Part shown: one piece after another, positions 1-15,014 of the stretch
Position numbering within the stretch: the first letter of the stretch is position 1
Layout of the letters: each line of letters begins with the position of its first letter
From: a virus
UHGV virus genome: UHGV-0054899
DNA length: 15,014 nucleotides
Reading direction: 5' to 3' (one strand)
Program-made: the position numbers and the translations under genes
The notes under the pieces: generated by a model
What the model was told of the DNA's origin: nothing
What the model saw: the letters and a program-made list of their open reading frames with translations, nothing else
The model's database searches: none

Positions 1-118
1 GTGGGGTGTCGTTGATGACGATATGGCGCGGTTGGCAAAGCAGGTTGCAGAGATTCTCACCAATAAAAAACGCCCGGCGGCAACCGAGCGTTATGACCAG
101 ATGAATATGAACTTCTAA
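1..118 (+). CDS. cII: cII-like transcriptional activator, 3' partial (C-terminal 38 codons)
   Basis: Frame starting at nt 2 reads WGVVDDDMARLAKQVAEILTNKKRPAATERYDQMNMNF then stop at 116-118. This closely matches the C-terminal tail of lambda CII as I recall it (…EWGVVDDDMARLARQVAAILTNKKRPAATERSEQIQMEF). The 5' end lies outside the window. Confidence 0.75.
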   Translation, partial: WGVVDDDMARLAKQVAEILTNKKRPAATERYDQMNMNF

Positions 119-135
119 TAACTCAGAGGTGAATT

Positions 136-837
136 ATGCCAGGAATTATGATCTCAGGCAACAATGCCAAAATTGGCACTGATGAGCTTCTTTCCATTAT
201 CAATCAGGCCCGATTAGAGCATGGAGAAAAGCCAGTTCGTAACAATGATTTTATCCCTCGGGTCAAGGATGAGCTTGAAGGGGAGCACTACGAAACTTTC
301 GTAGTTCAAAATTCAAACGGCACAAAATCAGAAAACCTTGTGGTATCCAACGACCAGGCAGTATTGATTGGCATGAGGGAGTCGAAGGCGGTTCGCCGAA
401 CTGTCCTCACAAAACTAAAGGAAAAGGAGCCTCCATTATTGCCTCAAACGCTGCCTGAGGCGTTGAGACTTGCAGCTGATTTAGCTGAAGAGAAAATTCA
501 GTTAGAGAGTCAGTTAGCCATTGCCGCCCCGAAAGCACAATTCGTGGATAGCTACGTCAATGCATCTGGATCTCTCGGCTTCCGCGAGACCTGCAAATTA
601 CTCCACATCAAAGAAAACGCCTTCCGTCAGTTCCTGCTCGAAAGTGAAATCATGTACCTGCTTGCAGGCAAGCTAACGCCGTATGCGCAGCATATTGATG
701 CTGGGCGTTTCACTGTGAAAACAGGCGAGAACCAGAATAACGGCCACGCCTTCACCCAAAACAAATTCACGCCCAAGGGCATCCAGTGGATCGCCGGACT
801 GTGGGCGGCACATCAAATCGGAGACAAGGCGGCATGA
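136..837 (+). CDS. phage antirepressor-like protein (Rha-type N-terminal region, KilA-C/ANT-type C-terminal region)
   Basis: ATG at 136 preceded by AGAGGTGA Shine-Dalgarno. 233 aa ORF with typical antirepressor C-terminal composition (…FRETCKLLHIKENAFRQFLLESEIMYLLAGKL…). Stop overlaps next start (ATGA at 834-837). Domain assignment is from recalled family features, not a search. Confidence 0.65.
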   Translation: MPGIMISGNNAKIGTDELLSIINQARLEHGEKPVRNNDFIPRVKDELEGEHYETFVVQNSNGTKSENLVVSNDQAVLIGMRESKAVRRTVLTKLKEKEPPLLPQTLPEALRLAADLAEEKIQLESQLAIAAPKAQFVDSYVNASGSLGFRETCKLLHIKENAFRQFLLESEIMYLLAGKLTPYAQHIDAGRFTVKTGENQNNGHAFTQNKFTPKGIQWIAGLWAAHQIGDKAA

Positions 838-1562
838 GCAGAGCAGCAACGGACTGGGCGTGGGGCCTTGAACTAAAAGCATCACAAAAACTTCTGATGC
901 TCTCTCTGGCAGACCGCGCTGACGAATCGCACTGCTGCTACCCGAGCATACAGCGCCTCGTTAAAGACACCGGCATGGACAGGAAGACCATCGGGAAGTG
1001 GGTCGGGCAGATGATTGACGATGGACTGATTACCGACACCGGAGAGCGTAAAGGTAAGACAAAACAGGTTCGCGTTTTGCGTCTCAATATCGAGGTTAAA
1101 GAAGCCCAAAAACGGAACAGTACCAAAAACGGTAACGATACCAAATTTGGACACGAAACAAGCCCAAATTTGGACACGAAACGATCCCAAAATTGGGATA
1201 CAGAATCAGTCATTGAACCCAACATAGAACCAACTCTCTCTGGGGGCGATGGTTTTGTGAGCGACGCAGCGAAGACAAGAATGGGCCTGCCGACTGGCAG
1301 CGGAATTCCTTTCCCGGCTCAATTCAAACCTTCTGCTGAGCATATCGCCATGGCCGCCGAGAAGGGGGTCAGCATCGAAACCGAGCTTCTGAACTTCCGT
1401 GACTACCACACAGCGCGAGGCACAACCCTGATTGACTGGAATTCAGCCTTCCGTGTCTGGATCCGAAACGCCCGCGTTAACCCCCTGGCATCAAAGCGCA
1501 GCCGCAGTGAGCCAGAAACCCCGCACTGGAATAGCCGTGAAGGCTGGGAGGACTTCCTGTGA
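834..1562 (+). CDS. replication initiation protein, lambda O-like (N-terminal HTH, DnaT-like C-terminal region)
   Basis: ATG at 834 overlapping the upstream stop, AAGG 5 nt upstream. The track's 786 start is a GTG with no better ribosome-binding site. Contains a tandem iteron array in the linker-coding part, as in lambda O. The C-terminal segment (…FRDYHTARGTTLIDWNSAFRVWIRNA…) resembles DnaT-like domains of phage initiators. Confidence 0.75.
   Translation: MSRAATDWAWGLELKASQKLLMLSLADRADESHCCYPSIQRLVKDTGMDRKTIGKWVGQMIDDGLITDTGERKGKTKQVRVLRLNIEVKEAQKRNSTKNGNDTKFGHETSPNLDTKRSQNWDTESVIEPNIEPTLSGGDGFVSDAAKTRMGLPTGSGIPFPAQFKPSAEHIAMAAEKGVSIETELLNFRDYHTARGTTLIDWNSAFRVWIRNARVNPLASKRSRSEPETPHWNSREGWEDFL
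1105..1207. repeat. iteron-like tandem repeats (5 units of 18-23 bp, each starting CCAAA[AT][AT][TC]GG), candidate replication origin
   Basis: Directly visible units: cccaaaaacggaacagta / ccaaaaacggtaacgata / ccaaatttggacacgaaacaag / cccaaatttggacacgaaacgat / cccaaaattgggatacagaatc. The two central units share an identical 19-mer whose core CCAAATTTGG is palindromic. Location inside the initiator gene parallels ori-lambda inside O. Confidence 0.55.
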
Positions 1563-2335
1563 CAATGCAACTGATGGCAGCAATTCAGAACCGTGACGGC
1601 GAGGCGTTTGCCCGGATGTCCGGTAGTTACGACCCCAAAAACGTAATCAACATCGAAGCTGAGAACCTGGTCGATTCGCTGTTTCGCCAACTGAAGCAGA
1701 TCTTCCCGGCGGCATCTCAGACCAACCTGAAGACCGACGCTGACGAGAAGACGGCAAAGCGACAGTGGATCGCCGCATTCTCTGAAAACGGAATACGCAG
1801 CAGAGAACAGCTTTCCGCAGGGGTGAGGCACGCCAGAGCCAGCGAGTCACCTTTCTGGCCTTCCCCTGGGCAATTCATCAAGTGGTGCAAGGATAGCAGT
1901 ACAGTTCTTGGAATTAACCTGTCTGATGTGATGAATGAGTTTCATCGCTACAGCAGAGAAAAAGGCGTTCACACTGGCGGAGCGGAGAGGTTCCCATGGT
2001 CACATCCCGTCATGTACTGGATTATCACAGATACTCGACGGGCCATGTATCAAAGGCAACTTAGCGAAGTTGAAACTGAAAAGTTCGCAGCTAAAAAGCT
2101 CGAGGAATGGGCGCTAAAAGTAGCTGGAGGAGAACAAATCCCACCACCCGTTATGGCTATTGAGTGCAATTCTGATGTCATTCCCGTAACCCATGAGAGC
2201 CGGAATATCGGTTACCACCCTGAAGGAAAAACATTTGGCTGCATGCCTAATGCTGCAACTTTGGGTGCGCTTACTCCAGCGCAGTGGCTATGGGATGAAT
2301 ATCTCAAAGGGAAGGCCGCCGGCCTTATCAGGTGA
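1559..2335 (+). CDS. P: replication protein P-like (helicase loader)
   Basis: GTG start at 1559 with GGAGG 8 nt upstream, overlapping the upstream stop (GTGA); an in-frame ATG lies at 1565. The protein contains …RQWIAAFSENGIRSREQLSAGVRHARASESPFWPSPGQFIKWCK…, which parallels the lambda P segment …RRQWVLAFRENGITTMEQVNAGMRVARRQNRPFLPSPGQFVAWCR… as I recall it. Confidence 0.8.
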   Translation: MTMQLMAAIQNRDGEAFARMSGSYDPKNVINIEAENLVDSLFRQLKQIFPAASQTNLKTDADEKTAKRQWIAAFSENGIRSREQLSAGVRHARASESPFWPSPGQFIKWCKDSSTVLGINLSDVMNEFHRYSREKGVHTGGAERFPWSHPVMYWIITDTRRAMYQRQLSEVETEKFAAKKLEEWALKVAGGEQIPPPVMAIECNSDVIPVTHESRNIGYHPEGKTFGCMPNAATLGALTPAQWLWDEYLKGKAAGLIR

Positions 2336-2340
2336 AGACG

Positions 2341-2748
2341 ATGGACAGCTTAAAGCAACGCATTCTCGACTACGTATCAGCTAACCAGCCAGCCAAGGTT
2401 GACCTGATTTACAAGGAGCTTGGCATCTGCCGTAACCGGTACTACGAAGAGGCTAAGCAACTCAGGTTCATGGGTATGTTGCGAAGCGTTCCGGGTATCG
2501 GTGTATTCACCGGTGAAGATGCTTATCAGCACTGGCTGAAAAGTGGAGGCTACGAAGAAATCAGACGACGCGCTGTCGATGCAAACCTGAGTAGCCAGGA
2601 AGCGAAGGGGATGAAGAAACCGCGTAACATCGACGACCCGAAGATGTTCGCACCATATGACCCGGCGAAAAATGGAGTCGTGGCTGAATTCATGCAGAGC
2701 GATGCGAGAAAGCGGCTGATGATGGTTTACGGGAGGTTAGGAGCATGA
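2341..2748 (+). CDS. hypothetical phage protein (nin-region-like)
   Basis: ATG at 2341 with AGGTGA 8 nt upstream; the track's 2332 start is a GTG overlapping the P stop. 135 aa; stop overlaps the next start (ATGA). No recognisable motif. Confidence 0.55.
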   Translation: MDSLKQRILDYVSANQPAKVDLIYKELGICRNRYYEEAKQLRFMGMLRSVPGIGVFTGEDAYQHWLKSGGYEEIRRRAVDANLSSQEAKGMKKPRNIDDPKMFAPYDPAKNGVVAEFMQSDARKRLMMVYGRLGA

Positions 2749-3044
2749 AAGAGACACGCAACACACGAGAAATCATTGAGCAGGAATATAACGAATTCCC
2801 TGAAACCATCCTCCACGCTGAACTATGCCGCGCATGTGCTCGCGTAGACGGTCGCAGCATCAAGCAGTCACTCAAGGCATTTGCTCTGGCACGTATCGAG
2901 AAGGTTGAGAGCAAGCCACTTAAAGGCGCACTGGAGCAGATGGCATCAAGCATGTTTCCAGAGACAGAGATAGCCCGTATCCGCTCCTGTGTAGGTCGCA
3001 TGGAGTCGGCACTGGTTAAGACATTCGGAGTGAAGCGAGCATGA
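2745..3044 (+). CDS. hypothetical phage protein
   Basis: ATG at 2745 preceded by GGGAGG…AGGAG; translationally coupled to the upstream gene; 99 aa. Confidence 0.55.
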   Translation: MKETRNTREIIEQEYNEFPETILHAELCRACARVDGRSIKQSLKAFALARIEKVESKPLKGALEQMASSMFPETEIARIRSCVGRMESALVKTFGVKRA

Positions 3045-3127
3045 CTGAACCTTACATAGCAGAGCTATCTGCAAGCGTGGCCGTGATAGTCGGCCTTTTT
3101 TATGCGATACGCAAAAACATCGATTAA
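3041..3127 (+). CDS. possible small hydrophobic peptide (28 aa, MTEPYIAELSASVAVIVGLFYAIRKNID)
   Basis: ATG overlaps the upstream stop (ATGA), with GGAG upstream. It is below the track's length cutoff and overlaps a weak hairpin plus T-run (3079-3102), so it may simply be terminator sequence. Confidence 0.25.
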   Translation: MTEPYIAELSASVAVIVGLFYAIRKNID

Positions 3128-3129
3128 CA

Positions 3130-3152
3130 GGCTCGCATCGCGGGCCTTTTTT
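3130..3152 (+). terminator. Rho-independent terminator candidate
   Basis: GGCUCGC-AUC-GCGGGCC stem (7 bp with one G·U pair) followed by UUUUUU. It sits between the replication/nin-like block and the next gene. Confidence 0.5.
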
Positions 3153-3166
3153 ATGAGGGTAGGATT

Positions 3167-3682
3167 ATGACTAATGAATCAAGCGCAAACGCAATCATTG
3201 GCAACACGCTAAGAATTATCGCTTCTGGCGAATACCATCCCGGAGCAGAACTTACTCAAAAGATGGCGTCTTACATCATCGAACTTGAGCAAAAACTCAC
3301 AGACATGGCAGTACAGCTTGCTAACGCCGAGAGCAAGTGCAGGGAGCTGGCGGCGGCAGAGAACAACCTCATTGATAGCGAATGTCATGTTGCTGAACTG
3401 GAGGACGCGCTACGTGATAAACAGGCATTAATTGAAGCTGCAGAGAAGCGCATAGCAGAGCATAACTTTGAAAATCGGTTACTGGCTAATGCTGATCGCG
3501 ATATCAAAGCATTGCGACAGCGCATAGCAGAACTGGAGGCGGGGACGGTGGCAGTAAAGCTATTCGGTGACTTCCAGATTGTCCACTATGGCGGTTCTGA
3601 GGATTACGCGAAAGGTTATATCGACTGCCAGAACAACTACAACAAGGCGCTTGCCGCCGCTGGCATTGGCGTGAAGGGGTAG
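3167..3682 (+). CDS. Ea22-like coiled-coil protein (putative)
   Basis: ATG at 3167 with GAGGGTAGGA upstream. 171 aa with long heptad-like E/A/L/K-rich stretches (…LEQKLTDMAVQLANAESKCRELAAAENNL…ALRQRIAELEAG…), typical of ead/Ea22-like lambdoid proteins. Family call is from memory. Confidence 0.55.
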   Translation: MTNESSANAIIGNTLRIIASGEYHPGAELTQKMASYIIELEQKLTDMAVQLANAESKCRELAAAENNLIDSECHVAELEDALRDKQALIEAAEKRIAEHNFENRLLANADRDIKALRQRIAELEAGTVAVKLFGDFQIVHYGGSEDYAKGYIDCQNNYNKALAAAGIGVKG

Positions 3683-3686
3683 TGAG

Positions 3687-3890
3687 ATGTCAAAGTCACC
3701 AATGAAACTCATGCTACGGGCATGGAACAAAGAGCTTAAAAATCCAGAATGGGGCATGGGCAATCGTAAACACCGCAAAGCTTGTGCTCGTGATTTTGCC
3801 GGAGCCAGCATAGAAACAGATGCTGATATCCCTAACCAAGCCGAAGCAGATGACCGCCTGGCGGAAGAACTTACTTACTGGACGGACTAA
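3687..3890 (+). CDS. hypothetical small phage protein
   Basis: ATG at 3687 with AAGGGG upstream; 67 aa. Confidence 0.5.
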   Translation: MSKSPMKLMLRAWNKELKNPEWGMGNRKHRKACARDFAGASIETDADIPNQAEADDRLAEELTYWTD

Positions 3891-3893
3891 CCC

Positions 3894-4091
3894 ATGACAA
3901 CTAACCACCCGGCGCACGGTCCTGTATCACTCGATCGCCTGCACCAGATAAGCGAAATACTCAGCAAAGCAGCAGCACAAAGCGACGGCGGTAATCTCGG
4001 CTACGCAATGGCTGATGCTGTGAAGGTGATTGATGGGGTTCTGGAGTCGATGGCCCGCGAACAAGTACGCCGTGAACATGCAGCATGGTAA
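3894..4091 (+). CDS. hypothetical protein; probable N-terminal fragment of the downstream MazG-like gene
   Basis: 65-codon ORF ending at TAA 4089-4091. The same reading frame continues open straight into the downstream ORF (see findings). Confidence 0.45.
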   Translation: MTTNHPAHGPVSLDRLHQISEILSKAAAQSDGGNLGYAMADAVKVIDGVLESMAREQVRREHAAW

Positions 4092-4196
4092 CTGGCTACT
4101 TTCGGGGATGTCGGCCCAGTTGGTCCGCTGAAGCACCTTTCCAAAGAAGCGCTCGAGGCCGCTGCGGAACCAGGCGACCTTAGCGAATGGGCTGAC

Positions 4197-4643
4197 ATGC
4201 AGTTCCTGTTATGGGATGCGCAACGTCGTGCCGGTATCAGTGATGAGCAGATTAACCAGGCGATGGTAGAAAAGCTGGCGGTTAACAAACAGCGCAAATG
4301 GCCTGAGCCGAAAGATGGTGAGCCGCGACTGCATATCAAAGAGCAGCCTGCGCCGGTTGTGCCAGAGGTAATGGCGGACCCTGACGAGAGTCAGTATGGC
4401 GGAACATATGATGAGGATTATCAGGCGGAATGCGCATACGTGGAGGGCTGGAACGCCTGCCGCGCCGCCATGCTTCAGGCTGGCAACTCTCCGGTAACTC
4501 CGGATGGTTACGTACTGGTTCCGAAGGAGATTACCTGTGCAATGGACGATGCGGCATGGGAGGCATATCACGAAACTAGATGCATGAGTGATATATGGGC
4601 AGCGTTACTCGCAGTAGCACCGAAGCAGGAGGATGTAAAATGA
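4197..4643 (+). CDS. MazG-like nucleotide pyrophosphohydrolase-like protein (DUF550/DUF551-like), possibly truncated or disrupted
   Basis: First ATG at 4197, but the frame is open from 4092 and the 35 codons upstream (LATFGDVGPVGPLKHLSKEALEAAAEPGDLSEWAD) look like conserved coding sequence. Family call is from recalled prophage nin-region proteins. Confidence 0.55.
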   Translation: MQFLLWDAQRRAGISDEQINQAMVEKLAVNKQRKWPEPKDGEPRLHIKEQPAPVVPEVMADPDESQYGGTYDEDYQAECAYVEGWNACRAAMLQAGNSPVTPDGYVLVPKEITCAMDDAAWEAYHETRCMSDIWAALLAVAPKQEDVK

Positions 4644-4780
4644 AACTATATGCACTGCGTAAAGATTGCGGTCATCAGTGGACAGTTACCGGATCACTGG
4701 TGACATGTCCTAAATGCGGAGGGCGTAGCTTTTCTGTCAGTACAGCACCGCAGCAGGAGGTGAAGCGATGTCGAAACTAA
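4640..4780 (+). CDS. small zinc-ribbon protein (46 aa)
   Basis: ATG at 4640 with AGGAGG 7 nt upstream, overlapping the upstream stop. Two Cys pairs: C-G-H…C-P-K-C-G-G. The track's longer 4595 start lies inside the previous gene and lacks a ribosome-binding site. Confidence 0.5.
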   Translation: MKLYALRKDCGHQWTVTGSLVTCPKCGGRSFSVSTAPQQEVKRCRN

Positions 4781-5022
4781 CTTTCGTCATTGAGTTTGAG
4801 GATGGTAAAGAACCTCCTGTACATGCTCATATGGAAGCGTTCGGCGGCAAGGTTGTTGCAGTGGCCTTCCGTGATGCACTAAGCGAGCAGGAAGAACGTG
4901 AGCAGGTAACAAGCATTTATGAGCCGCTAAACACTATCCGTTGTTTTATCTGTAATGTTCGCCACCCAATCGGCGTTGCTTGTCCGTTTAATACGATTAC
5001 TTCGGCGGTAAGCAATGGCTAA
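4768..5022 (+). CDS. hypothetical phage protein
   Basis: ATG at 4768 with AGGAGG 7 nt upstream; 84 aa. Confidence 0.55.
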   Translation: MSKLTFVIEFEDGKEPPVHAHMEAFGGKVVAVAFRDALSEQEEREQVTSIYEPLNTIRCFICNVRHPIGVACPFNTITSAVSNG

Positions 5023-5353
5023 ATCCGCAGCAGAGCGCAAAGCCGCGCAGCGTGCCCGTCTGGCTGAAGCCGGTAACCGCAAGATGGAATTGCAACTCGA
5101 CGAGCAGGAAATGGAGATGCTGGCGCGAAACTGCGCCGCCCGGCGCCCTGGTCGTGCGACGTATGAAATGGCTGAGTACATCGCGCTGTTGATCCGCCAG
5201 GATGATGCCCGGGTGCGTGGTCGTATCAAGTCAATCAGTGCTAACCGGTGTGGTAAGTGTGGCGATGTATTACCTGTTGAGTCGTGTCCGTGCGACGGGG
5301 ATTCGGCATGCTGGGTTACGCGTGGCTGGCATGAGACTAAATTATCAGTGTGA
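5015..5353 (+). CDS. hypothetical protein with C-terminal Cys cluster (possible zinc-binding regulator)
   Basis: ATG at 5015; 112 aa. C-terminal motif C-G-K-C-G…C-P-C-D…C. Last gene before the terminase operon. Confidence 0.55.
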   Translation: MAKSAAERKAAQRARLAEAGNRKMELQLDEQEMEMLARNCAARRPGRATYEMAEYIALLIRQDDARVRGRIKSISANRCGKCGDVLPVESCPCDGDSACWVTRGWHETKLSV

Positions 5354-5361
5354 CATGTCAC
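5350..5361. repeat. perfect 12-bp palindrome GTGACATGTCAC (copy 1)
   Basis: Read directly; overlaps the stop codon of the 5015-5353 gene. An identical copy lies at 7556-7567. Confidence 0.8.
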
Positions 5362-5384
5362 GATATCTGCAATAAATTGCAATG

Positions 5385-5410
5385 GCCGCCGACTATGGCG
5401 GCTTTGTTTT
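5385..5410 (+). terminator. Rho-independent terminator candidate upstream of the terminase operon
   Basis: GCCGCC-GACTAT-GGCGGC (6-bp GC stem) followed by TTTGTTTT. It lies inside the track's 5382 N-terminal extension, which argues against that start. Confidence 0.55.
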
Positions 5411-5421
5411 GCGTGTTACTA

Positions 5422-5454
5422 TTACCAAAACGGTAATTATTACTTCGGTGGTAA
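5422..5454. promoter_or_regulatory. two adjacent inverted-repeat sites TTACC-N5-GGTAA (5422-5436 perfect; 5440-5454 TTACT-N5-GGTAA), candidate operator or activator site for the late operon
   Basis: Read directly, immediately upstream of the terminase small subunit start. An identical perfect site is at 8655-8669. Confidence 0.4.
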
Positions 5455-5456
5455 CA

Positions 5457-6050
5457 ATGCCCGCAGAACCAAAAGCACCAAAACGCAAATCAACGCAGTA
5501 CAAGCCACTCACAGCGATGCAGGAGGCTTATGCACAGGAATATACCAAATGCCCTGAGAATCAGACTCAGGCGGCGATTAACGCAGGATTCTCGCCTAAT
5601 CCGGCGGCTGTCAAAGCCAGCGTCATGATGCGTGATGAGCGTATCCAGAAACGGATCGCCGAACTGATGGAAGAGCGCAACAAGCGCCTGCGCGTCAGTG
5701 CTGATTATGTGCTGCTCCGTTTGGTGGAAATTGACCAGATGGATGTGATCGATATCCTCAACGACGACGGCACACTGAAGCCGATCCGCGAGTGGCCGAA
5801 GATATGGCGTACCACGCTGAGCGGTTTCGACCTTTCATCGACCATCATGAACATGGACGAGACATCAATCGAGACGATCCTCAAAAAAATCAAATGGCCT
5901 GACAAGGTGAAGAATCTCGAGCTCATCGGCAAGCACGTCGACGTCAACGCGTTCAAAGAGCGCCTGGAGGTTTCAGGCACTGTCACCATTGCCGACCGCA
6001 TGGCGAAGGCTCGCCGTCGCGTGAAAGAGCAGGCTGGTGGTGAAGAATGA
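5457..6050 (+). CDS. terminase small subunit
   Basis: ATG at 5457 after GGTGG. N-terminal region (…LTAMQEAYAQEYTK…NQTQAAINAGFSPNPAAVKASVMMRDERIQKRIAEL…) is typical of terminase small subunits. Stop overlaps the large subunit start (ATGA). Confidence 0.8.
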   Translation: MPAEPKAPKRKSTQYKPLTAMQEAYAQEYTKCPENQTQAAINAGFSPNPAAVKASVMMRDERIQKRIAELMEERNKRLRVSADYVLLRLVEIDQMDVIDILNDDGTLKPIREWPKIWRTTLSGFDLSSTIMNMDETSIETILKKIKWPDKVKNLELIGKHVDVNAFKERLEVSGTVTIADRMAKARRRVKEQAGGEE

Positions 6051-7528
6051 CAGCCGCATCCATGTCGCCGGAAGAACAACTCGTCGAGGATATCGCTGGG
6101 TTCACGTATGACCCGCTTGGCTATTCTCTGTATGCGTTCCCGTGGGGAGAAGAGGGAACGGAGCTGGCGCATGCCACTGGGCCGCGTAAATGGCAGGCCG
6201 ACGCATTCCGCGAGATACGCGATCACCTCCAGAACCCCGTTACCCGCCATCAACCGCTGATGCTGGCGCGCGCATCCGGTCACGGCATCGGTAAATCCGC
6301 TTTCATATCGATGCTGATTAACTGGGGCATGTCCACCTGCGAGGATTGCAAGGTGGTGGTGACCGCCAATACCGACAACCAGCTGCGTACCAAGACATGG
6401 CCGGAAATCATCAAATGGTCCAACCTGGCTATCACCAAAGAGTGGTTCACCTGCACCGCCACCGCGATGTACAGCAACGATCCCGGACACGATAAACGCT
6501 GGCGCGCTGACGCCATTCCGTGGTCTGAGCACAACACCGAGGCATTCGCAGGGCTGCATAACGAGCGTAAGCGCATTATCGTGGTGTTCGACGAAGCGTC
6601 CAACATTGCCGATCTGGTATGGGAGGTTGCCGAGGGTGCGCTGACGGACGAGGACACTGAAATCATCTGGGTGGCGTTCGGGAACCCAACGCGCAACACC
6701 GGGCGTTTCCGCGAATGCTTTCGCAAATACAAGCACCGCTGGAAGTGCGCGCAGATTGACAGTCGCACCGTTGAAGGCACCAACAAGCAGCAGTTGCAGA
6801 AATGGGTGGACGACTACGGAGAGGACAGCGACTTCGTGAAGGTCCGTGTGCGCGGGATCTTCCCTGATGCGTCTGAGAACCAGTTTATCCCATCAGGCCT
6901 GACACAGCCTGCCGTGGGCAGGGTTATCACTCCGGCGCAGGTCCAGCACGCTGCTGTAGTTCTTGGCGTCGACCCGTCTCACCAGGGTAAAGACCCGGCA
7001 GTTATCTACCTTAGGCAAGGGCTGCACTGTAAGAAACTTGGCGAGTGGCAACGAACTACCGACGACGTATTGTTTGCTAAGGTGATTGCCGACTTTGAAG
7101 ACCAGTACCAGGCCGATGCTGTGTTTATCGATTACGGGTACGGGACCGGGCTTAAATCAGTTGGCGATAACTGGGGCCGTAACTGGACCCTGATTCAGTT
7201 CGGCAGCGGTACGGCAGATCCAGAGATGGGCAATAAACGCGGTGAGATGTACAAATCAGCCCGCGATGCGCTGAAGCTTGGGGCGCAACTCGACAGCCAG
7301 AACCTTGCCGATGAGCTGAGTGCGCCGGAGTACAAGGTCAGGCTGAAGGACAGCAGGAAGATTTTGCAGGACAAGGAAGAAGTCAAAGAGTTGCTTGGCA
7401 GATCCCCGAACGATGCCGACGCATACGTGCTGACATATGCCGCTCCTGTGACCAAAAAGCAATTCAACTATGGGCAGCAGCAGAGCCAGCATGGCAAGGC
7501 TCTCACAGAGTACGATCCCTATGCATGA
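6047..7528 (+). CDS. terminase large subunit
   Basis: 493 aa, translationally coupled to the small subunit. Walker A-like SGHGIGKS, Walker B-like IIVVFDEAS, and a C-terminal nuclease-type region (…VLGVDPS…). Confidence 0.9.
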   Translation: MTAASMSPEEQLVEDIAGFTYDPLGYSLYAFPWGEEGTELAHATGPRKWQADAFREIRDHLQNPVTRHQPLMLARASGHGIGKSAFISMLINWGMSTCEDCKVVVTANTDNQLRTKTWPEIIKWSNLAITKEWFTCTATAMYSNDPGHDKRWRADAIPWSEHNTEAFAGLHNERKRIIVVFDEASNIADLVWEVAEGALTDEDTEIIWVAFGNPTRNTGRFRECFRKYKHRWKCAQIDSRTVEGTNKQQLQKWVDDYGEDSDFVKVRVRGIFPDASENQFIPSGLTQPAVGRVITPAQVQHAAVVLGVDPSHQGKDPAVIYLRQGLHCKKLGEWQRTTDDVLFAKVIADFEDQYQADAVFIDYGYGTGLKSVGDNWGRNWTLIQFGSGTADPEMGNKRGEMYKSARDALKLGAQLDSQNLADELSAPEYKVRLKDSRKILQDKEEVKELLGRSPNDADAYVLTYAAPVTKKQFNYGQQQSQHGKALTEYDPYA

Positions 7529-7551
7529 AAAAGCCCGCGCATCGACGGGCT
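7527..7551 (-). terminator. Rho-independent terminator for the minus-strand accessory gene
   Basis: Stem AGCCCG / CGGGCT with an 8-nt loop; on the minus strand it is followed by UUUUU (the + strand AAAAA at 7527-7531). On the + strand there is no T-run after it. Confidence 0.5.
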
Positions 7552-7555
7552 GATT

Positions 7556-7567
7556 GTGACATGTCAC
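7556..7567. repeat. perfect 12-bp palindrome GTGACATGTCAC (copy 2; 14 bp TGTGACATGTCACA at 7555-7568)
   Basis: Read directly; lies between the minus-gene stop (7572-7574) and its terminator, and just after the terminase large subunit stop. Confidence 0.8.
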
Positions 7568-7571
7568 AGCG

Positions 7572-7991
7572 TTACTTAATGGCATCAAATCCAGCGTTGA
7601 TGGCTTCCGCAATATTGGTGGCATTGGTTTTATCGAATTGTCCATTCTGAATAAGTGCCGCATGCAGACATTGTAACTTCATGTTGTATAAGTGTTCGCT
7701 CATGTAATCATCATCACTTTTTTCTTTAGCATAAACAGCGCGAGAAATATCAAACACATTGCCTTTTTCCATTTCAGAACGTTGTGCCGCTATCCAGTCA
7801 TAGCACGTAACGCTAGTGCCATGGTCTTCGCTAAGAGTTAACCCGGCCAGTTTCTCACCCTGAATTACTTCGTAATGCATTTCATTGCCAGCAAAAACGC
7901 CATAAAAAATGCAGTCATCAGCCTGAACGATACGGGAATATTTTAATGGCCATTCATTTAGATACTTAGCCAACATATCAACTGTTTTCAT
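7572..7991 (-). CDS. hypothetical acidic protein of unknown function (139 aa), accessory 'moron' gene
   Basis: Only credible minus-strand gene in the window. Strong Shine-Dalgarno AAGGTGAG ahead of the ATG, own downstream terminator, and visibly lower GC than the flanks. No motif I recognise. Confidence 0.75.
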   Translation of the reverse strand: MKTVDMLAKYLNEWPLKYSRIVQADDCIFYGVFAGNEMHYEVIQGEKLAGLTLSEDHGTSVTCYDWIAAQRSEMEKGNVFDISRAVYAKEKSDDDYMSEHLYNMKLQCLHAALIQNGQFDKTNATNIAEAINAGFDAIK

Positions 7992-8002
7992 AGTCTCACC
8001 TT

Positions 8003-8026
8003 AAAAAAATGCCCACCGAAGTGGGC
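8003..8026 (-). terminator. intrinsic terminator or attenuator hairpin directly upstream of the accessory gene's ribosome-binding site
   Basis: On the minus strand: GCCCAC-UUCG-GUGGGC, then A, then UUUUUUU, running straight into AAGGTGAGACT-ATG. Confidence 0.55.
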
Positions 8027-8654
8027 GAACTGGAAGCAAGGGAGCCTTCCATGGCTTACGGGTTTACAACACAACGTCATCACAATGGCGTTCTGGTGTA
8101 AAAGTGACGGTGGTCAGCATCAAGGGAAACTGCCACCGCCAAAGGCTACACAGCATCGTTCTTATGGGCGCTTCATCACGGTCCTAAGGCGTGATTGGGT
8201 TGTGGTGGCCGGTGCTGAACTCCGGCTTGGCTATGCGACTTGCTAGTTGACACCGGAGTTTCACCGGGGCGAAGGTTTCGCAAATCGTTTATTGGGTCAG
8301 TGCTGGCTTGCAACGCGCTTACTCAACCGACTACAGCCAACGATATCTACTACCCATCAGGTCTTACACTTGCGCATCAGCCTGCGCATTCACCACAACG
8401 GAAAGAGCACTGGCTAACCAGGCTTCACCGACTCCTCACGATTATCGGTTCAGTGCTCTTACCTGTTGCATCCTCGTCTCTTCCGAGGTGTCACACCGTA
8501 TCGCCACGATGGTGAATCGTCTGTCCGTGCTTACCTAACACTGGCTTGCACATTCCGGCTACCCGGCTGGGGAAGTAGCATCAAGGGAACCCATCCGGAC
8601 CGCTGCGGCACATGTGCCATATGCCGTACATCCACTGCGTCACATCAACACCAA
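8027..8654 (-). ncRNA. candidate structured noncoding RNA or long regulatory leader (identity unknown)
   Basis: About 630 bp with no minus-strand ORF of 60 aa or more; the + strand carries only three mutually overlapping ORFs in all three frames with non-protein-like composition. Ends at a minus-strand terminator. Contains GC-rich hairpins, a 12-bp palindrome GGCACATGTGCC (8607-8618) and dispersed short repeats. Strand and function are inferred only. Confidence 0.25.
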
Positions 8655-8669
8655 TTACCTAAAAGGTAA
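8655..8669. promoter_or_regulatory. inverted-repeat site TTACC-TAAAA-GGTAA (third copy of the motif) in an AT-rich putative promoter region
   Basis: Read directly, in the AT-rich stretch 8650-8750 upstream of the structural operon. A TTGACA hexamer sits on the minus strand at 8691-8686. Confidence 0.4.
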
Positions 8670-8759
8670 TATCTGATGTTATAAGTGTCAATAGCCTACG
8701 CTAAATAAATCATATGTGGTTAAATTGGTAATAATTTAATTGCGTACGGAGCTATTGCT

Positions 8760-8966
8760 ATGTGTATCGGCAGCAAGCCATCAGTGCCAGCAGCGCCAGA
8801 AGTACAGGCTGCGCCACAGGAGCAGGATGCAGCAGTCGTCAGTTCTCGTGACGACGAAGAGCGCCGCCGACGTGCAGCAGCAGGCCGCAGTTCCACTCTG
8901 CTGACTGGTGCGCAGGGTGACACATCAACCGCAAACACCAGCGGTAAAACGCTGCTTGGTCAGTAA
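8760..8966 (+). CDS. small protein beginning MCIGSKP…, possible virion protein (T7 gp6.7-like by recollection)
   Basis: ATG at 8760 with GGAG 8 nt upstream; 68 aa, Ala/Pro/charged-rich. Resemblance to T7 gp6.7 (N-terminal MC-x-S-P-K, small size, position ahead of the portal gene) is from memory and weak. Confidence 0.45.
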   Translation: MCIGSKPSVPAAPEVQAAPQEQDAAVVSSRDDEERRRRAAAGRSSTLLTGAQGDTSTANTSGKTLLGQ

Positions 8967-8980
8967 CGGAGTAGGCAGAG

Positions 8981-10651
8981 ATGGCGGAAACCGAAAAAGA
9001 GCGCCTGCTGAAGCAGCTAGCACAGCTGAAGAATGAGCGCACATCGTTCGAATCGCACTGGCGTGATCTGAGTGACTTCATCAATCCGCGCGGTTCCCGC
9101 TTTCTGACGTCTGATGTAAACCGTGATGATCGTCGTAACACTAAGATTGTTGATCCTACCGGCTCAATGGCTCAGCGCATTCTGTCCAGTGGCATGATGT
9201 CAGGCATCACCAGCCCGGCACGTCCGTGGTTCAAACTGGCAACGCCTGACCCTGACATGATGGACTATGGCCCGGTGAAAATCTGGCTGGAAGTCGTGCA
9301 GCGCCGTATGAACGAAGTGTTCAACAAGTCTAACCTGTATCAGTCACTTCCTGTTATGTACGCAAGCCTGGGTACTTTCGGCACCGGCGCTATGGCTGTT
9401 CTGGAAGATGACCAGGACGTGATCCGTACAATGCCTTTCCCTATTGGCAGTTACTATCTGGCAAACAGTCCGCGCGGTAGCGTTGACACCTGCATTCGTC
9501 AGTTCTCCATGACTGTGCGCCAGATGGTGCAGGAATTCGGGCTGGATAACGTCAGTACATCCGTAAAAGGCATGTTGGAAAACGGCACGTATGAAACGTG
9601 GGTGGAGGTTAACCACTGCATCACGCCTAACGTCAACCGCGACAGCGGGAAGATGGACAGCAAGAATAAGCCTTACCGCTCTGTCTATTTCGAAACTGGC
9701 GGTGACGCTGACAAGCTGCTGCGTGAATCCGGTTTCGATGAATTCCCAATCCTGGCTCCGCGCTGGGAAGTGAACGGTGAAGACGTTTACGCCTCATCTT
9801 GCCCTGGTATGTTGGCACTCGGTCAGGTTAAAGCCCTTCAGGTTGAGCAGAAGCGCAAAGCTCAGCTTATCGATAAAGCCACTAACCCGCCGATGGTTGC
9901 CCCGACATCGCTCAAGAATCAGCGTGTTTCCCTGTTGCCTGGCGATGTGACATATCTCGACGTGTTGACCGGTCAGGATGGTTTCAAACCTGCATACCTG
10001 GTTAACCCGAATACTGCCGACCTGCTGGCTGACATTCAGGATACCCGCCAGACCATCAACAGCGCCTACTTCGTTGACCTCTTCATGATGCTGCAAAACA
10101 TCAACACTCGCTCTATGCCGGTGGAAGCGGTGATCGAGATGAAGGAAGAGAAACTGCTGATGCTTGGCCCGGTGCTTGAGCGACTGAATGACGAAGCGCT
10201 TAACCCGCTTATCGATCGCGTGTTCTCAATCATGGCCCGCAAGAACATGTTGCCTGAACCGCCAGACGTTCTTCAGGGTATGCCGCTGCGTATCGAGTAC
10301 ATCTCTGTGATGGCTCAGGCGCAGAAATCTATCGGCCTCACCAGCCTGTCGCAGACAGTTAGCTTTATCGGGCAACTGGCACAGTTCAAACCTGAAGCGC
10401 TCGACAAGCTCGACGTTGATCAGGCTATCGACGCGTTCTCTGAAATGTCAGGCGTATCGCCAACCGTCATCGTTCCGCAAGAGCAGGTACAAGGTATTCG
10501 TGAAGATCGCGCGAAACAGGCTCAGGCAGCACAGGCAATGGCTATGGGTCAGGCGGCAGCGCAGGGAGCCAAGACTCTCAGCGAAACGCAGACCAGCGAC
10601 CCGAGCGCATTAACCGCTATCGCTAATGCAGCAGGAGCACCGCAGCAATGA
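8981..10651 (+). CDS. portal (head-to-tail connector) protein
   Basis: 556 aa, first large gene after terminase. C-terminal Q/A/M-rich tail (…AQAAQAMAMGQAAAQGA…) resembles T7 gp8-type connectors as I recall them. Confidence 0.75.
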   Translation: MAETEKERLLKQLAQLKNERTSFESHWRDLSDFINPRGSRFLTSDVNRDDRRNTKIVDPTGSMAQRILSSGMMSGITSPARPWFKLATPDPDMMDYGPVKIWLEVVQRRMNEVFNKSNLYQSLPVMYASLGTFGTGAMAVLEDDQDVIRTMPFPIGSYYLANSPRGSVDTCIRQFSMTVRQMVQEFGLDNVSTSVKGMLENGTYETWVEVNHCITPNVNRDSGKMDSKNKPYRSVYFETGGDADKLLRESGFDEFPILAPRWEVNGEDVYASSCPGMLALGQVKALQVEQKRKAQLIDKATNPPMVAPTSLKNQRVSLLPGDVTYLDVLTGQDGFKPAYLVNPNTADLLADIQDTRQTINSAYFVDLFMMLQNINTRSMPVEAVIEMKEEKLLMLGPVLERLNDEALNPLIDRVFSIMARKNMLPEPPDVLQGMPLRIEYISVMAQAQKSIGLTSLSQTVSFIGQLAQFKPEALDKLDVDQAIDAFSEMSGVSPTVIVPQEQVQGIREDRAKQAQAAQAMAMGQAAAQGAKTLSETQTSDPSALTAIANAAGAPQQ

Positions 10652-10947
10652 TGGATATCGACGACGAAGGCCGCAAAACAGAGCTTGACGCCAAACAGCA
10701 ACTTCTGGCTCAGCGCGATATCGACGACATCAAGTTCGTTATGGGTAGCGAGCAAGGCCGCCGTGTTGTCTGGTCAATTCTGGAGAGGGGAAAGGTGTTC
10801 TCACCATGCTTCGCCGGTGATTCGCACTTAACCGCATTCAACGAGGGGCAGCGCAACATGGCACTGGCATTGTTTCAGCGCGTCATGGCGCACTGTCCTG
10901 AACAGTATCTGAAAATGGCCGCTGAGTCTCAGGAGAAAGACAAATGA
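10648..10947 (+). CDS. hypothetical head-morphogenesis-region protein
   Basis: ATG overlapping the portal stop, AGGAG upstream; 99 aa. Confidence 0.55.
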   Translation: MMDIDDEGRKTELDAKQQLLAQRDIDDIKFVMGSEQGRRVVWSILERGKVFSPCFAGDSHLTAFNEGQRNMALALFQRVMAHCPEQYLKMAAESQEKDK

Positions 10948-11489
10948 TCCGTAAACGCATGATCAGACTGAGAAACGACGGTAATTCGACTATTGCAGAT
11001 TTCTATGCAGTGGATGAAGAGCCGCAGACATTTCAGATGGACATATTTAACTGGACCGGATCTCAGGTTGTGGCTGATGCCGCTTTCCAGAACTTCTTTT
11101 CACTTTCAGGGATCGTTAAAGCTGCTGACGGTAACGCGAATCTCAGCATCAATTCGGGAAATCTTATATTCCCTGCTCAGGAAGCGCCGAGCCAGGTTCT
11201 TTTCAGTACCCGTATTAACGGTACCGTTGGTGGTGCGTCAGGAACGGCAAGGGAATGGATGATTCAGACCAGGCGCCCAAATGGCGACATAGTCGGATCC
11301 GAGTCAAGCGTGAAGGTGAACGGAACCAGCATCAGTAACCGTGACGATGTACTTGCCAGTTTCACCATGAATGAACTTGATCCGTTCACCGTCAGCGGAA
11401 TTCAGGTCGGCCTTTCAAATGAATCAGGCCAGACCATCACGTTGACCTCTGTATCTGTCAGGGTTCAACGCGTCATCAGCATTGATTAA
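10944..11489 (+). CDS. hypothetical structural-module protein (beta-rich)
   Basis: ATG at 10944 with AGGAG 8 nt upstream, ATGA overlap with the upstream stop; 181 aa rich in G/S/T/N/V. Confidence 0.55.
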   Translation: MIRKRMIRLRNDGNSTIADFYAVDEEPQTFQMDIFNWTGSQVVADAAFQNFFSLSGIVKAADGNANLSINSGNLIFPAQEAPSQVLFSTRINGTVGGASGTAREWMIQTRRPNGDIVGSESSVKVNGTSISNRDDVLASFTMNELDPFTVSGIQVGLSNESGQTITLTSVSVRVQRVISID

Positions 11490-11503
11490 CAAGAAGGTAA
11501 CGT

Positions 11504-12214
11504 ATGAATTTATTTGATCGTTTGCTGCATCGCCGTCTTTGCAATGAGCAACCTGCTGATGGTGGCGCAGCTCCTGCTGCATCTGAACCCGCAGCATCAA
11601 CTGGTGATAATCCGGCACCCGCTGGCGATCCGGCTAAACCAGAAGGCGATAAGCCACAACCTGGCACTGAATCCGACAAACCTCAGGAAGAAAAACCTGC
11701 TGATGGTGATAAGCCAGAAGATAAAAAGCCTGGTGAAGACAAAGAGCAGAAGCAGGAAGGTGCGCCGGAGAAATACGAGTTCAAACCAGCTGAAGGTCAG
11801 GAACTTGATGCTGCCGCTCTGGAGCAGTTCGAGCCTATCGCCCGCGAACTGAACCTGACTAATGAGCAGGCGCAGAAGATGGTCGATCTGTACGGCACCA
11901 AGATTATGCCAATGGTCCAGCAGCAGCAGGCGGAAGCCTGGCAGAAAACCACCGAACAGTGGGCTGCTGACGTTAAGGCGGACAAGGAAATCGGCGGAGA
12001 CAATCTCACCGGTAACCTGAGCGCGGCACAGCGTGCTCTTGCTCAGTTCGGCACACCTGAACTGAAAGAATATCTGGAAGGCACCGGCCTGGGTAATCAC
12101 CCTGAGCTGGTTAAAGCCTTCATAAAAGTCGGTAAGGCCATGTCAGAAGACGGCATGGTAACCGGGAAAGAAAGCGGTCAGCGTAGTGCTGCCGAAGTGC
12201 TCTATGGCAAATAA
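11504..12214 (+). CDS. scaffolding protein (putative)
   Basis: ATG at 11504 with AAGAAGGT upstream. N-terminal Pro/Glu/Lys/Asp-rich low-complexity region followed by a helical C-terminal part, immediately ahead of the putative capsid gene. Confidence 0.55.
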   Translation: MNLFDRLLHRRLCNEQPADGGAAPAASEPAASTGDNPAPAGDPAKPEGDKPQPGTESDKPQEEKPADGDKPEDKKPGEDKEQKQEGAPEKYEFKPAEGQELDAAALEQFEPIARELNLTNEQAQKMVDLYGTKIMPMVQQQQAEAWQKTTEQWAADVKADKEIGGDNLTGNLSAAQRALAQFGTPELKEYLEGTGLGNHPELVKAFIKVGKAMSEDGMVTGKESGQRSAAEVLYGK

Positions 12215-12228
12215 GAGAGGAAATAACC

Positions 12229-13215
12229 ATGGCTGTTAAAGGCTTAACTGCGCTGACGCTGGCAGACTGGGGTAAGCGCGTAGATCCTAATGGGAAAATC
12301 GATAAAATTACCGAGCTTCTCAGTCAAACGAATCCGATTCTGGAAGACATGCTGATTGTTGAAGGAAACCTTCCAACTGGACACCGCACTACCATTCGCA
12401 CTGGCTTACCGGATGCCACTTGGCGACTGCTGAACTACGGCGTGCTAAACAGCAAGAGCACCACTGCACAGGTAACGGATTCCATTGGTATGCTGGAAAC
12501 TTATGCCGAGATTGATAAATCTCTGGCAGACCTGAACGGGAACACCTCTGAATTCCGTCTGTCTGAAGACCGGGCATTCCTTGAGGCAATGAACCAGAAG
12601 ATGGCTCAGACCCTGTTCTACGGTGATACCAGCGTTAACCCACAGCAGTTTATGGGACTGGCATCTCGTTATTCCAGCAAGTCAGCCGGTAATGGTCAGA
12701 ACATTATCGACGCTGGCGGCACTGGCACCGATAACACCTCTATCTGGCTGGTTGTGTGGGGTGAAAACACCGTTCACGGCATCTTCCCTAAAGGTCAAAA
12801 GGCAGGCCTGCATATGGAAGACAAAGGTCAGCAAACTCTGAAAGACTCCGCTGGTGGTCAGTATGAAGGCTATCGCACCCACTATAAGTGGGATAACGGC
12901 CTGACCCTTCGTGACTGGCGCTATGTTGTTCGCATCGCGAACATCGATGTAAGCGATCTGTCTGTTCCAGCCTCTGCTGCAAACATCGTCACCCAGATGG
13001 TTAAAGCGCTGCACCGAGTTCCTAACCTGAAAATGGGGCGTGCTGTTTTCTACATGAACCGCACCGTTGCTCAGGCTCTCGACCTGCAATCTCTGGATAA
13101 AGCCTCTCTGGCTCTGTCCGTCAAAGAGACAGAAGGCGAATGGTGGACCACTTTCCGTGGCATTCCGATCCGTGAAACCGATGCGATTCTGGAAACAGAA
13201 GCGCGCGTTGTTTAA
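12229..13215 (+). CDS. major capsid protein (putative)
   Basis: 328 aa with strong AGAGGAAATAACC-ATG initiation region, directly downstream of the scaffold-like gene. Assignment rests on position and size, not a recognised motif; it does not resemble T7 gp10 or lambda gpE as I recall them. Confidence 0.5.
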   Translation: MAVKGLTALTLADWGKRVDPNGKIDKITELLSQTNPILEDMLIVEGNLPTGHRTTIRTGLPDATWRLLNYGVLNSKSTTAQVTDSIGMLETYAEIDKSLADLNGNTSEFRLSEDRAFLEAMNQKMAQTLFYGDTSVNPQQFMGLASRYSSKSAGNGQNIIDAGGTGTDNTSIWLVVWGENTVHGIFPKGQKAGLHMEDKGQQTLKDSAGGQYEGYRTHYKWDNGLTLRDWRYVVRIANIDVSDLSVPASAANIVTQMVKALHRVPNLKMGRAVFYMNRTVAQALDLQSLDKASLALSVKETEGEWWTTFRGIPIRETDAILETEARVV

Positions 13216-13231
13216 CGCCTGTTATTAACTG

Positions 13232-13251
13232 ATGGGCCTTAACCGGCCCAT
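13232..13251 (+). other. stem-loop without U-tract (ATGGGCC-TTAACC-GGCCCAT) after the capsid gene
   Basis: 7-bp perfect stem read directly; followed by GAATGG rather than a T-run, so more likely an mRNA stability or processing element than a terminator. Confidence 0.3.
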
Positions 13252-13266
13252 GAATGGAGAAAGAAA

Positions 13267-13707
13267 ATGATCCTCGACAAACTGTTGATGTTCTCCGAAG
13301 CGCAGGCGGTTACGGCTTCCGCAGCTTCTACTGATGTAATCGATCTCGGCCCTATCGACGGTACCCGCCGTGATATCGGTGTTGGTTACCCGCTGGAGTT
13401 CTGGGCAAATGTGAATACCACTGCAACAGCAGGCGGTGCTGCAACCCTGAACGTTCAGTTGCAGACCAGCCCGGATAACTCCACCTGGACCACGCTGTAC
13501 GACAGCGGCACGTTGGCGCTAGCGGCATTGACTGCTGGAAAGCGCCTGTTTTCCGCGAAGGTACCGGCAGGTGTCCAGCGTTATCTGCGTGTTAACTATG
13601 TGGTCGGTACTGGTCCGCTGACGGCCGGCGCTTTCACCTCGGGAATTAACCTGGATGTTGATAACAACAGCCCGTACTACCCGATTCGTTCAAAAGTGAC
13701 TGGCTAA
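13267..13707 (+). CDS. hypothetical structural protein (possible decoration or accessory head protein)
   Basis: ATG at 13267 with GGAGA upstream; 146 aa, Ala/Thr/Gly-rich. Confidence 0.55.
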   Translation: MILDKLLMFSEAQAVTASAASTDVIDLGPIDGTRRDIGVGYPLEFWANVNTTATAGGAATLNVQLQTSPDNSTWTTLYDSGTLALAALTAGKRLFSAKVPAGVQRYLRVNYVVGTGPLTAGAFTSGINLDVDNNSPYYPIRSKVTG

Positions 13708-13717
13708 GGGGATAGCG

Positions 13718-14098
13718 ATGTCAGGTGAAAAAGCAAGATACCGCGTCCTGCGTTTATCTCACATTCATAACAACCTCTGGCCAGAAGGATCTGAAGTTGA
13801 GTATGACGGCGAACCAGGTACGGCGCTGGAGCCACTGAACGATGCGGCGAAATTGGCAAAAGAGATCGCCGAAAAGCGTAAAGGAAGATCGGCTTCTGTA
13901 GTTGTCAATGTTCCATCTCCCGCTGCGGTTCATCAAGTAGTGGAAGAAGTGAAATCTGATGGCACTGGAGCGGTAAGTGAAGACCTTACTCTGCTTCGAC
14001 AGCAGTATGAGGATTTACTAGGCAAGAAGCCGGGCAATAAAACGGCTGAAACTCTGGCAAAAGAGATCGCCGAAAAGCGTGCTGAACTGGGCGTCTAA
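13718..14098 (+). CDS. hypothetical protein with internal duplication (…LAKEIAEKR… twice)
   Basis: ATG at 13718; 126 aa. An exact 26-nt direct repeat TGGCAAAAGAGATCGCCGAAAAGCGT occurs at 13854-13879 and 14055-14080, in frame and 201 bp apart. Confidence 0.55.
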   Translation: MSGEKARYRVLRLSHIHNNLWPEGSEVEYDGEPGTALEPLNDAAKLAKEIAEKRKGRSASVVVNVPSPAAVHQVVEEVKSDGTGAVSEDLTLLRQQYEDLLGKKPGNKTAETLAKEIAEKRAELGV

Positions 14099-14114
14099 GC
14101 CTCGCTAATCAAAC

Positions 14115-14136
14115 AAGGGGCTTCGGCCCCTTTATT
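14115..14136 (+). terminator. Rho-independent terminator candidate inside the structural operon
   Basis: AAGGGGC-TTCG-GCCCCTT stem-loop followed by TATT. Confidence 0.45.
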
Positions 14137-14149
14137 GCAGGAGTCCGTT

Positions 14150-14473
14150 ATGGATCTGGTAAACCTCAAAACCGGCACCGACACCTATCAGGATGAGGAT
14201 GGCAAAACCCAGACTCGTGATGATTATCCGTGGGGCCTTTGCATCGAATTGAACAACGAGACGCTCGCCAAACTCAAGGCAACGCCTCAATCTGCTGGTA
14301 CTGAAGTAATGATCACCGCAAAGGCAACCATTCGCTCAACGTCTACCCGCGAAACGGAAGATGGAATGCAGCATAACGCCAGCCTGCAGATCACTGATAT
14401 GGCTCTCAGTCCAGTATCAGGAGAGCAACCGAAGTCAGCAGCGCAAACTCTCTACGGTGGGGAGGATGATTAA
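14150..14473 (+). CDS. hypothetical structural-module protein
   Basis: ATG at 14150 with AGGAG 6 nt upstream. The track's 14135 start is a TTG inside the terminator. Stop overlaps the next start (TAATG). Confidence 0.5.
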   Translation: MDLVNLKTGTDTYQDEDGKTQTRDDYPWGLCIELNNETLAKLKATPQSAGTEVMITAKATIRSTSTRETEDGMQHNASLQITDMALSPVSGEQPKSAAQTLYGGEDD

Positions 14474-15014
14474 TGGCCTCAGTTATCGAGATCTGCAACC
14501 GTGCGCTGAGCAATATCGGCAACACCCGCAGCATAAACAGTCTGATCGAATCCAGCAAAGAGGCCGGGCAGTGCTCCCTGCATTTTGATGCGTGCCGCGA
14601 TGCTGCTCTGGCTGACTTCGACTGGAATTTTGCAACCAAGCGTGTGGCGCTTGCTGATACCAATAATCCGCCTCCTGACTGGCAATACGCTTACCAGTAC
14701 CCATCTGATTGCGTCCGTATAACCGAGATCATGCCTACCGGCATACGTAATCCTACCGCTGCGCAGCGCATTGAATATGTTGTCGGTTCCAATGAAGACC
14801 TGACAGGTAAGCTCATTTACACCGATCAGCCGAAAGCGTGGTTGAAGTACGTGGCGCGGGTTACTGACGTCAATATGTATGACGCCATCTTTATGGAGGC
14901 GCTTTCCTGGCGTCTGGCGGCAGCCATCAATATGGTGCTGACCGGAAGCGCAGATCTCGGTAACAATGCACTGACGATGTACAACCGTGTGATCCTGAGT
15001 GCTGGCTCACATAG
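14473..15014 (+). CDS. tail adaptor / tail tubular protein A-like (T7 gp11-like by recollection), 3' partial
   Basis: ATG at 14473 after GGGGAGGA; the frame stays open to the window end, so it is absent from the ORF track. N-terminal MASVIEICNRALSNIGNTRSINSLIES… has the same pattern as the T7 gp11 N-terminus as I recall it. Confidence 0.5.
   Translation, partial: MASVIEICNRALSNIGNTRSINSLIESSKEAGQCSLHFDACRDAALADFDWNFATKRVALADTNNPPPDWQYAYQYPSDCVRITEIMPTGIRNPTAAQRIEYVVGSNEDLTGKLIYTDQPKAWLKYVARVTDVNMYDAIFMEALSWRLAAAINMVLTGSADLGNNALTMYNRVILSAGSH

Follow-up and report, generated by a model that had tools for sequence, protein, structure and literature searches.

The window analysed here, a 15,014-nucleotide stretch of the virus genome UHGV-0054899, contains two open reading frames that appear to belong to one gene, which raises the question of whether the codon that parts them is a genuine lesion, an error in the data or a signal with a function of its own.

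The interrupted frame and the domain it encodes

The program-made list of ORFs gives the locus as two pieces, 3894-4091 (65 aa) and 4197-4643 (148 aa). Translation of frame 1 of the plus strand from 3894 to 4643 returns 65 codons, a TAA at 4089-4091, 184 sense codons and a TGA at 4641-4643, with that TAA as the sole interruption of a single frame. This retranslation agrees with the preliminary description, which had placed both ORFs in one frame split by the TAA alone and had counted 35 codons lacking a start between the stop and the next ATG. Across these codons (4092-4196) there is no in-frame ATG, GTG or TTG ahead of the ATG at 4197. The only near-cognate candidates in frame are CTG 4092 and CTG 4128, and as both lack a Shine-Dalgarno sequence an alternative start for the catalytic core was rejected. 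The Shine-Dalgarno pairing 5′ of ATG 4197 amounts to -2.4 kcal/mol, the second weakest among the 22 starts scored, with most gene starts in the window at about -6 to -11 kcal/mol. Because this pairing is very weak, ATG 4197 looks like the internal Met102 codon of the intact family rather than a start that has evolved as such. The features of the locus are as follows.

3884..3893, plus strand: upstream mosaic junction, where identity with ERZ916168 k127_55973 begins; farther upstream the two are unrelated
3894..4091, plus strand: 5′ fragment of the DUF550 gene, 65 codons and the premature TAA, ending at W65
4068..4349, plus strand: PF04447 domain in the conceptual read-through, residues 59-152, by Pfam profile match
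4089..4091, plus strand: premature ochre codon TAA in place of the Ser66 codon TCA, through a C→A transversion at 4090
4092..4196, plus strand: 35 sense codons without a start, encoding the predicted ExxE and ExxD metal-binding motifs
4146-4148 (E85) and 4155-4157 (E88), plus strand: predicted ExxE motif, by alignment to MazZ 7ODY
4185-4187 (E98) and 4194-4196 (D101), plus strand: predicted ExxD motif, by alignment to MazZ 7ODY
4197..4643, plus strand: 3′ fragment, called as a 148-aa ORF, with the C-terminal half of DUF550 and a variable C-terminal module
about 4350-4640, plus strand: variable C-terminal module, within the 3′ fragment
4366..4367, plus strand: downstream mosaic junction, where similarity to the nearest intact relative (L016) ends; the C-terminal module varies

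When the TAA is read through conceptually, the product matches PF04447 (formerly DUF550, now 'dATP/dGTP pyrophosphohydrolase' in Pfam) over residues 59-152, covering positions 2-95 of the 97 in the profile; the score is 139.5 bits (E-value 4.4e-41), where the Pfam cut-off (gathering score) stands at 23 bits. As this match runs across the TAA, the stop falls inside the domain near its start, which we observe directly, and the continuity of the frame across it is not due to chance. By profile score the read-through is a member of PF04447, whereas no uninterrupted ORF holds the whole domain, because the TAA occupies the position of an invariant Ser within it. On its own the 148-aa ORF covers profile positions 45-95 only, and the 65-aa ORF, which reaches only the first 7 aligned positions, gave no match in a Pfam search; at 90% identity it nevertheless clusters with intact DUF550 proteins of 150-252 aa from Citrobacter and E. 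coli. The family, which already has a name, is very large and strongly mosaic, its members being frequently fused to Lar or DUF551 modules, and more than 7,900 database proteins match the DUF550 gene at E ≤ 1e-20; an NCBIfam search of the gene returned nothing significant, and a PHROGs search returned families of unknown function only. Intact homologues have in common the N-terminus MTTN(N)HPAHGPVSLDRLHQI..., and every homologue crosses the site with this same N-terminus, which rules out two independent genes. In no relative examined does the gene begin at the counterpart of Met-4197 with an unrelated gene ahead of it, the arrangement that the preliminary description had named as pointing to independent ORFs.

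Among solved structures the sole significant match is MazZ of cyanophage S-2L (7ODY), found by single sequence and by profile with E-values of 0.006-0.011. The catalytic metal ions of MazZ are bound by E35, E38, E50 and D53, which are strictly conserved (PMC8342488). Once a 6-residue shift in the numbering of the deposited 7ODY chain is taken into account, the HMMER alignment sets them opposite E85, E88, E98 and D101 of the read-through. The likeness between the two thus comprises the four metal-binding acidic residues and W15, which align, while the sequence relation is distant (E about 0.01) and the gene described here is disrupted. S66, E85, E88, E98, D101 and M102 are invariant in 26 sequences, namely the repaired protein and 25 database homologues. 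The ExxE...ExxD signature of the all-alpha NTP pyrophosphohydrolase (MazG-like) superfamily is therefore present in the frame, yet outside both predicted products, with all four predicted metal ligands (4146-4196) falling between the TAA and ATG 4197. As to the four-helix-bundle MazG/HisE fold of this superfamily, AlphaFold2 modelled P0047, an intact homologue, as all-helical, at low confidence (mean pLDDT 56, pTM 0.33). A DUF550 domain from Acinetobacter phage SH-Ab 15497 has been reported to convert dATP and dGTP to their monophosphates (PMC12884076), and this enzyme and MazZ are (d)GTP/dATP pyrophosphohydrolases of phages with 2-aminoadenine (Z) genomes. Pfam scans of 20 neighbouring proteins in the 15 kb visible here detected no PurZ or DatZ partner, that is, nothing PurA-like and no HD-domain dATPase, and because such a partner is missing from the window the locus is not a Z-genome system.

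Origin and recurrence of the stop codon

The closest DNA copy of the gene, from E. coli (L001), is 94% identical over gene bases 1-446 and carries an intact DUF550 gene of 149 aa; it has TGG TCA CAG in place of the TGG TAA CTG of the window. Eight further relatives (L009-L016), found by scanning viral and metagenome collections with a 23-base pattern in which the codon was left open, all read TGG TCA CTG between identical flanks; a 29-base pattern around the codon gave no match in a genome contig collection. Because close relatives read TCA with the same neighbouring CTG, a single C→A change suffices, and by this comparison we take the lesion to be one C→A transversion at 4090 that turned Ser66 into an ochre codon. 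The stop stands at a sense codon of the relatives and one substitution away from it (TCA→TAA), as in a nonsense pseudogene, and this one-step relation is read directly from the alignment. An insertion, an intron or a frameshift is ruled out, the alignment being gap-free around the site with one base differing. The preliminary description had proposed, among other readings, that a nonsense mutation divides a MazG-like gene, and had suggested aligning the read-through with intact homologues; the alignment supports this reading, as homologues run through the site with a Ser codon and the position of the TAA corresponds to this sense codon.

At 97.9% identity over gene bases 1-473, L016 is the closest intact relative; its protein has 241 aa and ends in a different C-terminal module. 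Downstream of the stop the window differs from L016 by one amino acid in about 90 codons, and this single difference is too little for an analysis of relaxed selection after the stop. No second lesion was found 3′ of the stop and nothing there has decayed, and since, in addition, all copies of the allele are identical, the mutation is recent.

The TAA allele, marked by the sequence TGGTAACTGG, occurs in four contigs: the window (NODE_2299_length_15014_cov_3.19 of ERZ1310117), ERZ28576900 scaffold_1877 (SAMEA2162844), ERZ916168 k127_55973 (human gut, ERR321623) and ULUQ01006946.1. Its recurrence across several assemblies is a direct observation, and the arrangement of a 65-aa and a 148-aa ORF with the TAA is repeated in all three contigs other than the window. 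Two upstream gene sets are found among the four, one with an antirepressor, an O-like protein and lambda P, as in the window, and one with a DnaT-domain protein, a RuvC-like protein and Ead/Ea22, as in k127_55973 and ULUQ01006946.1. The two contexts are identical from window position 3884, ten bases 5′ of the start codon, to 5606, where the shorter contig ends, and scaffold_1877 equals the window over 10,665 bases save for one base near the contig end.

Predicted products and competing explanations

We propose that the locus very probably represents a real, recent and inactivating nonsense mutation of a known accessory DUF550 gene. Ribosomes that initiate at ATG 3894 would terminate after 65 residues, and the codons of the ExxE...ExxD core, which follow the stop and have no start codon, would remain untranslated. 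The possible output would be the 65-aa N-terminal module and perhaps a little of the 148-aa C-terminal fragment, neither of which would contain the catalytic centre; the 3′ fragment is likely to be poorly expressed. The 35-codon gap holds all four predicted metal ligands, so that both the 65-aa and the 148-aa product are predicted to be catalytically inactive, and homology to MazZ and the SH-Ab 15497 DUF550 enzyme points to a loss of the enzyme function. A truncated product from 4197, as put forward in the preliminary description, may be made, if only in a catalytically dead form, but it would miss more than part of a helix, as all four predicted metal-binding residues are absent from it. In essence the 65-aa product amounts to the N-terminal module (about residues 1-49) on its own, a portable unit that also occurs in PIGZ_00022, a non-DUF550 protein of Salmonella phage 65FD. 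The DUF550 gene here is non-essential and accessory, its loss presumably neutral, and the locus is an ordinary inactivated gene rather than a new kind of feature. The mechanism is likewise ordinary, one base change that creates a stop codon in a dispensable gene from a known, named family. The accessory nonsense pseudogenes of temperate phages (moron, nin and ea-type genes) share with it the single point mutation, the dispensable gene, the otherwise intact phage and the lack of secondary decay, with no notable difference.

Were the phage truly to carry TCA, the TAA would stem from a miscalled base or a faulty consensus in metagenome data of low coverage, a reading that draws on the k-mer coverage of the window contig, only 3.19 according to the contig name, and on the identity of the TAA contigs, which a search for SNPs found to differ by contig-end mismatches only and which may share reads or a cohort. 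Their record names (PRJEB4336, 'CHAT13') indeed raise the suspicion of one cohort, perhaps one sample, in which case the four may not be independent. We nevertheless regard an artefact as distinctly unlikely. TAA is given by different assemblers, as judged from NODE_, k127_ and scaffold_ naming, and a random base-call error is unlikely because the allele stands in four contigs and two upstream contexts. A context that is systematically misread is disfavoured in turn because the same flanking 23-mer is read as TCA in eight contigs. Assemblers of this type normally discard k-mers seen once, and provided that they do so here (parameters may differ) at least two reads would need to share the same error. 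The sequencing error that the preliminary description had kept as an option has thus lost ground to the agreement of several assemblers and two contexts.

With the allele taken as real, the stop could still be part of a functional split, in which low-level read-through or ochre suppression gives the full-length enzyme, or in which the fragments have non-catalytic roles. The portability of the N-terminal module of ~49 residues, which is also joined to unrelated sequence in 65FD and in L009, would suit such a role, as would a post-stop frame that is fully open and undecayed and the presence of the allele on two phage backbones. We consider a functional split improbable, however, since the stop is not conserved, with Ser in every other relative examined, since the catalytic core has neither a start codon nor a Shine-Dalgarno sequence and the start at 4197 is very weak, and since a lack of decay is equally expected from a recent mutation. 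TAA ends 10 other plus-strand genes and the one minus-strand gene in the window, and in 5 of those 10, the major capsid gene included, it stands in the TAAC context found here, so that TAAC terminates efficiently and a reassignment of TAA in the genetic code is ruled out. A phage-encoded suppressor tRNA was rejected as well, there being no tRNA gene within the 15-kb window. Because TAA is a normal terminator, because the window holds no tRNA and because no other relative has a stop at this site, there is no support for programmed read-through, for code reassignment or for a conserved split. That the ochre allele is maintained rather than accidental, having moved between or persisted on two phage backbones, we hold to be very improbable; if it were maintained, losing or reducing a dNTP-depleting enzyme may benefit the prophage or its host, and the freed N-terminal module and the dead C-terminal fragment may be regulatory or dominant-negative.

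For annotation, a recent inactivating mutation means that the 65-aa and 148-aa proteins, both of which are in MGnify, should be joined and marked as a single disrupted gene of the DUF550 family, and that the 148-aa entry should not be taken for a functional short pyrophosphohydrolase. Beyond annotation the lesion matters little. It is mildly instructive in that the untranslatable gap holds exactly the predicted catalytic core, and in that an identical cassette is found on two backbones with its junction about 10 bases 5′ of the start codon.

Phage setting, mosaicism and neighbouring features

The gene order of the window runs from an antirepressor through a replication protein with HTH_36 and DnaT domains, a lambda P-like protein and small accessory genes including DUF550 to the small and large terminase subunits, portal, a Bbp19-like protein, protease, a GP7-type major capsid protein and Bbp16. 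From about 3300 on it is 94% identical to the Salmonella phages PAT1, 65FD and 66FD (genus Uetakevirus), and it is also related to epsilon15, SPN1S and Enterobacter phage Tyrion. The other genes of the window are all intact and match epsilon15-like phages. The setting is that of an epsilon15-like temperate phage or prophage, in which the gene has the replication module on one side and the packaging module on the other. The nearest named DUF550 proteins come mostly from Citrobacter (C. freundii and C. portucalensis) and in some cases from E. coli or Salmonella, which makes Citrobacter or an enterobacterium close to it the probable host.

The enterobacterial DUF550/PF04447 proteins, which comprise EaA-like proteins of P22-like phages and RefSeq proteins of Citrobacter, E. 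coli and Salmonella, are the closest known counterpart of the gene. Their N-terminal module and domain are 92-97% identical to it at the protein level, they occupy the same place among small accessory genes beside Ead/Ea22-like genes, and their C-terminus is likewise mosaic and variable. Unlike them, the gene described here has a TAA at the invariant Ser66, and its own C-terminal module was not seen on an intact domain, as homologue searches found no intact allele with this exact module. Junctions are sharp at 3884 and at about 4366, that is, at the start of the gene and after the DUF550 domain. In the relatives compared (L004/L020, L016, L009 and L010) at least five different C-terminal modules follow the shared N-terminal module and DUF550 core, L009 having an extra middle module as well, and the motif GWNACR(A/T)AMLQ, which recurs across different modules, may act as a recombination linker.

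Immediately downstream, at 4640-4780, a 46-aa zinc-ribbon-like ORF with weak DUF7129 and Zn_ribbon matches overlaps the DUF550 stop via ATGA and is kept in all TAA-bearing contigs that reach it. As its own ribosome-binding site is strong (-10.3), this gene need not depend on translational coupling.

Three proteins of the packaging and head region, the large terminase (6047-7528), a 181-aa head-module protein (10944-11489) and the putative protease (11504-12214), have no Pfam match at E ≤ 0.01 and are clear homologues of annotated proteins of the epsilon15 group. The large terminase of 65FD (L002 4134-6584, 816 aa) carries a 322-aa insertion right after the Walker A motif GHGIGK, and the LAGLIDADG and homing-endonuclease Pfam matches of this insertion fit the description of an intein. 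In the window the terminase (493 aa) lacks it and shares 99% identity with the 65FD extein downstream of the insertion.

Between the minus-strand gene at 7572-7991 and a small ORF at 8760-8966, which precedes the portal gene, lie about 770 bases (7992-8759) without a convincing ORF. A comparison of this stretch with Rfam gave nothing at the gathering score, with a chance-level RyhB match (E 0.8). Its predicted RNA folding energy is well below that of shuffled sequences (z = -3.4 on the plus and -4.3 on the minus strand), none of 20 shuffles being as stable, and blocks of it are 97-99% identical to the matching ORF-free gap of Salmonella phage 65FD. Epsilon15-like phages may have a regulatory region here, or a large structured non-coding RNA.

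What the first reader, a model, noticed from the sequence alone, without database searches (positions are those of the whole stretch)
5350..7568. Identical 12-bp palindrome GTGACATGTCAC after two gene ends flanking the terminase genes
Two perfect copies lie at 5350-5361 (overlapping the stop of the last nin-like gene) and 7556-7567 (just past the terminase large subunit stop and the minus-gene stop; 14 bp palindromic there). Two identical perfect 12-bp palindromes in 15 kb is very unlikely by chance, and both sit at operon boundaries. A related palindrome GGCACATGTGCC sharing the ACATGT core is at 8607-8618. The half-sites resemble CRP (TGTGA/TCACA) but the spacer is 4 bp, not 6. Candidate dimeric-protein site, RNA hairpin or recombination site.
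Basis: seen in the sequence. Interest (0 to 1): 0.55.

Follow-up and report, generated by a model that had tools for sequence, protein, structure and literature searches.

The report
Phage regulator's conserved palindromic binding site
The two identical palindromes are real copies of a conserved 12-base site, GTGAC-NN-GTCAC, that in many unrelated temperate phages sits on the stop codon of a small uncharacterised DNA-binding-type gene, so it is most likely that protein's binding site and has no specific tie to the terminase genes.

Summary
GTGACATGTCAC occurs exactly at 5350-5361 and 7556-7567. Only 6 of 3000 shuffles of the window contain any duplicated 12-bp palindrome.

The window is an epsilon15-like (Uetakevirus) phage. 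Both copies are kept in relatives while the DNA to their right varies. Epsilon15 has a third copy at the end of its structural operon.

The conserved unit is GTGAC-N2-GTCAC. The half-sites do not vary, the centre does, and no other spacing occurs. This fits a dimeric protein site. The RNA hairpin is weak.

The link to terminase is incidental. The site follows the gene at 5015-5353 (epsilon15 gp49 / N15 gp46 family) and often contains its TGA stop. This holds in P2-like, N15-like, lambda-like, ZF40-like, Pantoea and Vibrio phages. Of 80 species-level loci, 67 carry a site within 4 kb: 77 sites against 0.6 expected.

The gene product models as a ribbon-helix-helix DNA binder with a Cys4 tail. 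The best reading is that the site is its operator. Because the sites lie in transcribed DNA, a transcription barrier or autoregulatory role is inferred. Binding is untested.

The site has the half-sites of matS but one spacer base fewer. It is not a CRP or LexA site. GGCACATGTGCC at 8607 is unrelated.

The parts
5350..5361 (.). Site 1: GTGACATGTCAC, containing the TGA stop (5351-5353) of the gp49-family gene
   Evidence: Exact match. A GTGAC-NN-GTCAC site sits at the homologous stop codon in 73 of 80 viral relatives. It lies at or within 60 nt after the stop in 47 of 80 species-level loci.
7555..7568 (.). Site 2: TGTGACATGTCACA (12-bp core 7556-7567), between the terL terminator hairpin and the stop of the minus-strand moron
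   Evidence: Exact match. A site lies within 800 nt after terL in 62 of 71 relatives. It is conserved in epsilon15, phiV10, PAT1 and SPC32H.
5015..5353 (+). gp49 / N15 gp46-family gene (112 aa): candidate binding protein, with an N-terminal ribbon-helix-helix region and a C-terminal Cys4 region
5384..5411 (+). Intrinsic terminator ending the early-right operon, 22 nt downstream of site 1
   Evidence: Terminator scan. Annotated as a rho-independent terminator at the homologous place in epsilon15.
7532..7551 (-). Terminator hairpin shared by terL (+) and the minus-strand moron. The T-run is on the minus strand. The hairpin lies 3-4 nt from site 2.
   Evidence: Terminator scan. Compensatory stem changes among window, epsilon15, phiV10 and PAT1.
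7572..7991 (-). Variable minus-strand moron (PHROG 4846, function unknown) that begins just right of site 2; context only
   Evidence: It is replaced by other genes in epsilon15 and phiV10. A homologue is listed beside only a minority of the 80 relatives.

Best explanation
The two palindromes are two of the (in epsilon15, three) genomic copies of a conserved 12-bp operator, GTGAC-N2-GTCAC. A protein dimer reads this operator as double-stranded DNA. The most likely reader is the small ribbon-helix-helix plus Cys4 protein encoded by ORF 5015-5353 (epsilon15 gp49 / N15 gp46 family), whose own stop codon lies inside site 1. Shown here: the sites are non-random and conserved, their spacing is specific, they are genetically linked to this gene across unrelated phages, and the protein has an RHH fold. 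Inferred: gp49 binds them. The invariant basic N-terminal helix (R8, K9, Q12, R15) may read the invariant outer half-sites, while the variable beta-ribbon sits over the variable centre. Further inferred: the sites never lie in promoters. They lie in transcribed DNA: on stop codons, beside terminators at the 3' ends of the early-right, terminase and structural operons, and, in other phages, inside the cII-like gene. The bound dimer therefore most likely acts on elongating RNA polymerase as a barrier or boundary element. That would limit read-through between transcription units and feed back on gp49's own operon. The direction of the effect (block or read-through) is not established.
Against: No binding data exist. 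No paper in the library contains the motif string. SPC32H/SPN1S carry an N-terminally truncated gp49 that starts within the predicted beta-strand, yet keep all three sites. The residues predicted to face DNA on the beta-strand differ between subfamilies that share the same half-site. Of the 80 species-level gp49 loci, 13 have no exact site within 4 kb. The 12-mer also recurs where no gp49 homologue was found, for example at a cro stop / next-gene start in Klebsiella phage ST16-OXA48phi5.3 and inside a Q-like gene. The terminator-adjacent geometry (89 of 145 sites) rests on about three ancestral sites, so it is not independent evidence. The model of the Cys4 region is only moderately confident, with pLDDT 58-68 over residues 71-110.
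Confidence: 0.55

Rival explanations
1. Same binder, opposite effect. gp49 bound at the site loads onto or contacts RNA polymerase and promotes read-through of the adjacent terminators. This would be a Q-like or local antiterminator, or an activator of the promoter immediately downstream. It would join the early-right, terminase and structural units into long late transcripts.
For: The gene is the last one of the early-right operon, directly upstream of the late genes, as Q is in lambda. In the window and epsilon15 the sites lie 1-22 nt on the upstream side of terminator hairpins. In many relatives site 1 lies 6-7 nt upstream of the -35 of a LexA-box promoter.
Against: For site 2 the 'site before terminator' geometry holds only on the minus strand, where read-through would produce antisense terL RNA. 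According to the epsilon15 annotation, each late unit has its own repressor-controlled promoter. The family also occurs as an accessory gene in phages that already have Q or Ogr-type late regulators. In N15-like and lambda-like members there is no room for a promoter between the site and the next gene's ribosome-binding site.
Confidence: 0.15
2. The site is read by a host protein common to Enterobacterales and Vibrio, for example MatP or another nucleoid or regulatory protein, and gp49 is only a neighbour.
For: The half-sites are identical to those of matS, GTGACRNYGTCAC. The hosts of every phage that carries the site belong to the enterobacterial, Vibrio or Aeromonas group. The sites persist in SPC32H although its gp49 is truncated.
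Against: The spacer is 2 nt and never 3: the matS spacing was found 0 times in 1.5 Mb of relatives. A host-factor site has no obvious reason to sit on the stop codon of one particular accessory gene in five or more unrelated phage lineages. The neighbouring gene itself encodes a DNA-binding fold.
Confidence: 0.1
3. The motif acts at the RNA level. A small hairpin on the transcript just upstream of terminators would serve as a processing, stability or translational-coupling element, or as the binding site of an RNA-binding protein.
For: The motif is transcribed at every location. It often contains the stop codon and is directly followed by the next gene's Shine-Dalgarno sequence. It lies on the 5' side of terminator hairpins.
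Against: The hairpin is only -2.9 kcal/mol and no better than shuffled sequence, z +0.29. In the 73-nt context of site 1 the minimum-energy fold does not use the palindrome's own hairpin. No compensatory stem substitutions were seen in hundreds of copies: the stem bases are invariant and only the would-be loop varies. Site 2 would then act on the moron transcript rather than the phage late transcript. There is no Rfam match.
Confidence: 0.08
4. The motif is a recombination or mosaic-junction sequence: a 'linker' at which modules such as morons, the ant cassette and the terminase block are exchanged.
For: Homology among relatives breaks within 1-8 nt to the right of both sites. At least six unrelated sequence classes follow site 1, and different morons follow site 2.
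Against: Twelve base pairs is short for homologous recombination, and no dedicated recombinase travels with the motif. In ZF40-like, Xenorhabdus, Providencia and Proteus prophages the site is in frame inside the cII-like gene, which is not a module junction. Intergenic 3' ends are where mosaic joints survive in any case.
Confidence: 0.07
5. Coincidence or hitch-hiking: two chance copies inherited by descent, with no function.
For: Some 12-mer families in other phages look like this, such as the TGA-C-ATG stop/start overlap at a cro gene and a copy inside a Q-like gene.
Against: The shuffle test, the spacing specificity, the roughly 100-fold enrichment and the conservation across unalignable phage backgrounds.
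Confidence: 0.03

Closest known systems
matS / MatP (Ter macrodomain organiser of E. coli)
   Different: The spacer is 2 nt, not 3, and the 3-nt form never occurs in the phage data. There are 1-3 copies on a phage genome, not about 23 in the chromosomal terminus. gp49 has an N-terminal basic helix and a Cys4 tail; MatP's four-helix bundle and coiled coil are recalled from memory and were not compared here. No sequence similarity was detectable.
Phage and plasmid RHH repressor-operator pairs (P22 Arc and Mnt, CopG, omega, ParG, RHH antitoxins)
   Same: A small dimeric RHH protein and a short palindromic DNA site encoded next to each other.
   Different: Those operators overlap promoters upstream of the regulated genes (general knowledge). 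Here the site is at the 3' end of the regulator's own gene, often containing its stop codon, plus extra copies beside terminators or inside the cII-like gene. There is also an extra Cys4 domain, and no Pfam, NCBIfam or PDB sequence match.
Lambda Q and its qut site
   Same: The regulator gene is the last gene of the early-right operon, immediately upstream of the late genes, with its candidate site right next to the gene.
   Different: There is no homology. The site is not inside a promoter. The same family occurs in phages that carry a separate Q or Ogr-type regulator.
CRP site (TGTGA-N6-TCACA) and LexA box (CTGT-N8-ACAG)
   Same: Site 2 contains TGTGA...TCACA, and the 14-mer equals the inner 14 bases of a CTGT-N8-ACAG box.
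   Different: The CRP spacer is 6 nt, against 4 here. The outer C and G needed for a LexA box are absent at site 1 (GTGT...ACGA) and half absent at site 2 (TTGT...ACAG), and those flanks are not conserved. Genuine LexA boxes do occur a few bases further downstream in relatives.

Membership tests
matS (MatP-binding site) | 13-bp consensus GTGAC-RNY-GTCAC with a 3-nt spacer | tested here: not met
   The spacer is 2 nt at both window copies. GTGAC-N3-GTCAC occurs 0 times in 863 kb plus 636 kb of relatives. The consensus was taken from PMC6907758.
matS (MatP-binding site) | Bound by host MatP | not testable with these tools
   Needs EMSA or ChIP.
CRP-binding site | TGTGA-N6-TCACA spacing | tested here: not met
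   TGTGA-CATG-TCACA has a 4-nt spacer, and the left T is absent.... More precisely, only site 2 has both the flanking T and the flanking A.
LexA (SOS) box | CTGT-N8-ACAG with conserved outer CTG/CAG | tested here: not met
   Site 1 reads GTGT...ACGA and site 2 reads TTGT...ACAG. The outer positions are not conserved in relatives.
RHH regulator plus palindromic operator pair | The adjacent gene encodes a ribbon-helix-helix DNA-binding fold | tested here: met
RHH regulator plus palindromic operator pair | Palindromic site with conserved half-sites at a fixed spacing | tested here: met
RHH regulator plus palindromic operator pair | Gene and site co-occur across lineages | tested here: met
   67 of 80 species-level loci have a site within 4 kb, against 0.6 sites expected in total. 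The pair occurs in P2-like, N15-like, lambda-like, ZF40-like, Pantoea and Vibrio phages.
RHH regulator plus palindromic operator pair | Direct, sequence-specific binding of the protein to the site | not testable with these tools
   No experiment was found: the motif string is absent from the paper library.
RHH regulator plus palindromic operator pair | Operator overlaps the promoter of the regulated operon | tested here: not met
   The sites lie on stop codons, beside terminators or inside the cII-like gene. Only a weak -35-like reading exists, at site 1 alone.
Packaging signal (pac or cos) of the terminase | Travels with a given terminase type and lies in or next to terS | tested here: not met
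   The site follows gp49 homologues in phages with lambda-type, P2-type and ZF40-type terminases. Extra copies lie far from terS.
Structured RNA or intrinsic terminator | Stable hairpin with covariation, or a hairpin plus U-tract | tested here: not met
   -2.9 kcal/mol, z +0.29. The stem bases are invariant and show no compensatory changes. No Rfam hit.

The most novel reading that the evidence does not exclude
The gp49/gp46 family is a previously unrecognised class of phage regulators that acts on transcription units from inside rather than at promoters. A ribbon-helix-helix dimer would sit on an operator built into its own stop codon, at other operon 3' ends, and inside the cII-like gene. 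It would form protein-dependent transcription boundaries that shut off or insulate early and late units and autoregulate the protein. A still bolder version holds that, because the site is matS with one spacer base removed, the protein is a phage counterpart or competitor of MatP that organises or tethers phage DNA.
Probability: 0.25. Interest if true: 0.65.

Novelty: new variant of a known kind. Interest (0 to 1): 0.5.

Why it matters
Epsilon15, phiV10, SPC32H, N15-like phages and ZF40 are well-used model or applied phages. Even so, this element is not annotated in the carefully curated epsilon15 record, and the linked gene is called only 'hypothetical' or 'transcriptional regulator'. If the pairing is real, it identifies a new regulator with its regulon of one to three sites per genome. 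The sites sit next to decision points: the end of the early operon, the cII-like gene, antirepressor (ant) genes and the late operons. It also gives a simple, directly testable case of a DNA-binding protein whose operator lies on its own stop codon. In practice, the motif is a cheap marker of transcription-unit and mosaic boundaries in these prophages.

Full report
**Observation**

GTGACATGTCAC occurs exactly twice in the window, at 5350-5361 and 7556-7567. Copy 1 contains the TGA stop (5351-5353) of ORF 5015-5353. An intrinsic terminator follows it after 22 nt, at 5384-5411. Copy 2 lies after the terL stop (7528) and after a hairpin at 7532-7551 whose T-run is on the minus strand. It ends 4 nt before the stop of the minus-strand ORF 7572-7991. 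There the palindrome extends to 14 bp. The window holds seven perfect 12-bp palindromes. Only 6 of 3000 dinucleotide-preserving shuffles contain any duplicated one.

**What the window is**

The window is an epsilon15-like podovirus (genus Uetakevirus). It is about 94% identical to Salmonella phage PAT1 and about 90% identical to epsilon15 over the shared parts. The gene order is:
- early-right genes: an Ant-domain protein, a DnaT-like protein, a lambda-P-like protein and others;
- the gp49-like gene at 5015-5353;
- terS (5457-6050) and terL (6047-7528);
- a minus-strand moron, then a long non-coding stretch;
- gp3 and the portal gene (8981-10651).

The curated epsilon15 record annotates repressor operators (ATTACC-N5-GGTAAT) upstream of terS and gp3, as well as terminators, IHF sites and RNase III sites. 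It annotates nothing at the palindromes.

**Conservation**

Epsilon15 carries the motif three times:
- at the gp49 stop (39613);
- after the terL terminator (2142);
- at 19517, where it again contains a TGA stop (gp18, the last gene of the structural operon) and lies one base before a terminator.

phiV10, SPC32H and PAT1 keep the same positions. PAT1 has the centre AG at copy 2.

I fetched 80 viral contigs through the gp49 protein alone, without reference to the motif. Of these, 73 have GTGAC-NN-GTCAC at the gp49 stop, and 3 more have it behind an extra inserted ORF. Of 71 contigs that extend far enough, 62 have a site within 800 nt after terL. The distance from terL varies from 30 to 641 nt.

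To the right of both sites the sequence changes completely between relatives. At least six unrelated classes follow site 1. They include a bare terminator, a LexA-box promoter with a small gene, and small ORFs. Different morons follow site 2.

The conserved unit is GTGAC-N2-GTCAC:
- In 863 kb of these relatives there are 145 copies with a 2-nt spacer, one with a 1-nt spacer, and none with 0 or 3-10 nt.
- The centre is usually AT but also AG, GT, AC or CT.

As RNA the motif folds at only -2.9 kcal/mol, no better than shuffled sequence. No compensatory stem changes occur.

**The link is to gp49, not to terminase**

Scans of the viral collection for the two 14-mers returned 238 loci. Of these, 76 carry a gp49 homologue within the few kilobases fetched, and 37 of those 76 are not Uetakeviruses. 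The same gene-plus-site pair appears in unrelated phages:

| Phage | Type | Site and position |
|---|---|---|
| ZF40 (Pectobacterium) | myovirus | starts 3 nt after the stop |
| Chlobot | lambda-like | starts 7 nt after the stop |
| Yersinia vB_YenM_201.16 | P2-like | GTGACGCGTCAC, TGA inside |
| Pantoea AH07 | unassigned | GTGACCTGTCAC, TGA inside |
| Klebsiella Kpn74 | unassigned | GTGACTGGTCAC, TGA inside |
| YDC107_1, gp46 | N15-like | GTGACTGGTCAC, TGA inside |
| Vibrio 10N phage | unassigned | GTGACAGGTCAC, TGA inside |

Protein identity to the window falls to 36-44% in these cases, and the surrounding DNA cannot be aligned.

I then took an unbiased species-level sample: one genome per species, 80 loci, 41-91% identity, from Citrobacter to Xenorhabdus, Providencia, Proteus, Pantoea, Erwinia and Serratia.
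- 47 loci have an exact site at or within 60 nt after the stop, 30 of them with the TGA embedded.
- 67 loci have at least one site within 4 kb.
- There are 77 sites in 636 kb where 0.6 are expected, and again almost none at other spacings.

Extra copies elsewhere show a pattern:
- ZF40 and ZF40-like contigs carry two more copies flanking the immunity region.
- One of these lies in frame (xGT GAC ATG TCA Cxx) about 75 nt before the stop of the cII-like activator gene.
- The same intragenic site occurs in Xenorhabdus, Providencia and Proteus prophages that carry a gp49 homologue 1-4 kb downstream.
- The N15-like phage has three unique sites: at the gp46 stop, inside repA, and just upstream of the secondary-immunity / antirepressor region.

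**What gp49 is**

- It belongs to PHROG 536, 'transcriptional regulator'. RefSeq uses the same name for epsilon15.
- Pfam, NCBIfam and PDB sequence or profile searches find nothing.
- An AlphaFold2 model (pLDDT 74) has a helix at 5-18, an extended segment at 19-29, and helices at 30-43 and 52-75.
- The family alignment has four invariant cysteines (C79, C82, C91, C99) and an invariant basic N-terminal helix (R8, K9, Q12, R15).
- The family is narrow: 204 clusters at 50% identity among 1.84 billion representatives.

**Mechanism**

Shown: a spacing-specific palindrome is conserved and genetically coupled to a gene for an RHH-fold protein.

Inferred: gp49 binds it.

Further inferred: the sites are never promoter elements. 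They lie in transcribed DNA, on stop codons, next to terminators and inside the cII-like gene. The bound dimer therefore most likely acts on elongating polymerase as a barrier or boundary, and feeds back on its own operon.

The opposite sign, local antitermination or activation, cannot be excluded. In the window and epsilon15 the sites lie on the upstream side of terminator hairpins. In many relatives site 1 is 6-7 nt upstream of a LexA-box promoter. The orientation statistic rests on about three ancestral sites, so I give it little weight.

Evidence against the gp49 reading:
- SPC32H/SPN1S have a gp49 that lacks its N-terminus yet keep all three sites.
- 13 of 80 gp49 loci have no site nearby.
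- The 12-mer also recurs in at least two contexts with no gp49 homologue or no obvious link to one.

**Comparison with known sites**

- matS (GTGACRNYGTCAC) has the same half-sites and an RHH reader, but a 3-nt spacer. That spacing never occurs here.
- CRP fails on spacing: 4 nt here against 6.
- LexA fails on the outer CTG/CAG bases.
- The location of the gene recalls lambda Q and qut, but there is no homology, and the family coexists with Q or Ogr in other phages.
- GGCACATGTGCC at 8607 sits in a uniformly conserved ~50-nt leader block. Its left arm is not kept palindromic in many relatives, so it is not part of this system.

**Verdict**

This is a real, conserved cis element that is not annotated in the records examined and is absent from the paper library searched, and it comes with a named candidate protein. 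It is best filed as a new variant of the RHH regulator and operator theme, because of where the operator sits. Binding and the direction of the effect remain to be tested.

Noticed in passing
window 8129-8589 (direct repeats at 8116-8128 and 8577-8589): A 461-bp block is absent from epsilon15. It lies inside the long non-coding stretch between the minus-strand moron and gp3 and is bounded by a perfect 13-bp direct repeat, AGCATCAAGGGAA. It has no sizeable ORF, no Rfam hit and no tRNA, and it is only mildly structured (z -1.85). Parts of it match 226 phage records, including Klebsiella and Stx phages. SPC32H annotates a tRNA-Arg at the homologous variable spot.
   Followed up: partly
window 8582-8632 (includes GGCACATGTGCC at 8607-8618): A ~50-nt non-coding block upstream of gp3 is conserved as a whole among Uetakeviruses. 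In epsilon15 it lies just before an annotated RNase III site. It is probably part of a processed leader. The palindrome within it is not conserved as a palindrome.
   Followed up: partly
window 5362-5383; relatives L245, L263, L268, L267: In many relatives, the DNA immediately after site 1 holds a strong promoter (TTGACT/G-17-TACTGT) overlapped by a LexA box (CTGT-N8-ACAG), followed by a small gene of roughly 110-130 codons starting MGFPSPA.... The window keeps only a degenerate remnant of the -35 region, then a terminator.
   Followed up: partly
window 5421-5437 and 8654-8670: ATTACC-N5-GGTAAT palindromes lie directly upstream of terS and of gp3. They match the 'repressor' binding sites annotated in epsilon15, which suggests that the prophage repressor controls the late operons directly.
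   Followed up: no
L414 (SPC32H) 38179-38632: In SPC32H/SPN1S the gp49 homologue has lost its first ~20-25 codons through fusion or overlap with the upstream ORF. The annotated 78-aa product would start inside the predicted beta-strand. All three palindromes are intact. Copy 3 lies between the end of the structural operon and the 3' end of the ant gene annotated in SPC32H; its experimental characterisation and LexA control are from my own knowledge.
   Followed up: partly
L001 (PAT1) 7134-9584; L258 and L259: Some close relatives have a terL reading frame about 970 nt longer than the window's (2451 nt against 1482 nt). This suggests an insertion within or fused to terL, possibly an intein or a homing-endonuclease-type element. 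It was not examined.
   Followed up: no
L333 (N15-like YDC107_1) 32991-33010: One of the three sites is extended to a 20-bp perfect palindrome, CCCCGTGACTGGTCACGGGG. It lies immediately upstream of the ribosome-binding site of the first ORF of the secondary-immunity / antirepressor region. The record also appears to contain a large inverted duplication (about 28-34.6 kb and 38.8-45.4 kb).
   Followed up: no
L324 (ZF40) 7622; L391, L410, L386 and others: The 12-mer is embedded in the same reading frame, with the same codons (xGT GAC ATG TCA Cxx), about 75 nt before the stop of cII-like activator genes (PHROG 163). This holds across Pectobacterium, Xenorhabdus, Providencia and Proteus prophages whose flanking DNA has diverged. 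That indicates selection at the DNA level inside a coding region.
   Followed up: partly

Follow-up and report, generated by a model that had tools for sequence, protein, structure and literature searches.

Palindromes ahead of the packaging and structural operons of an epsilon15-like phage are probably operators of the lysogeny repressor Rep

Two perfect TTACC-N5-GGTAA palindromes in UHGV virus genome UHGV-0054899, one ahead of the terminase genes and one ahead of the structural operon, are most probably operators of a CI-like lysogeny repressor, Rep (epsilon15 gp38; Rep of phage SPC32H), a reading to which we assign a probability of about 0.85. The stretch analysed, hereafter the window, is 15,014 nucleotides long, and its sequence marks it as the late region of a phage of the epsilon15-like group (Uetakevirus). 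The palindrome is already known as the annotated repressor-binding site of epsilon15-like phages, placed ahead of nearly every transcription unit; the finding is a rediscovery of the operators annotated in epsilon15, to which the window adds one metagenomic instance. These sites are said to have been described for epsilon15 by Kropinski et al. in 2007, and the Rep/Ant switch of SPC32H was reportedly worked out by Kim & Ryu in 2013 and Kim et al. in 2016. The original prediction, made from the letters alone, proposed a symmetric site for a helix-turn-helix oligomer where the packaging and structural operons begin and saw no gene for the regulator in the window. Both proposals are supported: no Rep homologue or immunity region was found on the 15-kb contig, and rep would lie outside it.

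On recount, exact TTACCNNNNNGGTAA matches number two, at 5422-5436 (TTACCAAAACGGTAA) and 8655-8669 (TTACCTAAAAGGTAA), precisely where they had been reported, and all other coordinates given for the motif were also correct. Shuffled sequences yield an expectation of 0.01 such matches, and 0 of 200 shuffles reached two. With one mismatch allowed, the window contains six sites against 0.16 expected, the imperfect ones being at 5440-5454, 11486-11500, 4997-5011 and 5242-5256. When extended, both perfect sites become the 17-bp palindrome ATTACC-N5-GGTAAT with an A/T-rich spacer (5421-5437 and 8654-8670), which is the sequence form of a Rep operator; 89 unique sites in 15 relatives give the consensus (A)TTACC-wwwww-GGTAA(T), and the 5-bp spacer of the relatives' sites is 77% A/T. 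The variant reported at 11486-11500 does exist and does overlap a Shine-Dalgarno sequence; as an operator it is rejected, being a ribosome-binding-site coincidence present only in the window and in E2348/69 and not conserved. The near-match at 4997, shared by the window and C. braakii alone, and that at 5242, within coding sequence for the C-G-K of a cysteine motif, are likewise not conserved and were rejected as operators.

Both perfect sites are positionally homologous to annotated ones. Window 5411-5459 is identical at 49 of 49 positions to epsilon15 1-49, the start of that genome, and the 17-mers at 5421-5437 and 8654-8670 correspond to epsilon15 11-27 and 2931-2947 with 17 of 17 bases identical at each; GenBank AY150271.2 annotates 12-27 and 2931-2947 as "protein_bind: repressor, lysogeny". 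Rep binding at the late sites appears to be a prediction in that record itself. The 15 relatives, drawn from about 10 enterobacterial genera, contain 119 perfect sites in 409 kb versus 0.39 expected, with none in 124 kb of lambdoid prophage controls and none in host flanks. The motif occurs in 8-11 copies per genome, in the same placement each time, in epsilon15, SPC32H, phiV10 and two E. coli prophages, all five of which have a pair of motifs 62 bp apart in the early-right operon. In these five genomes two or three sites lie left of rep and one or two right of it; in the relatives at large the motif is densest around rep, with three sites on one side and two or three on the other; further sites precede terS, gp3/portal, ant/tailspike and sometimes the lysis genes. 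Every full relative has 5-7 of its 8-11 sites around rep and in the early-right operon. Flanking clusters were scored in the reference and species-genome relatives with enough upstream DNA, and all 14 relatives with enough sequence possess both the clusters and the early-right pair. A Rep homologue (36-99% identity) lies between the site clusters in every relative with enough upstream DNA, rep being present in all 14 reference or species-genome relatives and in all 61 IMG/VR loci with at least 7.5 kb upstream in which it was counted. The window shares with epsilon15 and SPC32H the position of its sites relative to terS and gp3, and all relatives share the genome-wide site set; it differs in having two late-region loci (three sites) and no rep gene.

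Loss of the motif in aligned relatives had been named as the result that would refute the original prediction, and the motif was found conserved: the terS-upstream site is perfect in 80/80 IMG/VR relatives and the gp3-upstream site in 70/71, and the motif is also perfect or one mismatch off in 10 species genomes of other genera. At the terS-upstream site the half-sites are invariant across genera and the spacer differs; in the gp3-upstream alignment (A2) the half-sites are again invariant and the flank upstream is unconserved. The packaging locus is arranged as follows.

5384-5411, plus strand: rho-independent terminator at the end of the early-right operon, with an 8-bp stem and a T-tract
5421-5437, no strand assigned: predicted operator O1 upstream of terS, ATTACCAAAACGGTAAT, a perfect 17-bp palindrome
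5440-5454, no strand assigned: predicted weaker second operator O2, TTACTTCGGTGGTAA, with 9 of 10 half-site bases
5457-6050, plus strand: terS
6047-7528, plus strand: terL, in an operon with terS directly downstream of O1 and O2

The terminator (fold energy -14.4 kcal/mol) ends 10 bp ahead of O1, is annotated in epsilon15 (39646-39672) and is kept in most relatives; terS and terL match PHROG phrog_51 and phrog_2. O1 ends 20 bp before the terS ATG (5457), in line with the distance of about 20 bp originally given, and the epsilon15 coding sequence starts at the homologous ATG. A longer reading frame from 5382 is non-coding, since relatives have 1-2 nt indels between the two operators. The one-mismatch neighbour pointed out at 5440-5454 is present, and its conservation marks it as a weaker second operator: 9 of 10 half-site bases are kept in all 83 loci scored, and some lineages have the single mismatch on the left (TTACT..GGTAA), others on the right (TTACC..GGTTA). 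O2 is centred 18 bp from the centre of O1, it overlaps the terS Shine-Dalgarno GGTGG, and the O1-O2 spacing of 17-18 bp is that of the OR1-OR2 pair adjoining rep. A sigma-70 consensus scan recognised no promoter at the terS or gp3 site, a point against the Rep reading, and by eye only a weak TTGCGT-17-GGTAAT could be made out at terS. Together O1 and O2 occupy the 45 bp that separate the early-operon terminator from the terS start codon, so that initiation or read-through at this point would be blocked by bound Rep.

The second perfect site lies in a region with elements on both strands, as listed here.

8003-8205, minus strand: candidate for a conserved structured RNA, with a terminator at its end (8003-8030), downstream of a candidate leftward promoter
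8654-8670, no strand assigned: predicted operator upstream of gp3/portal, ATTACCTAAAAGGTAAT, a perfect 17-bp palindrome
8686-8691, minus strand: invariant -35-like TTGACA, 17 bp from TACCTT (plus-strand 8664-8669, within the operator)
8711-8734, plus strand: late-promoter-like motif CATATGTGGTT-N7-TAATAA, 26 bp before the gp3 ATG, an invariant block in 15 relatives
8760-8966, plus strand: gp3-like small protein at the start of the structural operon
8981-10651, plus strand: portal (Pfam Head-tail_con)

The gp3-like protein and portal match PHROG phrog_831 and phrog_332. Read on the minus strand, TTGACA-17-TACCTT is a candidate leftward promoter whose -10 would be covered by the 8655 operator. 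The consensus promoter scan did not call it at this operator; in the lambda arrangement an operator lies over the -35/-10 of the operon it regulates, and the overlap here was seen by eye. The -35-like hexamer is invariant in alignment A2, and among the wider loci TGTCAA is found in 78/86 and NGTCAA in the others, with the distance fixed in 86/86. The single site at 8654-8670 may form part of a divergent control region and overlap the candidate leftward -10 for a non-coding RNA.

The structure of the repressor and its antirepressor switch have already been studied in SPC32H. Rep structures are solved (PDB 5D50, 5D4Z), and the N-terminal domain stays strongly conserved in homologues with no more than 37-45% overall identity, in keeping with half-sites that do not vary. 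Rep is reported to act as a tetramer on palindromic sites and to be disassembled by Ant (PMC9638917; PMC9986798), inactivation proceeding through the antirepressor and not, as in lambda, by RecA-stimulated cleavage (PMC7380047). In Uetakevirus vB_EcoP_ZX5, repressor over-expression lowered endolysin transcription by 99.99% (PMC9782041). That Rep physically contacts the two late sites, and the mode in which it represses there, we infer from the sequence. In a lysogen, a Rep tetramer with its conserved N-terminal helix-turn-helix domain would sit on about 10 intergenic palindromes at the heads of transcription units, silencing the early promoters beside rep and, directly, the terS-terL, gp3-portal, ant/tailspike and lysis units; on induction, the LexA-controlled antirepressor Ant would take the tetramer apart.

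This arrangement would resemble the OL and OR regions of lambda in its 17-bp pseudo-palindromes, its helix-turn-helix repressor (CI/Cro in lambda), its adjacent multiple sites flanking the repressor gene and its cooperative or oligomeric binding. Lambda operators occur only at OL and OR, and the lambda late genes are controlled indirectly through the Q antiterminator, whereas the predicted operators here stand directly before the packaging, structural, tailspike and lysis units. The picture across about 10 genera is that of a family of temperate podophages with operators of one repressor before essentially every transcription unit, in contrast to the two-operator immunity region and late antitermination cascade of lambda. 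With mycobacteriophage L5 the family would share the use of one immunity repressor at many genome-wide sites, the late region included, by which lytic genes beyond the immunity region are silenced directly; a site between terminator and terS could act as a roadblock in the L5 manner. L5 has about 30 gp71 stoperators, which are asymmetric, depend on orientation and often lie inside operons, whereas the present sites are palindromic, about 10 per genome and strictly intergenic (11/11 in annotated epsilon15).

Among other explanations, the likeliest, though improbable, treats the sites as orphan relics of a true recombinant that has a lambdoid CI/Cro/CII immunity and lacks an epsilon15-type Rep, with operators either unoccupied or used only in trans by a co-resident epsilon15-like prophage. 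The left 3.9 kb of the contig is indeed lambdoid (CII, ANT, O and P), which, with the absence of rep, also weighs against the Rep reading for this molecule, and identical ANT proteins were traced to lambdoid prophages only. At its start the window encodes the C-terminus of a lambdoid CII, 100% identical to the CII of lambdoid prophages, which in 6/6 contexts have a Peptidase_S24-domain CI, a Cro-like gene and no TTACC-N5-GGTAA site, and this CII is found in 0/95 epsilon15-like loci. However, the join falls within a 150-bp segment (3888-4038) common to two different phages of one other sample: locus L031 matches window 3888-5606 at 99.94% identity and links it to an early region of the canonical epsilon15 type, with operators in pairs, and L013 joins window 2546-4038 to a different right side. 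Contigs of a second metagenome break exactly there (L011 ends at 3942, L030 starts at 3979), contig coverage is only 3.2x, and the junction is spanned by no record in phage or E. coli collections. The shared segment, the contig breaks, the low coverage and the absence of a spanning record make a chimeric assembly more likely than a recombinant, and the lambdoid left end is probably a chimeric join at 3888-4038. The sites in the window are also without decay; natural hybrids without Rep, which would allow an operator-decay test, were absent from 80 IMG/VR and 10 species genomes.

A dedicated phage activator, made late, that binds the palindrome and switches on the packaging and structural operons is very unlikely. 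In its favour, and counted against the Rep reading, the putative -10 lies 55-67 bp downstream of the centre of the gp3, tailspike and lysis sites (67 bp for 8654-8670), a distance typical of activator sites and unusual for simple repression. Candidates for such a protein might be the small Cro-like epsilon15 gp39, which by pure inference could use Rep operators in lytic growth, or the cysteine-rich protein encoded just upstream of terS (5015-5353), which bears the PHROG label 'transcriptional regulator'. The suggestion of a late-specific regulator in the original prediction nevertheless does not hold: activators of the P2 Ogr or Mu C type serve late promoters only, whereas this motif is concentrated beside the repressor gene and recurs in the early-right operon, and the homologous sites carry a repressor annotation in epsilon15. 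The two terS sites reach over the ribosome-binding site, with no space left downstream for a promoter, and it is another motif that is specifically common to the late units. The 5015-5353 product, which is gp49-like, was rejected as a late regulator: it has no Pfam, NCBIfam or PDB match, the named ones among the matches listed from its 772 homologues are all "hypothetical protein" or "Phage protein", and its AlphaFold model (pLDDT 59.9) is too poor for a fold search.

That other motif, CATATGTGGTT-N7-TAnnAn at 8711-8734, appears to fit a late-promoter element better than the palindrome does. The pattern ATAT[GA][TA]GGTT has exactly three copies in epsilon15, and phiV10 has it at the three homologous places, always on the plus strand, upstream of gp3, the tailspike and the lysis genes. 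A GGTAAT half-site at 8727-8732 is embedded in the gp3 -10 region exactly 62 bp from the operator, a spacing shared with the paired operators of OL and of the early-right operon. It is conceivable, if doubtful, that Rep controls every late unit through an operator centred about 55-67 bp ahead of this undescribed element, perhaps by tetramer bridging to the GGTAAT half-site in the -10, and that the same gp3 operator shuts the divergent promoter for the structured RNA.

That the palindromes are RNA hairpins in the terS and gp3 leaders, serving processing, attenuation or translational control, is scarcely credible and was rejected: the 17-mers do fold as 6-7 bp hairpins (z-scores -3.6 and -4.0) and O2, over the terS Shine-Dalgarno, contains a UUCG loop, but these scores are trivial because the sequence is palindromic, the hairpins are weak (-4.6 and -5.5 kcal/mol), the stem bases of the 119 sites are invariant, with no covariation or compensatory changes, while the 'loop' varies freely, and sites are found in divergent intergenic regions, under both transcriptional contexts, as well as ahead of promoters, where no transcript would include them. 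Invariant half-sites around variable spacers argue for a protein operator and not an RNA hairpin.

Literature searches found no paper with the sequence GTGACATGTCAC and, for ATTACC/GGTAAT with "repressor", unrelated papers only. The RNA candidate at 8003-8205 matches no Rfam family; across the window there was no Rfam hit and ARAGORN found no tRNA, and a RyhB-like match from a permissive Rfam scan of 7950-8780 was dismissed as sub-threshold and driven by the terminator. RNAalifold on alignment A5 folds the candidate into five hairpins with 46 pairs; the terminator shows compensatory changes and the loops vary, and nhmmer places it in 91/103 loci, on the minus strand every time. Like the late-promoter-like motif and a 12-bp palindrome beside terminators, this RNA of about 200 nt is unannotated; it adjoins a variable cargo slot, which in SPC32H holds a tRNA-Arg on the minus strand, downstream of the candidate leftward promoter.

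The 15,014-bp window has two exact copies of TTACCNNNNNGGTAA, at both positions originally predicted; dinucleotide-preserving shuffles give a chance mean of 0.01 and never reach two copies. With up to one mismatch, six sites are found against 0.16 expected. Both perfect sites extend to a 17-bp palindrome, ATTACC-N5-GGTAAT, and only one 5-mer besides TTACC has two perfect 5-N5-5 palindromes here.

Sites in the window with at most one mismatch
5422-5436: exact copy, before terS (operator O1)
8655-8669: exact copy, before gp3
5440-5454: one mismatch, after O1 (O2), originally predicted
11486-11500: one mismatch, originally predicted
4997-5011: one mismatch, additional
5242-5256: one mismatch, additional

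Judged by identity, the window sites belong to the repressor operator set of epsilon15-type phages. Window 5411-5459 matches the opening of the epsilon15 genome record (bases 1-49) at 49/49 positions, and epsilon15 has identical copies of both window 17-mers. GenBank AY150271.2 annotates 12-27 and 2931-2947 as protein_bind (bound moiety "repressor", note "lysogeny"), with five more repressor sites at 19895, 32479, 32554, 32616 and 35906. Because the sites are identical to an operator set annotated in a public record, the finding is already known, and the suggestion of a late-activator site is left unsupported. Our own scan of epsilon15 returned 11 perfect sites, 11/11 intergenic. Three lie left of the repressor gene gp38 and two on its right, where a third has one mismatch; an early-right pair 62 bp apart precedes a RuvC-like gene, terS, gp3 and the lysis genes are each preceded by one, and the last separates ant (gp19) from the tailspike gene. 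This layout is repeated in SPC32H, phiV10 and the E2348/69 and MARGA_3 prophages; all 10 sites of each of the latter two lie inside the prophage, and a separate scan of the E2348/69 host flanks gave none. Lambda operators are similar in form but differ from the epsilon15-type set in genome-wide deployment, whereas L5 stoperators are deployed similarly and differ in symmetry and placement.

The terS protein, used as query against species-representative genomes, found prophages in Citrobacter (2), Pseudocitrobacter, Erwinia, Scandinavium, Superficieibacter, Klebsiella, Pseudescherichia, Buttiauxella and Samsonia. Sites upstream of terS and gp3 were present in every one, perfect or one mismatch off, and sites clustered around a Rep homologue (36-99% identity) in each prophage with a long enough flank. 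Fifteen relatives (409 kb) hold 119 perfect sites against 0.39 expected, and six lambdoid prophages (124 kb) having the window's ANT gene hold none. Conservation in aligned intergenic regions, on which the original prediction depended, was borne out among IMG/VR loci (terS site perfect in 80/80, gp3 site in 70/71); a Rep homologue is encoded wherever such a locus extends at least 7.5 kb upstream, and lambdoid CII is absent from all 80.

When either intergenic region is aligned, all ten bases of the half-sites stay constant, the spacer varies by genus (AAAAC, AAAAT, ATAAC, ACAAC, ATATT, GCGCC; 77% A/T) and the upstream flanks cannot be aligned. An RNA-hairpin reading is rejected in favour of a protein-binding site, given the free spacer, the lack of co-variation at any stem position among relatives and weak fold energies (just -4.6 and -5.5 kcal/mol). 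The N-terminal 70 residues of Rep, where the helix-turn-helix lies, are strongly conserved even at 37-45% overall identity, which fits a half-site unchanged among relatives; Rep structures have been solved (5D50, 5D4Z). Rep is reported to bind palindromic sites as a tetramer that is taken apart by Ant, an antirepressor made under the control of LexA (PMC9638917, PMC9986798, PMC7380047). In another Uetakevirus, repressor over-expression abolished free phage and lowered endolysin transcription by 99.99% (PMC9782041).

Upstream of terS, a good intrinsic terminator (5384-5411) closes the early-right operon, and O1 and O2 take up the whole 45 bp between it and the terS ATG. A second site follows O1 after 3-5 bp in 83/83 loci scored, each with exactly one half-site mismatch that differs by lineage (TTACT..GGTAA in some, TTACC..GGTTA in others), which argues for selection of O2 as a deliberately weaker operator. 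The O1-O2 centre-to-centre distance is 18 bp, taken as equal to the 17-bp OR1-OR2 spacing, and O2 contains the terS Shine-Dalgarno. Gene callers (ENA; RefSeq PGAP on E2348/69) place the terS start at ATG 5382, which would mean translation through the terminator and both operators (5382-5456). Indels of 1-2 nt between O1 and O2 break the frame among relatives; the stretch is therefore non-coding and the start is 5457. Of the two one-mismatch sites first predicted, O2 stands and 11486 falls, being a ribosome-binding site present only in the window and E2348/69. The near-match at 5242 coincides with codons for C-G-K in a cysteine motif and is not conserved; that at 4997, found solely in the window and C. 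braakii, is likewise rejected. The latter belongs to TTACTTCGGCGGTAAgcaATG (4997-5017), which duplicates the terS O2/ribosome-binding region TTACTTCGGTGGTAAcaATG (5440-5459) at a mosaic boundary, most relatives' homology beginning at 5011-5016.

The gene that follows this copy, gp49-like (5015-5353), is the last before the late region. PHROGs labels its 112-aa product, which is basic at the N-terminus and has a conserved cluster of cysteines (C-x2-C ... C-P-C ... C), 'transcriptional regulator'; Pfam, NCBIfam and PDB gave no match, and AlphaFold models it poorly (pLDDT 59.9). Homologues turned up in 16/16 genomes checked by tblastn. The protein is a candidate late regulator.

The region before gp3 is probably divergent and holds two further invariant elements.

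Elements beside the gp3 operator
8691-8686, minus strand: TTGACA, 17 bp from TACCTT inside the operator
8711-8734, plus strand: CATATGTGGTT-N7-TAATAA, 26 bp before the gp3 ATG

The TTGACA-operator distance is fixed in 86/86 loci, and downstream of TTGACA lies a conserved structured RNA candidate, joined in SPC32H by a minus-strand tRNA-Arg. The plus-strand block has the general form CATATGTGGTT-N7-TA(A/T)NA(A/T/G), with copies at 2988, 19940 and 24751 in comparison genome L003 and at 3308, 20921 and 24739 in L016. Its core, ATAT[GA][TA]GGTT, has exactly three copies each in epsilon15 and phiV10, all on the plus strand and ahead of gp3, the tailspike gene and the lysis genes, each with a Rep operator or near-operator 44-56 bp upstream. 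This late-promoter-like motif would fit a late-regulatory element better than TTACC-N5-GGTAA does. Operator centres thus stand 55-67 bp upstream of the putative late -10, a distance too great for simple occlusion. The -10 region of the gp3 motif contains a GGTAA half-site exactly 62 bp from the operator, and the paired operators of OL and of the early-right operon are spaced likewise. The modes of action that we infer at terS and gp3 are probable ones: Rep on O1/O2 would block a weak promoter (TTGCGT-17-GGTAAT, read by eye) or read-through transcription, and, as a hypothesis only, a Rep tetramer could bridge the gp3 operator and the -10 half-site.

The window, a complete metagenomic contig (ENA ERZ1310117 NODE_2299, 3.2x coverage), lacks a rep gene. 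By PHROG and Pfam it encodes a CII C-terminus, ANT, O-like and P-like proteins, several small ORFs, the 112-aa protein, terS, terL, a minus-strand 139-aa gene, a 770-bp non-coding stretch, then gp3-like, portal, protease and major capsid genes. Matches to epsilon15-like podophages (Uetakevirus: PAT1, SPN1S, SPC32H, epsilon15, phiV10, prophages of E. coli E2348/69) run from ~5011 onward and also cover a short stretch, 3884-4039. Lambdoid DNA makes up the first 3.9 kb, its CII being 100% identical to that of lambdoid prophages whose CI has a Peptidase_S24 domain. The lambdoid early module (CII-ANT-O-P) gives way to epsilon15-like sequence inside a 150-bp segment (3888-4038) common to both phage kinds. 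Another gut sample, ERR321623, contains both parental configurations: in locus L031 this segment, together with the 1.6 kb that follow (99.94% identity), is linked to an early region of canonical epsilon15 type that has paired operators, and in locus L013 the lambdoid left side continues into a different right side; in a third sample, contigs break at the same junction. A real recombinant with orphan operators is possible; given ~3x coverage, a chimeric assembly appears likeliest, and the true partner of the late region almost certainly encodes Rep.

Further features
8003-8205, minus strand: structured RNA candidate, five hairpins with variable loops, terminator (8003-8030) at its end
8116-8128 and 8577-8589: 13-bp direct repeat AGCATCAAGGGAA, bordering a 461-bp segment
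5350-5361 and 7556-7567: perfect 12-bp palindrome GTGACATGTCAC
8607-8618: second 12-bp palindrome GGCACATGTGCC

The RNA candidate, with compensatory changes in its terminator, occurs in 91/103 loci, on the minus strand every time, and matches no Rfam family; Rfam and tRNA scans of the window DNA returned nothing. In some relatives (e.g. epsilon15, L039, L079) only its 3' core of ~145 nt is matched, and the minimal relatives L039 and L079 lack the 461-bp segment. In other relatives, 60 to 1147 bp separate the gp3 operator from the 5' end of whatever part of the RNA is matched, with tRNA-Arg(tct) there in SPC32H and a pseudo-tRNA in E2348/69; this interval looks like a hotspot for cargo or insertions. 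The palindrome GTGACATGTCAC has 2-3 copies per full relative genome examined, each next to a rho-independent terminator where an operon closes. One copy follows the gp49-like gene and overlaps its TGA, another follows terL, and the third (e.g. L003 19517, L015 19634, L016 19493) follows the last structural gene. The palindrome is invariant over ~10 genera with variable flanks, goes unmentioned in annotations and in the literature searched, and may bind a protein involved in termination or anti-termination. GGCACATGTGCC has an ACATGT core in common with GTGACATGTCAC and lies within the conserved leader from the gp3 operator to the minus-strand RNA.

Follow-up and report, generated by a model that had tools for sequence, protein, structure and literature searches.

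A conserved leftward accessory arm in an epsilon15-like phage genome carries a predicted tRNA-shaped scaffold RNA with a variable insert

We analyzed a 15,014-nt stretch of the virus genome UHGV-0054899 (the window) and found that positions 7529-8760, which lie between the genes for the terminase large subunit (TerL) and the portal protein, form a leftward (minus-strand) accessory arm; the arm is a conserved part of this epsilon15-like (Uetakevirus) genome and not an insertion. It contains a tRNA-shaped RNA element whose scaffold defines a large family located where temperate enterobacterial phages have their tRNA slots. We infer the expression, processing, and function of this RNA, and we put the probability of the conserved arm, the tRNA-derived scaffold RNA in a tRNA slot, and the scheme of transcription, processing, and effector action outlined below, taken jointly, at roughly 0.6.

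The terminase-portal gap could be aligned end to end among seven relatives, and the variable parts of the alignment were the open reading frame (ORF), the cassette, and the insert of a stalk that we designate P0. The same layout was also seen in Cronobacter, in the Enterobacter phage Tyrion, and in one Klebsiella phage. Structured RNA elements span approximately 650 nt of the interval in an arrangement resembling a minus-strand tRNA operon: leader hairpins, the P0 stalk with its variable apical insert, a single cassette position, trailer hairpins, and two terminators (Table 1).

Table 1. Features of the leftward arm; promoter, terminator, and RNA features are predictions, and positions are those of the window
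Feature	Position	Strand	Remarks
Divergent control region	8650..8760		First 110 nt of the ORF-less part; nearly invariant in the alignment of the epsilon15-like relatives examined
Candidate promoter	-35, 8691-8686; -10, 8668-8663	-	TTGACA, 17-nt spacer, weak TACCTT
Palindrome ATTACCTTTTAGGTAAT	8670-8654		Annotated as repressor and IHF sites in the epsilon15 record
Module A	8571..8652	-	Long imperfect leader hairpin; holds copy 1 of the TTCCCTTGATGCT repeat (8589-8577)
Leader hairpin	8472..8488	-	CCUCG-GAAGAGA-CGAGG
P0 stalk	8396..8469	-	Helix of ~19 bp, immediately 5' of G1
P0 5' arm	8469-8451	-	
P0 variable insert	8450-8413	-	
P0 3' arm	8412-8396	-	
tRNA-shaped scaffold RNA	8201..8396	-	196 nt; same register as the sister tRNA-Arg(UCU)
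Scaffold 5' arm	8396-8372	-	7-nt acceptor-like strand from G1, AU, and a hairpin in the D-arm position (4-bp stem, 8-nt loop)
Scaffold variable insert (cargo)	8371-8227	-	145 nt, structured; replaces the anticodon arm
Scaffold 3' arm	8226-8201	-	T-arm-like GCCGG-AGUUCAGCA-CCGGC, acceptor 3' strand CACCAC, then A
Trailer (module B)	8030..8195	-	
Trailer hairpin	8195-8175	-	AUCACG..CGUGAU
Terminator-like trailer hairpin	8140-8098	-	Carries copy 2 of the 13-nt repeat TTCCCTTGATGCT (8128-8116)
Further trailer hairpins	8092-8073 and 8054-8030	-	
Intrinsic terminator	8003..8030	-	GCCCACUUCGGUGGGC then U7; predicted end of the noncoding unit
Shine-Dalgarno AAGGTGAG	7995..8002	-	Directly abuts the U-tract of the upstream terminator
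139-aa ORF	7572..7991	-	Low-GC swappable accessory gene, phrog_4846
Intrinsic terminator 3' of the 139-aa ORF	7532..7551	-	Stem AGCCCG...CGGGCT, then UUUUU

The initial annotation had described the interval as about 1.2 kb of foreign-looking DNA, with one minus-strand gene and 630 bp of spacer. Its account of the gene has stood: the 139-aa ORF is the only minus-strand ORF that is not antisense inside a plus-strand gene, its Shine-Dalgarno sequence and its downstream intrinsic terminator were both recovered (Table 1), and its GC and GC3 values (0.400/0.379) are lower than those of TerL (0.567/0.688) and the portal gene (0.539/0.619). The ORF listing also contains no credible ORF between 7992 and 8759, as had been stated. 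The suggestion that the gene is accessory cargo agrees with its deviant composition and with the different genes found in the same slot of sister phages. However, the foreign-looking part amounts to only ~0.46 kb (7529-7994), and the ORF-less remainder has a GC content of 0.540, which is close to that of the backbone, and occurs in every epsilon15-like relative examined. An insertion into the terminase-portal junction had been proposed, but in none of the relatives examined does the structural operon follow terminase directly; the same divergent arm separates the two in all of them. The supposedly inert 630 bp are a conserved structured-RNA locus that aligns across all epsilon15-like relatives examined. 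Conservation of both gene and spacer, with backbone-like composition, had been named in advance as evidence against an insertion, and this pattern was found for the spacer and not for the gene.

The slot of the 139-aa gene is filled by at least five unrelated genes among the relatives. Its occupants in sister phages include a 121-aa gene in epsilon15, a 168-aa gene in SPN9TCW, and a 110-aa gene in E. coli BCE049, in addition to 201-aa or 123-aa relatives that have a C-terminal module alone in common; the 139-aa family occupies only 2 of the approximately 20 TerL/portal-slot loci among the matches listed. The junction between the terminator and the Shine-Dalgarno sequence is kept in sister phages even where the ORF differs. 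The protein is modular, a C-terminal helical module being combined with two alternative N-terminal domains, and its AlphaFold model is mediocre (mean pLDDT of 68), with confidence only in the C-terminal helical hairpin. An exhaustive profile search identified 37 representatives of the family among 1.84 billion protein clusters, and the family is restricted to Enterobacteriaceae prophages; the nine representatives scanned, which were the longer ones, contained no Pfam domain. That the protein could not be assigned to a family is still true of the Pfam, PADLOC, and PDB profile searches and of the fold search, none of which produced a match; it no longer holds for PHROGs, which assigns the protein to phrog_4846 only, a family of unknown function. 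The PADLOC defence models returned only a chance-level match to a Cas3 fragment (E = 0.02, 11 bits). We found no linkage between the protein family and the type of RNA cassette.

These data bear on the reading in which ~1.2 kb of foreign DNA at the terminase-portal junction delivers a 139-aa defence, exclusion, conversion, or anti-defence protein beside a non-functional 630-bp spacer. The composition of the ORF (GC 0.40, GC3 0.38), its own terminator, its variation among relatives, the tiny family confined to Enterobacteriaceae prophages, and the joining of two N-terminal domains to one C-terminal module, a pattern common in conflict genes, all speak for it. However, we consider it unlikely, since the ORF-less part has backbone GC and a position kept in all relatives, terminase never abuts the structural operon in them, the helices of the ORF-less part covary, and searches with the protein gave no match to a defence or anti-defence model, a family, or a fold; the spacer half of this reading is already refuted. 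The 139-aa gene resembles phage morons in its deviant GC, its own terminator, and its presence/absence variation among close relatives; unlike morons, it has no visible promoter of its own and its slot is fixed across the genus.

The tRNA-like nature of the cassette was indicated by the sister phages, in which the cassette position is occupied by tRNA-Arg(UCU); in ETEC H10407, SPN9TCW, TB4019, EC0026B, and HEMP4, this tRNA gene lies on the minus strand. The scaffold starts at the same G1. The trailer is also in register with that of the sister tRNA, and the exact tRNA trailer ACCAGAATCACGCC is kept in some copies. In the acceptor-like stem, GUGGUG(A) pairs with (C/U)CACCAC, and its six pairs were 99.7% paired across 60 elements. 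Hence the scaffold has the 7-bp acceptor stem of a canonical tRNA, with its 5' end in the tRNA register, and it has a D arm of the canonical kind (a stem of 3-4 bp and a GG-containing loop, beginning two nucleotides after the acceptor strand), which reads AU followed by GCGC-AGGCUGAU-GCGC (98.8% paired) and in which one compensatory variant, GCAC/GUGU, was found. The 5' half of the scaffold joined to a true T arm was called as a tRNA by ARAGORN at default settings. With the T-like arm of the window (CCGG-AGUUCAGCA-CCGG), the loop of which differs from the canonical UUCRANY, the chimera was called only at the relaxed threshold of 90%; with the majority variant AGAUCAGCA it was never called, and with the UUC-containing variant GUUCAGCU it was called at default settings.

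The remaining features of a canonical tRNA are missing from the element. There is no anticodon arm (5-bp stem and 7-nt loop), and the insert found there is 145 nt long in the window and 26-170 nt long elsewhere. An encoded 3' CCA following the discriminator base is not conserved: the window reads A-ACC-C, and the next bases in the family are CCA, ACC, CAC, CAU, and others. ARAGORN, run with or without introns, detected no tRNA on the element; the calls that it made with relaxed scores and introns allowed were all implausible. The Rfam tRNA model had no match at E values up to 10. When the insert was used as a BLAST query on phages and E. coli genomes, only the shared arms were matched, and no complement to the P0-scaffold RNA longer than 10 nt (chance level) was present elsewhere in the window; these searches yielded neither a target nor a partner for any insert. 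One segment of the window's insert type can pair with the T-like arm instead. Two other contigs carry the same insert type, with differences that compensate one another in the helices, suggesting that the insert is under selection.

The P0 stalk, which covaries across phages, also precedes tRNA-Arg in the sister phages. Its arms pair more stably with their cognate partners (mean, -15.7 kcal/mol) than with non-cognate ones (-8.0 kcal/mol). The P0 inserts form 55 clusters among 95, and 10 of the 95 contain canonical T-arm hairpins, compared with 0.8 expected by shuffling (both among the matches listed). The central GUUGUG can pair with either the upstream or the downstream CACAAC, which makes the exact junction between the two helices ambiguous, and the unit is flanked by CACAAC direct repeats. 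The CCUCG-GAAGAGA-CGAGG leader hairpin recurs 5' of P0 in many phages, with compensatory variants.

To quantify covariation, we used a set of 60 distinct elements, related to one another in sequence, from which the inserts had been excised. Paired cells accounted for 85.9% of the total versus 82.5% in shuffles, and 70 cells had changes on both sides of a pair versus 33 in shuffles; the observed value was reached by 0 of 500 shuffles in each comparison, although such controls overstate significance because the sequences share kinship. Sliding the partners by 1-3 columns reduced pairing to 34-49%. Changes on both sides were seen in 9 of the 15 P0 pairs and 3 of the 5 T-like pairs; the 5' strands of the acceptor-like and D-like stems are fixed by the search pattern, so the support for these two stems consists of G-U pairs and a few compensatory variants. 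The minimum-energy folds of 79 unique elements contained the closing stem in all 79 cases and the D-like and T-like hairpins in 69 cases each.

Several observations point to the minus strand. At one P0 position, most sequences (44/60) have a U-G pair, which would be an A-C mismatch on the other strand; the two predicted terminators act only on the minus strand; and all 14 tRNAs near 128 elements share the strand of the element. We also weighed a cis-acting role on the plus strand, in which the region would serve as a structured 5' leader or processing site of the gp3-portal structural mRNA and the minus strand would be irrelevant. The plus strand folds well too (z = -3.5), the late transcript must traverse the region to reach the portal gene, and annotated sites for RNase III, IHF, and repressor lie in the gap of the epsilon15 record. 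This role is nevertheless very improbable, because only the minus strand has the tRNA, the terminators, and the G-U pairs and because the element in lambdoid phages is co-oriented with its operon, in tRNA slots. The lambdoid co-orientation also indicates that the antisense arrangement in Uetakevirus is not the defining trait of the element.

The scaffold was found in at least 120 IMG/VR contigs as two constant arms around a highly variable insert; the inserts of 79 unique elements fall into at least 50 clusters. At least 29 copies lie in the Q-holin interval, where they are co-oriented with the late operon; among the matches listed, about 20 occupy the TerL/portal slot and 12 are located just 3' of a cI-like repressor gene. 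The Q-holin site is a known tRNA-gene site of P22-like phages (PMC8022706). A query with the cassette detected homology in 335 of 5,426 complete E. coli genomes, most of these matches covering only the 5' end of the cassette (the P0 3' arm and the scaffold 5' arm), and it also matched phages of Klebsiella, Salmonella, Enterobacter, Erwinia, Cronobacter, and Shigella. Cultivable carriers include HK629, mEp460, IME10, and the Bas77-80 phages. Some records place hypothetical proteins over the element, for example, mEp460_037.

A search of the window with Rfam 15 gave no match at the gathering score and only chance-level matches at E values up to 10 (RyhB, DicF, Trp leader, rsmX, and a group II intron fragment). 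In 20 further loci, neither the scaffold nor the insert was matched by any of these models, which did detect C4, isrJ, isrK, and tRNA elsewhere in those loci. Our search of the full-text literature, with the arm sequences included, found no description of the scaffold RNA. The prophage Pas sRNAs are a different family. We considered and rejected a group I intron in a tRNA, which does not fit inserts that are too small, that lack flanking anticodon-stem halves, and that have no Rfam intron match. We likewise rejected a retron, bridge RNA, or guide RNA, since none of the three slots has a linked gene for a reverse transcriptase, recombinase, or nuclease.

The distribution of the family allows two further explanations to be judged. 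The scaffold and P0 could be the pseudogene debris of a decaying tRNA array, their arms being shared through recent common ancestry and homologous recombination at linkers and not through selection on an RNA. T-arm hairpin remnants inside P0 inserts, the degenerate T-like loop, and the unconserved CCA would fit such decay, as would epsilon15, in which the whole cassette is deleted between the two 13-nt repeats and the phage is viable. Against it, the arms have stayed whole although they enclose at least 50 unrelated inserts and occur in three genomic slots and in several host genera, compensatory changes maintain the helices, the insert does not invade the closing stem in any of the 79 folds, and different contigs share conserved insert types that show compensatory changes; we regard decay as quite unlikely. 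The second explanation operates at the DNA level, with the stems acting as folded single-stranded recombination sites resembling integron attC sites, at whose tips cassettes are exchanged. The variable inserts do lie exactly at the apices of two conserved helices, the CACAAC direct repeats flank the unit, and protein-coding genes replace part of the element in some loci (for example, L016 and L088). However, none of the three slots has an integrase or another recombinase linked to the element, the co-orientation with tRNAs and terminators is that expected of a transcript, and the scaffold 5' half passes the tRNA test, which together leave this explanation with very little likelihood.

We favor the reading of the element as a transcribed, tRNA-derived scaffold RNA. 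A promoter in the invariant control region would give rise to a single transcript of ~650 nt; the candidate site in Table 1 is weak by consensus and the promoter scan made no call there. The tRNA-like ends and the stalk would recruit host tRNA and rRNA processing enzymes, RNase P would cut at G1 (8396), the stalk and trailer would be cut by RNase III or RNase E, and excision would leave a stable small RNA in which the insert is the effector. Constant arms, putatively for processing, around highly variable inserts suggest that specificity is located in the inserts. The terminator at 8030-8003 is the predicted end of this putative minus-strand noncoding transcription unit. It lies directly 5' of the ribosome-binding site of the ORF and had been overlooked in the initial annotation. 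We found no promoter-like site for the 139-aa gene, and the upstream terminator (8003) touches the ribosome-binding site (8002), leaving no space for a promoter; this abutment suggests that the gene is probably expressed by read-through of the terminator from the RNA unit.

Because the inserts turn over, the RNAs may take part in conflict between phage and host or between phages, where they could be decoys or regulators. More broadly, the covarying stalk and tRNA-shaped frame that temperate enterobacterial phages have in their tRNA slots might be a plug-in chassis that expresses, processes, and stabilizes a rapidly exchanged library of small structured RNAs (at least 50 insert types in about 120 contigs). 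These would be the RNA counterpart of protein morons and would serve in conflict, for example, as decoys for tRNA-targeting defences or as regulators, a proposal that is tentative and that we think more likely to be wrong than right. tRNA-cleaving defences such as Septu and OLD are reported (PMC13096335; bioRxiv 10.64898/2026.07.10.737580). A link between the scaffold RNA and tRNA-centered conflict would be of interest in this respect. AGA codons are almost absent from the structural genes of the phage, which calls into question the usual codon-supplementation explanation for the tRNA-Arg(UCU) of the sister phages. Phage annotation treats ORF-less gaps as spacer, and this creates a blind spot. 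If our reading is true, RNA makes up a common class of phage accessory cargo, and the family is a widespread and hitherto undescribed one. tRNA scaffolds are used for recombinant RNA expression in E. coli, and the scaffold RNA would be a natural analogue of this laboratory trick.

Among known systems, phage tRNA genes share genomic slots, strand logic, and the flanking stalk and trailer with the scaffold; the lambdoid tRNAs compared were those at the 5' end of the late operon, namely, Asn and Leu in phage L and Asn and Thr in Sf6 (PMC8022706). The scaffold starts at the same G1 as the epsilon15-like tRNA-Arg(UCU) and has a 7-bp acceptor-like stem and a D-arm-like hairpin. Unlike phage tRNAs, it has no anticodon arm, a non-canonical T loop, and no conserved CCA, and it is undetected by ARAGORN and by the Rfam tRNA model. 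YrlA is likewise a noncoding RNA with D-arm-, T-arm-, and acceptor-like elements that are derived from or mimic tRNA (PMC4201824), and a 7-bp acceptor stem is the main determinant of RNase P cleavage (cited in PMC4201824). The Ro60-binding stem of YrlA occupies the anticodon position and is made by the 5' and 3' ends of the RNA; the tRNA-like domain is distal, a loop closes its acceptor stem, and the gene is located beside rsr (PMC4201824). In contrast, the ends of the scaffold form the acceptor-like stem, and the records read show no annotated rsr gene next to the element. The scaffold also has no Rfam match.

The scaffold resembles tmRNA in that its ends consist of an acceptor-like stem and an adjacent T-arm-like hairpin around a large structured insert. 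A G3-U70 pair defines alanine identity; the acceptor-like stem of the scaffold instead has G3-C70, the third acceptor pair being G-C in 60 of 60 elements. The inserts are mutually unrelated and thus share no common tag reading frame, unlike tmRNA, and the tmRNA search of ARAGORN was negative both for the window and for the gap excised from it. Finally, the scaffold may be likened to the C4 antisense RNA of P1 and P7 (RF01695) and to the T4 stable RNAs, species 1 and 2, although the RF01695 model matches a real C4 in one locus (L080) and nothing in the window or in any scaffold. C4 and the T4 species are small phage RNAs that are matured by the tRNA-processing machinery and encoded in or near tRNA or immunity regions, and c4 has a constant frame with specificity-determining loops.

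The window belongs to an epsilon15-like (Uetakevirus) phage or prophage. By megablast, the gap between the gene for the terminase large subunit (TerL) and a gp3-like gene (7529-8760) matched epsilon15, SPN1S, SPN9TCW, Tyrion and prophages in 714 of 5,426 complete E. coli genomes, and none of the matched records reached 80% query coverage. The order terminase, minus-strand gene, 490-870 bp without genes, gp3 and portal was found in epsilon15, SPN9TCW, ETEC H10407, MARGA_3, TB4019, EC0026B and HEMP4, and likewise in a Klebsiella phage, Tyrion and a Cronobacter prophage. The initial annotation had taken the gap for a 1.2-kb insertion at the terminase-portal junction; since all relatives examined carry a minus-strand gene and a gene-free stretch between terminase and gp3, the slot itself is fixed rather than inserted. 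The gp3-like protein (phrog_831; N-terminus MCIGSKPS; rich in Ala, Gln and Arg), which has no assigned function, sits ahead of the portal in all relatives.

Features in and around the gap between TerL and the gp3-like gene
Feature	Position	Strand	Remarks
Terminase small subunit	5382-6050		
TerL	6047-7528		Followed by the gap
Terminator downstream of 139-aa ORF	7551-7532	minus	
139-aa ORF	7572-7991	minus	ORF scan
Ribosome-binding site (RBS) of 139-aa ORF	8002-7995	minus	
Second terminator	8030-8003	minus	Directly upstream of the ORF's RBS
Trailer	8195-8030	minus	Hairpins and a terminator-like hairpin; second terminator next
P0, long stalk	8469-8396	minus	Cassette position next
Small hairpin	8488-8472	minus	
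Leader with long hairpin	8652-8571	minus	
Control region	8760-8650	minus	110 nt, almost invariant; first in minus-strand order
gp3-like gene	8760-8966		68 aa; between gap and portal
Portal	8981-10651		PF12236, E = 3e-188

The minus-strand ORF, its RBS and its downstream terminator were all found as initially annotated, and the GC content of the ORF (0.400; GC3, 0.379) was indeed lower than that of TerL (0.567; 0.688) and portal (0.539; 0.619). The foreign look claimed for the whole 1.2 kb therefore held for the ORF but not for the ORF-less remainder, whose GC content (0.540) is backbone-like. TB4019 and EC0026B carry a gene of the same 139-aa family in this slot, H10407 and MARGA_3 a 201-aa form extended at the C-terminus, and Tyrion and the Cronobacter prophage a 123-aa protein with only the C-terminal 50 residues in common; the genes of epsilon15 (121 aa), SPN9TCW (168 aa) and BCE049 (110 aa) are unrelated. 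Because the terminator and RBS junction GGGCATTTTTTTAAGGTGAGA is kept ahead of all these differing genes in the alignment, the 139-aa gene is an exchangeable cassette, and its slot is fixed. Its product was assigned to phrog_4846, annotated as of unknown function, and had no Pfam, PADLOC or PDB-profile match; in the AlphaFold model (mean pLDDT 68), confidence was confined to a helical hairpin at the C-terminus (residues 93-137). When 1.84 billion cluster representatives were searched exhaustively with a profile, 37 relatives emerged, and none of the nine scanned (the longer ones) had a Pfam domain. Overall, the 139-aa protein looks like an ordinary moron, one of unknown function.

The ORF-less part, which the initial annotation had dismissed, proved the more interesting part of the gap, being structured and laid out like a tRNA operon. 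The initial annotation was partly confirmed and its reading partly supported: it was sound on the gene and its status as accessory cargo but not on the extent of 1.2 kb, the insertion or the empty spacer. The anatomy in the table was read from a seven-way alignment of the gap, from which the noncoding part is organised like a minus-strand tRNA operon; the position of the second terminator implies that something on the minus strand ends there. A minus-strand tRNA-Arg(UCU), preceded by the same P0, lies within the gap of H10407, SPN9TCW, TB4019, EC0026B and HEMP4. In the window, 196 nt (8396-8201) take its place in exactly the same register, with GTT upstream, G1 as first base and the trailer AATCACGCC all preserved; MARGA_3 has another non-tRNA sequence there, unlike that of the window. 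The 13-nt direct repeat TTCCCTTGATGCT (8589-8577 and 8128-8116) brackets P0 and the cassette region, and epsilon15, which lacks this whole region, seems to have lost it by deletion from one copy to the other. Codon supplementation for the structural genes seems an unlikely reason for the sisters' tRNA-Arg(UCU), because AGA is almost absent from them (0-1 codons per gene in the terminase, portal and capsid-region genes among window ORFs 5382-13215). The minus strand of the trailer gave weak, sub-threshold Rfam matches to RyhB (8003-8058, 19.5 bits) and DicF (8105-8154, 16 bits); its last ~60 nt resemble a terminator-bearing sRNA and might constitute a separate small RNA.

The sequence replacing the tRNA is a tRNA-shaped frame, here called the scaffold, around a foreign insert. 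Its 5' arm, GUGGUGA, AU, GCGC-AGGCUGAU-GCGC, corresponds to seven acceptor-like bases, two bases and a 4-bp stem with an 8-nt loop at the D-arm position, and its 3' arm, GCCGG-AGUUCAGCA-CCGGC, CACCAC, A, to a hairpin at the T-arm position, the acceptor 3' strand and a discriminator; between them lies a 145-nt insert. In a BLAST search of the segment, the two arms alone matched other phages and 335 E. coli genomes, and the insert matched neither other phages nor E. coli genomes. An exact-pattern scan of IMG/VR found the 5' arm at at least 120 loci; among the matches listed, there were at least 79 unique elements of 83-229 nt, with middles forming at least 50 unrelated clusters. The insert type of the window recurred in only two further contigs among these matches (L090 and L106), with compensatory changes such as AUUUG/CAAGU to ACCUG/CAGGU. 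One segment of the window's insert (8227-8371), CCGGUGAAACUCCGGUG, is nearly reverse-complementary to the T-like arm (8201-8226, minus strand); RNAalifold paired the two for this insert type and left the T-like hairpin unformed, so an alternative fold is possible.

P0, directly 5' of G1, is built as another such frame: CACAAC-A-GGUAAGAGCAYUG, a 35-90-nt insert, and CAGUGCUCUUUCC-GUUGUG. It has many fully compensatory variants (for example, GGGAUUGCAUUG/CAGUGCAAUCC, AUAAUUGCAUUG/CAGUGCAAUUAU, UAACGACGCUUC/GAGCGUCGUUA and GGUAGCUCACUUG/CGAGUGAGCUAC), and its inserts formed 55 clusters in 95 unique sequences among the matches listed. Canonical T-arm hairpins (GGTTCGAATCC-like) occurred in 10 of the 95 inserts, against 0.8 expected from shuffling. 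The majority 3' arm (8396-8412, minus strand) contains UGCUCUUU, identical to the opening 8 nt of the rrn boxA antitermination motif; it lies inside a stable helix, is lost in compensatory variants and may be a coincidence.

We aligned 60 distinct elements with both inserts excised and each replaced by GAAA. In the four-helix structure (P0, acceptor-like, D-like and T-like), 85.9% of cells were paired compared with 82.5% after shuffling (0 of 500 shuffles reached the observed value; the sequences are related), and pairing fell to 34-49% when the partners were shifted by 1-3 columns. Double-sided changes were seen in 70 cells versus 33 in shuffles (0 of 500, again among related sequences) and affected nine of 15 P0 pairs and three of five T-like pairs; the acceptor-like and D-like helices, whose 5' strands were fixed by the search pattern, had only G-U and a few compensatory variants. 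Independently of alignment, cognate P0 arms paired at a mean of -15.7 kcal/mol and non-cognate arms at -8.0. Minimum-energy folds of the 79 unique elements contained the closing stem in 79 and each small hairpin in 69, and the inserts therefore fold on their own. A covariance model from the alignment detected the element in the window, mEp460, HK629, IME10 (two tandem copies), a Klebsiella phage, Tyrion, BCE049, Kp4882-1 and the Cronobacter prophage, with no match in the tRNA-carrying sisters, epsilon15 or MARGA_3.

All evidence on the strand points to the minus strand. The sisters' tRNA has this orientation; 14 of 14 tRNAs near 128 elements were co-oriented with the element among the matches listed; both terminators of the gap are predicted to function only on this strand; and U-G pairs, which are frequent, would turn into A-C mismatches if the other strand were read. 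Stable folds form on the plus strand too, which the complement of a structured sequence is expected to show.

Tested as chimeras with the anticodon arm of a sister tRNA-Arg in ARAGORN, both the scaffold 5' half with a true T arm and the chimera with the GUUCAGCU T-like variant were called tRNA at default settings, the window's T-like variant only at the 90% threshold, and the majority variant AGAUCAGCA never. Because of these mixed outcomes and the absence of a conserved CCA across the extracted elements, the frame appears tRNA-derived in geometry, yet not a tRNA.

Neighbour probes sorted 121 IMG/VR elements among the matches listed: at least 29 were located between holin and the late-gene activator Q, reading in the direction of the late operon; about 20 occupied the TerL/portal slot, on the strand opposite the structural genes; and 12 lay directly downstream of a cI-like repressor, in its orientation; the few probes left 59 unplaced. 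Only two of the ~20 TerL/portal loci carried the 139-aa family, and RNA and protein cassettes therefore assort independently. In Kp4882-1, the element lies directly 3' of tRNA-Thr and tRNA-Arg(UCU). Two scaffold copies with differing inserts were seen in IME10 (L014, 1456-1585 and 1616-1745, in tandem) and in L125 (2.7 kb apart). At four loci (L016, L088, L107 and L109), a protein-coding gene that brings its own GGAGG RBS truncates the element within the insert; RNA and protein cassettes appear interchangeable at this spot. Matches to isrJ, a Salmonella island sRNA family, exceeded the gathering threshold in L037 (3055-3131) and L047 (1163-1236); they lie 100-290 nt upstream of the element on the same strand and end at a terminator just before the CACAAC of P0. 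Hypothetical proteins annotated over the scaffold or P0 on either strand in deposited records (mEp460, 1955-2323; L009, 2105-2356; L010, 1940-2101) are probably spurious.

Anatomy, conservation, covariation, strand and cassette exchange are matters of observation; production of the RNA would begin at a candidate promoter, TTGACA-17 nt-TACCTT (8691-8663, minus strand), which is weak, received no call in a promoter scan and overlaps a palindrome annotated as a repressor site in the epsilon15 record. RNase P would then excise at G1; a passage of PMC4201824 cites a 7-bp acceptor stem as the main determinant of its cleavage. For phage tRNAs in the late-operon slot, a passage of PMC8022706 states that excision from the late mRNA is not known. 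The stalk and trailer would be cut by RNase III or RNase E, leaving a stable small RNA with the insert as effector, and the 139-aa gene may be expressed by terminator read-through. Inserts turn over rapidly while the arms around them stay constant, which suggests a role related to conflict; a complementarity search within the window found no insert target.

The element had no match in Rfam 15, and we found no description of it in the literature searched, arm sequences included. It occupies the same slots as phage tRNA genes and, like tmRNA, encloses a large insert in a tRNA-like domain; YrlA is a tRNA mimic, but of different topology. The c4 and T4 stable RNAs are also among the closest analogues. 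Because the element fails the defining tests of phage tRNA, tmRNA, YrlA and c4, it stands apart as new among tRNA-derived RNAs, a member of none of the families compared.

Follow-up and report, generated by a model that had tools for sequence, protein, structure and literature searches.

The closest described counterparts of the locus analyzed here are phage loci in which an RNA-only unit and an intrinsic terminator precede a 'moron' gene with little or no promoter of its own. In phage 933W the annotation runs from a tRNA promoter through ileZ-argN-argO to a rho-independent terminator, and stx2A, the first gene of stx2AB, begins 54 nt later. In lambdoid phages the corresponding order is pR', 6S RNA or StxS, tR' and the late genes. 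Terminated phage leader RNAs can double as small RNAs, as do StxS, lambda 6S RNA and IsrK (PMC7547250), and in the IsrK-orf45-anrP locus of Gifsy-1 a short terminated RNA and a read-through mRNA are produced from one phage promoter (PMC7547250). The order of RNA, terminator and small ORF is also that of the type III toxin-antitoxin loci ToxIN, CptIN and TenpIN. Further comparators are the tRNA-like domains of tmRNA and YrlA, mascRNA, the stable RNAs of phage tRNA clusters (species 1 and 2 of T4, rnaC and rnaD) and the RNase P-processed C4/CI RNAs of P1, P7 and P4. Finally, an engineered 'tRNA scaffold' for recombinant RNA has reportedly been described by Ponchon and Dardel.

The DNA considered here (the window, by which we mean the whole stretch of 15,014 nt) belongs to a Uetakevirus, an epsilon15-like phage. 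Between its large terminase (terL) and gp3 genes there is an ORF-free unit of about 650 nt that ends at a terminator at 8003-8026 (Table 1); the ORF list contains no minus-strand ORF of at least 60 aa in 8027-8700. As in the 933W and lambdoid loci, an RNA-only unit is followed by an intrinsic terminator and then by a trailing gene, and in the case of lambda the likeness is literal, since module B of the window's RNA, described below, is itself present downstream of tR'. Unlike those loci, the unit in the window is leftward and isolated between terL and gp3, its control appears to depend on a repressor operator and not on Q, and its terminator abuts the Shine-Dalgarno sequence without a spacer, this Shine-Dalgarno sequence being part of a scaffold that is common to unrelated cargo genes. 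The locus also resembles that of IsrK in its layout. However, IsrK activates translation of the long form in trans; the window gives no sign of pairing of this kind, and neither its sequence nor an Rfam model links it to IsrK.

Table 1. Positions of the features discussed in the text, with the basis for each.
Feature	Position	Strand	Basis and remarks
-35 hexamer TTGACA, leftward promoter	8686..8691	-	Sequence reading and comparison of loci
Putative -10 hexamer TACCTT	8663..8668	-	Assigned from its place 17 nt after the -35, within the operator
Palindromic operator ATTACCTTTTAGGTAAT, consensus ATTACC-N5-GGTAAT	8654..8670	.	Epsilon15 annotation
Module A, structured RNA domain of ~165 nt	8466..8632	-	RNAalifold
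Loop motif UUCCCUUGAUGCU, copy 1	8577..8589	-	Module A cap; sequence reading
Module B, long helix with variable cap	8396..8468	-	CAAC-AGG-UAAGAGCACUG ... CAGUGCUCUUU-CCG-UUG; RNAalifold
Module C, tRNA-elbow-like scaffold	8199..8399	-	Pairing across 45 distinct scaffolds
Insert ('cargo') of module C, hypervariable, 145 nt in the window	8227..8371	-	Comparison of units
Module D, 3' domain with four hairpins	8027..8198	-	RNAalifold, 5 Uetakevirus copies
Loop motif UUCCCUUGAUGCU, copy 2	8128-8116		D2 loop; sequence reading
Intrinsic terminator	8003..8026	-	6-bp stem, UUCG loop, A and U7; the feature under study
Shine-Dalgarno AAGGUGA	7996..8002	-	Conserved scaffold element; same in 16/16 junctions, with unrelated ORFs behind
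Cargo ORF, 139 aa, PHROG 4846	7572..7991	-	PHROGs, E = 5.7e-87; no function assigned
Second terminator-like hairpin AGCCCGTCGATGCGCGGGCT, then TTTTCATGCA	7524..7551	-	Terminator scan; closes the cassette, before convergent terL

The terminator stem is formed on the minus strand by GCCCAC (8026-8021) and GUGGGC (8016-8011), with five G-C pairs among its 6 bp, and is closed by a UUCG loop (8020-8017). It is followed by A 8010, by seven U residues (8009-8003), and then by AAGGUGA (8002-7996), GACU and the ATG (7991-7989). This is exactly the arrangement described in an earlier, sequence-only reading of this DNA, in which a GC stem, a UUCG loop and a 7-U tract were said to run directly into a ribosome-binding site and start codon. 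Folded alone, the hairpin has an energy of -12.1 kcal/mol and makes up 97% of the ensemble (z = -4.24), and none of 200 shuffles folds as well. A terminator consensus scan calls the site. This match alone proves little, because generic terminator-like matches are common in the window (24, vs 14.5 +/- 3.3 in shuffles), but the longest U run among all 24 is the one at 8003-8026. Comparison with related phages is more informative. The junction hairpin-A-U6-7-AAGGUGA-N4-9-AUG is present in 16 loci, the window included, and its stem takes only two forms, GCCCAC/GUGGGC in nine and GCCCGG/CCGGGC in the other seven. Both are fully paired and they amount to a double compensatory change, with no unpaired intermediate among the 16 loci. 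The GenBank record of epsilon15 annotates the homologous hairpin as a rho-independent terminator. On sequence grounds, we regard the hairpin as a real, conserved intrinsic terminator of the ordinary type. The 11 nt that separate the U tract from the ATG are too few for a promoter, as had been noted before, and a promoter scan of module D was also empty. The earlier proposal that the gene can be reached by read-through only would therefore seem to be correct.

Transcription would begin about 650 nt upstream of the hairpin. The -35 hexamer is the same, and lies at a constant distance from the operator, in 12 of 13 Uetakevirus-type loci, the remaining one having TTGACT, and the architecture TTGACA-N15-ATTACC-N5-GGTAAY is kept in 13 loci despite the divergence of the spacer sequence. 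The putative -10 hexamer matches the consensus at only three of six positions, and for this reason a simple promoter scan missed the promoter; the predicted transcription start is near 8656. The operator motif is annotated 'repressor; lysogeny' at the same position in epsilon15, in which three copies lie beside the repressor gene and the motif is found also before terS and the tailspike gene. The conserved promoter and operator, together with a stretch down to the hairpin that lacks ORFs of at least 60 aa and contains several helices with compensatory changes, bear out the suggestion that an upstream minus-strand noncoding RNA ends at the hairpin, insofar as sequence comparison can do so.

This RNA is made up of four structured modules, labelled A to D, which are widespread among enterobacterial phages. 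Module A contains the hairpin CGGCAUAUGGCACAUGUGCCG, a stem GGUCCGG/CCGGG with a variable cap, and the conserved GAAUGUGCAAG; RNAalifold on eight homologues gives 36 predicted pairs, with compensatory changes at 12. Copies of the module are found downstream of the cI gene in mEp390, mEp460 and Stx2a_1447, and another is next to tRNA-Ile/dnaB on an E. coli plasmid of 95 kb; this plasmid carries tRNA-Asn, -Thr and -Ile and a dnaB homologue, and we take it to be P1-like. Module B, for which 11 of 14 predicted pairs show compensatory changes (RNAalifold, 12 diverse copies), adjoins the 5' end of module C in the window and the 5' end of a tRNA in sister phages. It is present as well just after tR' in the late leaders of phage lambda and of a P22-like prophage. 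Of 5426 complete E. coli genomes, 2371 (44%) contain matches to parts of the 729-nt query. Module D, with an identity of 74-98% across the genus, comprises hairpins D1 (8195-8175), D2 (8140-8106, followed by ACUUUU), D3 (~8103-8064) and D4 (8050-8032). RNAalifold also pairs the D1 loop (CGCCUUAGGA, 8190-8181) with the U tract and the Shine-Dalgarno sequence, and all of these positions are invariant, so that their comparison speaks neither for nor against the pairing, which, if real, would add translational control. Rfam, searched at the gathering score and at E up to 10 with the window and 11 related loci, gave nothing over modules A-D, and its only matches are sub-threshold and driven by the terminator (RyhB, E 0.72; isrB, E 9.6; DicF). 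No description of the modules was found in the literature, searched by sequence string and by topic, and a published catalogue of 10,006 unnamed candidate phage RNAs (PMC10690425) could include them.

The two copies of the 13-nt loop motif listed in Table 1 mark a difference from epsilon15, in which a single merged copy remains and the intervening 460 nt are missing. The two pieces into which the epsilon15 BLAST match falls overlap by exactly these 13 nt. An insertion with target-site duplication was considered for the repeats, but a deletion in epsilon15 between the copies of the motif explains them better. Epsilon15 is without modules B and C and without much of A, yet it still has an ORF.

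Module C is made up of a closing stem (8399-8391/8207-8199) and two hairpins, H1 (8387-8372, loop GGCUGA) and H2 (8226-8208, loop AGUUCAGCA), whose loops pair with each other as GCUGA:UCAGC to form a kissing loop, with GUCGA:UCGAC and GCCGA:UCGGC as variants. In an alignment of 45 distinct scaffolds, 94.8% of cells are paired and eight pairs are changed on both sides. These values were reached by none of 500 shuffles, and slid controls pair at 26-51%. The presence of G-U pairs makes the structure strand-specific. The 7-pair core of the closing stem (columns 3-9) is 99% paired and all nine pairs 90.9%; we count the stem as 5-7 bp, because the two outermost pairs are weak, and the base of helix B overlaps with pairs 3-4. 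In the same 45 scaffolds H1 is 96.9% paired, H2 97.3%, and the loop-loop helix 97.3% with two covarying pairs. In module C, an acceptor-like stem thus runs on into a T-like stem of 5 bp, and the loop of this T-like arm is contacted by that of a D-like arm, features that the module shares with the tRNA-like domains listed above. It differs from them in that its elbow is a 5-bp Watson-Crick kissing interaction between loops of 6 and 9 nt and not a T-loop/D-loop contact, and in that a CCA lies within 6 nt of the stem in only 35 of 69 units (51%), mostly at an offset of about 2 nt (ACCCA in the window). It also escapes detection by ARAGORN and by the Rfam models for tRNA, tmRNA and YrlA, and indeed has no match anywhere in Rfam. 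ARAGORN and Rfam RF00005 find no tRNA in the window, and module C does not give the cloverleaf of a tRNA gene.

A further difference from the tRNA-like domains is the insert, which occupies the place of the anticodon arm, as does the foreign RNA in the engineered tRNA scaffold. This insert is hypervariable: among 69 distinct units it ranges from 6 to 168 nt and falls into 43 classes without any common 12-mer. (A whole-genome pattern scan gave many chance matches in unrelated phyla, and only matches confirmed by the covariance model at more than 40 bits were kept.) The minimal module C, of 62 nt, carries UAGAUA alone (locus L044). The cargo in locus L135 is related to that of the window and differs from it by compensating changes in sub-helices. 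The anti-sRNAs AgvB and AsxR were considered for the CA-rich end of module C (CACCACAAC); these are 51-60-nt RNAs from convergent genes downstream of pR', they have Rfam families of their own, and neither family matches here. Likewise, the 'M3 RNA' of phi80 was considered as an old name for the scaffold, but the phi80 record annotates M3 as an oop homologue.

Comparison of the window with its sister phages bears directly on what module C is. It sits exactly where SPN9TCW, phiV10 and locus L139 carry tRNA-Arg(UCU), as identified by ARAGORN, and the same flanks bracket the tRNA-Arg(tct) and module C (5' ...CAGYGUU/G... and 3' ...ACCA/GAAUCACGCC, the slash marking the boundary). On the P1-like plasmid L013, B-C units stand in tandem behind tRNA-Asn and tRNA-Thr. 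The tRNA-Arg at the same position in sister phages marks the RNA as a tRNA-type cassette, a point that is absent from the sequence-only reading. By analogy, T4 species 1 and 2 and the C4/CI RNAs may be comparable, as non-tRNA stable RNAs that are co-transcribed and co-processed with phage tRNAs or leaders, but there is no sequence or model similarity, and the Rfam C4 model has no match in the window but does match elsewhere in L003. As a tentative proposal, to which we give somewhat less than even weight, B and C together would constitute an undescribed and widespread class of phage RNA. This would be a natural 'tRNA scaffold', in which a long processing helix is followed by an elbow mimic (acceptor-like stem, D- and T-like hairpins and 5-bp kissing lock) that holds hypervariable cargo in the place of the anticodon arm. 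It would occupy tRNA positions in temperate phages of Enterobacterales and Aeromonas (Uetakeviruses, the late leaders and immunity regions of lambdoid phages, and P1-like plasmids), and would hijack the machinery of tRNA maturation and stability. The fast-changing cargo would then be functional, for example as a decoy, sponge or guide in conflicts between phage and host or between phages.

The trailing ORF has no Pfam or PADLOC family, its 108 homologues are all 'hypothetical', and those examined occupy the same slot in Uetakevirus-like prophages. Nothing informative was returned by a PDB sequence search, nor by Foldseek of an AF2 model (pLDDT 79) against PDB and BFVD. At least six unrelated ORF families lie behind the identical U7-AAGGUGA junction. 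In L139 the ORF family of the window accompanies tRNA-Arg and in L142 a variant module C, and in L135 the RNA cargo type of the window occurs with a different ORF. Among these relatives, RNA and ORF assort independently. The ribosome-binding site belongs to the conserved scaffold and not to the gene, something that the earlier reading had not recognized, and unrelated cargo genes may therefore plug into a ready-made expression slot.

The observed anatomy of the unit, its conservation and covariation, its equivalence to a tRNA and the independence of RNA and ORF are in our judgment probably best explained by a cassette for stable RNA in which the terminator has a second role, that of holding down the expression of an exchangeable cargo gene reached by read-through. 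What follows on timing, on processing enzymes and on the extent of read-through is inferred. Transcription would start from TTGACA-N17-TACCTT, and because the -10 lies inside the operator of the phage repressor, the unit is probably silent in the lysogen and becomes active upon induction or infection. Its transcript (~650 nt) would be a chain of modules: the structured domain A, helix B, scaffold C with its 145-nt insert, and the four hairpins of D with the terminator. Module B, a helix of ~17-20 bp, is a plausible RNase III processing stem because of its location at the 5' edge of the tRNA position. The hairpin with U7 would act as the constitutive intrinsic terminator of this leftward Uetakevirus unit, and most transcripts would end at 8003-8005, which would become the 3' end of the stable RNAs. 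AAGGUGA would serve as a constant docking point, with different cargo genes brought in behind it by recombination, and the cargo gene, lacking a promoter of its own, would be translated only from read-through transcripts. In effect, the terminator would work like a valve, keeping expression of the gene behind it low while the RNA unit in front is strongly transcribed. Such a valve can be dispensed with, since a Klebsiella relative is without both the terminator and the AAGGUGA junction.

A hairpin followed by U7 is the classic Hfq-binding 3' module of small RNAs. It may be asked whether the feature is mainly such a 3' end, belonging to a small RNA cut from module D, with the gene incidental. 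We consider this unlikely as the principal explanation, but it has points in its favor: two hairpins precede a terminator with seven U residues, conservation across the genus is highest in the last 130 nt of the unit, a CU-rich loop (UCCCUUG) is present three times, and there is a precedent in StxS, which is cut from the pR'-tR' RNA. The sole weak Rfam likenesses, RyhB and isrB, are Hfq-dependent, but these matches fall far short of the threshold and are due mostly to the terminator itself. In addition, the UCCCUU loop is not kept in phiV10, and there is no complementarity of 12 nt or more between the RNA and the rest of the 15-kb window, and complementary 11-mers are fewer than expected by chance. 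This reading is compatible with a stable-RNA cassette and its terminator valve and does not exclude it.

The placement of a strong terminator right before a gene could mean that an antitermination factor is needed, and none was recognized in the window. According to this alternative the terminator would be a checkpoint, lifted by phage antitermination of the Q, N or put type, so that the cargo is fully expressed at a defined stage, on the model of stx2 in 933W or of S behind tR' in lambda. In 933W the tRNA-distal terminator is read through into stx2, and module B and a relative of module C are present in the Q-dependent late leaders of lambda and of the P22-like prophage. Moreover, the rightward operon of the window contains tandem plus-strand terminators (3079-3104 and 3129-3156), which suggests that terminator read-through is part of the phage programme. 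Against this, no Q, N or other antiterminator family is found in the nine small plus-strand ORFs scanned (2332-5353), within the 15 kb of the genome that the window covers, and no similarity is seen between the leftward promoter region and that of the plus-strand terminators. We regard regulated antitermination as improbable here, and continue to favor a constitutive valve.

The sequence-only reading had also raised the possibility of a conditional attenuator or riboswitch expression platform, and of alternative antiterminator pairings. The leader ahead of the terminator is indeed long and structured, and an 18-codon ORF (8053-7996) runs through the hairpin to stop at the UGA within the Shine-Dalgarno sequence, as might be expected for translation-coupled attenuation. 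However, in each of the four contexts folded, the MFE and the centroid structure both contain the terminator hairpin, and no competing helix is seen in these local folds. Even at E up to 10 there is no Rfam riboswitch, aptamer or leader match. The small ORF lacks a Shine-Dalgarno sequence, its start codon is not conserved (ACG in phiV10 and L139), and in Tyrion its frame differs. Furthermore, the upstream modules are swapped freely, even for a tRNA, and the terminator is constant, which is unlike an aptamer coupled to its platform. We think conditional attenuation very improbable. Still more remote is a type III toxin-antitoxin locus of RNA antitoxin, terminator and protein toxin, for although the phage-borne order of RNA, terminator and small ORF was read correctly, tandem repeats are absent, as had also been noted (in 7500-8800 TRF finds only a 23-nt coding-region repeat), the ORF has no structural match to a ToxN/AbiQ-type toxin and belongs to no other defence family, the RNA and ORF are not co-inherited, and epsilon15 still has an ORF although modules B and C and much of A are gone.

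As a whole, the fusion of terminator and ribosome-binding site is a tidy case of a known phage design, in which an RNA unit is followed by a terminator valve and a trailing cargo gene, and the more interesting part of the locus is the upstream RNA, not the terminator. The same few structured modules are met in the window, in lambda (late leader), in Stx and mEp phages (next to cI) and on a P1-like plasmid (tRNA region). If the tRNA-shaped frame of module C is truly a natural device for stable, processed RNAs with interchangeable inserts, it would present a new class of phage noncoding RNA for study, and would provide a direct and testable reason for sequences in lambda that have been unexplained since lambda was sequenced.

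The minus-strand junction ahead of the 139-aa ORF reads GUUC-GCCCAC-UUCG-GUGGGC-A-UUUUUUU-AAGGUGAGACU-AUG, so that a hairpin and U tract run directly into the ribosome-binding site, as the sequence-only reading had described. A consensus terminator scan calls this site (8003-8026), and since the same scan finds 24 terminator-like sites in the window, compared with 14.5 +/- 3.3 in shuffled sequences, a scan match alone is weak evidence. The site is raised above chance by its U run, which is the longest among the 24, by the predicted stability of the isolated hairpin (-12.1 kcal/mol, 97% of the ensemble, z = -4.2) and by its conservation, with compensatory change, across 16 loci. In these loci the order hairpin, A, U6-7, AAGGUGA, 4-9 nt, AUG is present, and the stem takes the form GCCCAC/GUGGGC in nine and GCCCGG/CCGGGC in seven, never mixed. 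The GenBank record of epsilon15 already annotates the homologous hairpin as a rho-independent terminator. The feature is confirmed at the positions given.

The window represents a Uetakevirus (epsilon15-like), either as a genome or as a prophage. TerS and TerL are encoded on the plus strand, ending at 7528, and a leftward cassette lies in the interval from terL to gp3. It consists of a promoter, a stretch of about 650 nt free of ORFs of 60 aa or more, the terminator, the ORF and, at its end, another terminator-like hairpin. The arrangement TTGACA-N15-ATTACC-N5-GGTAAY is conserved in 13 loci despite complete divergence of the 15-nt spacer, which gives good grounds for regarding the promoter-operator pair as functional. 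In epsilon15, where the record annotates the same palindrome as "repressor; lysogeny", three copies lie beside the repressor gene and more precede terS and the tailspike gene. The cassette is probably repressed in the lysogen and would fire on induction. In the window, the mechanically called terS ORF (5382-6050) contains a terminator-like hairpin (5384-5403, plus strand) and two operator-like sites (5422-5436 and 5440-5454); judging from epsilon15, terS probably starts near 5457. Just upstream, a 112-aa gene (5015-5353; PHROG 536, "transcriptional regulator") is a candidate for a late regulator.

Features of the cassette and related elements, in window coordinates unless a locus handle (L) is given
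Feature	Position	Strand	Remarks
Terminator stem and loop	8026-8011	-	sequence
A + U7 tract	8010-8003	-	sequence
Shine-Dalgarno sequence AAGGUGA	8002-7996	-	sequence
ORF start codon AUG	7991-7989	-	sequence
Cargo ORF	7991-7572	-	139 aa
Second terminator-like hairpin	7551-7532	-	closes cassette
-35 TTGACA	8691-8686	-	17-nt spacer to -10
Putative -10 TACCTT	8668-8663	-	inside palindrome
Palindrome (operator) ATTACCTTTTAGGTAAT	8670-8654		contains -10
Module A	8632-8466	-	structured RNA, ~165 nt
Module A copies elsewhere	L004 2495-2670; L013 2910-3100; L139 2483-2661
Module B	8468-8396	-	~17-20-bp helix, variable cap
Module B copies	L015 about 3000-3075; L014 about 2935-3015		phage lambda; P22-like prophage
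Module C	8399-8199	-	closing stem, H1, insert, H2
Module C closing stem			GUUGUGGUG/CACCACAAC
Module C hairpin H1			GCGCA-GGCUGA-UGCGC
Module C hairpin H2			GCCGG-AGUUCAGCA-CCGGC; directly contiguous with 3' strand of closing stem
Module C-type scaffold loci	window 8199-8399 (-); L003, L005, L006, L008, L010-L014, L017-L136
Module D	8198-8027	-	four hairpins, then terminator
gp3	8760-8966		after TerL
Portal gene	8981-10651		after gp3
Tandem intrinsic terminators	3079-3104 and 3129-3156	+	rightward operon, between replication genes and downstream small genes

Comparison of the window with related phages delimited four successive modules, A to D, in the RNA that ends at the terminator. For module A, RNAalifold predicts 36 pairs from eight homologues, 12 of them compensatory. 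In mEp390, mEp460 and an Stx2a phage this module is located downstream of the cI repressor gene. A further copy, next to tRNA-Ile and dnaB, is carried by L013, an E. coli plasmid of 95 kb that encodes tRNA-Asn, tRNA-Thr, tRNA-Ile and a dnaB homologue and is taken to be P1-like. In module B, 11 of 14 predicted pairs covary among 12 diverse copies. It borders tRNAs or tRNA-like elements on their 5' side, and the late leaders of phage lambda (the DE3 prophage of BL21) and a P22-like prophage contain it directly behind tR'; that it may be an RNase III site is only a lead. Its 3' arm, GUGCUCUUU, resembles the core of the rrn/nut boxA, probably by coincidence because the arm is base-paired.

Module C has the architecture of a tRNA minus its anticodon arm, in which an acceptor-like stem is stacked on a T-like arm of 5 bp and accompanied by a D-like arm and a contact at the elbow. 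This contact is a 5-bp kissing interaction between the complementary H1 and H2 loops (GCUGA:UCAGC). A pattern scan of IMG/VR, in which 16 of the 28 5'-side bases were fixed, retrieved more than 120 loci with about 90 distinct copies. Among 45 distinct scaffolds, 94.8% of cells are paired and eight pairs have changed on both sides, values reached by 0 of 500 shuffles, while slid controls pair at 26-51%. Covariation is seen in the loop-loop helix (GUCGA:UCGAC and GCCGA:UCGGC), in H1 (GCGCA to GCACA) and in H2 (GCCGG to GUCGG, GUUGG, GACGG or GCAGG), and the structure is strand-specific, its G-U pairs assigning it to the strand that has the same orientation as the ORF. In the closing stem the outermost two pairs are weak and the next two overlap the base of helix B, so that this stem is best given as 5-7 bp. 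Between H1 and H2 is an insert of 6-168 nt, falling into 43 classes without a shared 12-mer among 69 units; the smallest natural module (L044, a related locus) is 62 nt. CCA follows the stem within 6 nt in only 51% of units, mostly at a 2-nt offset, and the window has ACCCA. At the corresponding position SPN9TCW, phiV10 and an E. coli prophage (L139) carry tRNA-Arg(UCU) between the same flanks, helix B preceding it and ...ACCA|GAAUCACGCC... following it, and module C thus occupies a tRNA position. On the P1-like plasmid (L013 836-1740), tRNA-Asn and tRNA-Thr are followed by three to four B-C units in tandem. There, the first module B has a canonical T-arm sequence, GAGGGUUCGAAUCCCUA, in its cap, and the commonest RNA cargo, of 79 nt, is shared with mEp460 and Stx2a phages, where it is downstream of cI.

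In module D, hairpin D2 is followed by ACUUUU. RNAalifold pairs the D1 loop CGCCUUAGGA (8190-8181) with the U tract and Shine-Dalgarno sequence UUUUAAGGUG (7996-8007); because all these positions are invariant in five aligned sequences, covariation neither backs nor excludes this pairing, which is unsupported. A G/U-rich stretch within a predicted hairpin, GUGAUGACGUUGUGUUGUAAAC (8064-8090, minus strand), resembles the G/U-rich R1 seed of GcvB; epsilon15 has C at three of its positions and the Rfam GcvB model does not match it. Epsilon15 lacks modules B, C and much of A, and its sequence passes directly from the equivalent of window position 8577 to that of 8115 through one copy of the 13-nt motif UUCCCUUGAUGCU. 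This motif occurs twice in the window (8577-8589 and 8116-8128, minus strand), in two hairpin loops 460 nt apart, and the epsilon15 state looks like a deletion by recombination between the copies. A related UCCCUUG is found in the loop of hairpin 8032-8050. These CU-rich loops look like anti-Shine-Dalgarno seeds and are not conserved in phiV10.

The ORF is a member of PHROG 4846, a family to which no function has been assigned. Pfam, PADLOC and PDB contain no relative of it, its AF2 model (pLDDT 79) gave no informative match, and its 108 homologues are all "hypothetical", those examined sharing its slot in Uetakevirus-like prophages. At least six unrelated ORFs stand behind the identical U7-AAGGUGA junction in relatives. 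In L139 the window's ORF family accompanies tRNA-Arg and in another relative (L142) a variant module C, and the window's RNA cargo type is found with a different ORF in a third (L135); RNA and protein thus do not form a cognate pair. The ribosome-binding site is part of the RNA scaffold and provides a docking site for interchangeable cargo genes.

The analysis shows that the locus combines a conserved promoter-operator pair, a structured, tRNA-type non-coding transcript, a strong and conserved terminator with a conserved Shine-Dalgarno sequence directly behind it, swappable ORFs and a closing terminator. We propose that the derepressed promoter would yield large amounts of RNA, with processing directed by helix B and the tRNA-like fold, for which RNase III and RNase P are plausible enzymes. 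The majority of transcripts would stop at 8003-8005, an end that would also provide the kind of 3' module seen in Hfq-binding small RNAs. A smaller fraction would read through, allowing translation of the ORF from AAGGUGA, and the U-rich spacer would, if anything, favor initiation. In this way the terminator would serve as a valve, separating a strongly expressed RNA unit from a trailing gene expressed at a low level. Phage 933W offers the nearest worked example, its record listing a tRNA promoter, ileZ-argN-argO, a rho-independent terminator and, 54 nt later, stx2A; the terminated phage leaders StxS, lambda 6S RNA and IsrK likewise coexist with read-through mRNAs (PMC7547250). The valve is not universal, since Klebsiella phage ST11-OXA245phi3.2 (L010 3060-3240) keeps modules A-D and is missing the final terminator and AAGGUGA junction, its ORF sitting behind another ribosome-binding site.

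Read-through might be passive or helped by a phage factor. No antiterminator family was recognized within the 15-kb window, and the tandem plus-strand terminators at 3079-3156 hint that the phage does read through terminators. The second of these terminators resembles the one after argO in 933W (AGGCTCGC...GCGGGCCTTTTTTAT). The suggestion that the hairpin is a conditional attenuator or riboswitch platform is not supported, since folding revealed no alternative pairing that competes with it, no riboswitch aptamer matched, a small ORF across it (8053-7996) is not conserved, and the upstream modules are swapped among phages while the terminator is unchanged. A type III toxin-antitoxin locus, suggested by the layout, fails on three counts: the tandem repeats are absent, as the sequence-only reading had itself stated, the ORF matches no toxin family, and RNA and ORF are not inherited together.

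Part of a 729-nt query matches 2371 of 5426 complete E. coli genomes, mostly through module A, with 530 matching places on plasmids. Matches confirmed by covariance model, in a scan of one genome per species, fall in Enterobacterales, Aeromonas and one short contig labelled Martelella alba (an alphaproteobacterium). No Rfam 15 family matches any module in the window or in 11 related loci, and the minimal form of module C is likewise unmatched at E up to 10. In mEp460 (L003 129-317), matches to the Rfam C4 antisense RNA (83.6 bits) and isrK (67 bits) lie beside Rha/antirepressor genes, about 2.3 kb from the module A-C region. Searches of the literature by sequence string and topic found no description of the modular RNA, especially of a tRNA-elbow scaffold with a hypervariable insert, and a bulk catalogue of unnamed candidate phage RNAs (PMC10690425) might include it. 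The terminator itself is ordinary: both it and the layout are of a familiar type, and the record of a relative already annotates its homologue. With somewhat less than even confidence, we suggest that the locus may mark a genuinely new class of scaffolded cargo RNAs.

Follow-up and report, generated by a model that had tools for sequence, protein, structure and literature searches.

A predicted minus-strand array of exchangeable, structured RNA modules between the terminase and portal genes of an epsilon15-like phage

In engineered tRNA scaffolds a foreign RNA replaces the anticodon arm, and GOLLD and ROOL are large phage-associated RNAs that are often found beside tRNA genes. DicF, from the dicB operon of Qin, is a terminator-shaped RNA in a repressor-controlled prophage operon. 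Phage tRNA clusters occur in the late leaders of L and Sf6 and in the ban operon of P1 (tRNA-Asn/-Thr/-Ile), where they are co-oriented with the operon. In P22-like phages the late operon begins with tRNA genes, and those of phage L lie 46 bp downstream of the late start site (PMC8022706). The site downstream of PR' carries Hfq-bound sRNAs, and the anti-sRNAs AgvB and AsxR are encoded at this moron site in lambdoid prophages (PMC4104026). In HK022, the position of putL is just downstream of PL (PMC9378689).

We analyzed a window of 15,014 nucleotides from a viral genome (UHGV-0054899), which belongs to an epsilon15-like phage and contains a 630-bp region (8027–8654) between the terminase and portal genes. 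A first-pass annotation, made from the letters alone, had offered three possibilities for this region: a structured RNA not yet described, a long leader or the remnants of decayed genes. On the minus strand, the modules follow one another in the order listed below.

8663–8691, minus strand: candidate sigma-70 promoter (−35 TTGACA at 8691–8686, 17-nt spacer, −10 TACCTT at 8668–8663)
8654–8670: ATTACC-N5-GGTAAT, a palindromic operator that overlaps both the −10 element and the start site
8464–8632, minus strand: M1, a 165-nt structured RNA with five stems and about 60 invariant bases in a 23-sequence alignment
8394–8469, minus strand: HP-A, a long hairpin whose stem has about 19 bp
8196–8399, minus strand: KL, a tRNA-shaped scaffold RNA with a closing stem and two hairpins whose loops pair
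8227–8370, minus strand: hypervariable insert ("cargo") of KL, 145 nt, unique to the window
8175–8195, minus strand: M4, a small hairpin (AUCACGCC-UUA-GGACCGUGAU) directly after the cassette slot
8100–8154, minus strand: M5, a DicF-like unit with a terminator-type hairpin
8031–8102, minus strand: M6, body of a terminal sRNA-like unit, with hairpins at 8102–8063 and 8051–8031
8003–8030, minus strand: T2, an intrinsic terminator from a terminator scan (GCCCAC-UUCG-GUGGGC, then A and U7)
7572–7991, minus strand: cargo gene of 139 aa (phrog_4846), with its Shine-Dalgarno sequence directly after the U-run of T2

Sequence comparison established the non-coding status of the region, its RNA strand, the boundaries and structures of its modules, and its homology to tRNA-bearing leaders of other phages. 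As had been noted in the first-pass annotation, the minus strand has no long reading frame; no ORF of at least 50 aa overlaps 8027–8654. The plus strand carries five overlapping ORFs of 53–91 aa in three frames, a pattern previously taken as non-coding, and hypothetical proteins are annotated over homologous DNA in several databases. Among 23 homologues of M1, the variable columns were distributed 38/32/36 by codon phase, many indels were not multiples of 3 (1, 2, 4 and 5 nt were common), and no reading frame was open throughout, so that the variation shows no codon periodicity and lends no support to decayed remnants of a protein gene. Folding was better than that of shuffled sequence for both the minus strand (z = −3.3) and the plus strand (z = −4.0) of the 630-bp region. 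In agreement with the earlier statement that no tRNA, tmRNA or known RNA family is present, Rfam 15 gave no family match in the region, and ARAGORN called 0 tRNA or tmRNA genes in the window. Run with the gathering threshold and also with E up to 10 on the window and 18 related loci, Rfam gave only chance-level hits, apart from real tRNAs and isrJ in other loci. These data support a non-coding region that is the template for structured RNA without an Rfam match. Like GOLLD and ROOL, it would specify a structured, phage-borne and tRNA-associated non-coding RNA of several hundred nucleotides; unlike them, it is a chain of mobile modules, occurs in enterobacterial hosts and matches neither of their Rfam models. 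A type III toxin-antitoxin system was also considered and rejected, since the region holds no tandem direct repeats of the ToxI kind, only dispersed repeats of 10–23 nt, and the downstream gene differs among close relatives.

Transcription of the minus strand is predicted to start near 8656. The candidate −10 element is weak, and a strict promoter scan found nothing because this element fits only 3 of 6 positions; the TTGAC(A/C)-N17-TACCTT layout is also seen upstream of M1 in epsilon15-like relatives. The operator palindrome is kept in relatives, and its homologue in epsilon15 (NC_004775, 2931–2947) is annotated as a repressor binding site. As examined by the terminator scan and the fold of relatives, both terminators, T1 and T2, are functional in the minus-strand direction only. 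In addition, the conserved G·U pairs of KL and M1 become A·C mismatches on the opposite strand. Unrelated genome positions carry the same modules, always co-oriented with the local operon. The matches run in the direction of lambda Q-to-S, of the ban operon of phage P1, of tRNA-Arg in SPN9TCW, and of the early-left operons of mEp390 and Stx2a_WGPS2. Given the directional terminators, the strand-specific G·U pairs and the co-orientation with operons, we regard the minus strand as the RNA strand.

M1 heads the array. The palindrome GGCACATGTGCC at 8607–8618, already pointed out in the first-pass annotation, was confirmed and forms the tip of M1 hairpin S1; its core, UGGCACAUG, is almost invariant among the 23 homologues. 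Among its single-stranded stretches, GGAAUGUGCAAG (8545–8556) is invariant in the 23 sequences, and GGUGUGACACC is invariant but for one exception each at two positions. The consensus structure had 97.2% of cells paired, and 10 pairs changed on both sides against 3.2 in shuffles, a count of 10 being reached in 0 of 500 shuffles. A covariance model found full-length copies in phage P1 (109.7 bits), mEp390 (170.8 bits) and Kosakonia (157.4 bits), as well as in 22 of 100 IMG/VR loci, and no match to M1 was present in Rfam. The invariant bases and covarying stems extend over phage P1, lambdoid, epsilon15-like and Klebsiella phages. When genome contigs were scanned with a 14-mer, nearly all of the 120 matches were due to chance, Kosakonia sacchari having the sole real M1 among 80 loci tested. 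M1 might act in antitermination, as a catalyst or by capturing a protein. Its likeness to the P15–P17 region of RNase P RNA was dismissed, as the matching bases sit in columns that vary among homologues.

HP-A follows M1. Its stem is formed by GCAAC-A-GGUAAGAGCACUG (8469–8451) pairing with CAGUGCUCUUUCC-GUUGUG (8412–8394), and its variable apical insert has 38 nt (8450–8413). The pattern was found in at least 120 viral contigs, with inserts ranging from 27 to 115 nt (69 unique versions), and the extension pairs covary (AU 33/GC 17/GU 5; GC 46/AU 7/GU 6). HP-A shares 91% identity with the lambda sequence that directly follows tR', where lambda has the hairpin together with a cassette. Around HP-A, T-arm-like hairpins not called as tRNA numbered 48 in the sense and 6 in the antisense orientation. 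The stem is a candidate site for RNase III or other processing.

The closing stem of KL (P1) pairs GUUGUGGUG (8399–8391) with CACCACAAC (8207–8199) over 9 bp rather than 7 and is followed in the window by CCA (8198–8196), as it is in about 16 of 27 members, at varying offsets. The two inverted repeats described earlier as hairpin-capable turned out to be real hairpins of this scaffold: TGCGCA…TGCGCA (8388–8371) is P2, with loop GGCUGA, and GCCGG…CCGGC (8226–8208) is P3, with loop AGUUCAGCA. The two loops are joined by a loop–loop helix (GCUGA/UCAGC); the closing stem abuts P3 directly and is connected to P2 by a 2-nt linker. KL therefore has the topology of a tRNA (acceptor-type stem, T-type arm, 2-nt linker, D-type arm and loop contact), and the match is one of topology only: KL did not match RF00005 even at E up to 10, ARAGORN was also negative, and the shortest member of the family (L075, 83 nt) showed no tRNA match. 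The family has 33 unique members. In 25 of these, which were gathered with window-derived patterns and are hence of limited diversity, 95.5% of cells were paired and 11 of 25 pairs changed on both sides, compared with 1.5 in shuffles (0/500) and at most 3 in slid controls; the loop–loop helix was 100% paired, with 3 of its 5 pairs covarying. The whole element folds at z = −4.36. Note that in the minimum-energy fold of the window's KL the cargo pairs with P3, so that the P3 hairpin is not formed.

Phage tRNA clusters and the array share the type of position and the co-orientation with the operon. However, the window contains no tRNA, and KL has no anticodon arm but a 145-nt insert; moreover, unlike those of tRNA, the D-like and T-like loops of KL are non-canonical, and 5 Watson–Crick pairs join them. 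Natural tRNA-like structures and engineered tRNA scaffolds are alike in topology, with variable RNA at the place of the anticodon arm, whereas KL is natural and phage-encoded, has the 9-bp closing stem and does not conserve CCA. True tRNAs are found close to the element in other phages: in SPN9TCW, tRNA-Arg(UCU) occupies the KL slot between the same flanks, and the virulent phage Magnus has tRNA-Met and tRNA-Arg 2 kb downstream of KL. Some cassettes found in the slot score at the Rfam tRNA threshold even though their inserts are long. The HP-A and KL unit is whole in a virulent Ackermannviridae phage.

The cargo is the variable part of KL. Within the family, cargos are 33–162 nt long, and 27 unique ones fall into 19 unrelated classes. 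Scaffold ends were detected in 106 phage records, with no match reaching into the cargo of the window, which was also absent from 5,426 E. coli genomes and, taken alone, did not fold better than its shuffled versions (z = −0.75). A match to helix 11 (h11) of 16S rRNA is seen in one other cargo class. Because at least one class copies this helix, some KL cargos may mimic host RNAs or act as decoys of them, and the diversity of the cargos, including the rRNA-helix copy, suggests a role in an arms race or in host manipulation. For the cargo of the window itself, rRNA mimicry was rejected, as the h11 match is limited to the other class, and so was an antisense to its own phage, as no matches were found besides the cargo itself.

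The modules 3' of KL are short. M4 is nearly invariant among nine aligned relatives and in SPN9TCW flanks the tRNA-Arg. The M5 hairpin with its U-run (8140–8100) reads GGCGGUG…CACCGUC and then UUUU, its loop showing UCCCUUG; the stem covaries in relatives, and the U-run has 4 U compared with 5 in relatives. M5 weakly resembles DicF in being terminator-shaped, in its place in a repressor-controlled prophage operon and in GGCGGU…CAGUUU, which is common to both; in contrast, its score against Rfam DicF (RF00039) was 16.1 bits at 8105–8154 (minus strand), which is sub-threshold (threshold 48), and the 5' seed is not conserved. No DicF was found at threshold among the 18 related loci, and the ban operon of phage P1 holds an annotated "dicF-like region" in addition to M1. 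The two hairpins of M6 come from the consensus fold of nine relatives, and the loop of the second shows CUCCCUUG. Two stem pairs of T2 covary in relatives (AU/GC 5:4 and CG/GC 6:3), and the counterpart of T2 in epsilon15 is annotated as a rho-independent terminator. Overall, the compensatory changes that the first-pass annotation had proposed to look for were found in M1, HP-A, KL and M4–T2.

Several known sRNAs were compared with the array. AgvB and AsxR have a similar type of locus and an Hfq-type terminator architecture, but they are primary transcripts of 51–60 nt and partly convergent to the operon. Their 3' region (about 42 nt, ..GTATCTCATGC.ATTGCCCGAACCCA.TCGGGC.TTTT) gave only chance matches of 8–9 nt in the window and none in the viral-contig and phage loci compared (L001–L130), and identity with AgvB, AsxR or EcOnc03 was rejected for lack of a match. 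A likeness of 8088–8069 to the GcvB seed was likewise rejected, since the matching bases lie in columns varying among homologues. Similarity to RydB was confined to one hairpin.

Relatives differ in which modules they carry. As shown by comparison with epsilon15, this phage lacks 8129–8576 (448 bp), a segment lying between two 13-nt repeats; AGCATCAAGGGAA, reported earlier as a repeat at 8116 and 8577, indeed occurs exactly twice, and these copies are the endpoints of the missing segment. The array is dispensable for epsilon15, as it lacks most of it. In SPN9TCW, tRNA-Arg and other sequence replace 8197–8449, and in E. coli ET846 a different cassette replaces 8208–8450. A second repeat named in the first-pass annotation, CTGGCTTGCA, is present twice, at 8303 and 8541 (one base from the positions given), and this is at chance level, two or more matches being found in 112 of 200 shuffles. 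Judged from these comparisons, at least five modules make up the region as a chain, each of them conserved and exchangeable independently of the others. They are of the kind that makes up the tRNA/sRNA islands with which phage operons open (lambda late leader, P1 ban operon, pL leaders). The proposal of an undescribed structured RNA thus held for the structure and the missing Rfam match, and not for a single RNA.

Our main reading, to which we give a probability of about 60%, is that the region serves as the minus-strand template for a polycistronic precursor, under repressor control, of stable small RNAs. As to transcription, processing and the role of each RNA, we infer the following. A non-coding primary transcript of about 650 nt would begin at the repressor-controlled promoter and end at either intrinsic terminator, T1 near 8100 or T2 near 8003, and read-through past the terminators would feed the cargo gene (7991–7572). 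By analogy with tRNA operons and the dicB operon, host RNases would cut the precursor into stable small RNAs; specifically, the long hairpin HP-A would be a target of RNase III, and the tRNA-shaped KL one of RNase P, E or Z. The tRNA-like scaffold would protect and present the variable cargo, and the hairpin loops with UCCCUUG would serve as pairing or binding sites. Phages exchange the independently folding modules like cassettes.

Alternatively, the region might be a long regulatory leader in which M1 is a put-like cis antiterminator acting past T1 and T2 for the cargo gene or an early-left operon, the other modules being passengers. We consider this unlikely. The leader proposal of the first-pass annotation keeps some probability, since 14 nt separate the end of the array from a gene that has no room for its own promoter after T2; note that the slot of this gene is taken by unrelated genes in epsilon15, SPN9TCW and E. 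coli ET846. In most loci a strong promoter lies 30–150 nt upstream of M1, and in the window M1 is ahead of the terminators; in mEp390 and Stx2a_WGPS2 it directly follows the cI-like repressor gene, which is the lambda pL-nutL-N position, with no N gene annotated, and putL of HK022 is promoter-proximal in the same way (PMC9378689). However, M1 is more than twice as long as put (165 nt vs about 70 nt) and has one copy per genome, and its model gave nothing at E up to 10 in HK022 24000–40751, a segment that should cover PL and PR because it holds the immunity region, O and Q. In phage P1, M1 is not promoter-proximal but lies between trnI and ban, directly after trnI and 2.4 kb from Pban. Furthermore, strict scans of phage P1, Stx2a_WGPS2 and mEp390 showed no terminator from M1 up to the gene that follows it, and the covariance model found a single M1 in mEp390, without a counterpart on the pR side.

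The hairpins could also be neutral wreckage of a tRNA/moron array, leftovers copied by inter-phage recombination. Free gain and loss of modules, exemplified by the epsilon15 deletion between 13-nt repeats, fits such decay, as do the many neighbouring elements that have T-arms and yet are not functional tRNAs, and a window cargo with neither relatives nor unusual stability. This explanation is nevertheless improbable, given that compensatory changes preserve features foreign to tRNA, such as the 5-bp loop–loop helix, that M1 retains its roughly 60 invariant bases and covarying stems from phage P1 to Klebsiella phages, and that HP-A and KL are intact in the virulent Ackermannviridae phage. A role for the DNA itself, whether as a hot spot of recombination, as a site for attachment or packaging, or as a set of protein-binding palindromes, would suit a region that is a mosaic joint between relatives and has palindromes, one of them an annotated operator, and the epsilon15 record annotates an IHF site nearby; this is very improbable in view of the strand-specific conserved G·U pairs, which point to RNA, the directional terminators, and the constant co-orientation of modules at unrelated positions. 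A frameshifted protein pseudogene, or small proteins from the plus-strand ORFs that underlie the hypothetical-protein entries, is scarcely credible with evenly phased variation, frequent frame-breaking indels, no frame open across homologues, and whole modules replaced by unrelated sequence or a tRNA.

Extending the reading as a processed precursor of small RNAs, we tentatively propose that enterobacterial phages (lambda, P1, epsilon15-like podoviruses and virulent Ackermannviridae) might share an undescribed stable-RNA cassette system, with a scaffold matured by the host tRNA machinery, hypervariable cargos and M1 at its head. The current RNA family library has no match to M1 or KL, and with them the short list of phage non-coding RNAs would grow by two families. 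A keyword literature search, whose coverage did not extend to the paper on the P1 genome or to Faubladier and Bouché 1994, returned no earlier description of such elements, and conserved sequence strings looked up in paper text gave nothing relevant. The elements are unannotated or lie under spurious hypothetical-protein calls in well-studied phages, namely past tR' in lambda, before ban in P1 and by cI in Stx2 phages. With models built from the M1 and KL alignments, well over a hundred phage genomes could be annotated correctly; such a system would account for the abundance of "empty" DNA in phage tRNA regions, and KL would be a natural counterpart of engineered tRNA scaffolds. As a minor observation on the region, three of the window's four copies of CAAGGGA lie within the 630 bp, compared with 1.74 copies expected per 15 kb.

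The window belongs to an epsilon15-like (Uetakevirus-type) phage or prophage, and its gene layout was matched in epsilon15, SPN1S/SPN9TCW and the E. coli ET846 prophage. The region 8027-8654 forms the body of a 768-bp gap between a minus-strand gene and gp3, with these neighbors:

5382-6050, terminase small subunit
6047-7528, terminase large subunit
7991-7572, minus strand, 139-aa gene (phrog_4846), function not assigned
8760-8966, gp3
8981-10651, portal

The first-pass annotation had described this region as ORF-free; indeed, no minus-strand ORF of at least 50 aa overlapped it, and + strand ORFs overlapped in three frames. The palindrome noted at 8607-8618, the two hairpins named with it and two exact copies of the repeat AGCATCAAGGGAA were recovered. 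The other repeat, CTGGCTTGCA, was likewise present in two copies, but this number is expected by chance. A search of the window found neither tRNA nor tmRNA, as anticipated, and a covariance-model scan against Rfam gave no match to the region even at E up to 10. The region folded better than shuffles on both strands (z = -3.3 and -4.0).

The region is a non-coding RNA locus of several modules on the minus strand, with homology to leaders that carry tRNAs and sRNAs in other phage operons; its transcript would be cut into stable small RNAs. We give this overall reading a probability of about 0.6; its core, a structured RNA array on the minus strand, is very probable. The elements are as follows:

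8691-8663, minus strand, candidate promoter TTGACA-N17-TACCTT upstream of the array, read from the sequence
8654-8670, palindrome ATTACC-N5-GGTAAT overlapping the candidate promoter, annotated as a repressor site in the epsilon15 record
8632-8464, minus strand, M1, five stems and ~60 invariant positions
8469-8394, minus strand, HP-A, hairpin with a ~19-bp stem, GCAAC-A-GGUAAGAGCACUG paired with CAGUGCUCUUUCC-GUUGUG
8399-8196, minus strand, KL, scaffold beginning directly after HP-A
8195-8003, minus strand, M4 to T2: small invariant hairpin, DicF-like terminator hairpin, two more hairpins and a strong terminator

Terminators, G·U pairs, co-orientation and the upstream candidate promoter with its operator concordantly place the RNA on the minus strand. 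Only on this strand do the strong terminator (8030-8003) and the terminator-type hairpin (8140-8100) function as such, and conserved G·U pairs of supported helices, such as an invariant U·G in M1, would become A·C on the opposite strand. Homologous pieces elsewhere were all co-oriented with the local operon, namely between Q and S in the lambda-derived DE3 prophage, in the ban operon of phage P1, in the early-left operons of mEp390 and Stx2a_WGPS2, and with the tRNA genes of SPN9TCW and Magnus. Note that a strict promoter scan did not report the candidate at 8691-8663.

M1 was found in 92 phage records by blastn. In an alignment of 23 sequences, its invariant positions lay in long single-stranded stretches, and five stems were resolved; 97.2% of cells were paired, and 10 pairs were doubly changed versus 3.2 ± 1.1 in shuffles (0/500). 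The M1 covariance model detected full-length copies in phage P1 (109.7 bits), mEp390 (170.8) and Kosakonia sacchari (157.4), as well as in 22 of 100 IMG/VR loci, one per locus; it detected none in the lambda-derived DE3 Q-S segment (L003).

The main rival explanation holds that M1 is an antiterminator like put, the cis-acting RNA of HK022, and that the region is the leader of the downstream gene. Much of the anatomy is compatible with this: M1 is promoter-proximal in epsilon15-like phages and directly follows the cI-like repressor gene in mEp390 and Stx2a_WGPS2, and the 7991-7572 gene begins directly after the U-run of T2, with no space for a promoter. The place of this gene is taken by unrelated genes in epsilon15 (Phage_gp49_66 family), SPN9TCW and ET846, and the terminator/Shine-Dalgarno junction is retained in epsilon15 and ET846, the two relatives compared. 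The rival is however weakened by the terminator scan results, by the lack of any similarity of M1 to HK022, where its covariance model found nothing at E up to 10 in 24000-40751, and by the situation in phage P1. There, a full-length M1 lies between trnI and ban (AF234172, 71018-71205; 2418-2605 of locus L130), where the record annotates no feature, and the same operon carries a 'dicF-like region', tRNA-Asn and tRNA-Thr. Compensatory changes, proposed earlier as a check, were found in homologues of M1, HP-A, KL and M4-T2, and aligned M1 homologues gave no coding signal; neutral decay, a DNA-level function and protein coding are each unlikely. In mEp390 (L132, 27191-27973) and Stx2a_WGPS2 (L254, 2271-3048), a ~780-nt non-coding array with M1 first spans from the cI-like gene to the first early-left gene, and no N-like gene is annotated in this interval.

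KL is closed by stem P1, GUUGUGGUG paired with CACCACAAC, with CCA immediately 3' of the stem. Inside it, a 2-nt linker leads to hairpin P2 (UGCGCA-GGCUGA-UGCGCA); then come a 145-nt insert, the cargo, and hairpin P3 (GCCGG-AGUUCAGCA-CCGGC), directly adjoining the P1 3' strand. The loops of P2 and P3 are complementary (GCUGA/UCAGC). Among 25 of the 33 unique family members found, 95.5% of cells were paired, and double-sided changes occurred in 11 of 25 pairs versus 1.5 ± 1.1 in shuffles (0/500) and no more than 3 in slid controls. The helix between the two loops was 100% paired with compensatory changes in three of its five pairs, GGCUGA/UCAGC becoming GACUGA/UCAGU or GGUCGA/UCGAC. In topology, these pairings wire KL like a tRNA: an acceptor stem is stacked on a T arm, the loops of the D and T arms are in contact, and arbitrary RNA replaces the anticodon arm. 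Neither ARAGORN nor Rfam calls KL a tRNA. The same slot is held by a real tRNA-Arg in SPN9TCW and three other loci (L017, L020, L025), and occupants in L098 and L119 reach the Rfam tRNA threshold despite ~50-nt inserts. KL would be a natural tRNA-type scaffold for cargo; its maturation like a tRNA is possible, at slightly less than even odds, and specific cargo functions are far less probable.

The cargo is hypervariable: its length varies between 33 and 162 nt, and 27 unique sequences sort into 19 classes that are unrelated to one another. Scaffold ends were found in 106 phage records, with no match reaching into the window cargo, and none of 5,426 E. coli genomes contained this cargo. One class (L076, 4596-4659; also L084, L099 and L102; IMG/VR) copies 16S rRNA helix 11, with 34 of 40 positions identical to E. 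coli 16S nt 243-282 and compensatory helix differences; the window cargo, compared likewise, holds no such copy. Since the window cargo (8227-8370) contains CCGGUGAAACUCCGG, a near reverse complement of P3 (8208-8226), the minimum-energy fold pairs the two and leaves P3 unformed; this may be accidental or may represent a structural switch. A P3 hairpin in another locus, GCCGGAGAUCAGCGCCGG (L075, 2190-2207), is 17/18 identical to the central hairpin of E. coli K-12 RydB (L255, 2714-2781); RydB did not match KL beyond this hairpin, and the Rfam RydB match was sub-threshold.

The HP-A 3' strand pattern occurred in at least 120 IMG/VR contigs, some with two or three tandem copies. Across 69 unique versions, the apical insert ranged from 27 to 115 nt and variable stem pairs covaried. 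In many versions the insert terminates with a perfect T-arm, and T-arm-signature hairpins without an ARAGORN tRNA call numbered 48 sense versus 6 antisense (130 regions, ±400 nt around HP-A, in fetched loci). Long regular duplexes like the HP-A stem are RNase III substrates, and the corresponding leader in the epsilon15 record bears an annotated RNase III site; HP-A may be a processing site. Two loci carry isrJ, an sRNA of Salmonella prophages (above the Rfam threshold; L027, 2253-2329; L016, 1706-1782), on the HP-A strand and ~400-750 nt upstream of the hairpin. The virulent, 158-kb Klebsiella phage Magnus (Ackermannviridae; L133, 2380-2735) carries an intact HP-A and KL with a 178-nt cargo. 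This unit is overlaid by tiny 'hypothetical protein' ORFs and precedes tRNA-Met and tRNA-Arg by 2 kb; its HP-A insert resembles the body of a class-II tRNA, perfect T-arm included.

All M4-T2 elements were kept, with covariation, in nine relatives. The DicF-like hairpin (M5) scored 16.1 bits with Rfam DicF, far below threshold. UCCCUUG occurs in three stretches unpaired in predicted folds (the loops of M5 and M6 and the distal part of the M1 S2 arm), and three of the four CAAGGGA sites of the 15-kb window lie in the 630-bp region.

RNAs of related kind are already known: phage tRNA clusters (PMC8022706), DicF (PMC12197685), put RNA (PMC9378689) and sRNAs encoded at the PR' moron site (PMC4104026), the last without sequence match in the window or in the viral-contig and phage loci L001-L130. 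M1 and KL stand a real chance of being new RNA classes, because neither matched Rfam 15 and string and keyword searches of literature available without subscription found no description; the words 'tRNA', 'tRNA-like' and 'scaffold' are absent from the text of a 2025 phage sRNA review (PMC12197685).

Close relatives of the window differ by whole blocks. In window positions, the epsilon15 sequence breaks off at 8128 and resumes at 8577, precisely where the window carries its two copies of the 13-nt repeat AGCATCAAGGGAA, indicating that epsilon15 is a deletion derivative or the window an insertion derivative. SPN9TCW replaces 8197-8449 with other sequence including a minus-strand tRNA-Arg(UCU), and ET846 replaces 8208-8450 with a different 138-nt cassette. 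The segment 8388-8468 is 91% identical to lambda sequence directly after tR'. There, between tR' and S of the DE3 prophage (L003, 3930-4080, minus strand), lies HP-A with a stem-closed cassette, over which the RefSeq record has no annotation; its stem, GUGCUG...CAGCAC-AACCCA, is compensatory relative to GUGGUG...CACCAC. Elsewhere in the window, a + strand ORF (4197-4643) encodes a dATP/dGTP pyrophosphohydrolase domain (PF04447, E = 1.3e-18).

Follow-up and report, generated by a model that had tools for sequence, protein, structure and literature searches.

A conserved terminator-type hairpin precedes the capsid staple gene of epsilon15-like prophages

Introduction

What does a short GC-rich hairpin do when it lies between two genes of a phage structural operon? 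We address this question for a hairpin at positions 14115–14132 of the UHGV virus genome UHGV-0054899; the whole stretch of 15,014 nucleotides that was analysed is hereafter called the window. The initial annotation had read the hairpin as probably a partial internal terminator that sets the ratio of head proteins to downstream proteins. Phages have been documented to use leaky internal terminators (PMC9163698). The gene that follows the hairpin is gp10. In the epsilon15 capsid, the gp10 "staple" is present in an essentially 1:1 ratio with the capsid protein gp7 (PMC9207676), and gp10 has also been described as a dispensable decoration protein (PMC7602432). A literature search found no transcriptome and no mapping of transcript 3' ends for Uetakevirus phages, the genus to which the window belongs.

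Gene layout around the hairpin

Comparison by megablast identified the window as an epsilon15-like temperate podovirus prophage of the genus Uetakevirus. The Salmonella phages PAT1, 65FD and 66FD are 93–96% identical to the window region, Enterobacter phage Tyrion is about 77–80% identical, and phiV10, TL-2011b and others are about 74–75% identical in the gp10–gp11 part. The closest complete E. coli genome is that of EPEC E2348/69, with 97% identity over 13200–14500. Genes were assigned from PHROGs, Pfam, PDB and annotated relatives. The portal gene (8981–10651) and the protease gene (11504–12214) are followed on the + strand by the gene of the major capsid protein, the gp7 equivalent (12229–13215; phrog_212 major head protein, E = 2e-105, with the same annotation in 65FD and Tyrion), and by that of a Bbp16-family capsid cement-like protein, the gp8 equivalent (13267–13707; Pfam PF21190 Bbp16, E = 4e-43). 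Next on this strand is the gp9 equivalent (13718–14098; phrog_590), annotated in phiV10 as similar to epsilon15 gp9 and ending in a TAA at 14096–14098; the coordinates given earlier for this open reading frame agree with the ORF listing.

The gene directly downstream of the hairpin encodes the gp10 capsid staple/decoration protein (14150–14473, + strand). Its product matches epsilon15 gp10, chain N of 3J40 (PDB 3j40_N, E = 8.9e-22), as well as Pfam PF21628 Gp10-like (E = 6e-47), and the homologue in E. coli E2348/69 carries the RefSeq name "gp10: capsid staple protein". The gp10 stop codon overlaps the start codon of the gp11 equivalent as TAATG at 14473. This last gene (14473–15014, + strand, running off the window) encodes a tail tubular protein A-like product (phrog_394 tail protein, E = 4e-74), in line with the annotation of 65FD and epsilon15. 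The functional picture is therefore corrected in one respect: the hairpin had been taken to divide head proteins from downstream proteins, but the next gene is that of the capsid staple, and the real head/tail boundary is the TAATG at 14473. The run of head genes is tightly packed, with only two gaps of about 50 nt, each of which holds one hairpin named in the initial annotation.

This position constrains what the hairpin could do. Efficient termination would starve gp10, which is required in capsid-protein amounts; since gp10 is needed at about 1:1 with the capsid protein, any termination upstream of it must be leaky or overridden.

Anatomy of the hairpin

The anatomy, position and strand of the hairpin can be read directly from the window. 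On the + strand, the arm AAGGGGC (14115–14121) is followed by the loop TTCG (14122–14125), the arm GCCCCTT (14126–14132) and then TATTG. The stem is a perfect 7 bp, with five G-C and two A-U pairs, and is capped by a C(UUCG)G tetraloop, as expected of an intrinsic terminator. The folding energy is -12.1 kcal/mol for the 18-nt stem-loop and -9.6 kcal/mol for its 14-nt G-C core. The hairpin lies inside the 51-nt gap between gp9 and gp10, co-oriented with all flanking genes. It starts 16 nt past the gp9 TAA and ends 6 nt before the gp10 Shine-Dalgarno sequence AGGAG (14139–14143, + strand), which itself lies 6 nt before the ATG at 14150.

The T-rich tract TTTATTG (14131–14137, + strand) gives a tail with five T in 7 nt past the G-C core. 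Its first two T can also pair with the AA at 14115–14116, and the tail is reduced to UAUUG if both A-U pairs form. The tail score is 4.16, compared with 4.7–5.5 for the best terminator candidates in the window. A low termination efficiency is predicted because the U-tract is interrupted, and is UAUUG alone once the A-U pairs form; the same interruption, which suggests leaky termination, also counts against a terminator. The UUCG stem-loop with a short T-run 3' of 13718–14098 that had been reported earlier is thus borne out by the sequence, and an imperfect U-tract fits its description as "partial".

Statistics on the single sequence were not significant, which is a further argument against a terminator. 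The window holds two perfect 7-bp GC-rich hairpins, exactly the pair named in the initial annotation, compared with 1.8 ± 1.5 in dinucleotide shuffles, and the local fold of the 61-nt region had a z-score of -1.24 relative to shuffles. We therefore relied on comparative data. A scan of the whole window with Rfam 15, on both strands and at E ≤ 1, yielded zero matches.

Several other candidate explanations for the gap were tried and rejected. Sequestration of the Shine-Dalgarno sequence by CUC..CU, as drawn in the minimum free energy fold, has outer pairs that are broken in 7–15 of 49 relatives without compensatory change. As to a gp10 promoter in the gap or at the 3' end of gp9, no sigma-70-like site was called there, and the candidate GCTAAT is unconserved. 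Finally, gp9 and gp10 share a reading frame that stays open from the gp9 TAA to the gp10 ATG (14096–14152). The length of the gap shifts by 1–2 nt in phiV10-type, L069-type and other relatives, and since the frame relation varies in this way, a fusion protein made by stop-codon read-through is unlikely to be meaningful.

Conservation and covariation

We collected 91 loci from IMG/VR and GTDB genomes by gp10 homology, and about 100 more from three diverged clades. Identity was expressed as the mean pairwise value over 71 distinct haplotypes of the enterobacterial clade. It reached 99.2% in the 14-nt hairpin core and 84.7% in the 7-nt T-tail, while the 12-nt upstream spacer had 58.1%; within gp10, third codon positions had 59.2% and first and second positions together 91.4%. 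With the core and the T-tail far above the spacer and the synonymous sites, these values indicate that the hairpin is under strong selection.

In an alignment of 49 sequences, 96.2% of the stem cells were paired. The penultimate pair changed from A-U to G-C, a compensatory change, in 12 distinct sequences, and 14 stem cells held G·U pairs, which on a - strand transcript would be A·C mismatches. This pattern argues that pairing is selected in the + strand RNA. The core of the gp10 Shine-Dalgarno sequence, GGAG, was kept in all 49 aligned relatives; the A preceding it is replaced by G in the rows of the epsilon15 clade and in L079, and by T in the Pseudomonas row.

The combination of a GC hairpin and a T-tract is kept at the gp9|gp10 gap in four diverged clades, while the sequences themselves differ. 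The Pantoea-type clade has GGGGCCGG(A/U)UGGCCCC, also written GGGGCCGGWUGGCCCC, followed by 7–8 T, and in one of its members the stem is the compensated GGAGGCC/GGCCTCC. In the Pseudomonas-type clade, GGGGCUUCGGCCCC is retained, with UUUCUUUCC after it, even though identity in gp10 is only 48%. At the same gap, the epsilon15 clade carries AAAAGC-CGGGGCC-AUUC-GGCCCCG-GCUUUU, and among the diverged clades the stem CGGGGCC-AUUC-GGCCCCG is found with a GCUUUU or a UUUUU tail. T-rich tracts lie 3' of the hairpin in all clades (TTCTTG, TTTCTTG, TTTTTTG, TTTTTTTT, TTTCTTTCC and GCTTTTCT). Covariation, strand asymmetry and the hairpins of the other clades all point to selection on the hairpin and its U-tract. 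No hairpin was found upstream of more distant gp10-like genes in GC-rich contigs.

One relative, L203 (IMGVR_UViG_2740892431_000020, 9180–9300), has no gp10. Its gp9 end, hairpin, T-tract and CAGGAG are joined straight to the start codon of gp11 (tail tubular A), and its hairpin thus stands at the head/tail boundary. This arrangement agrees with gp10 as a dispensable addition positioned immediately 3' of the hairpin.

Strand preference and terminator scores

A terminator score of the d'Aubenton-Carafa type was computed with modern energy parameters, and the values are hence approximate. The hairpin at 14115–14132 scored +24.8 on the + strand and +17.3 on the - strand; other terminator candidates in the window scored 17–42. 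In seven clade representatives, the scores on the + and - strands were 24.8/17.3, 26.8/19.9, 24.7/-1.1, 24.0/7.6, 56.7/26.2, 31.1/22.1 and 47.7/3.5, respectively. The + strand score was the higher one in all seven.

Could the hairpin act mainly on the other strand? A bidirectional or mainly antisense terminator would have the main task of keeping - strand transcripts, such as those of morons or conversion genes in the opposite orientation, from running into the head genes. A simple terminator scanner called 14115–14132 on the - strand only, with the tail GTTTGATT, because it extends the stem into the T-run. Apart from this call, the - strand score of +17.3 in the window, the A-rich 5' flank common among relatives, and the terminators annotated on both strands at the syntenic gp9/gp10 gap of the epsilon15 record (AY150271.2) would agree with such a role. 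However, the - strand score is near zero in three of the seven clades (-1.1, 7.6 and 3.5) and below the + strand score in every one, the 14 G·U stem cells turn into A·C mismatches on a - strand transcript, and no - strand gene lies downstream within the structural module of the window. We consider an antisense role improbable.

The epsilon15 annotation, which is of rho-independent terminators, also means that the terminator call had already been made for the type phage. In this respect, 14115–14132 is an ordinary kind of element. The exact 18-mer AGGGGCTTCGGCCCCTTT occurs in at least 120 viral contigs, with a GC content from 33% to 63%, and at least 117 contigs that carry it have no gp10 homologue. 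Among the matches listed, 101 of 125 sites have six or more T within 8 nt past the stem, and many of the approximately 45 sites read by eye immediately follow a stop codon, closely precede a ribosome-binding site, or both. AGGGGCTTCGGCCCCTTT is a generic device, positioned as a generic minimal terminator would be. The terminator-type reading of the initial annotation is accordingly upheld by the + strand anatomy of an intrinsic terminator, the score of +24.8, the excess of the + strand in all seven clades, the hairpin and T-tract of four clades and the epsilon15 annotation.

A sister hairpin after the capsid gene

The second intercistronic hairpin, ATGGGCC-TTAACC-GGCCCAT (13232–13251, + strand, -12.0 kcal/mol), has no T-run and ends 4 nt before the gp8 Shine-Dalgarno sequence GGAG (13256–13259). 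An alignment of the capsid-gene hairpins with MAFFT put stems of unequal length out of register, and the hairpins were therefore counted by a custom script. Among 43 distinct intergenic sequences between the major capsid protein gene and gp8, we found 27 distinct hairpins. They are GC-rich, with 6–9 bp, energies of -11 to -18 kcal/mol, many G·U pairs and zero T-tracts; 24 of the 27 end exactly 4 nt before the gp8 GGAG (range 3–5). Examples of their stems are ATGGGCC/GGCCCAT, GTGGGTC/GACCCAC, AGCGGGGC/GCCCCGCT, AGCGGCCCG/CGGGCTGCT, GGCGGGC/GCCCGCC and ACGGGCTGG/CCAGTCCGT. Many of the G·U pairs fit the + strand RNA only, and the comparison indicates a strongly covarying + strand RNA structure at 13232–13251. 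The hairpin is absent from the epsilon15 clade. Pseudomonas-clade relatives have two hairpins after the capsid gene, the second of which pairs CUCUCC with the Shine-Dalgarno sequence GGAGAG.

The terminator score of 13232–13251 was negative on both strands (-15 and -7). An intercistronic stabiliser is expected to lack a U-tract and to conserve structure over sequence; 13232–13251 shows both properties, but 14115–14132 does carry a U-tract. The sister hairpin is not terminator-like, and by analogy with known intercistronic hairpins it is more likely an mRNA stabiliser 3' of the most abundant product. That it keeps a near-fixed distance from the Shine-Dalgarno sequence may point to a connection with translation initiation. 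It had been suggested that this U-less hairpin plays a role related to that of 14115–14132. As a conserved RNA structure it stands, with its 27 covarying stems; as a terminator it does not, and given the negative score a "related role" can mean a post-transcriptional one only.

These features of the sister hairpin imply that the phages do use non-terminator intercistronic hairpins, and the same could hold for 14115–14132. The hairpin would then not usefully stop RNA polymerase but work on the completed polycistronic mRNA, in one or more of three ways. It could block 3' exonucleases and so stabilise the capsid-gene segment upstream; it could form a cap-like 5' stem that guards the gp10 segment once an endonuclease has cut; or it could insulate the gp10 ribosome-binding site, keeping it single-stranded, with the U-rich linker serving as an S1-binding enhancer for this abundant protein. 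A U-rich leader beside the Shine-Dalgarno sequence can indeed also be explained as a translation enhancer. A purely post-transcriptional role would account for the short and nearly fixed distance between hairpin and Shine-Dalgarno sequence in all clades (8–12 nt), which recalls the 4 nt (range 3–5) of the covarying, U-less sister hairpin, and for the hairpin staying with the ribosome-binding site even without gp10, as in L203. In addition, an attenuator would be oddly placed here, ahead of a gene whose protein is required in roughly as many copies as the capsid protein. The main counter-argument is the T-tract, which follows the gp9|gp10 hairpin in every clade, with up to 7–8 T, and never follows the sister hairpin. 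Moreover, the same hairpin with a T-run is found in many unrelated phages, in several of them directly 3' of a stop codon, and the + strand terminator scores are clearly positive. We regard a purely post-transcriptional role as the second most likely reading, to be taken seriously though less probable than a terminator.

Pentamers after the stop codons

The pentamer GCCTC (14099–14103, + strand) directly follows the gp9 stop codon and is nearly invariant: each of its positions is conserved in 45–47 of the 47 rows that have the element, and the next 12 nt or so vary freely. It is complementary to GGGGC in the 5' arm of the hairpin, with an energy of -5.8 kcal/mol for the helix alone, and partly to the gp10 Shine-Dalgarno sequence. 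This raises the question of a translation-coupled attenuator. In such a scheme, GCCUC would pair with GGGGC as an anti-terminator unless it is covered by the ribosome terminating at the end of gp9, and read-through into gp10 would thereby depend on gp9 translation.

The near-invariance of GCCTC between variable neighbours would be explained by such a mechanism. Across relatives, 98.7% of the cells of the GCCUC:GGGGC helix are paired, three of its pairs differ on both sides in one Pantoea sequence, and RNAalifold, applied to the MAFFT alignment, gave this helix as the consensus in place of the hairpin. CCUC or UCUC also follows the stop codon in some Pseudomonas-clade relatives. However, the helix has to compete with a hairpin of -12.4 kcal/mol. 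Its predicted occupancy in partition-function folds has a mean of 0.14 and is 0.00 in the window; because of this low occupancy, we did not accept the RNAalifold helix as the structure. No consistent pairing partner of GCCTC emerged from the partition-function folds across relatives. The Pantoea "covariation" has a better upstream partner, with which it forms a small hairpin over the stop codon, and the element is absent from the epsilon15 clade and from most Pseudomonas-clade relatives. An attenuator reading of GCCTC is thus possible but unlikely, and control of gp10 by gp9 translation through it would be very unlikely.

A similar C-rich pentamer, CGCCT or CCCCT, lies after the stop codon of the capsid gene (13216–13220). 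It can be speculated that the two intercistronic hairpins, each at a short and nearly constant distance from the following ribosome-binding site, and the two post-stop pentamers (TAA-CGCCT, 13213–13220; TAA-GCCTC, 14096–14103) act together as one system at the RNA level. This system would link the arrival of the upstream ribosome to termination, to the stability of mRNA segments and to initiation at the next head gene, and would fix the ratio of capsid, cement and staple proteins with no need for separate promoters. We think the odds are well against it.

Recombination joints near the hairpin

In one relative, L018 (IMGVR_UViG_2531839651_000003), another sequence stands in place of the hairpin's left arm, some 60 nt upstream of gp10, and the breakpoint falls in the loop. 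The sequence upstream of the breakpoint resembles the reverse complement of the protease-gene region of the window at about 12178–12195. At the hairpin, L018 carries either an inversion or a join introduced by assembly.

A role at the DNA level, in which the GC-rich palindrome serves as a recombination "linker" at a module boundary, or as a cruciform, with no RNA role, would be in keeping with this breakpoint. Mosaic joints also lie nearby, with nucleotide homology to phiV10-type phages beginning at about 14045–14064, and the gp10-less arrangement of L203 sets in right behind the hairpin and Shine-Dalgarno sequence. Nevertheless, substitutions of the G·U type preserve pairing in the + strand RNA only. 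The hairpins of other clades differ in sequence at the same place; what has been conserved is thus not the identity that recombination would need. The asymmetry of the T-tract would also be left without explanation. A purely DNA-level role is hardly credible.

Proposed mechanism

Taken together, we favor the reading that 14115–14132 is a leaky + strand intrinsic terminator which doubles as a 3' stabiliser in the late structural operon, and assign it a probability of roughly 0.6. The conservation and covariation of the hairpin are observed; that termination occurs, its efficiency, and the stabilising effect are what we infer. The process would run as follows. On leaving gp9, RNA polymerase would transcribe the highly stable G-C hairpin with its C(UUCG)G cap, followed by the imperfect U-tract UUUAUUG. 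A fraction of the polymerases would release about 7–9 nt past the stem, shortly upstream of the ribosome-binding site of gp10, and the remaining polymerases would read through into gp10 and the tail genes. In transcripts that end at the hairpin, the 3' stem-loop would shield the head-gene message, from portal to gp9, from 3' exonucleases. Given the need for gp10 at about 1:1 with the capsid protein, termination would be weak or overridden in lytic growth, and the strong AGGAG site with its U-rich leader would supply the gp10 output.

If 14115–14132 does terminate, a small puzzle arises as to how gp10 reaches 1:1 with the capsid protein. This might serve as a simple test case of how terminator leakiness, mRNA stability and ribosome-binding-site strength are combined in phage late operons. 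The practical value of the finding is modest. It lies in annotation: a terminator-type hairpin at 14115–14132 and a structured hairpin at 13232–13251 can be added for epsilon15-like prophages, which are widespread in Enterobacterales and Pseudomonas and most of whose records leave both gaps unannotated.

Comparison with known systems

The closest counterpart is the predicted terminator between genes 9 and 10 of epsilon15, of the same genus (AY150271.2, stem_loop 7664..7686 on the + strand and 7647..7681 on the - strand). It occupies the same syntenic gap, from the gp9 stop codon to the gp10 Shine-Dalgarno sequence, and shares the architecture of an A-rich flank, a GC hairpin, a 4-nt loop and a T-tract. 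The epsilon15 hairpin differs in sequence and is longer, with -18.8 kcal/mol, and unlike the window its clade has neither the GCCTC pentamer nor the capsid-gene hairpin. The terminators of epsilon15 and of the window are both predictions.

T-phi of T7 and other inefficient internal terminators of phage late operons are leaky intrinsic-type hairpins in a co-directional structural cluster, as 14115–14132 is proposed to be (PMC9163698). The assumed purpose, balancing expression along the operon, would also be shared, and the tail tube genes of the window podovirus are T7 gp11/gp12-like. T-phi comes after the capsid gene, and its target is T7 RNA polymerase. In contrast, 14115–14132 lies two genes past the capsid gene, before a second abundant head protein, and would use host RNA polymerase.

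Intercistronic hairpins that stabilise mRNA include the pufA–pufL stem-loops of Rhodobacter puf and the REP hairpins of E. coli malE–malF. They are stable and GC-rich, lie 3' of the gene of the most-needed product, and are not known to have a functional U-tract or to act as terminators. The U-less hairpin 13232–13251 would fit this type very well, and 14115–14132 might fit it as a second role. A near-fixed 4-nt spacing to the Shine-Dalgarno sequence, as seen at 13232–13251, is not known as a feature of the puf and REP hairpins.

In the late operon of lambda, terminators are read through by Q-modified polymerase (antitermination). The window resembles it in having a terminator-type hairpin in the late operon of a temperate phage, and a promoter-like site and hairpin (5350–5411) just upstream of the terminase genes. 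With a terminator-like hairpin at 5384–5411 upstream of these genes, late transcription may be antiterminated, in which case 14115–14132 would not act as a terminator in lytic growth. No Q-like or other antiterminator was identified; the product of 5015–5353 has no Pfam match and only the PHROG label "transcriptional regulator".

Other features of the window

Upstream of the gene of the terminase small subunit, the region 5350–5450 holds the promoter-like sequence GTGACA-17-TAAATT with the palindrome GTGACATGTCAC, followed by the hairpin GGCCGCC-GACTAT-GGCGGC and TTTGTTTTG. A terminator is annotated at the matching place in epsilon15. The region may be the end of the early operon or the leader terminator of a late promoter, and the true start of the terminase small subunit is probably the ATG at 5448, not 5382.

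Within gp9, the direct repeat GGCAAAAGAGATCGCCGAAAAGCGT is found at 13855–13879 and at 14057–14081. At 126 aa, the protein is longer here than in phiV10 and Tyrion (both 111 aa) or in epsilon15 (94 aa), a difference that suggests an internal duplication. The second GGCAAAAGAGATCGCCGAAAAGCGT copy lies near the point where nucleotide homology to phiV10-type phages sets in.

A lone - strand ORF (7572–7991, 139 aa, no Pfam match) separates the terminase genes from the portal gene, with a - strand terminator-like hairpin on either side (7551–7532 and 8030–8011). It looks like a moron, as in epsilon15 at the same place (2181–2546, terminator 2559–2582). Finally, a tandem pair of + strand terminator-like hairpins, with TTTTTTATG after each, occupies 3079–3155, between the replication/Ren-like genes and the ORF 3167–3682.
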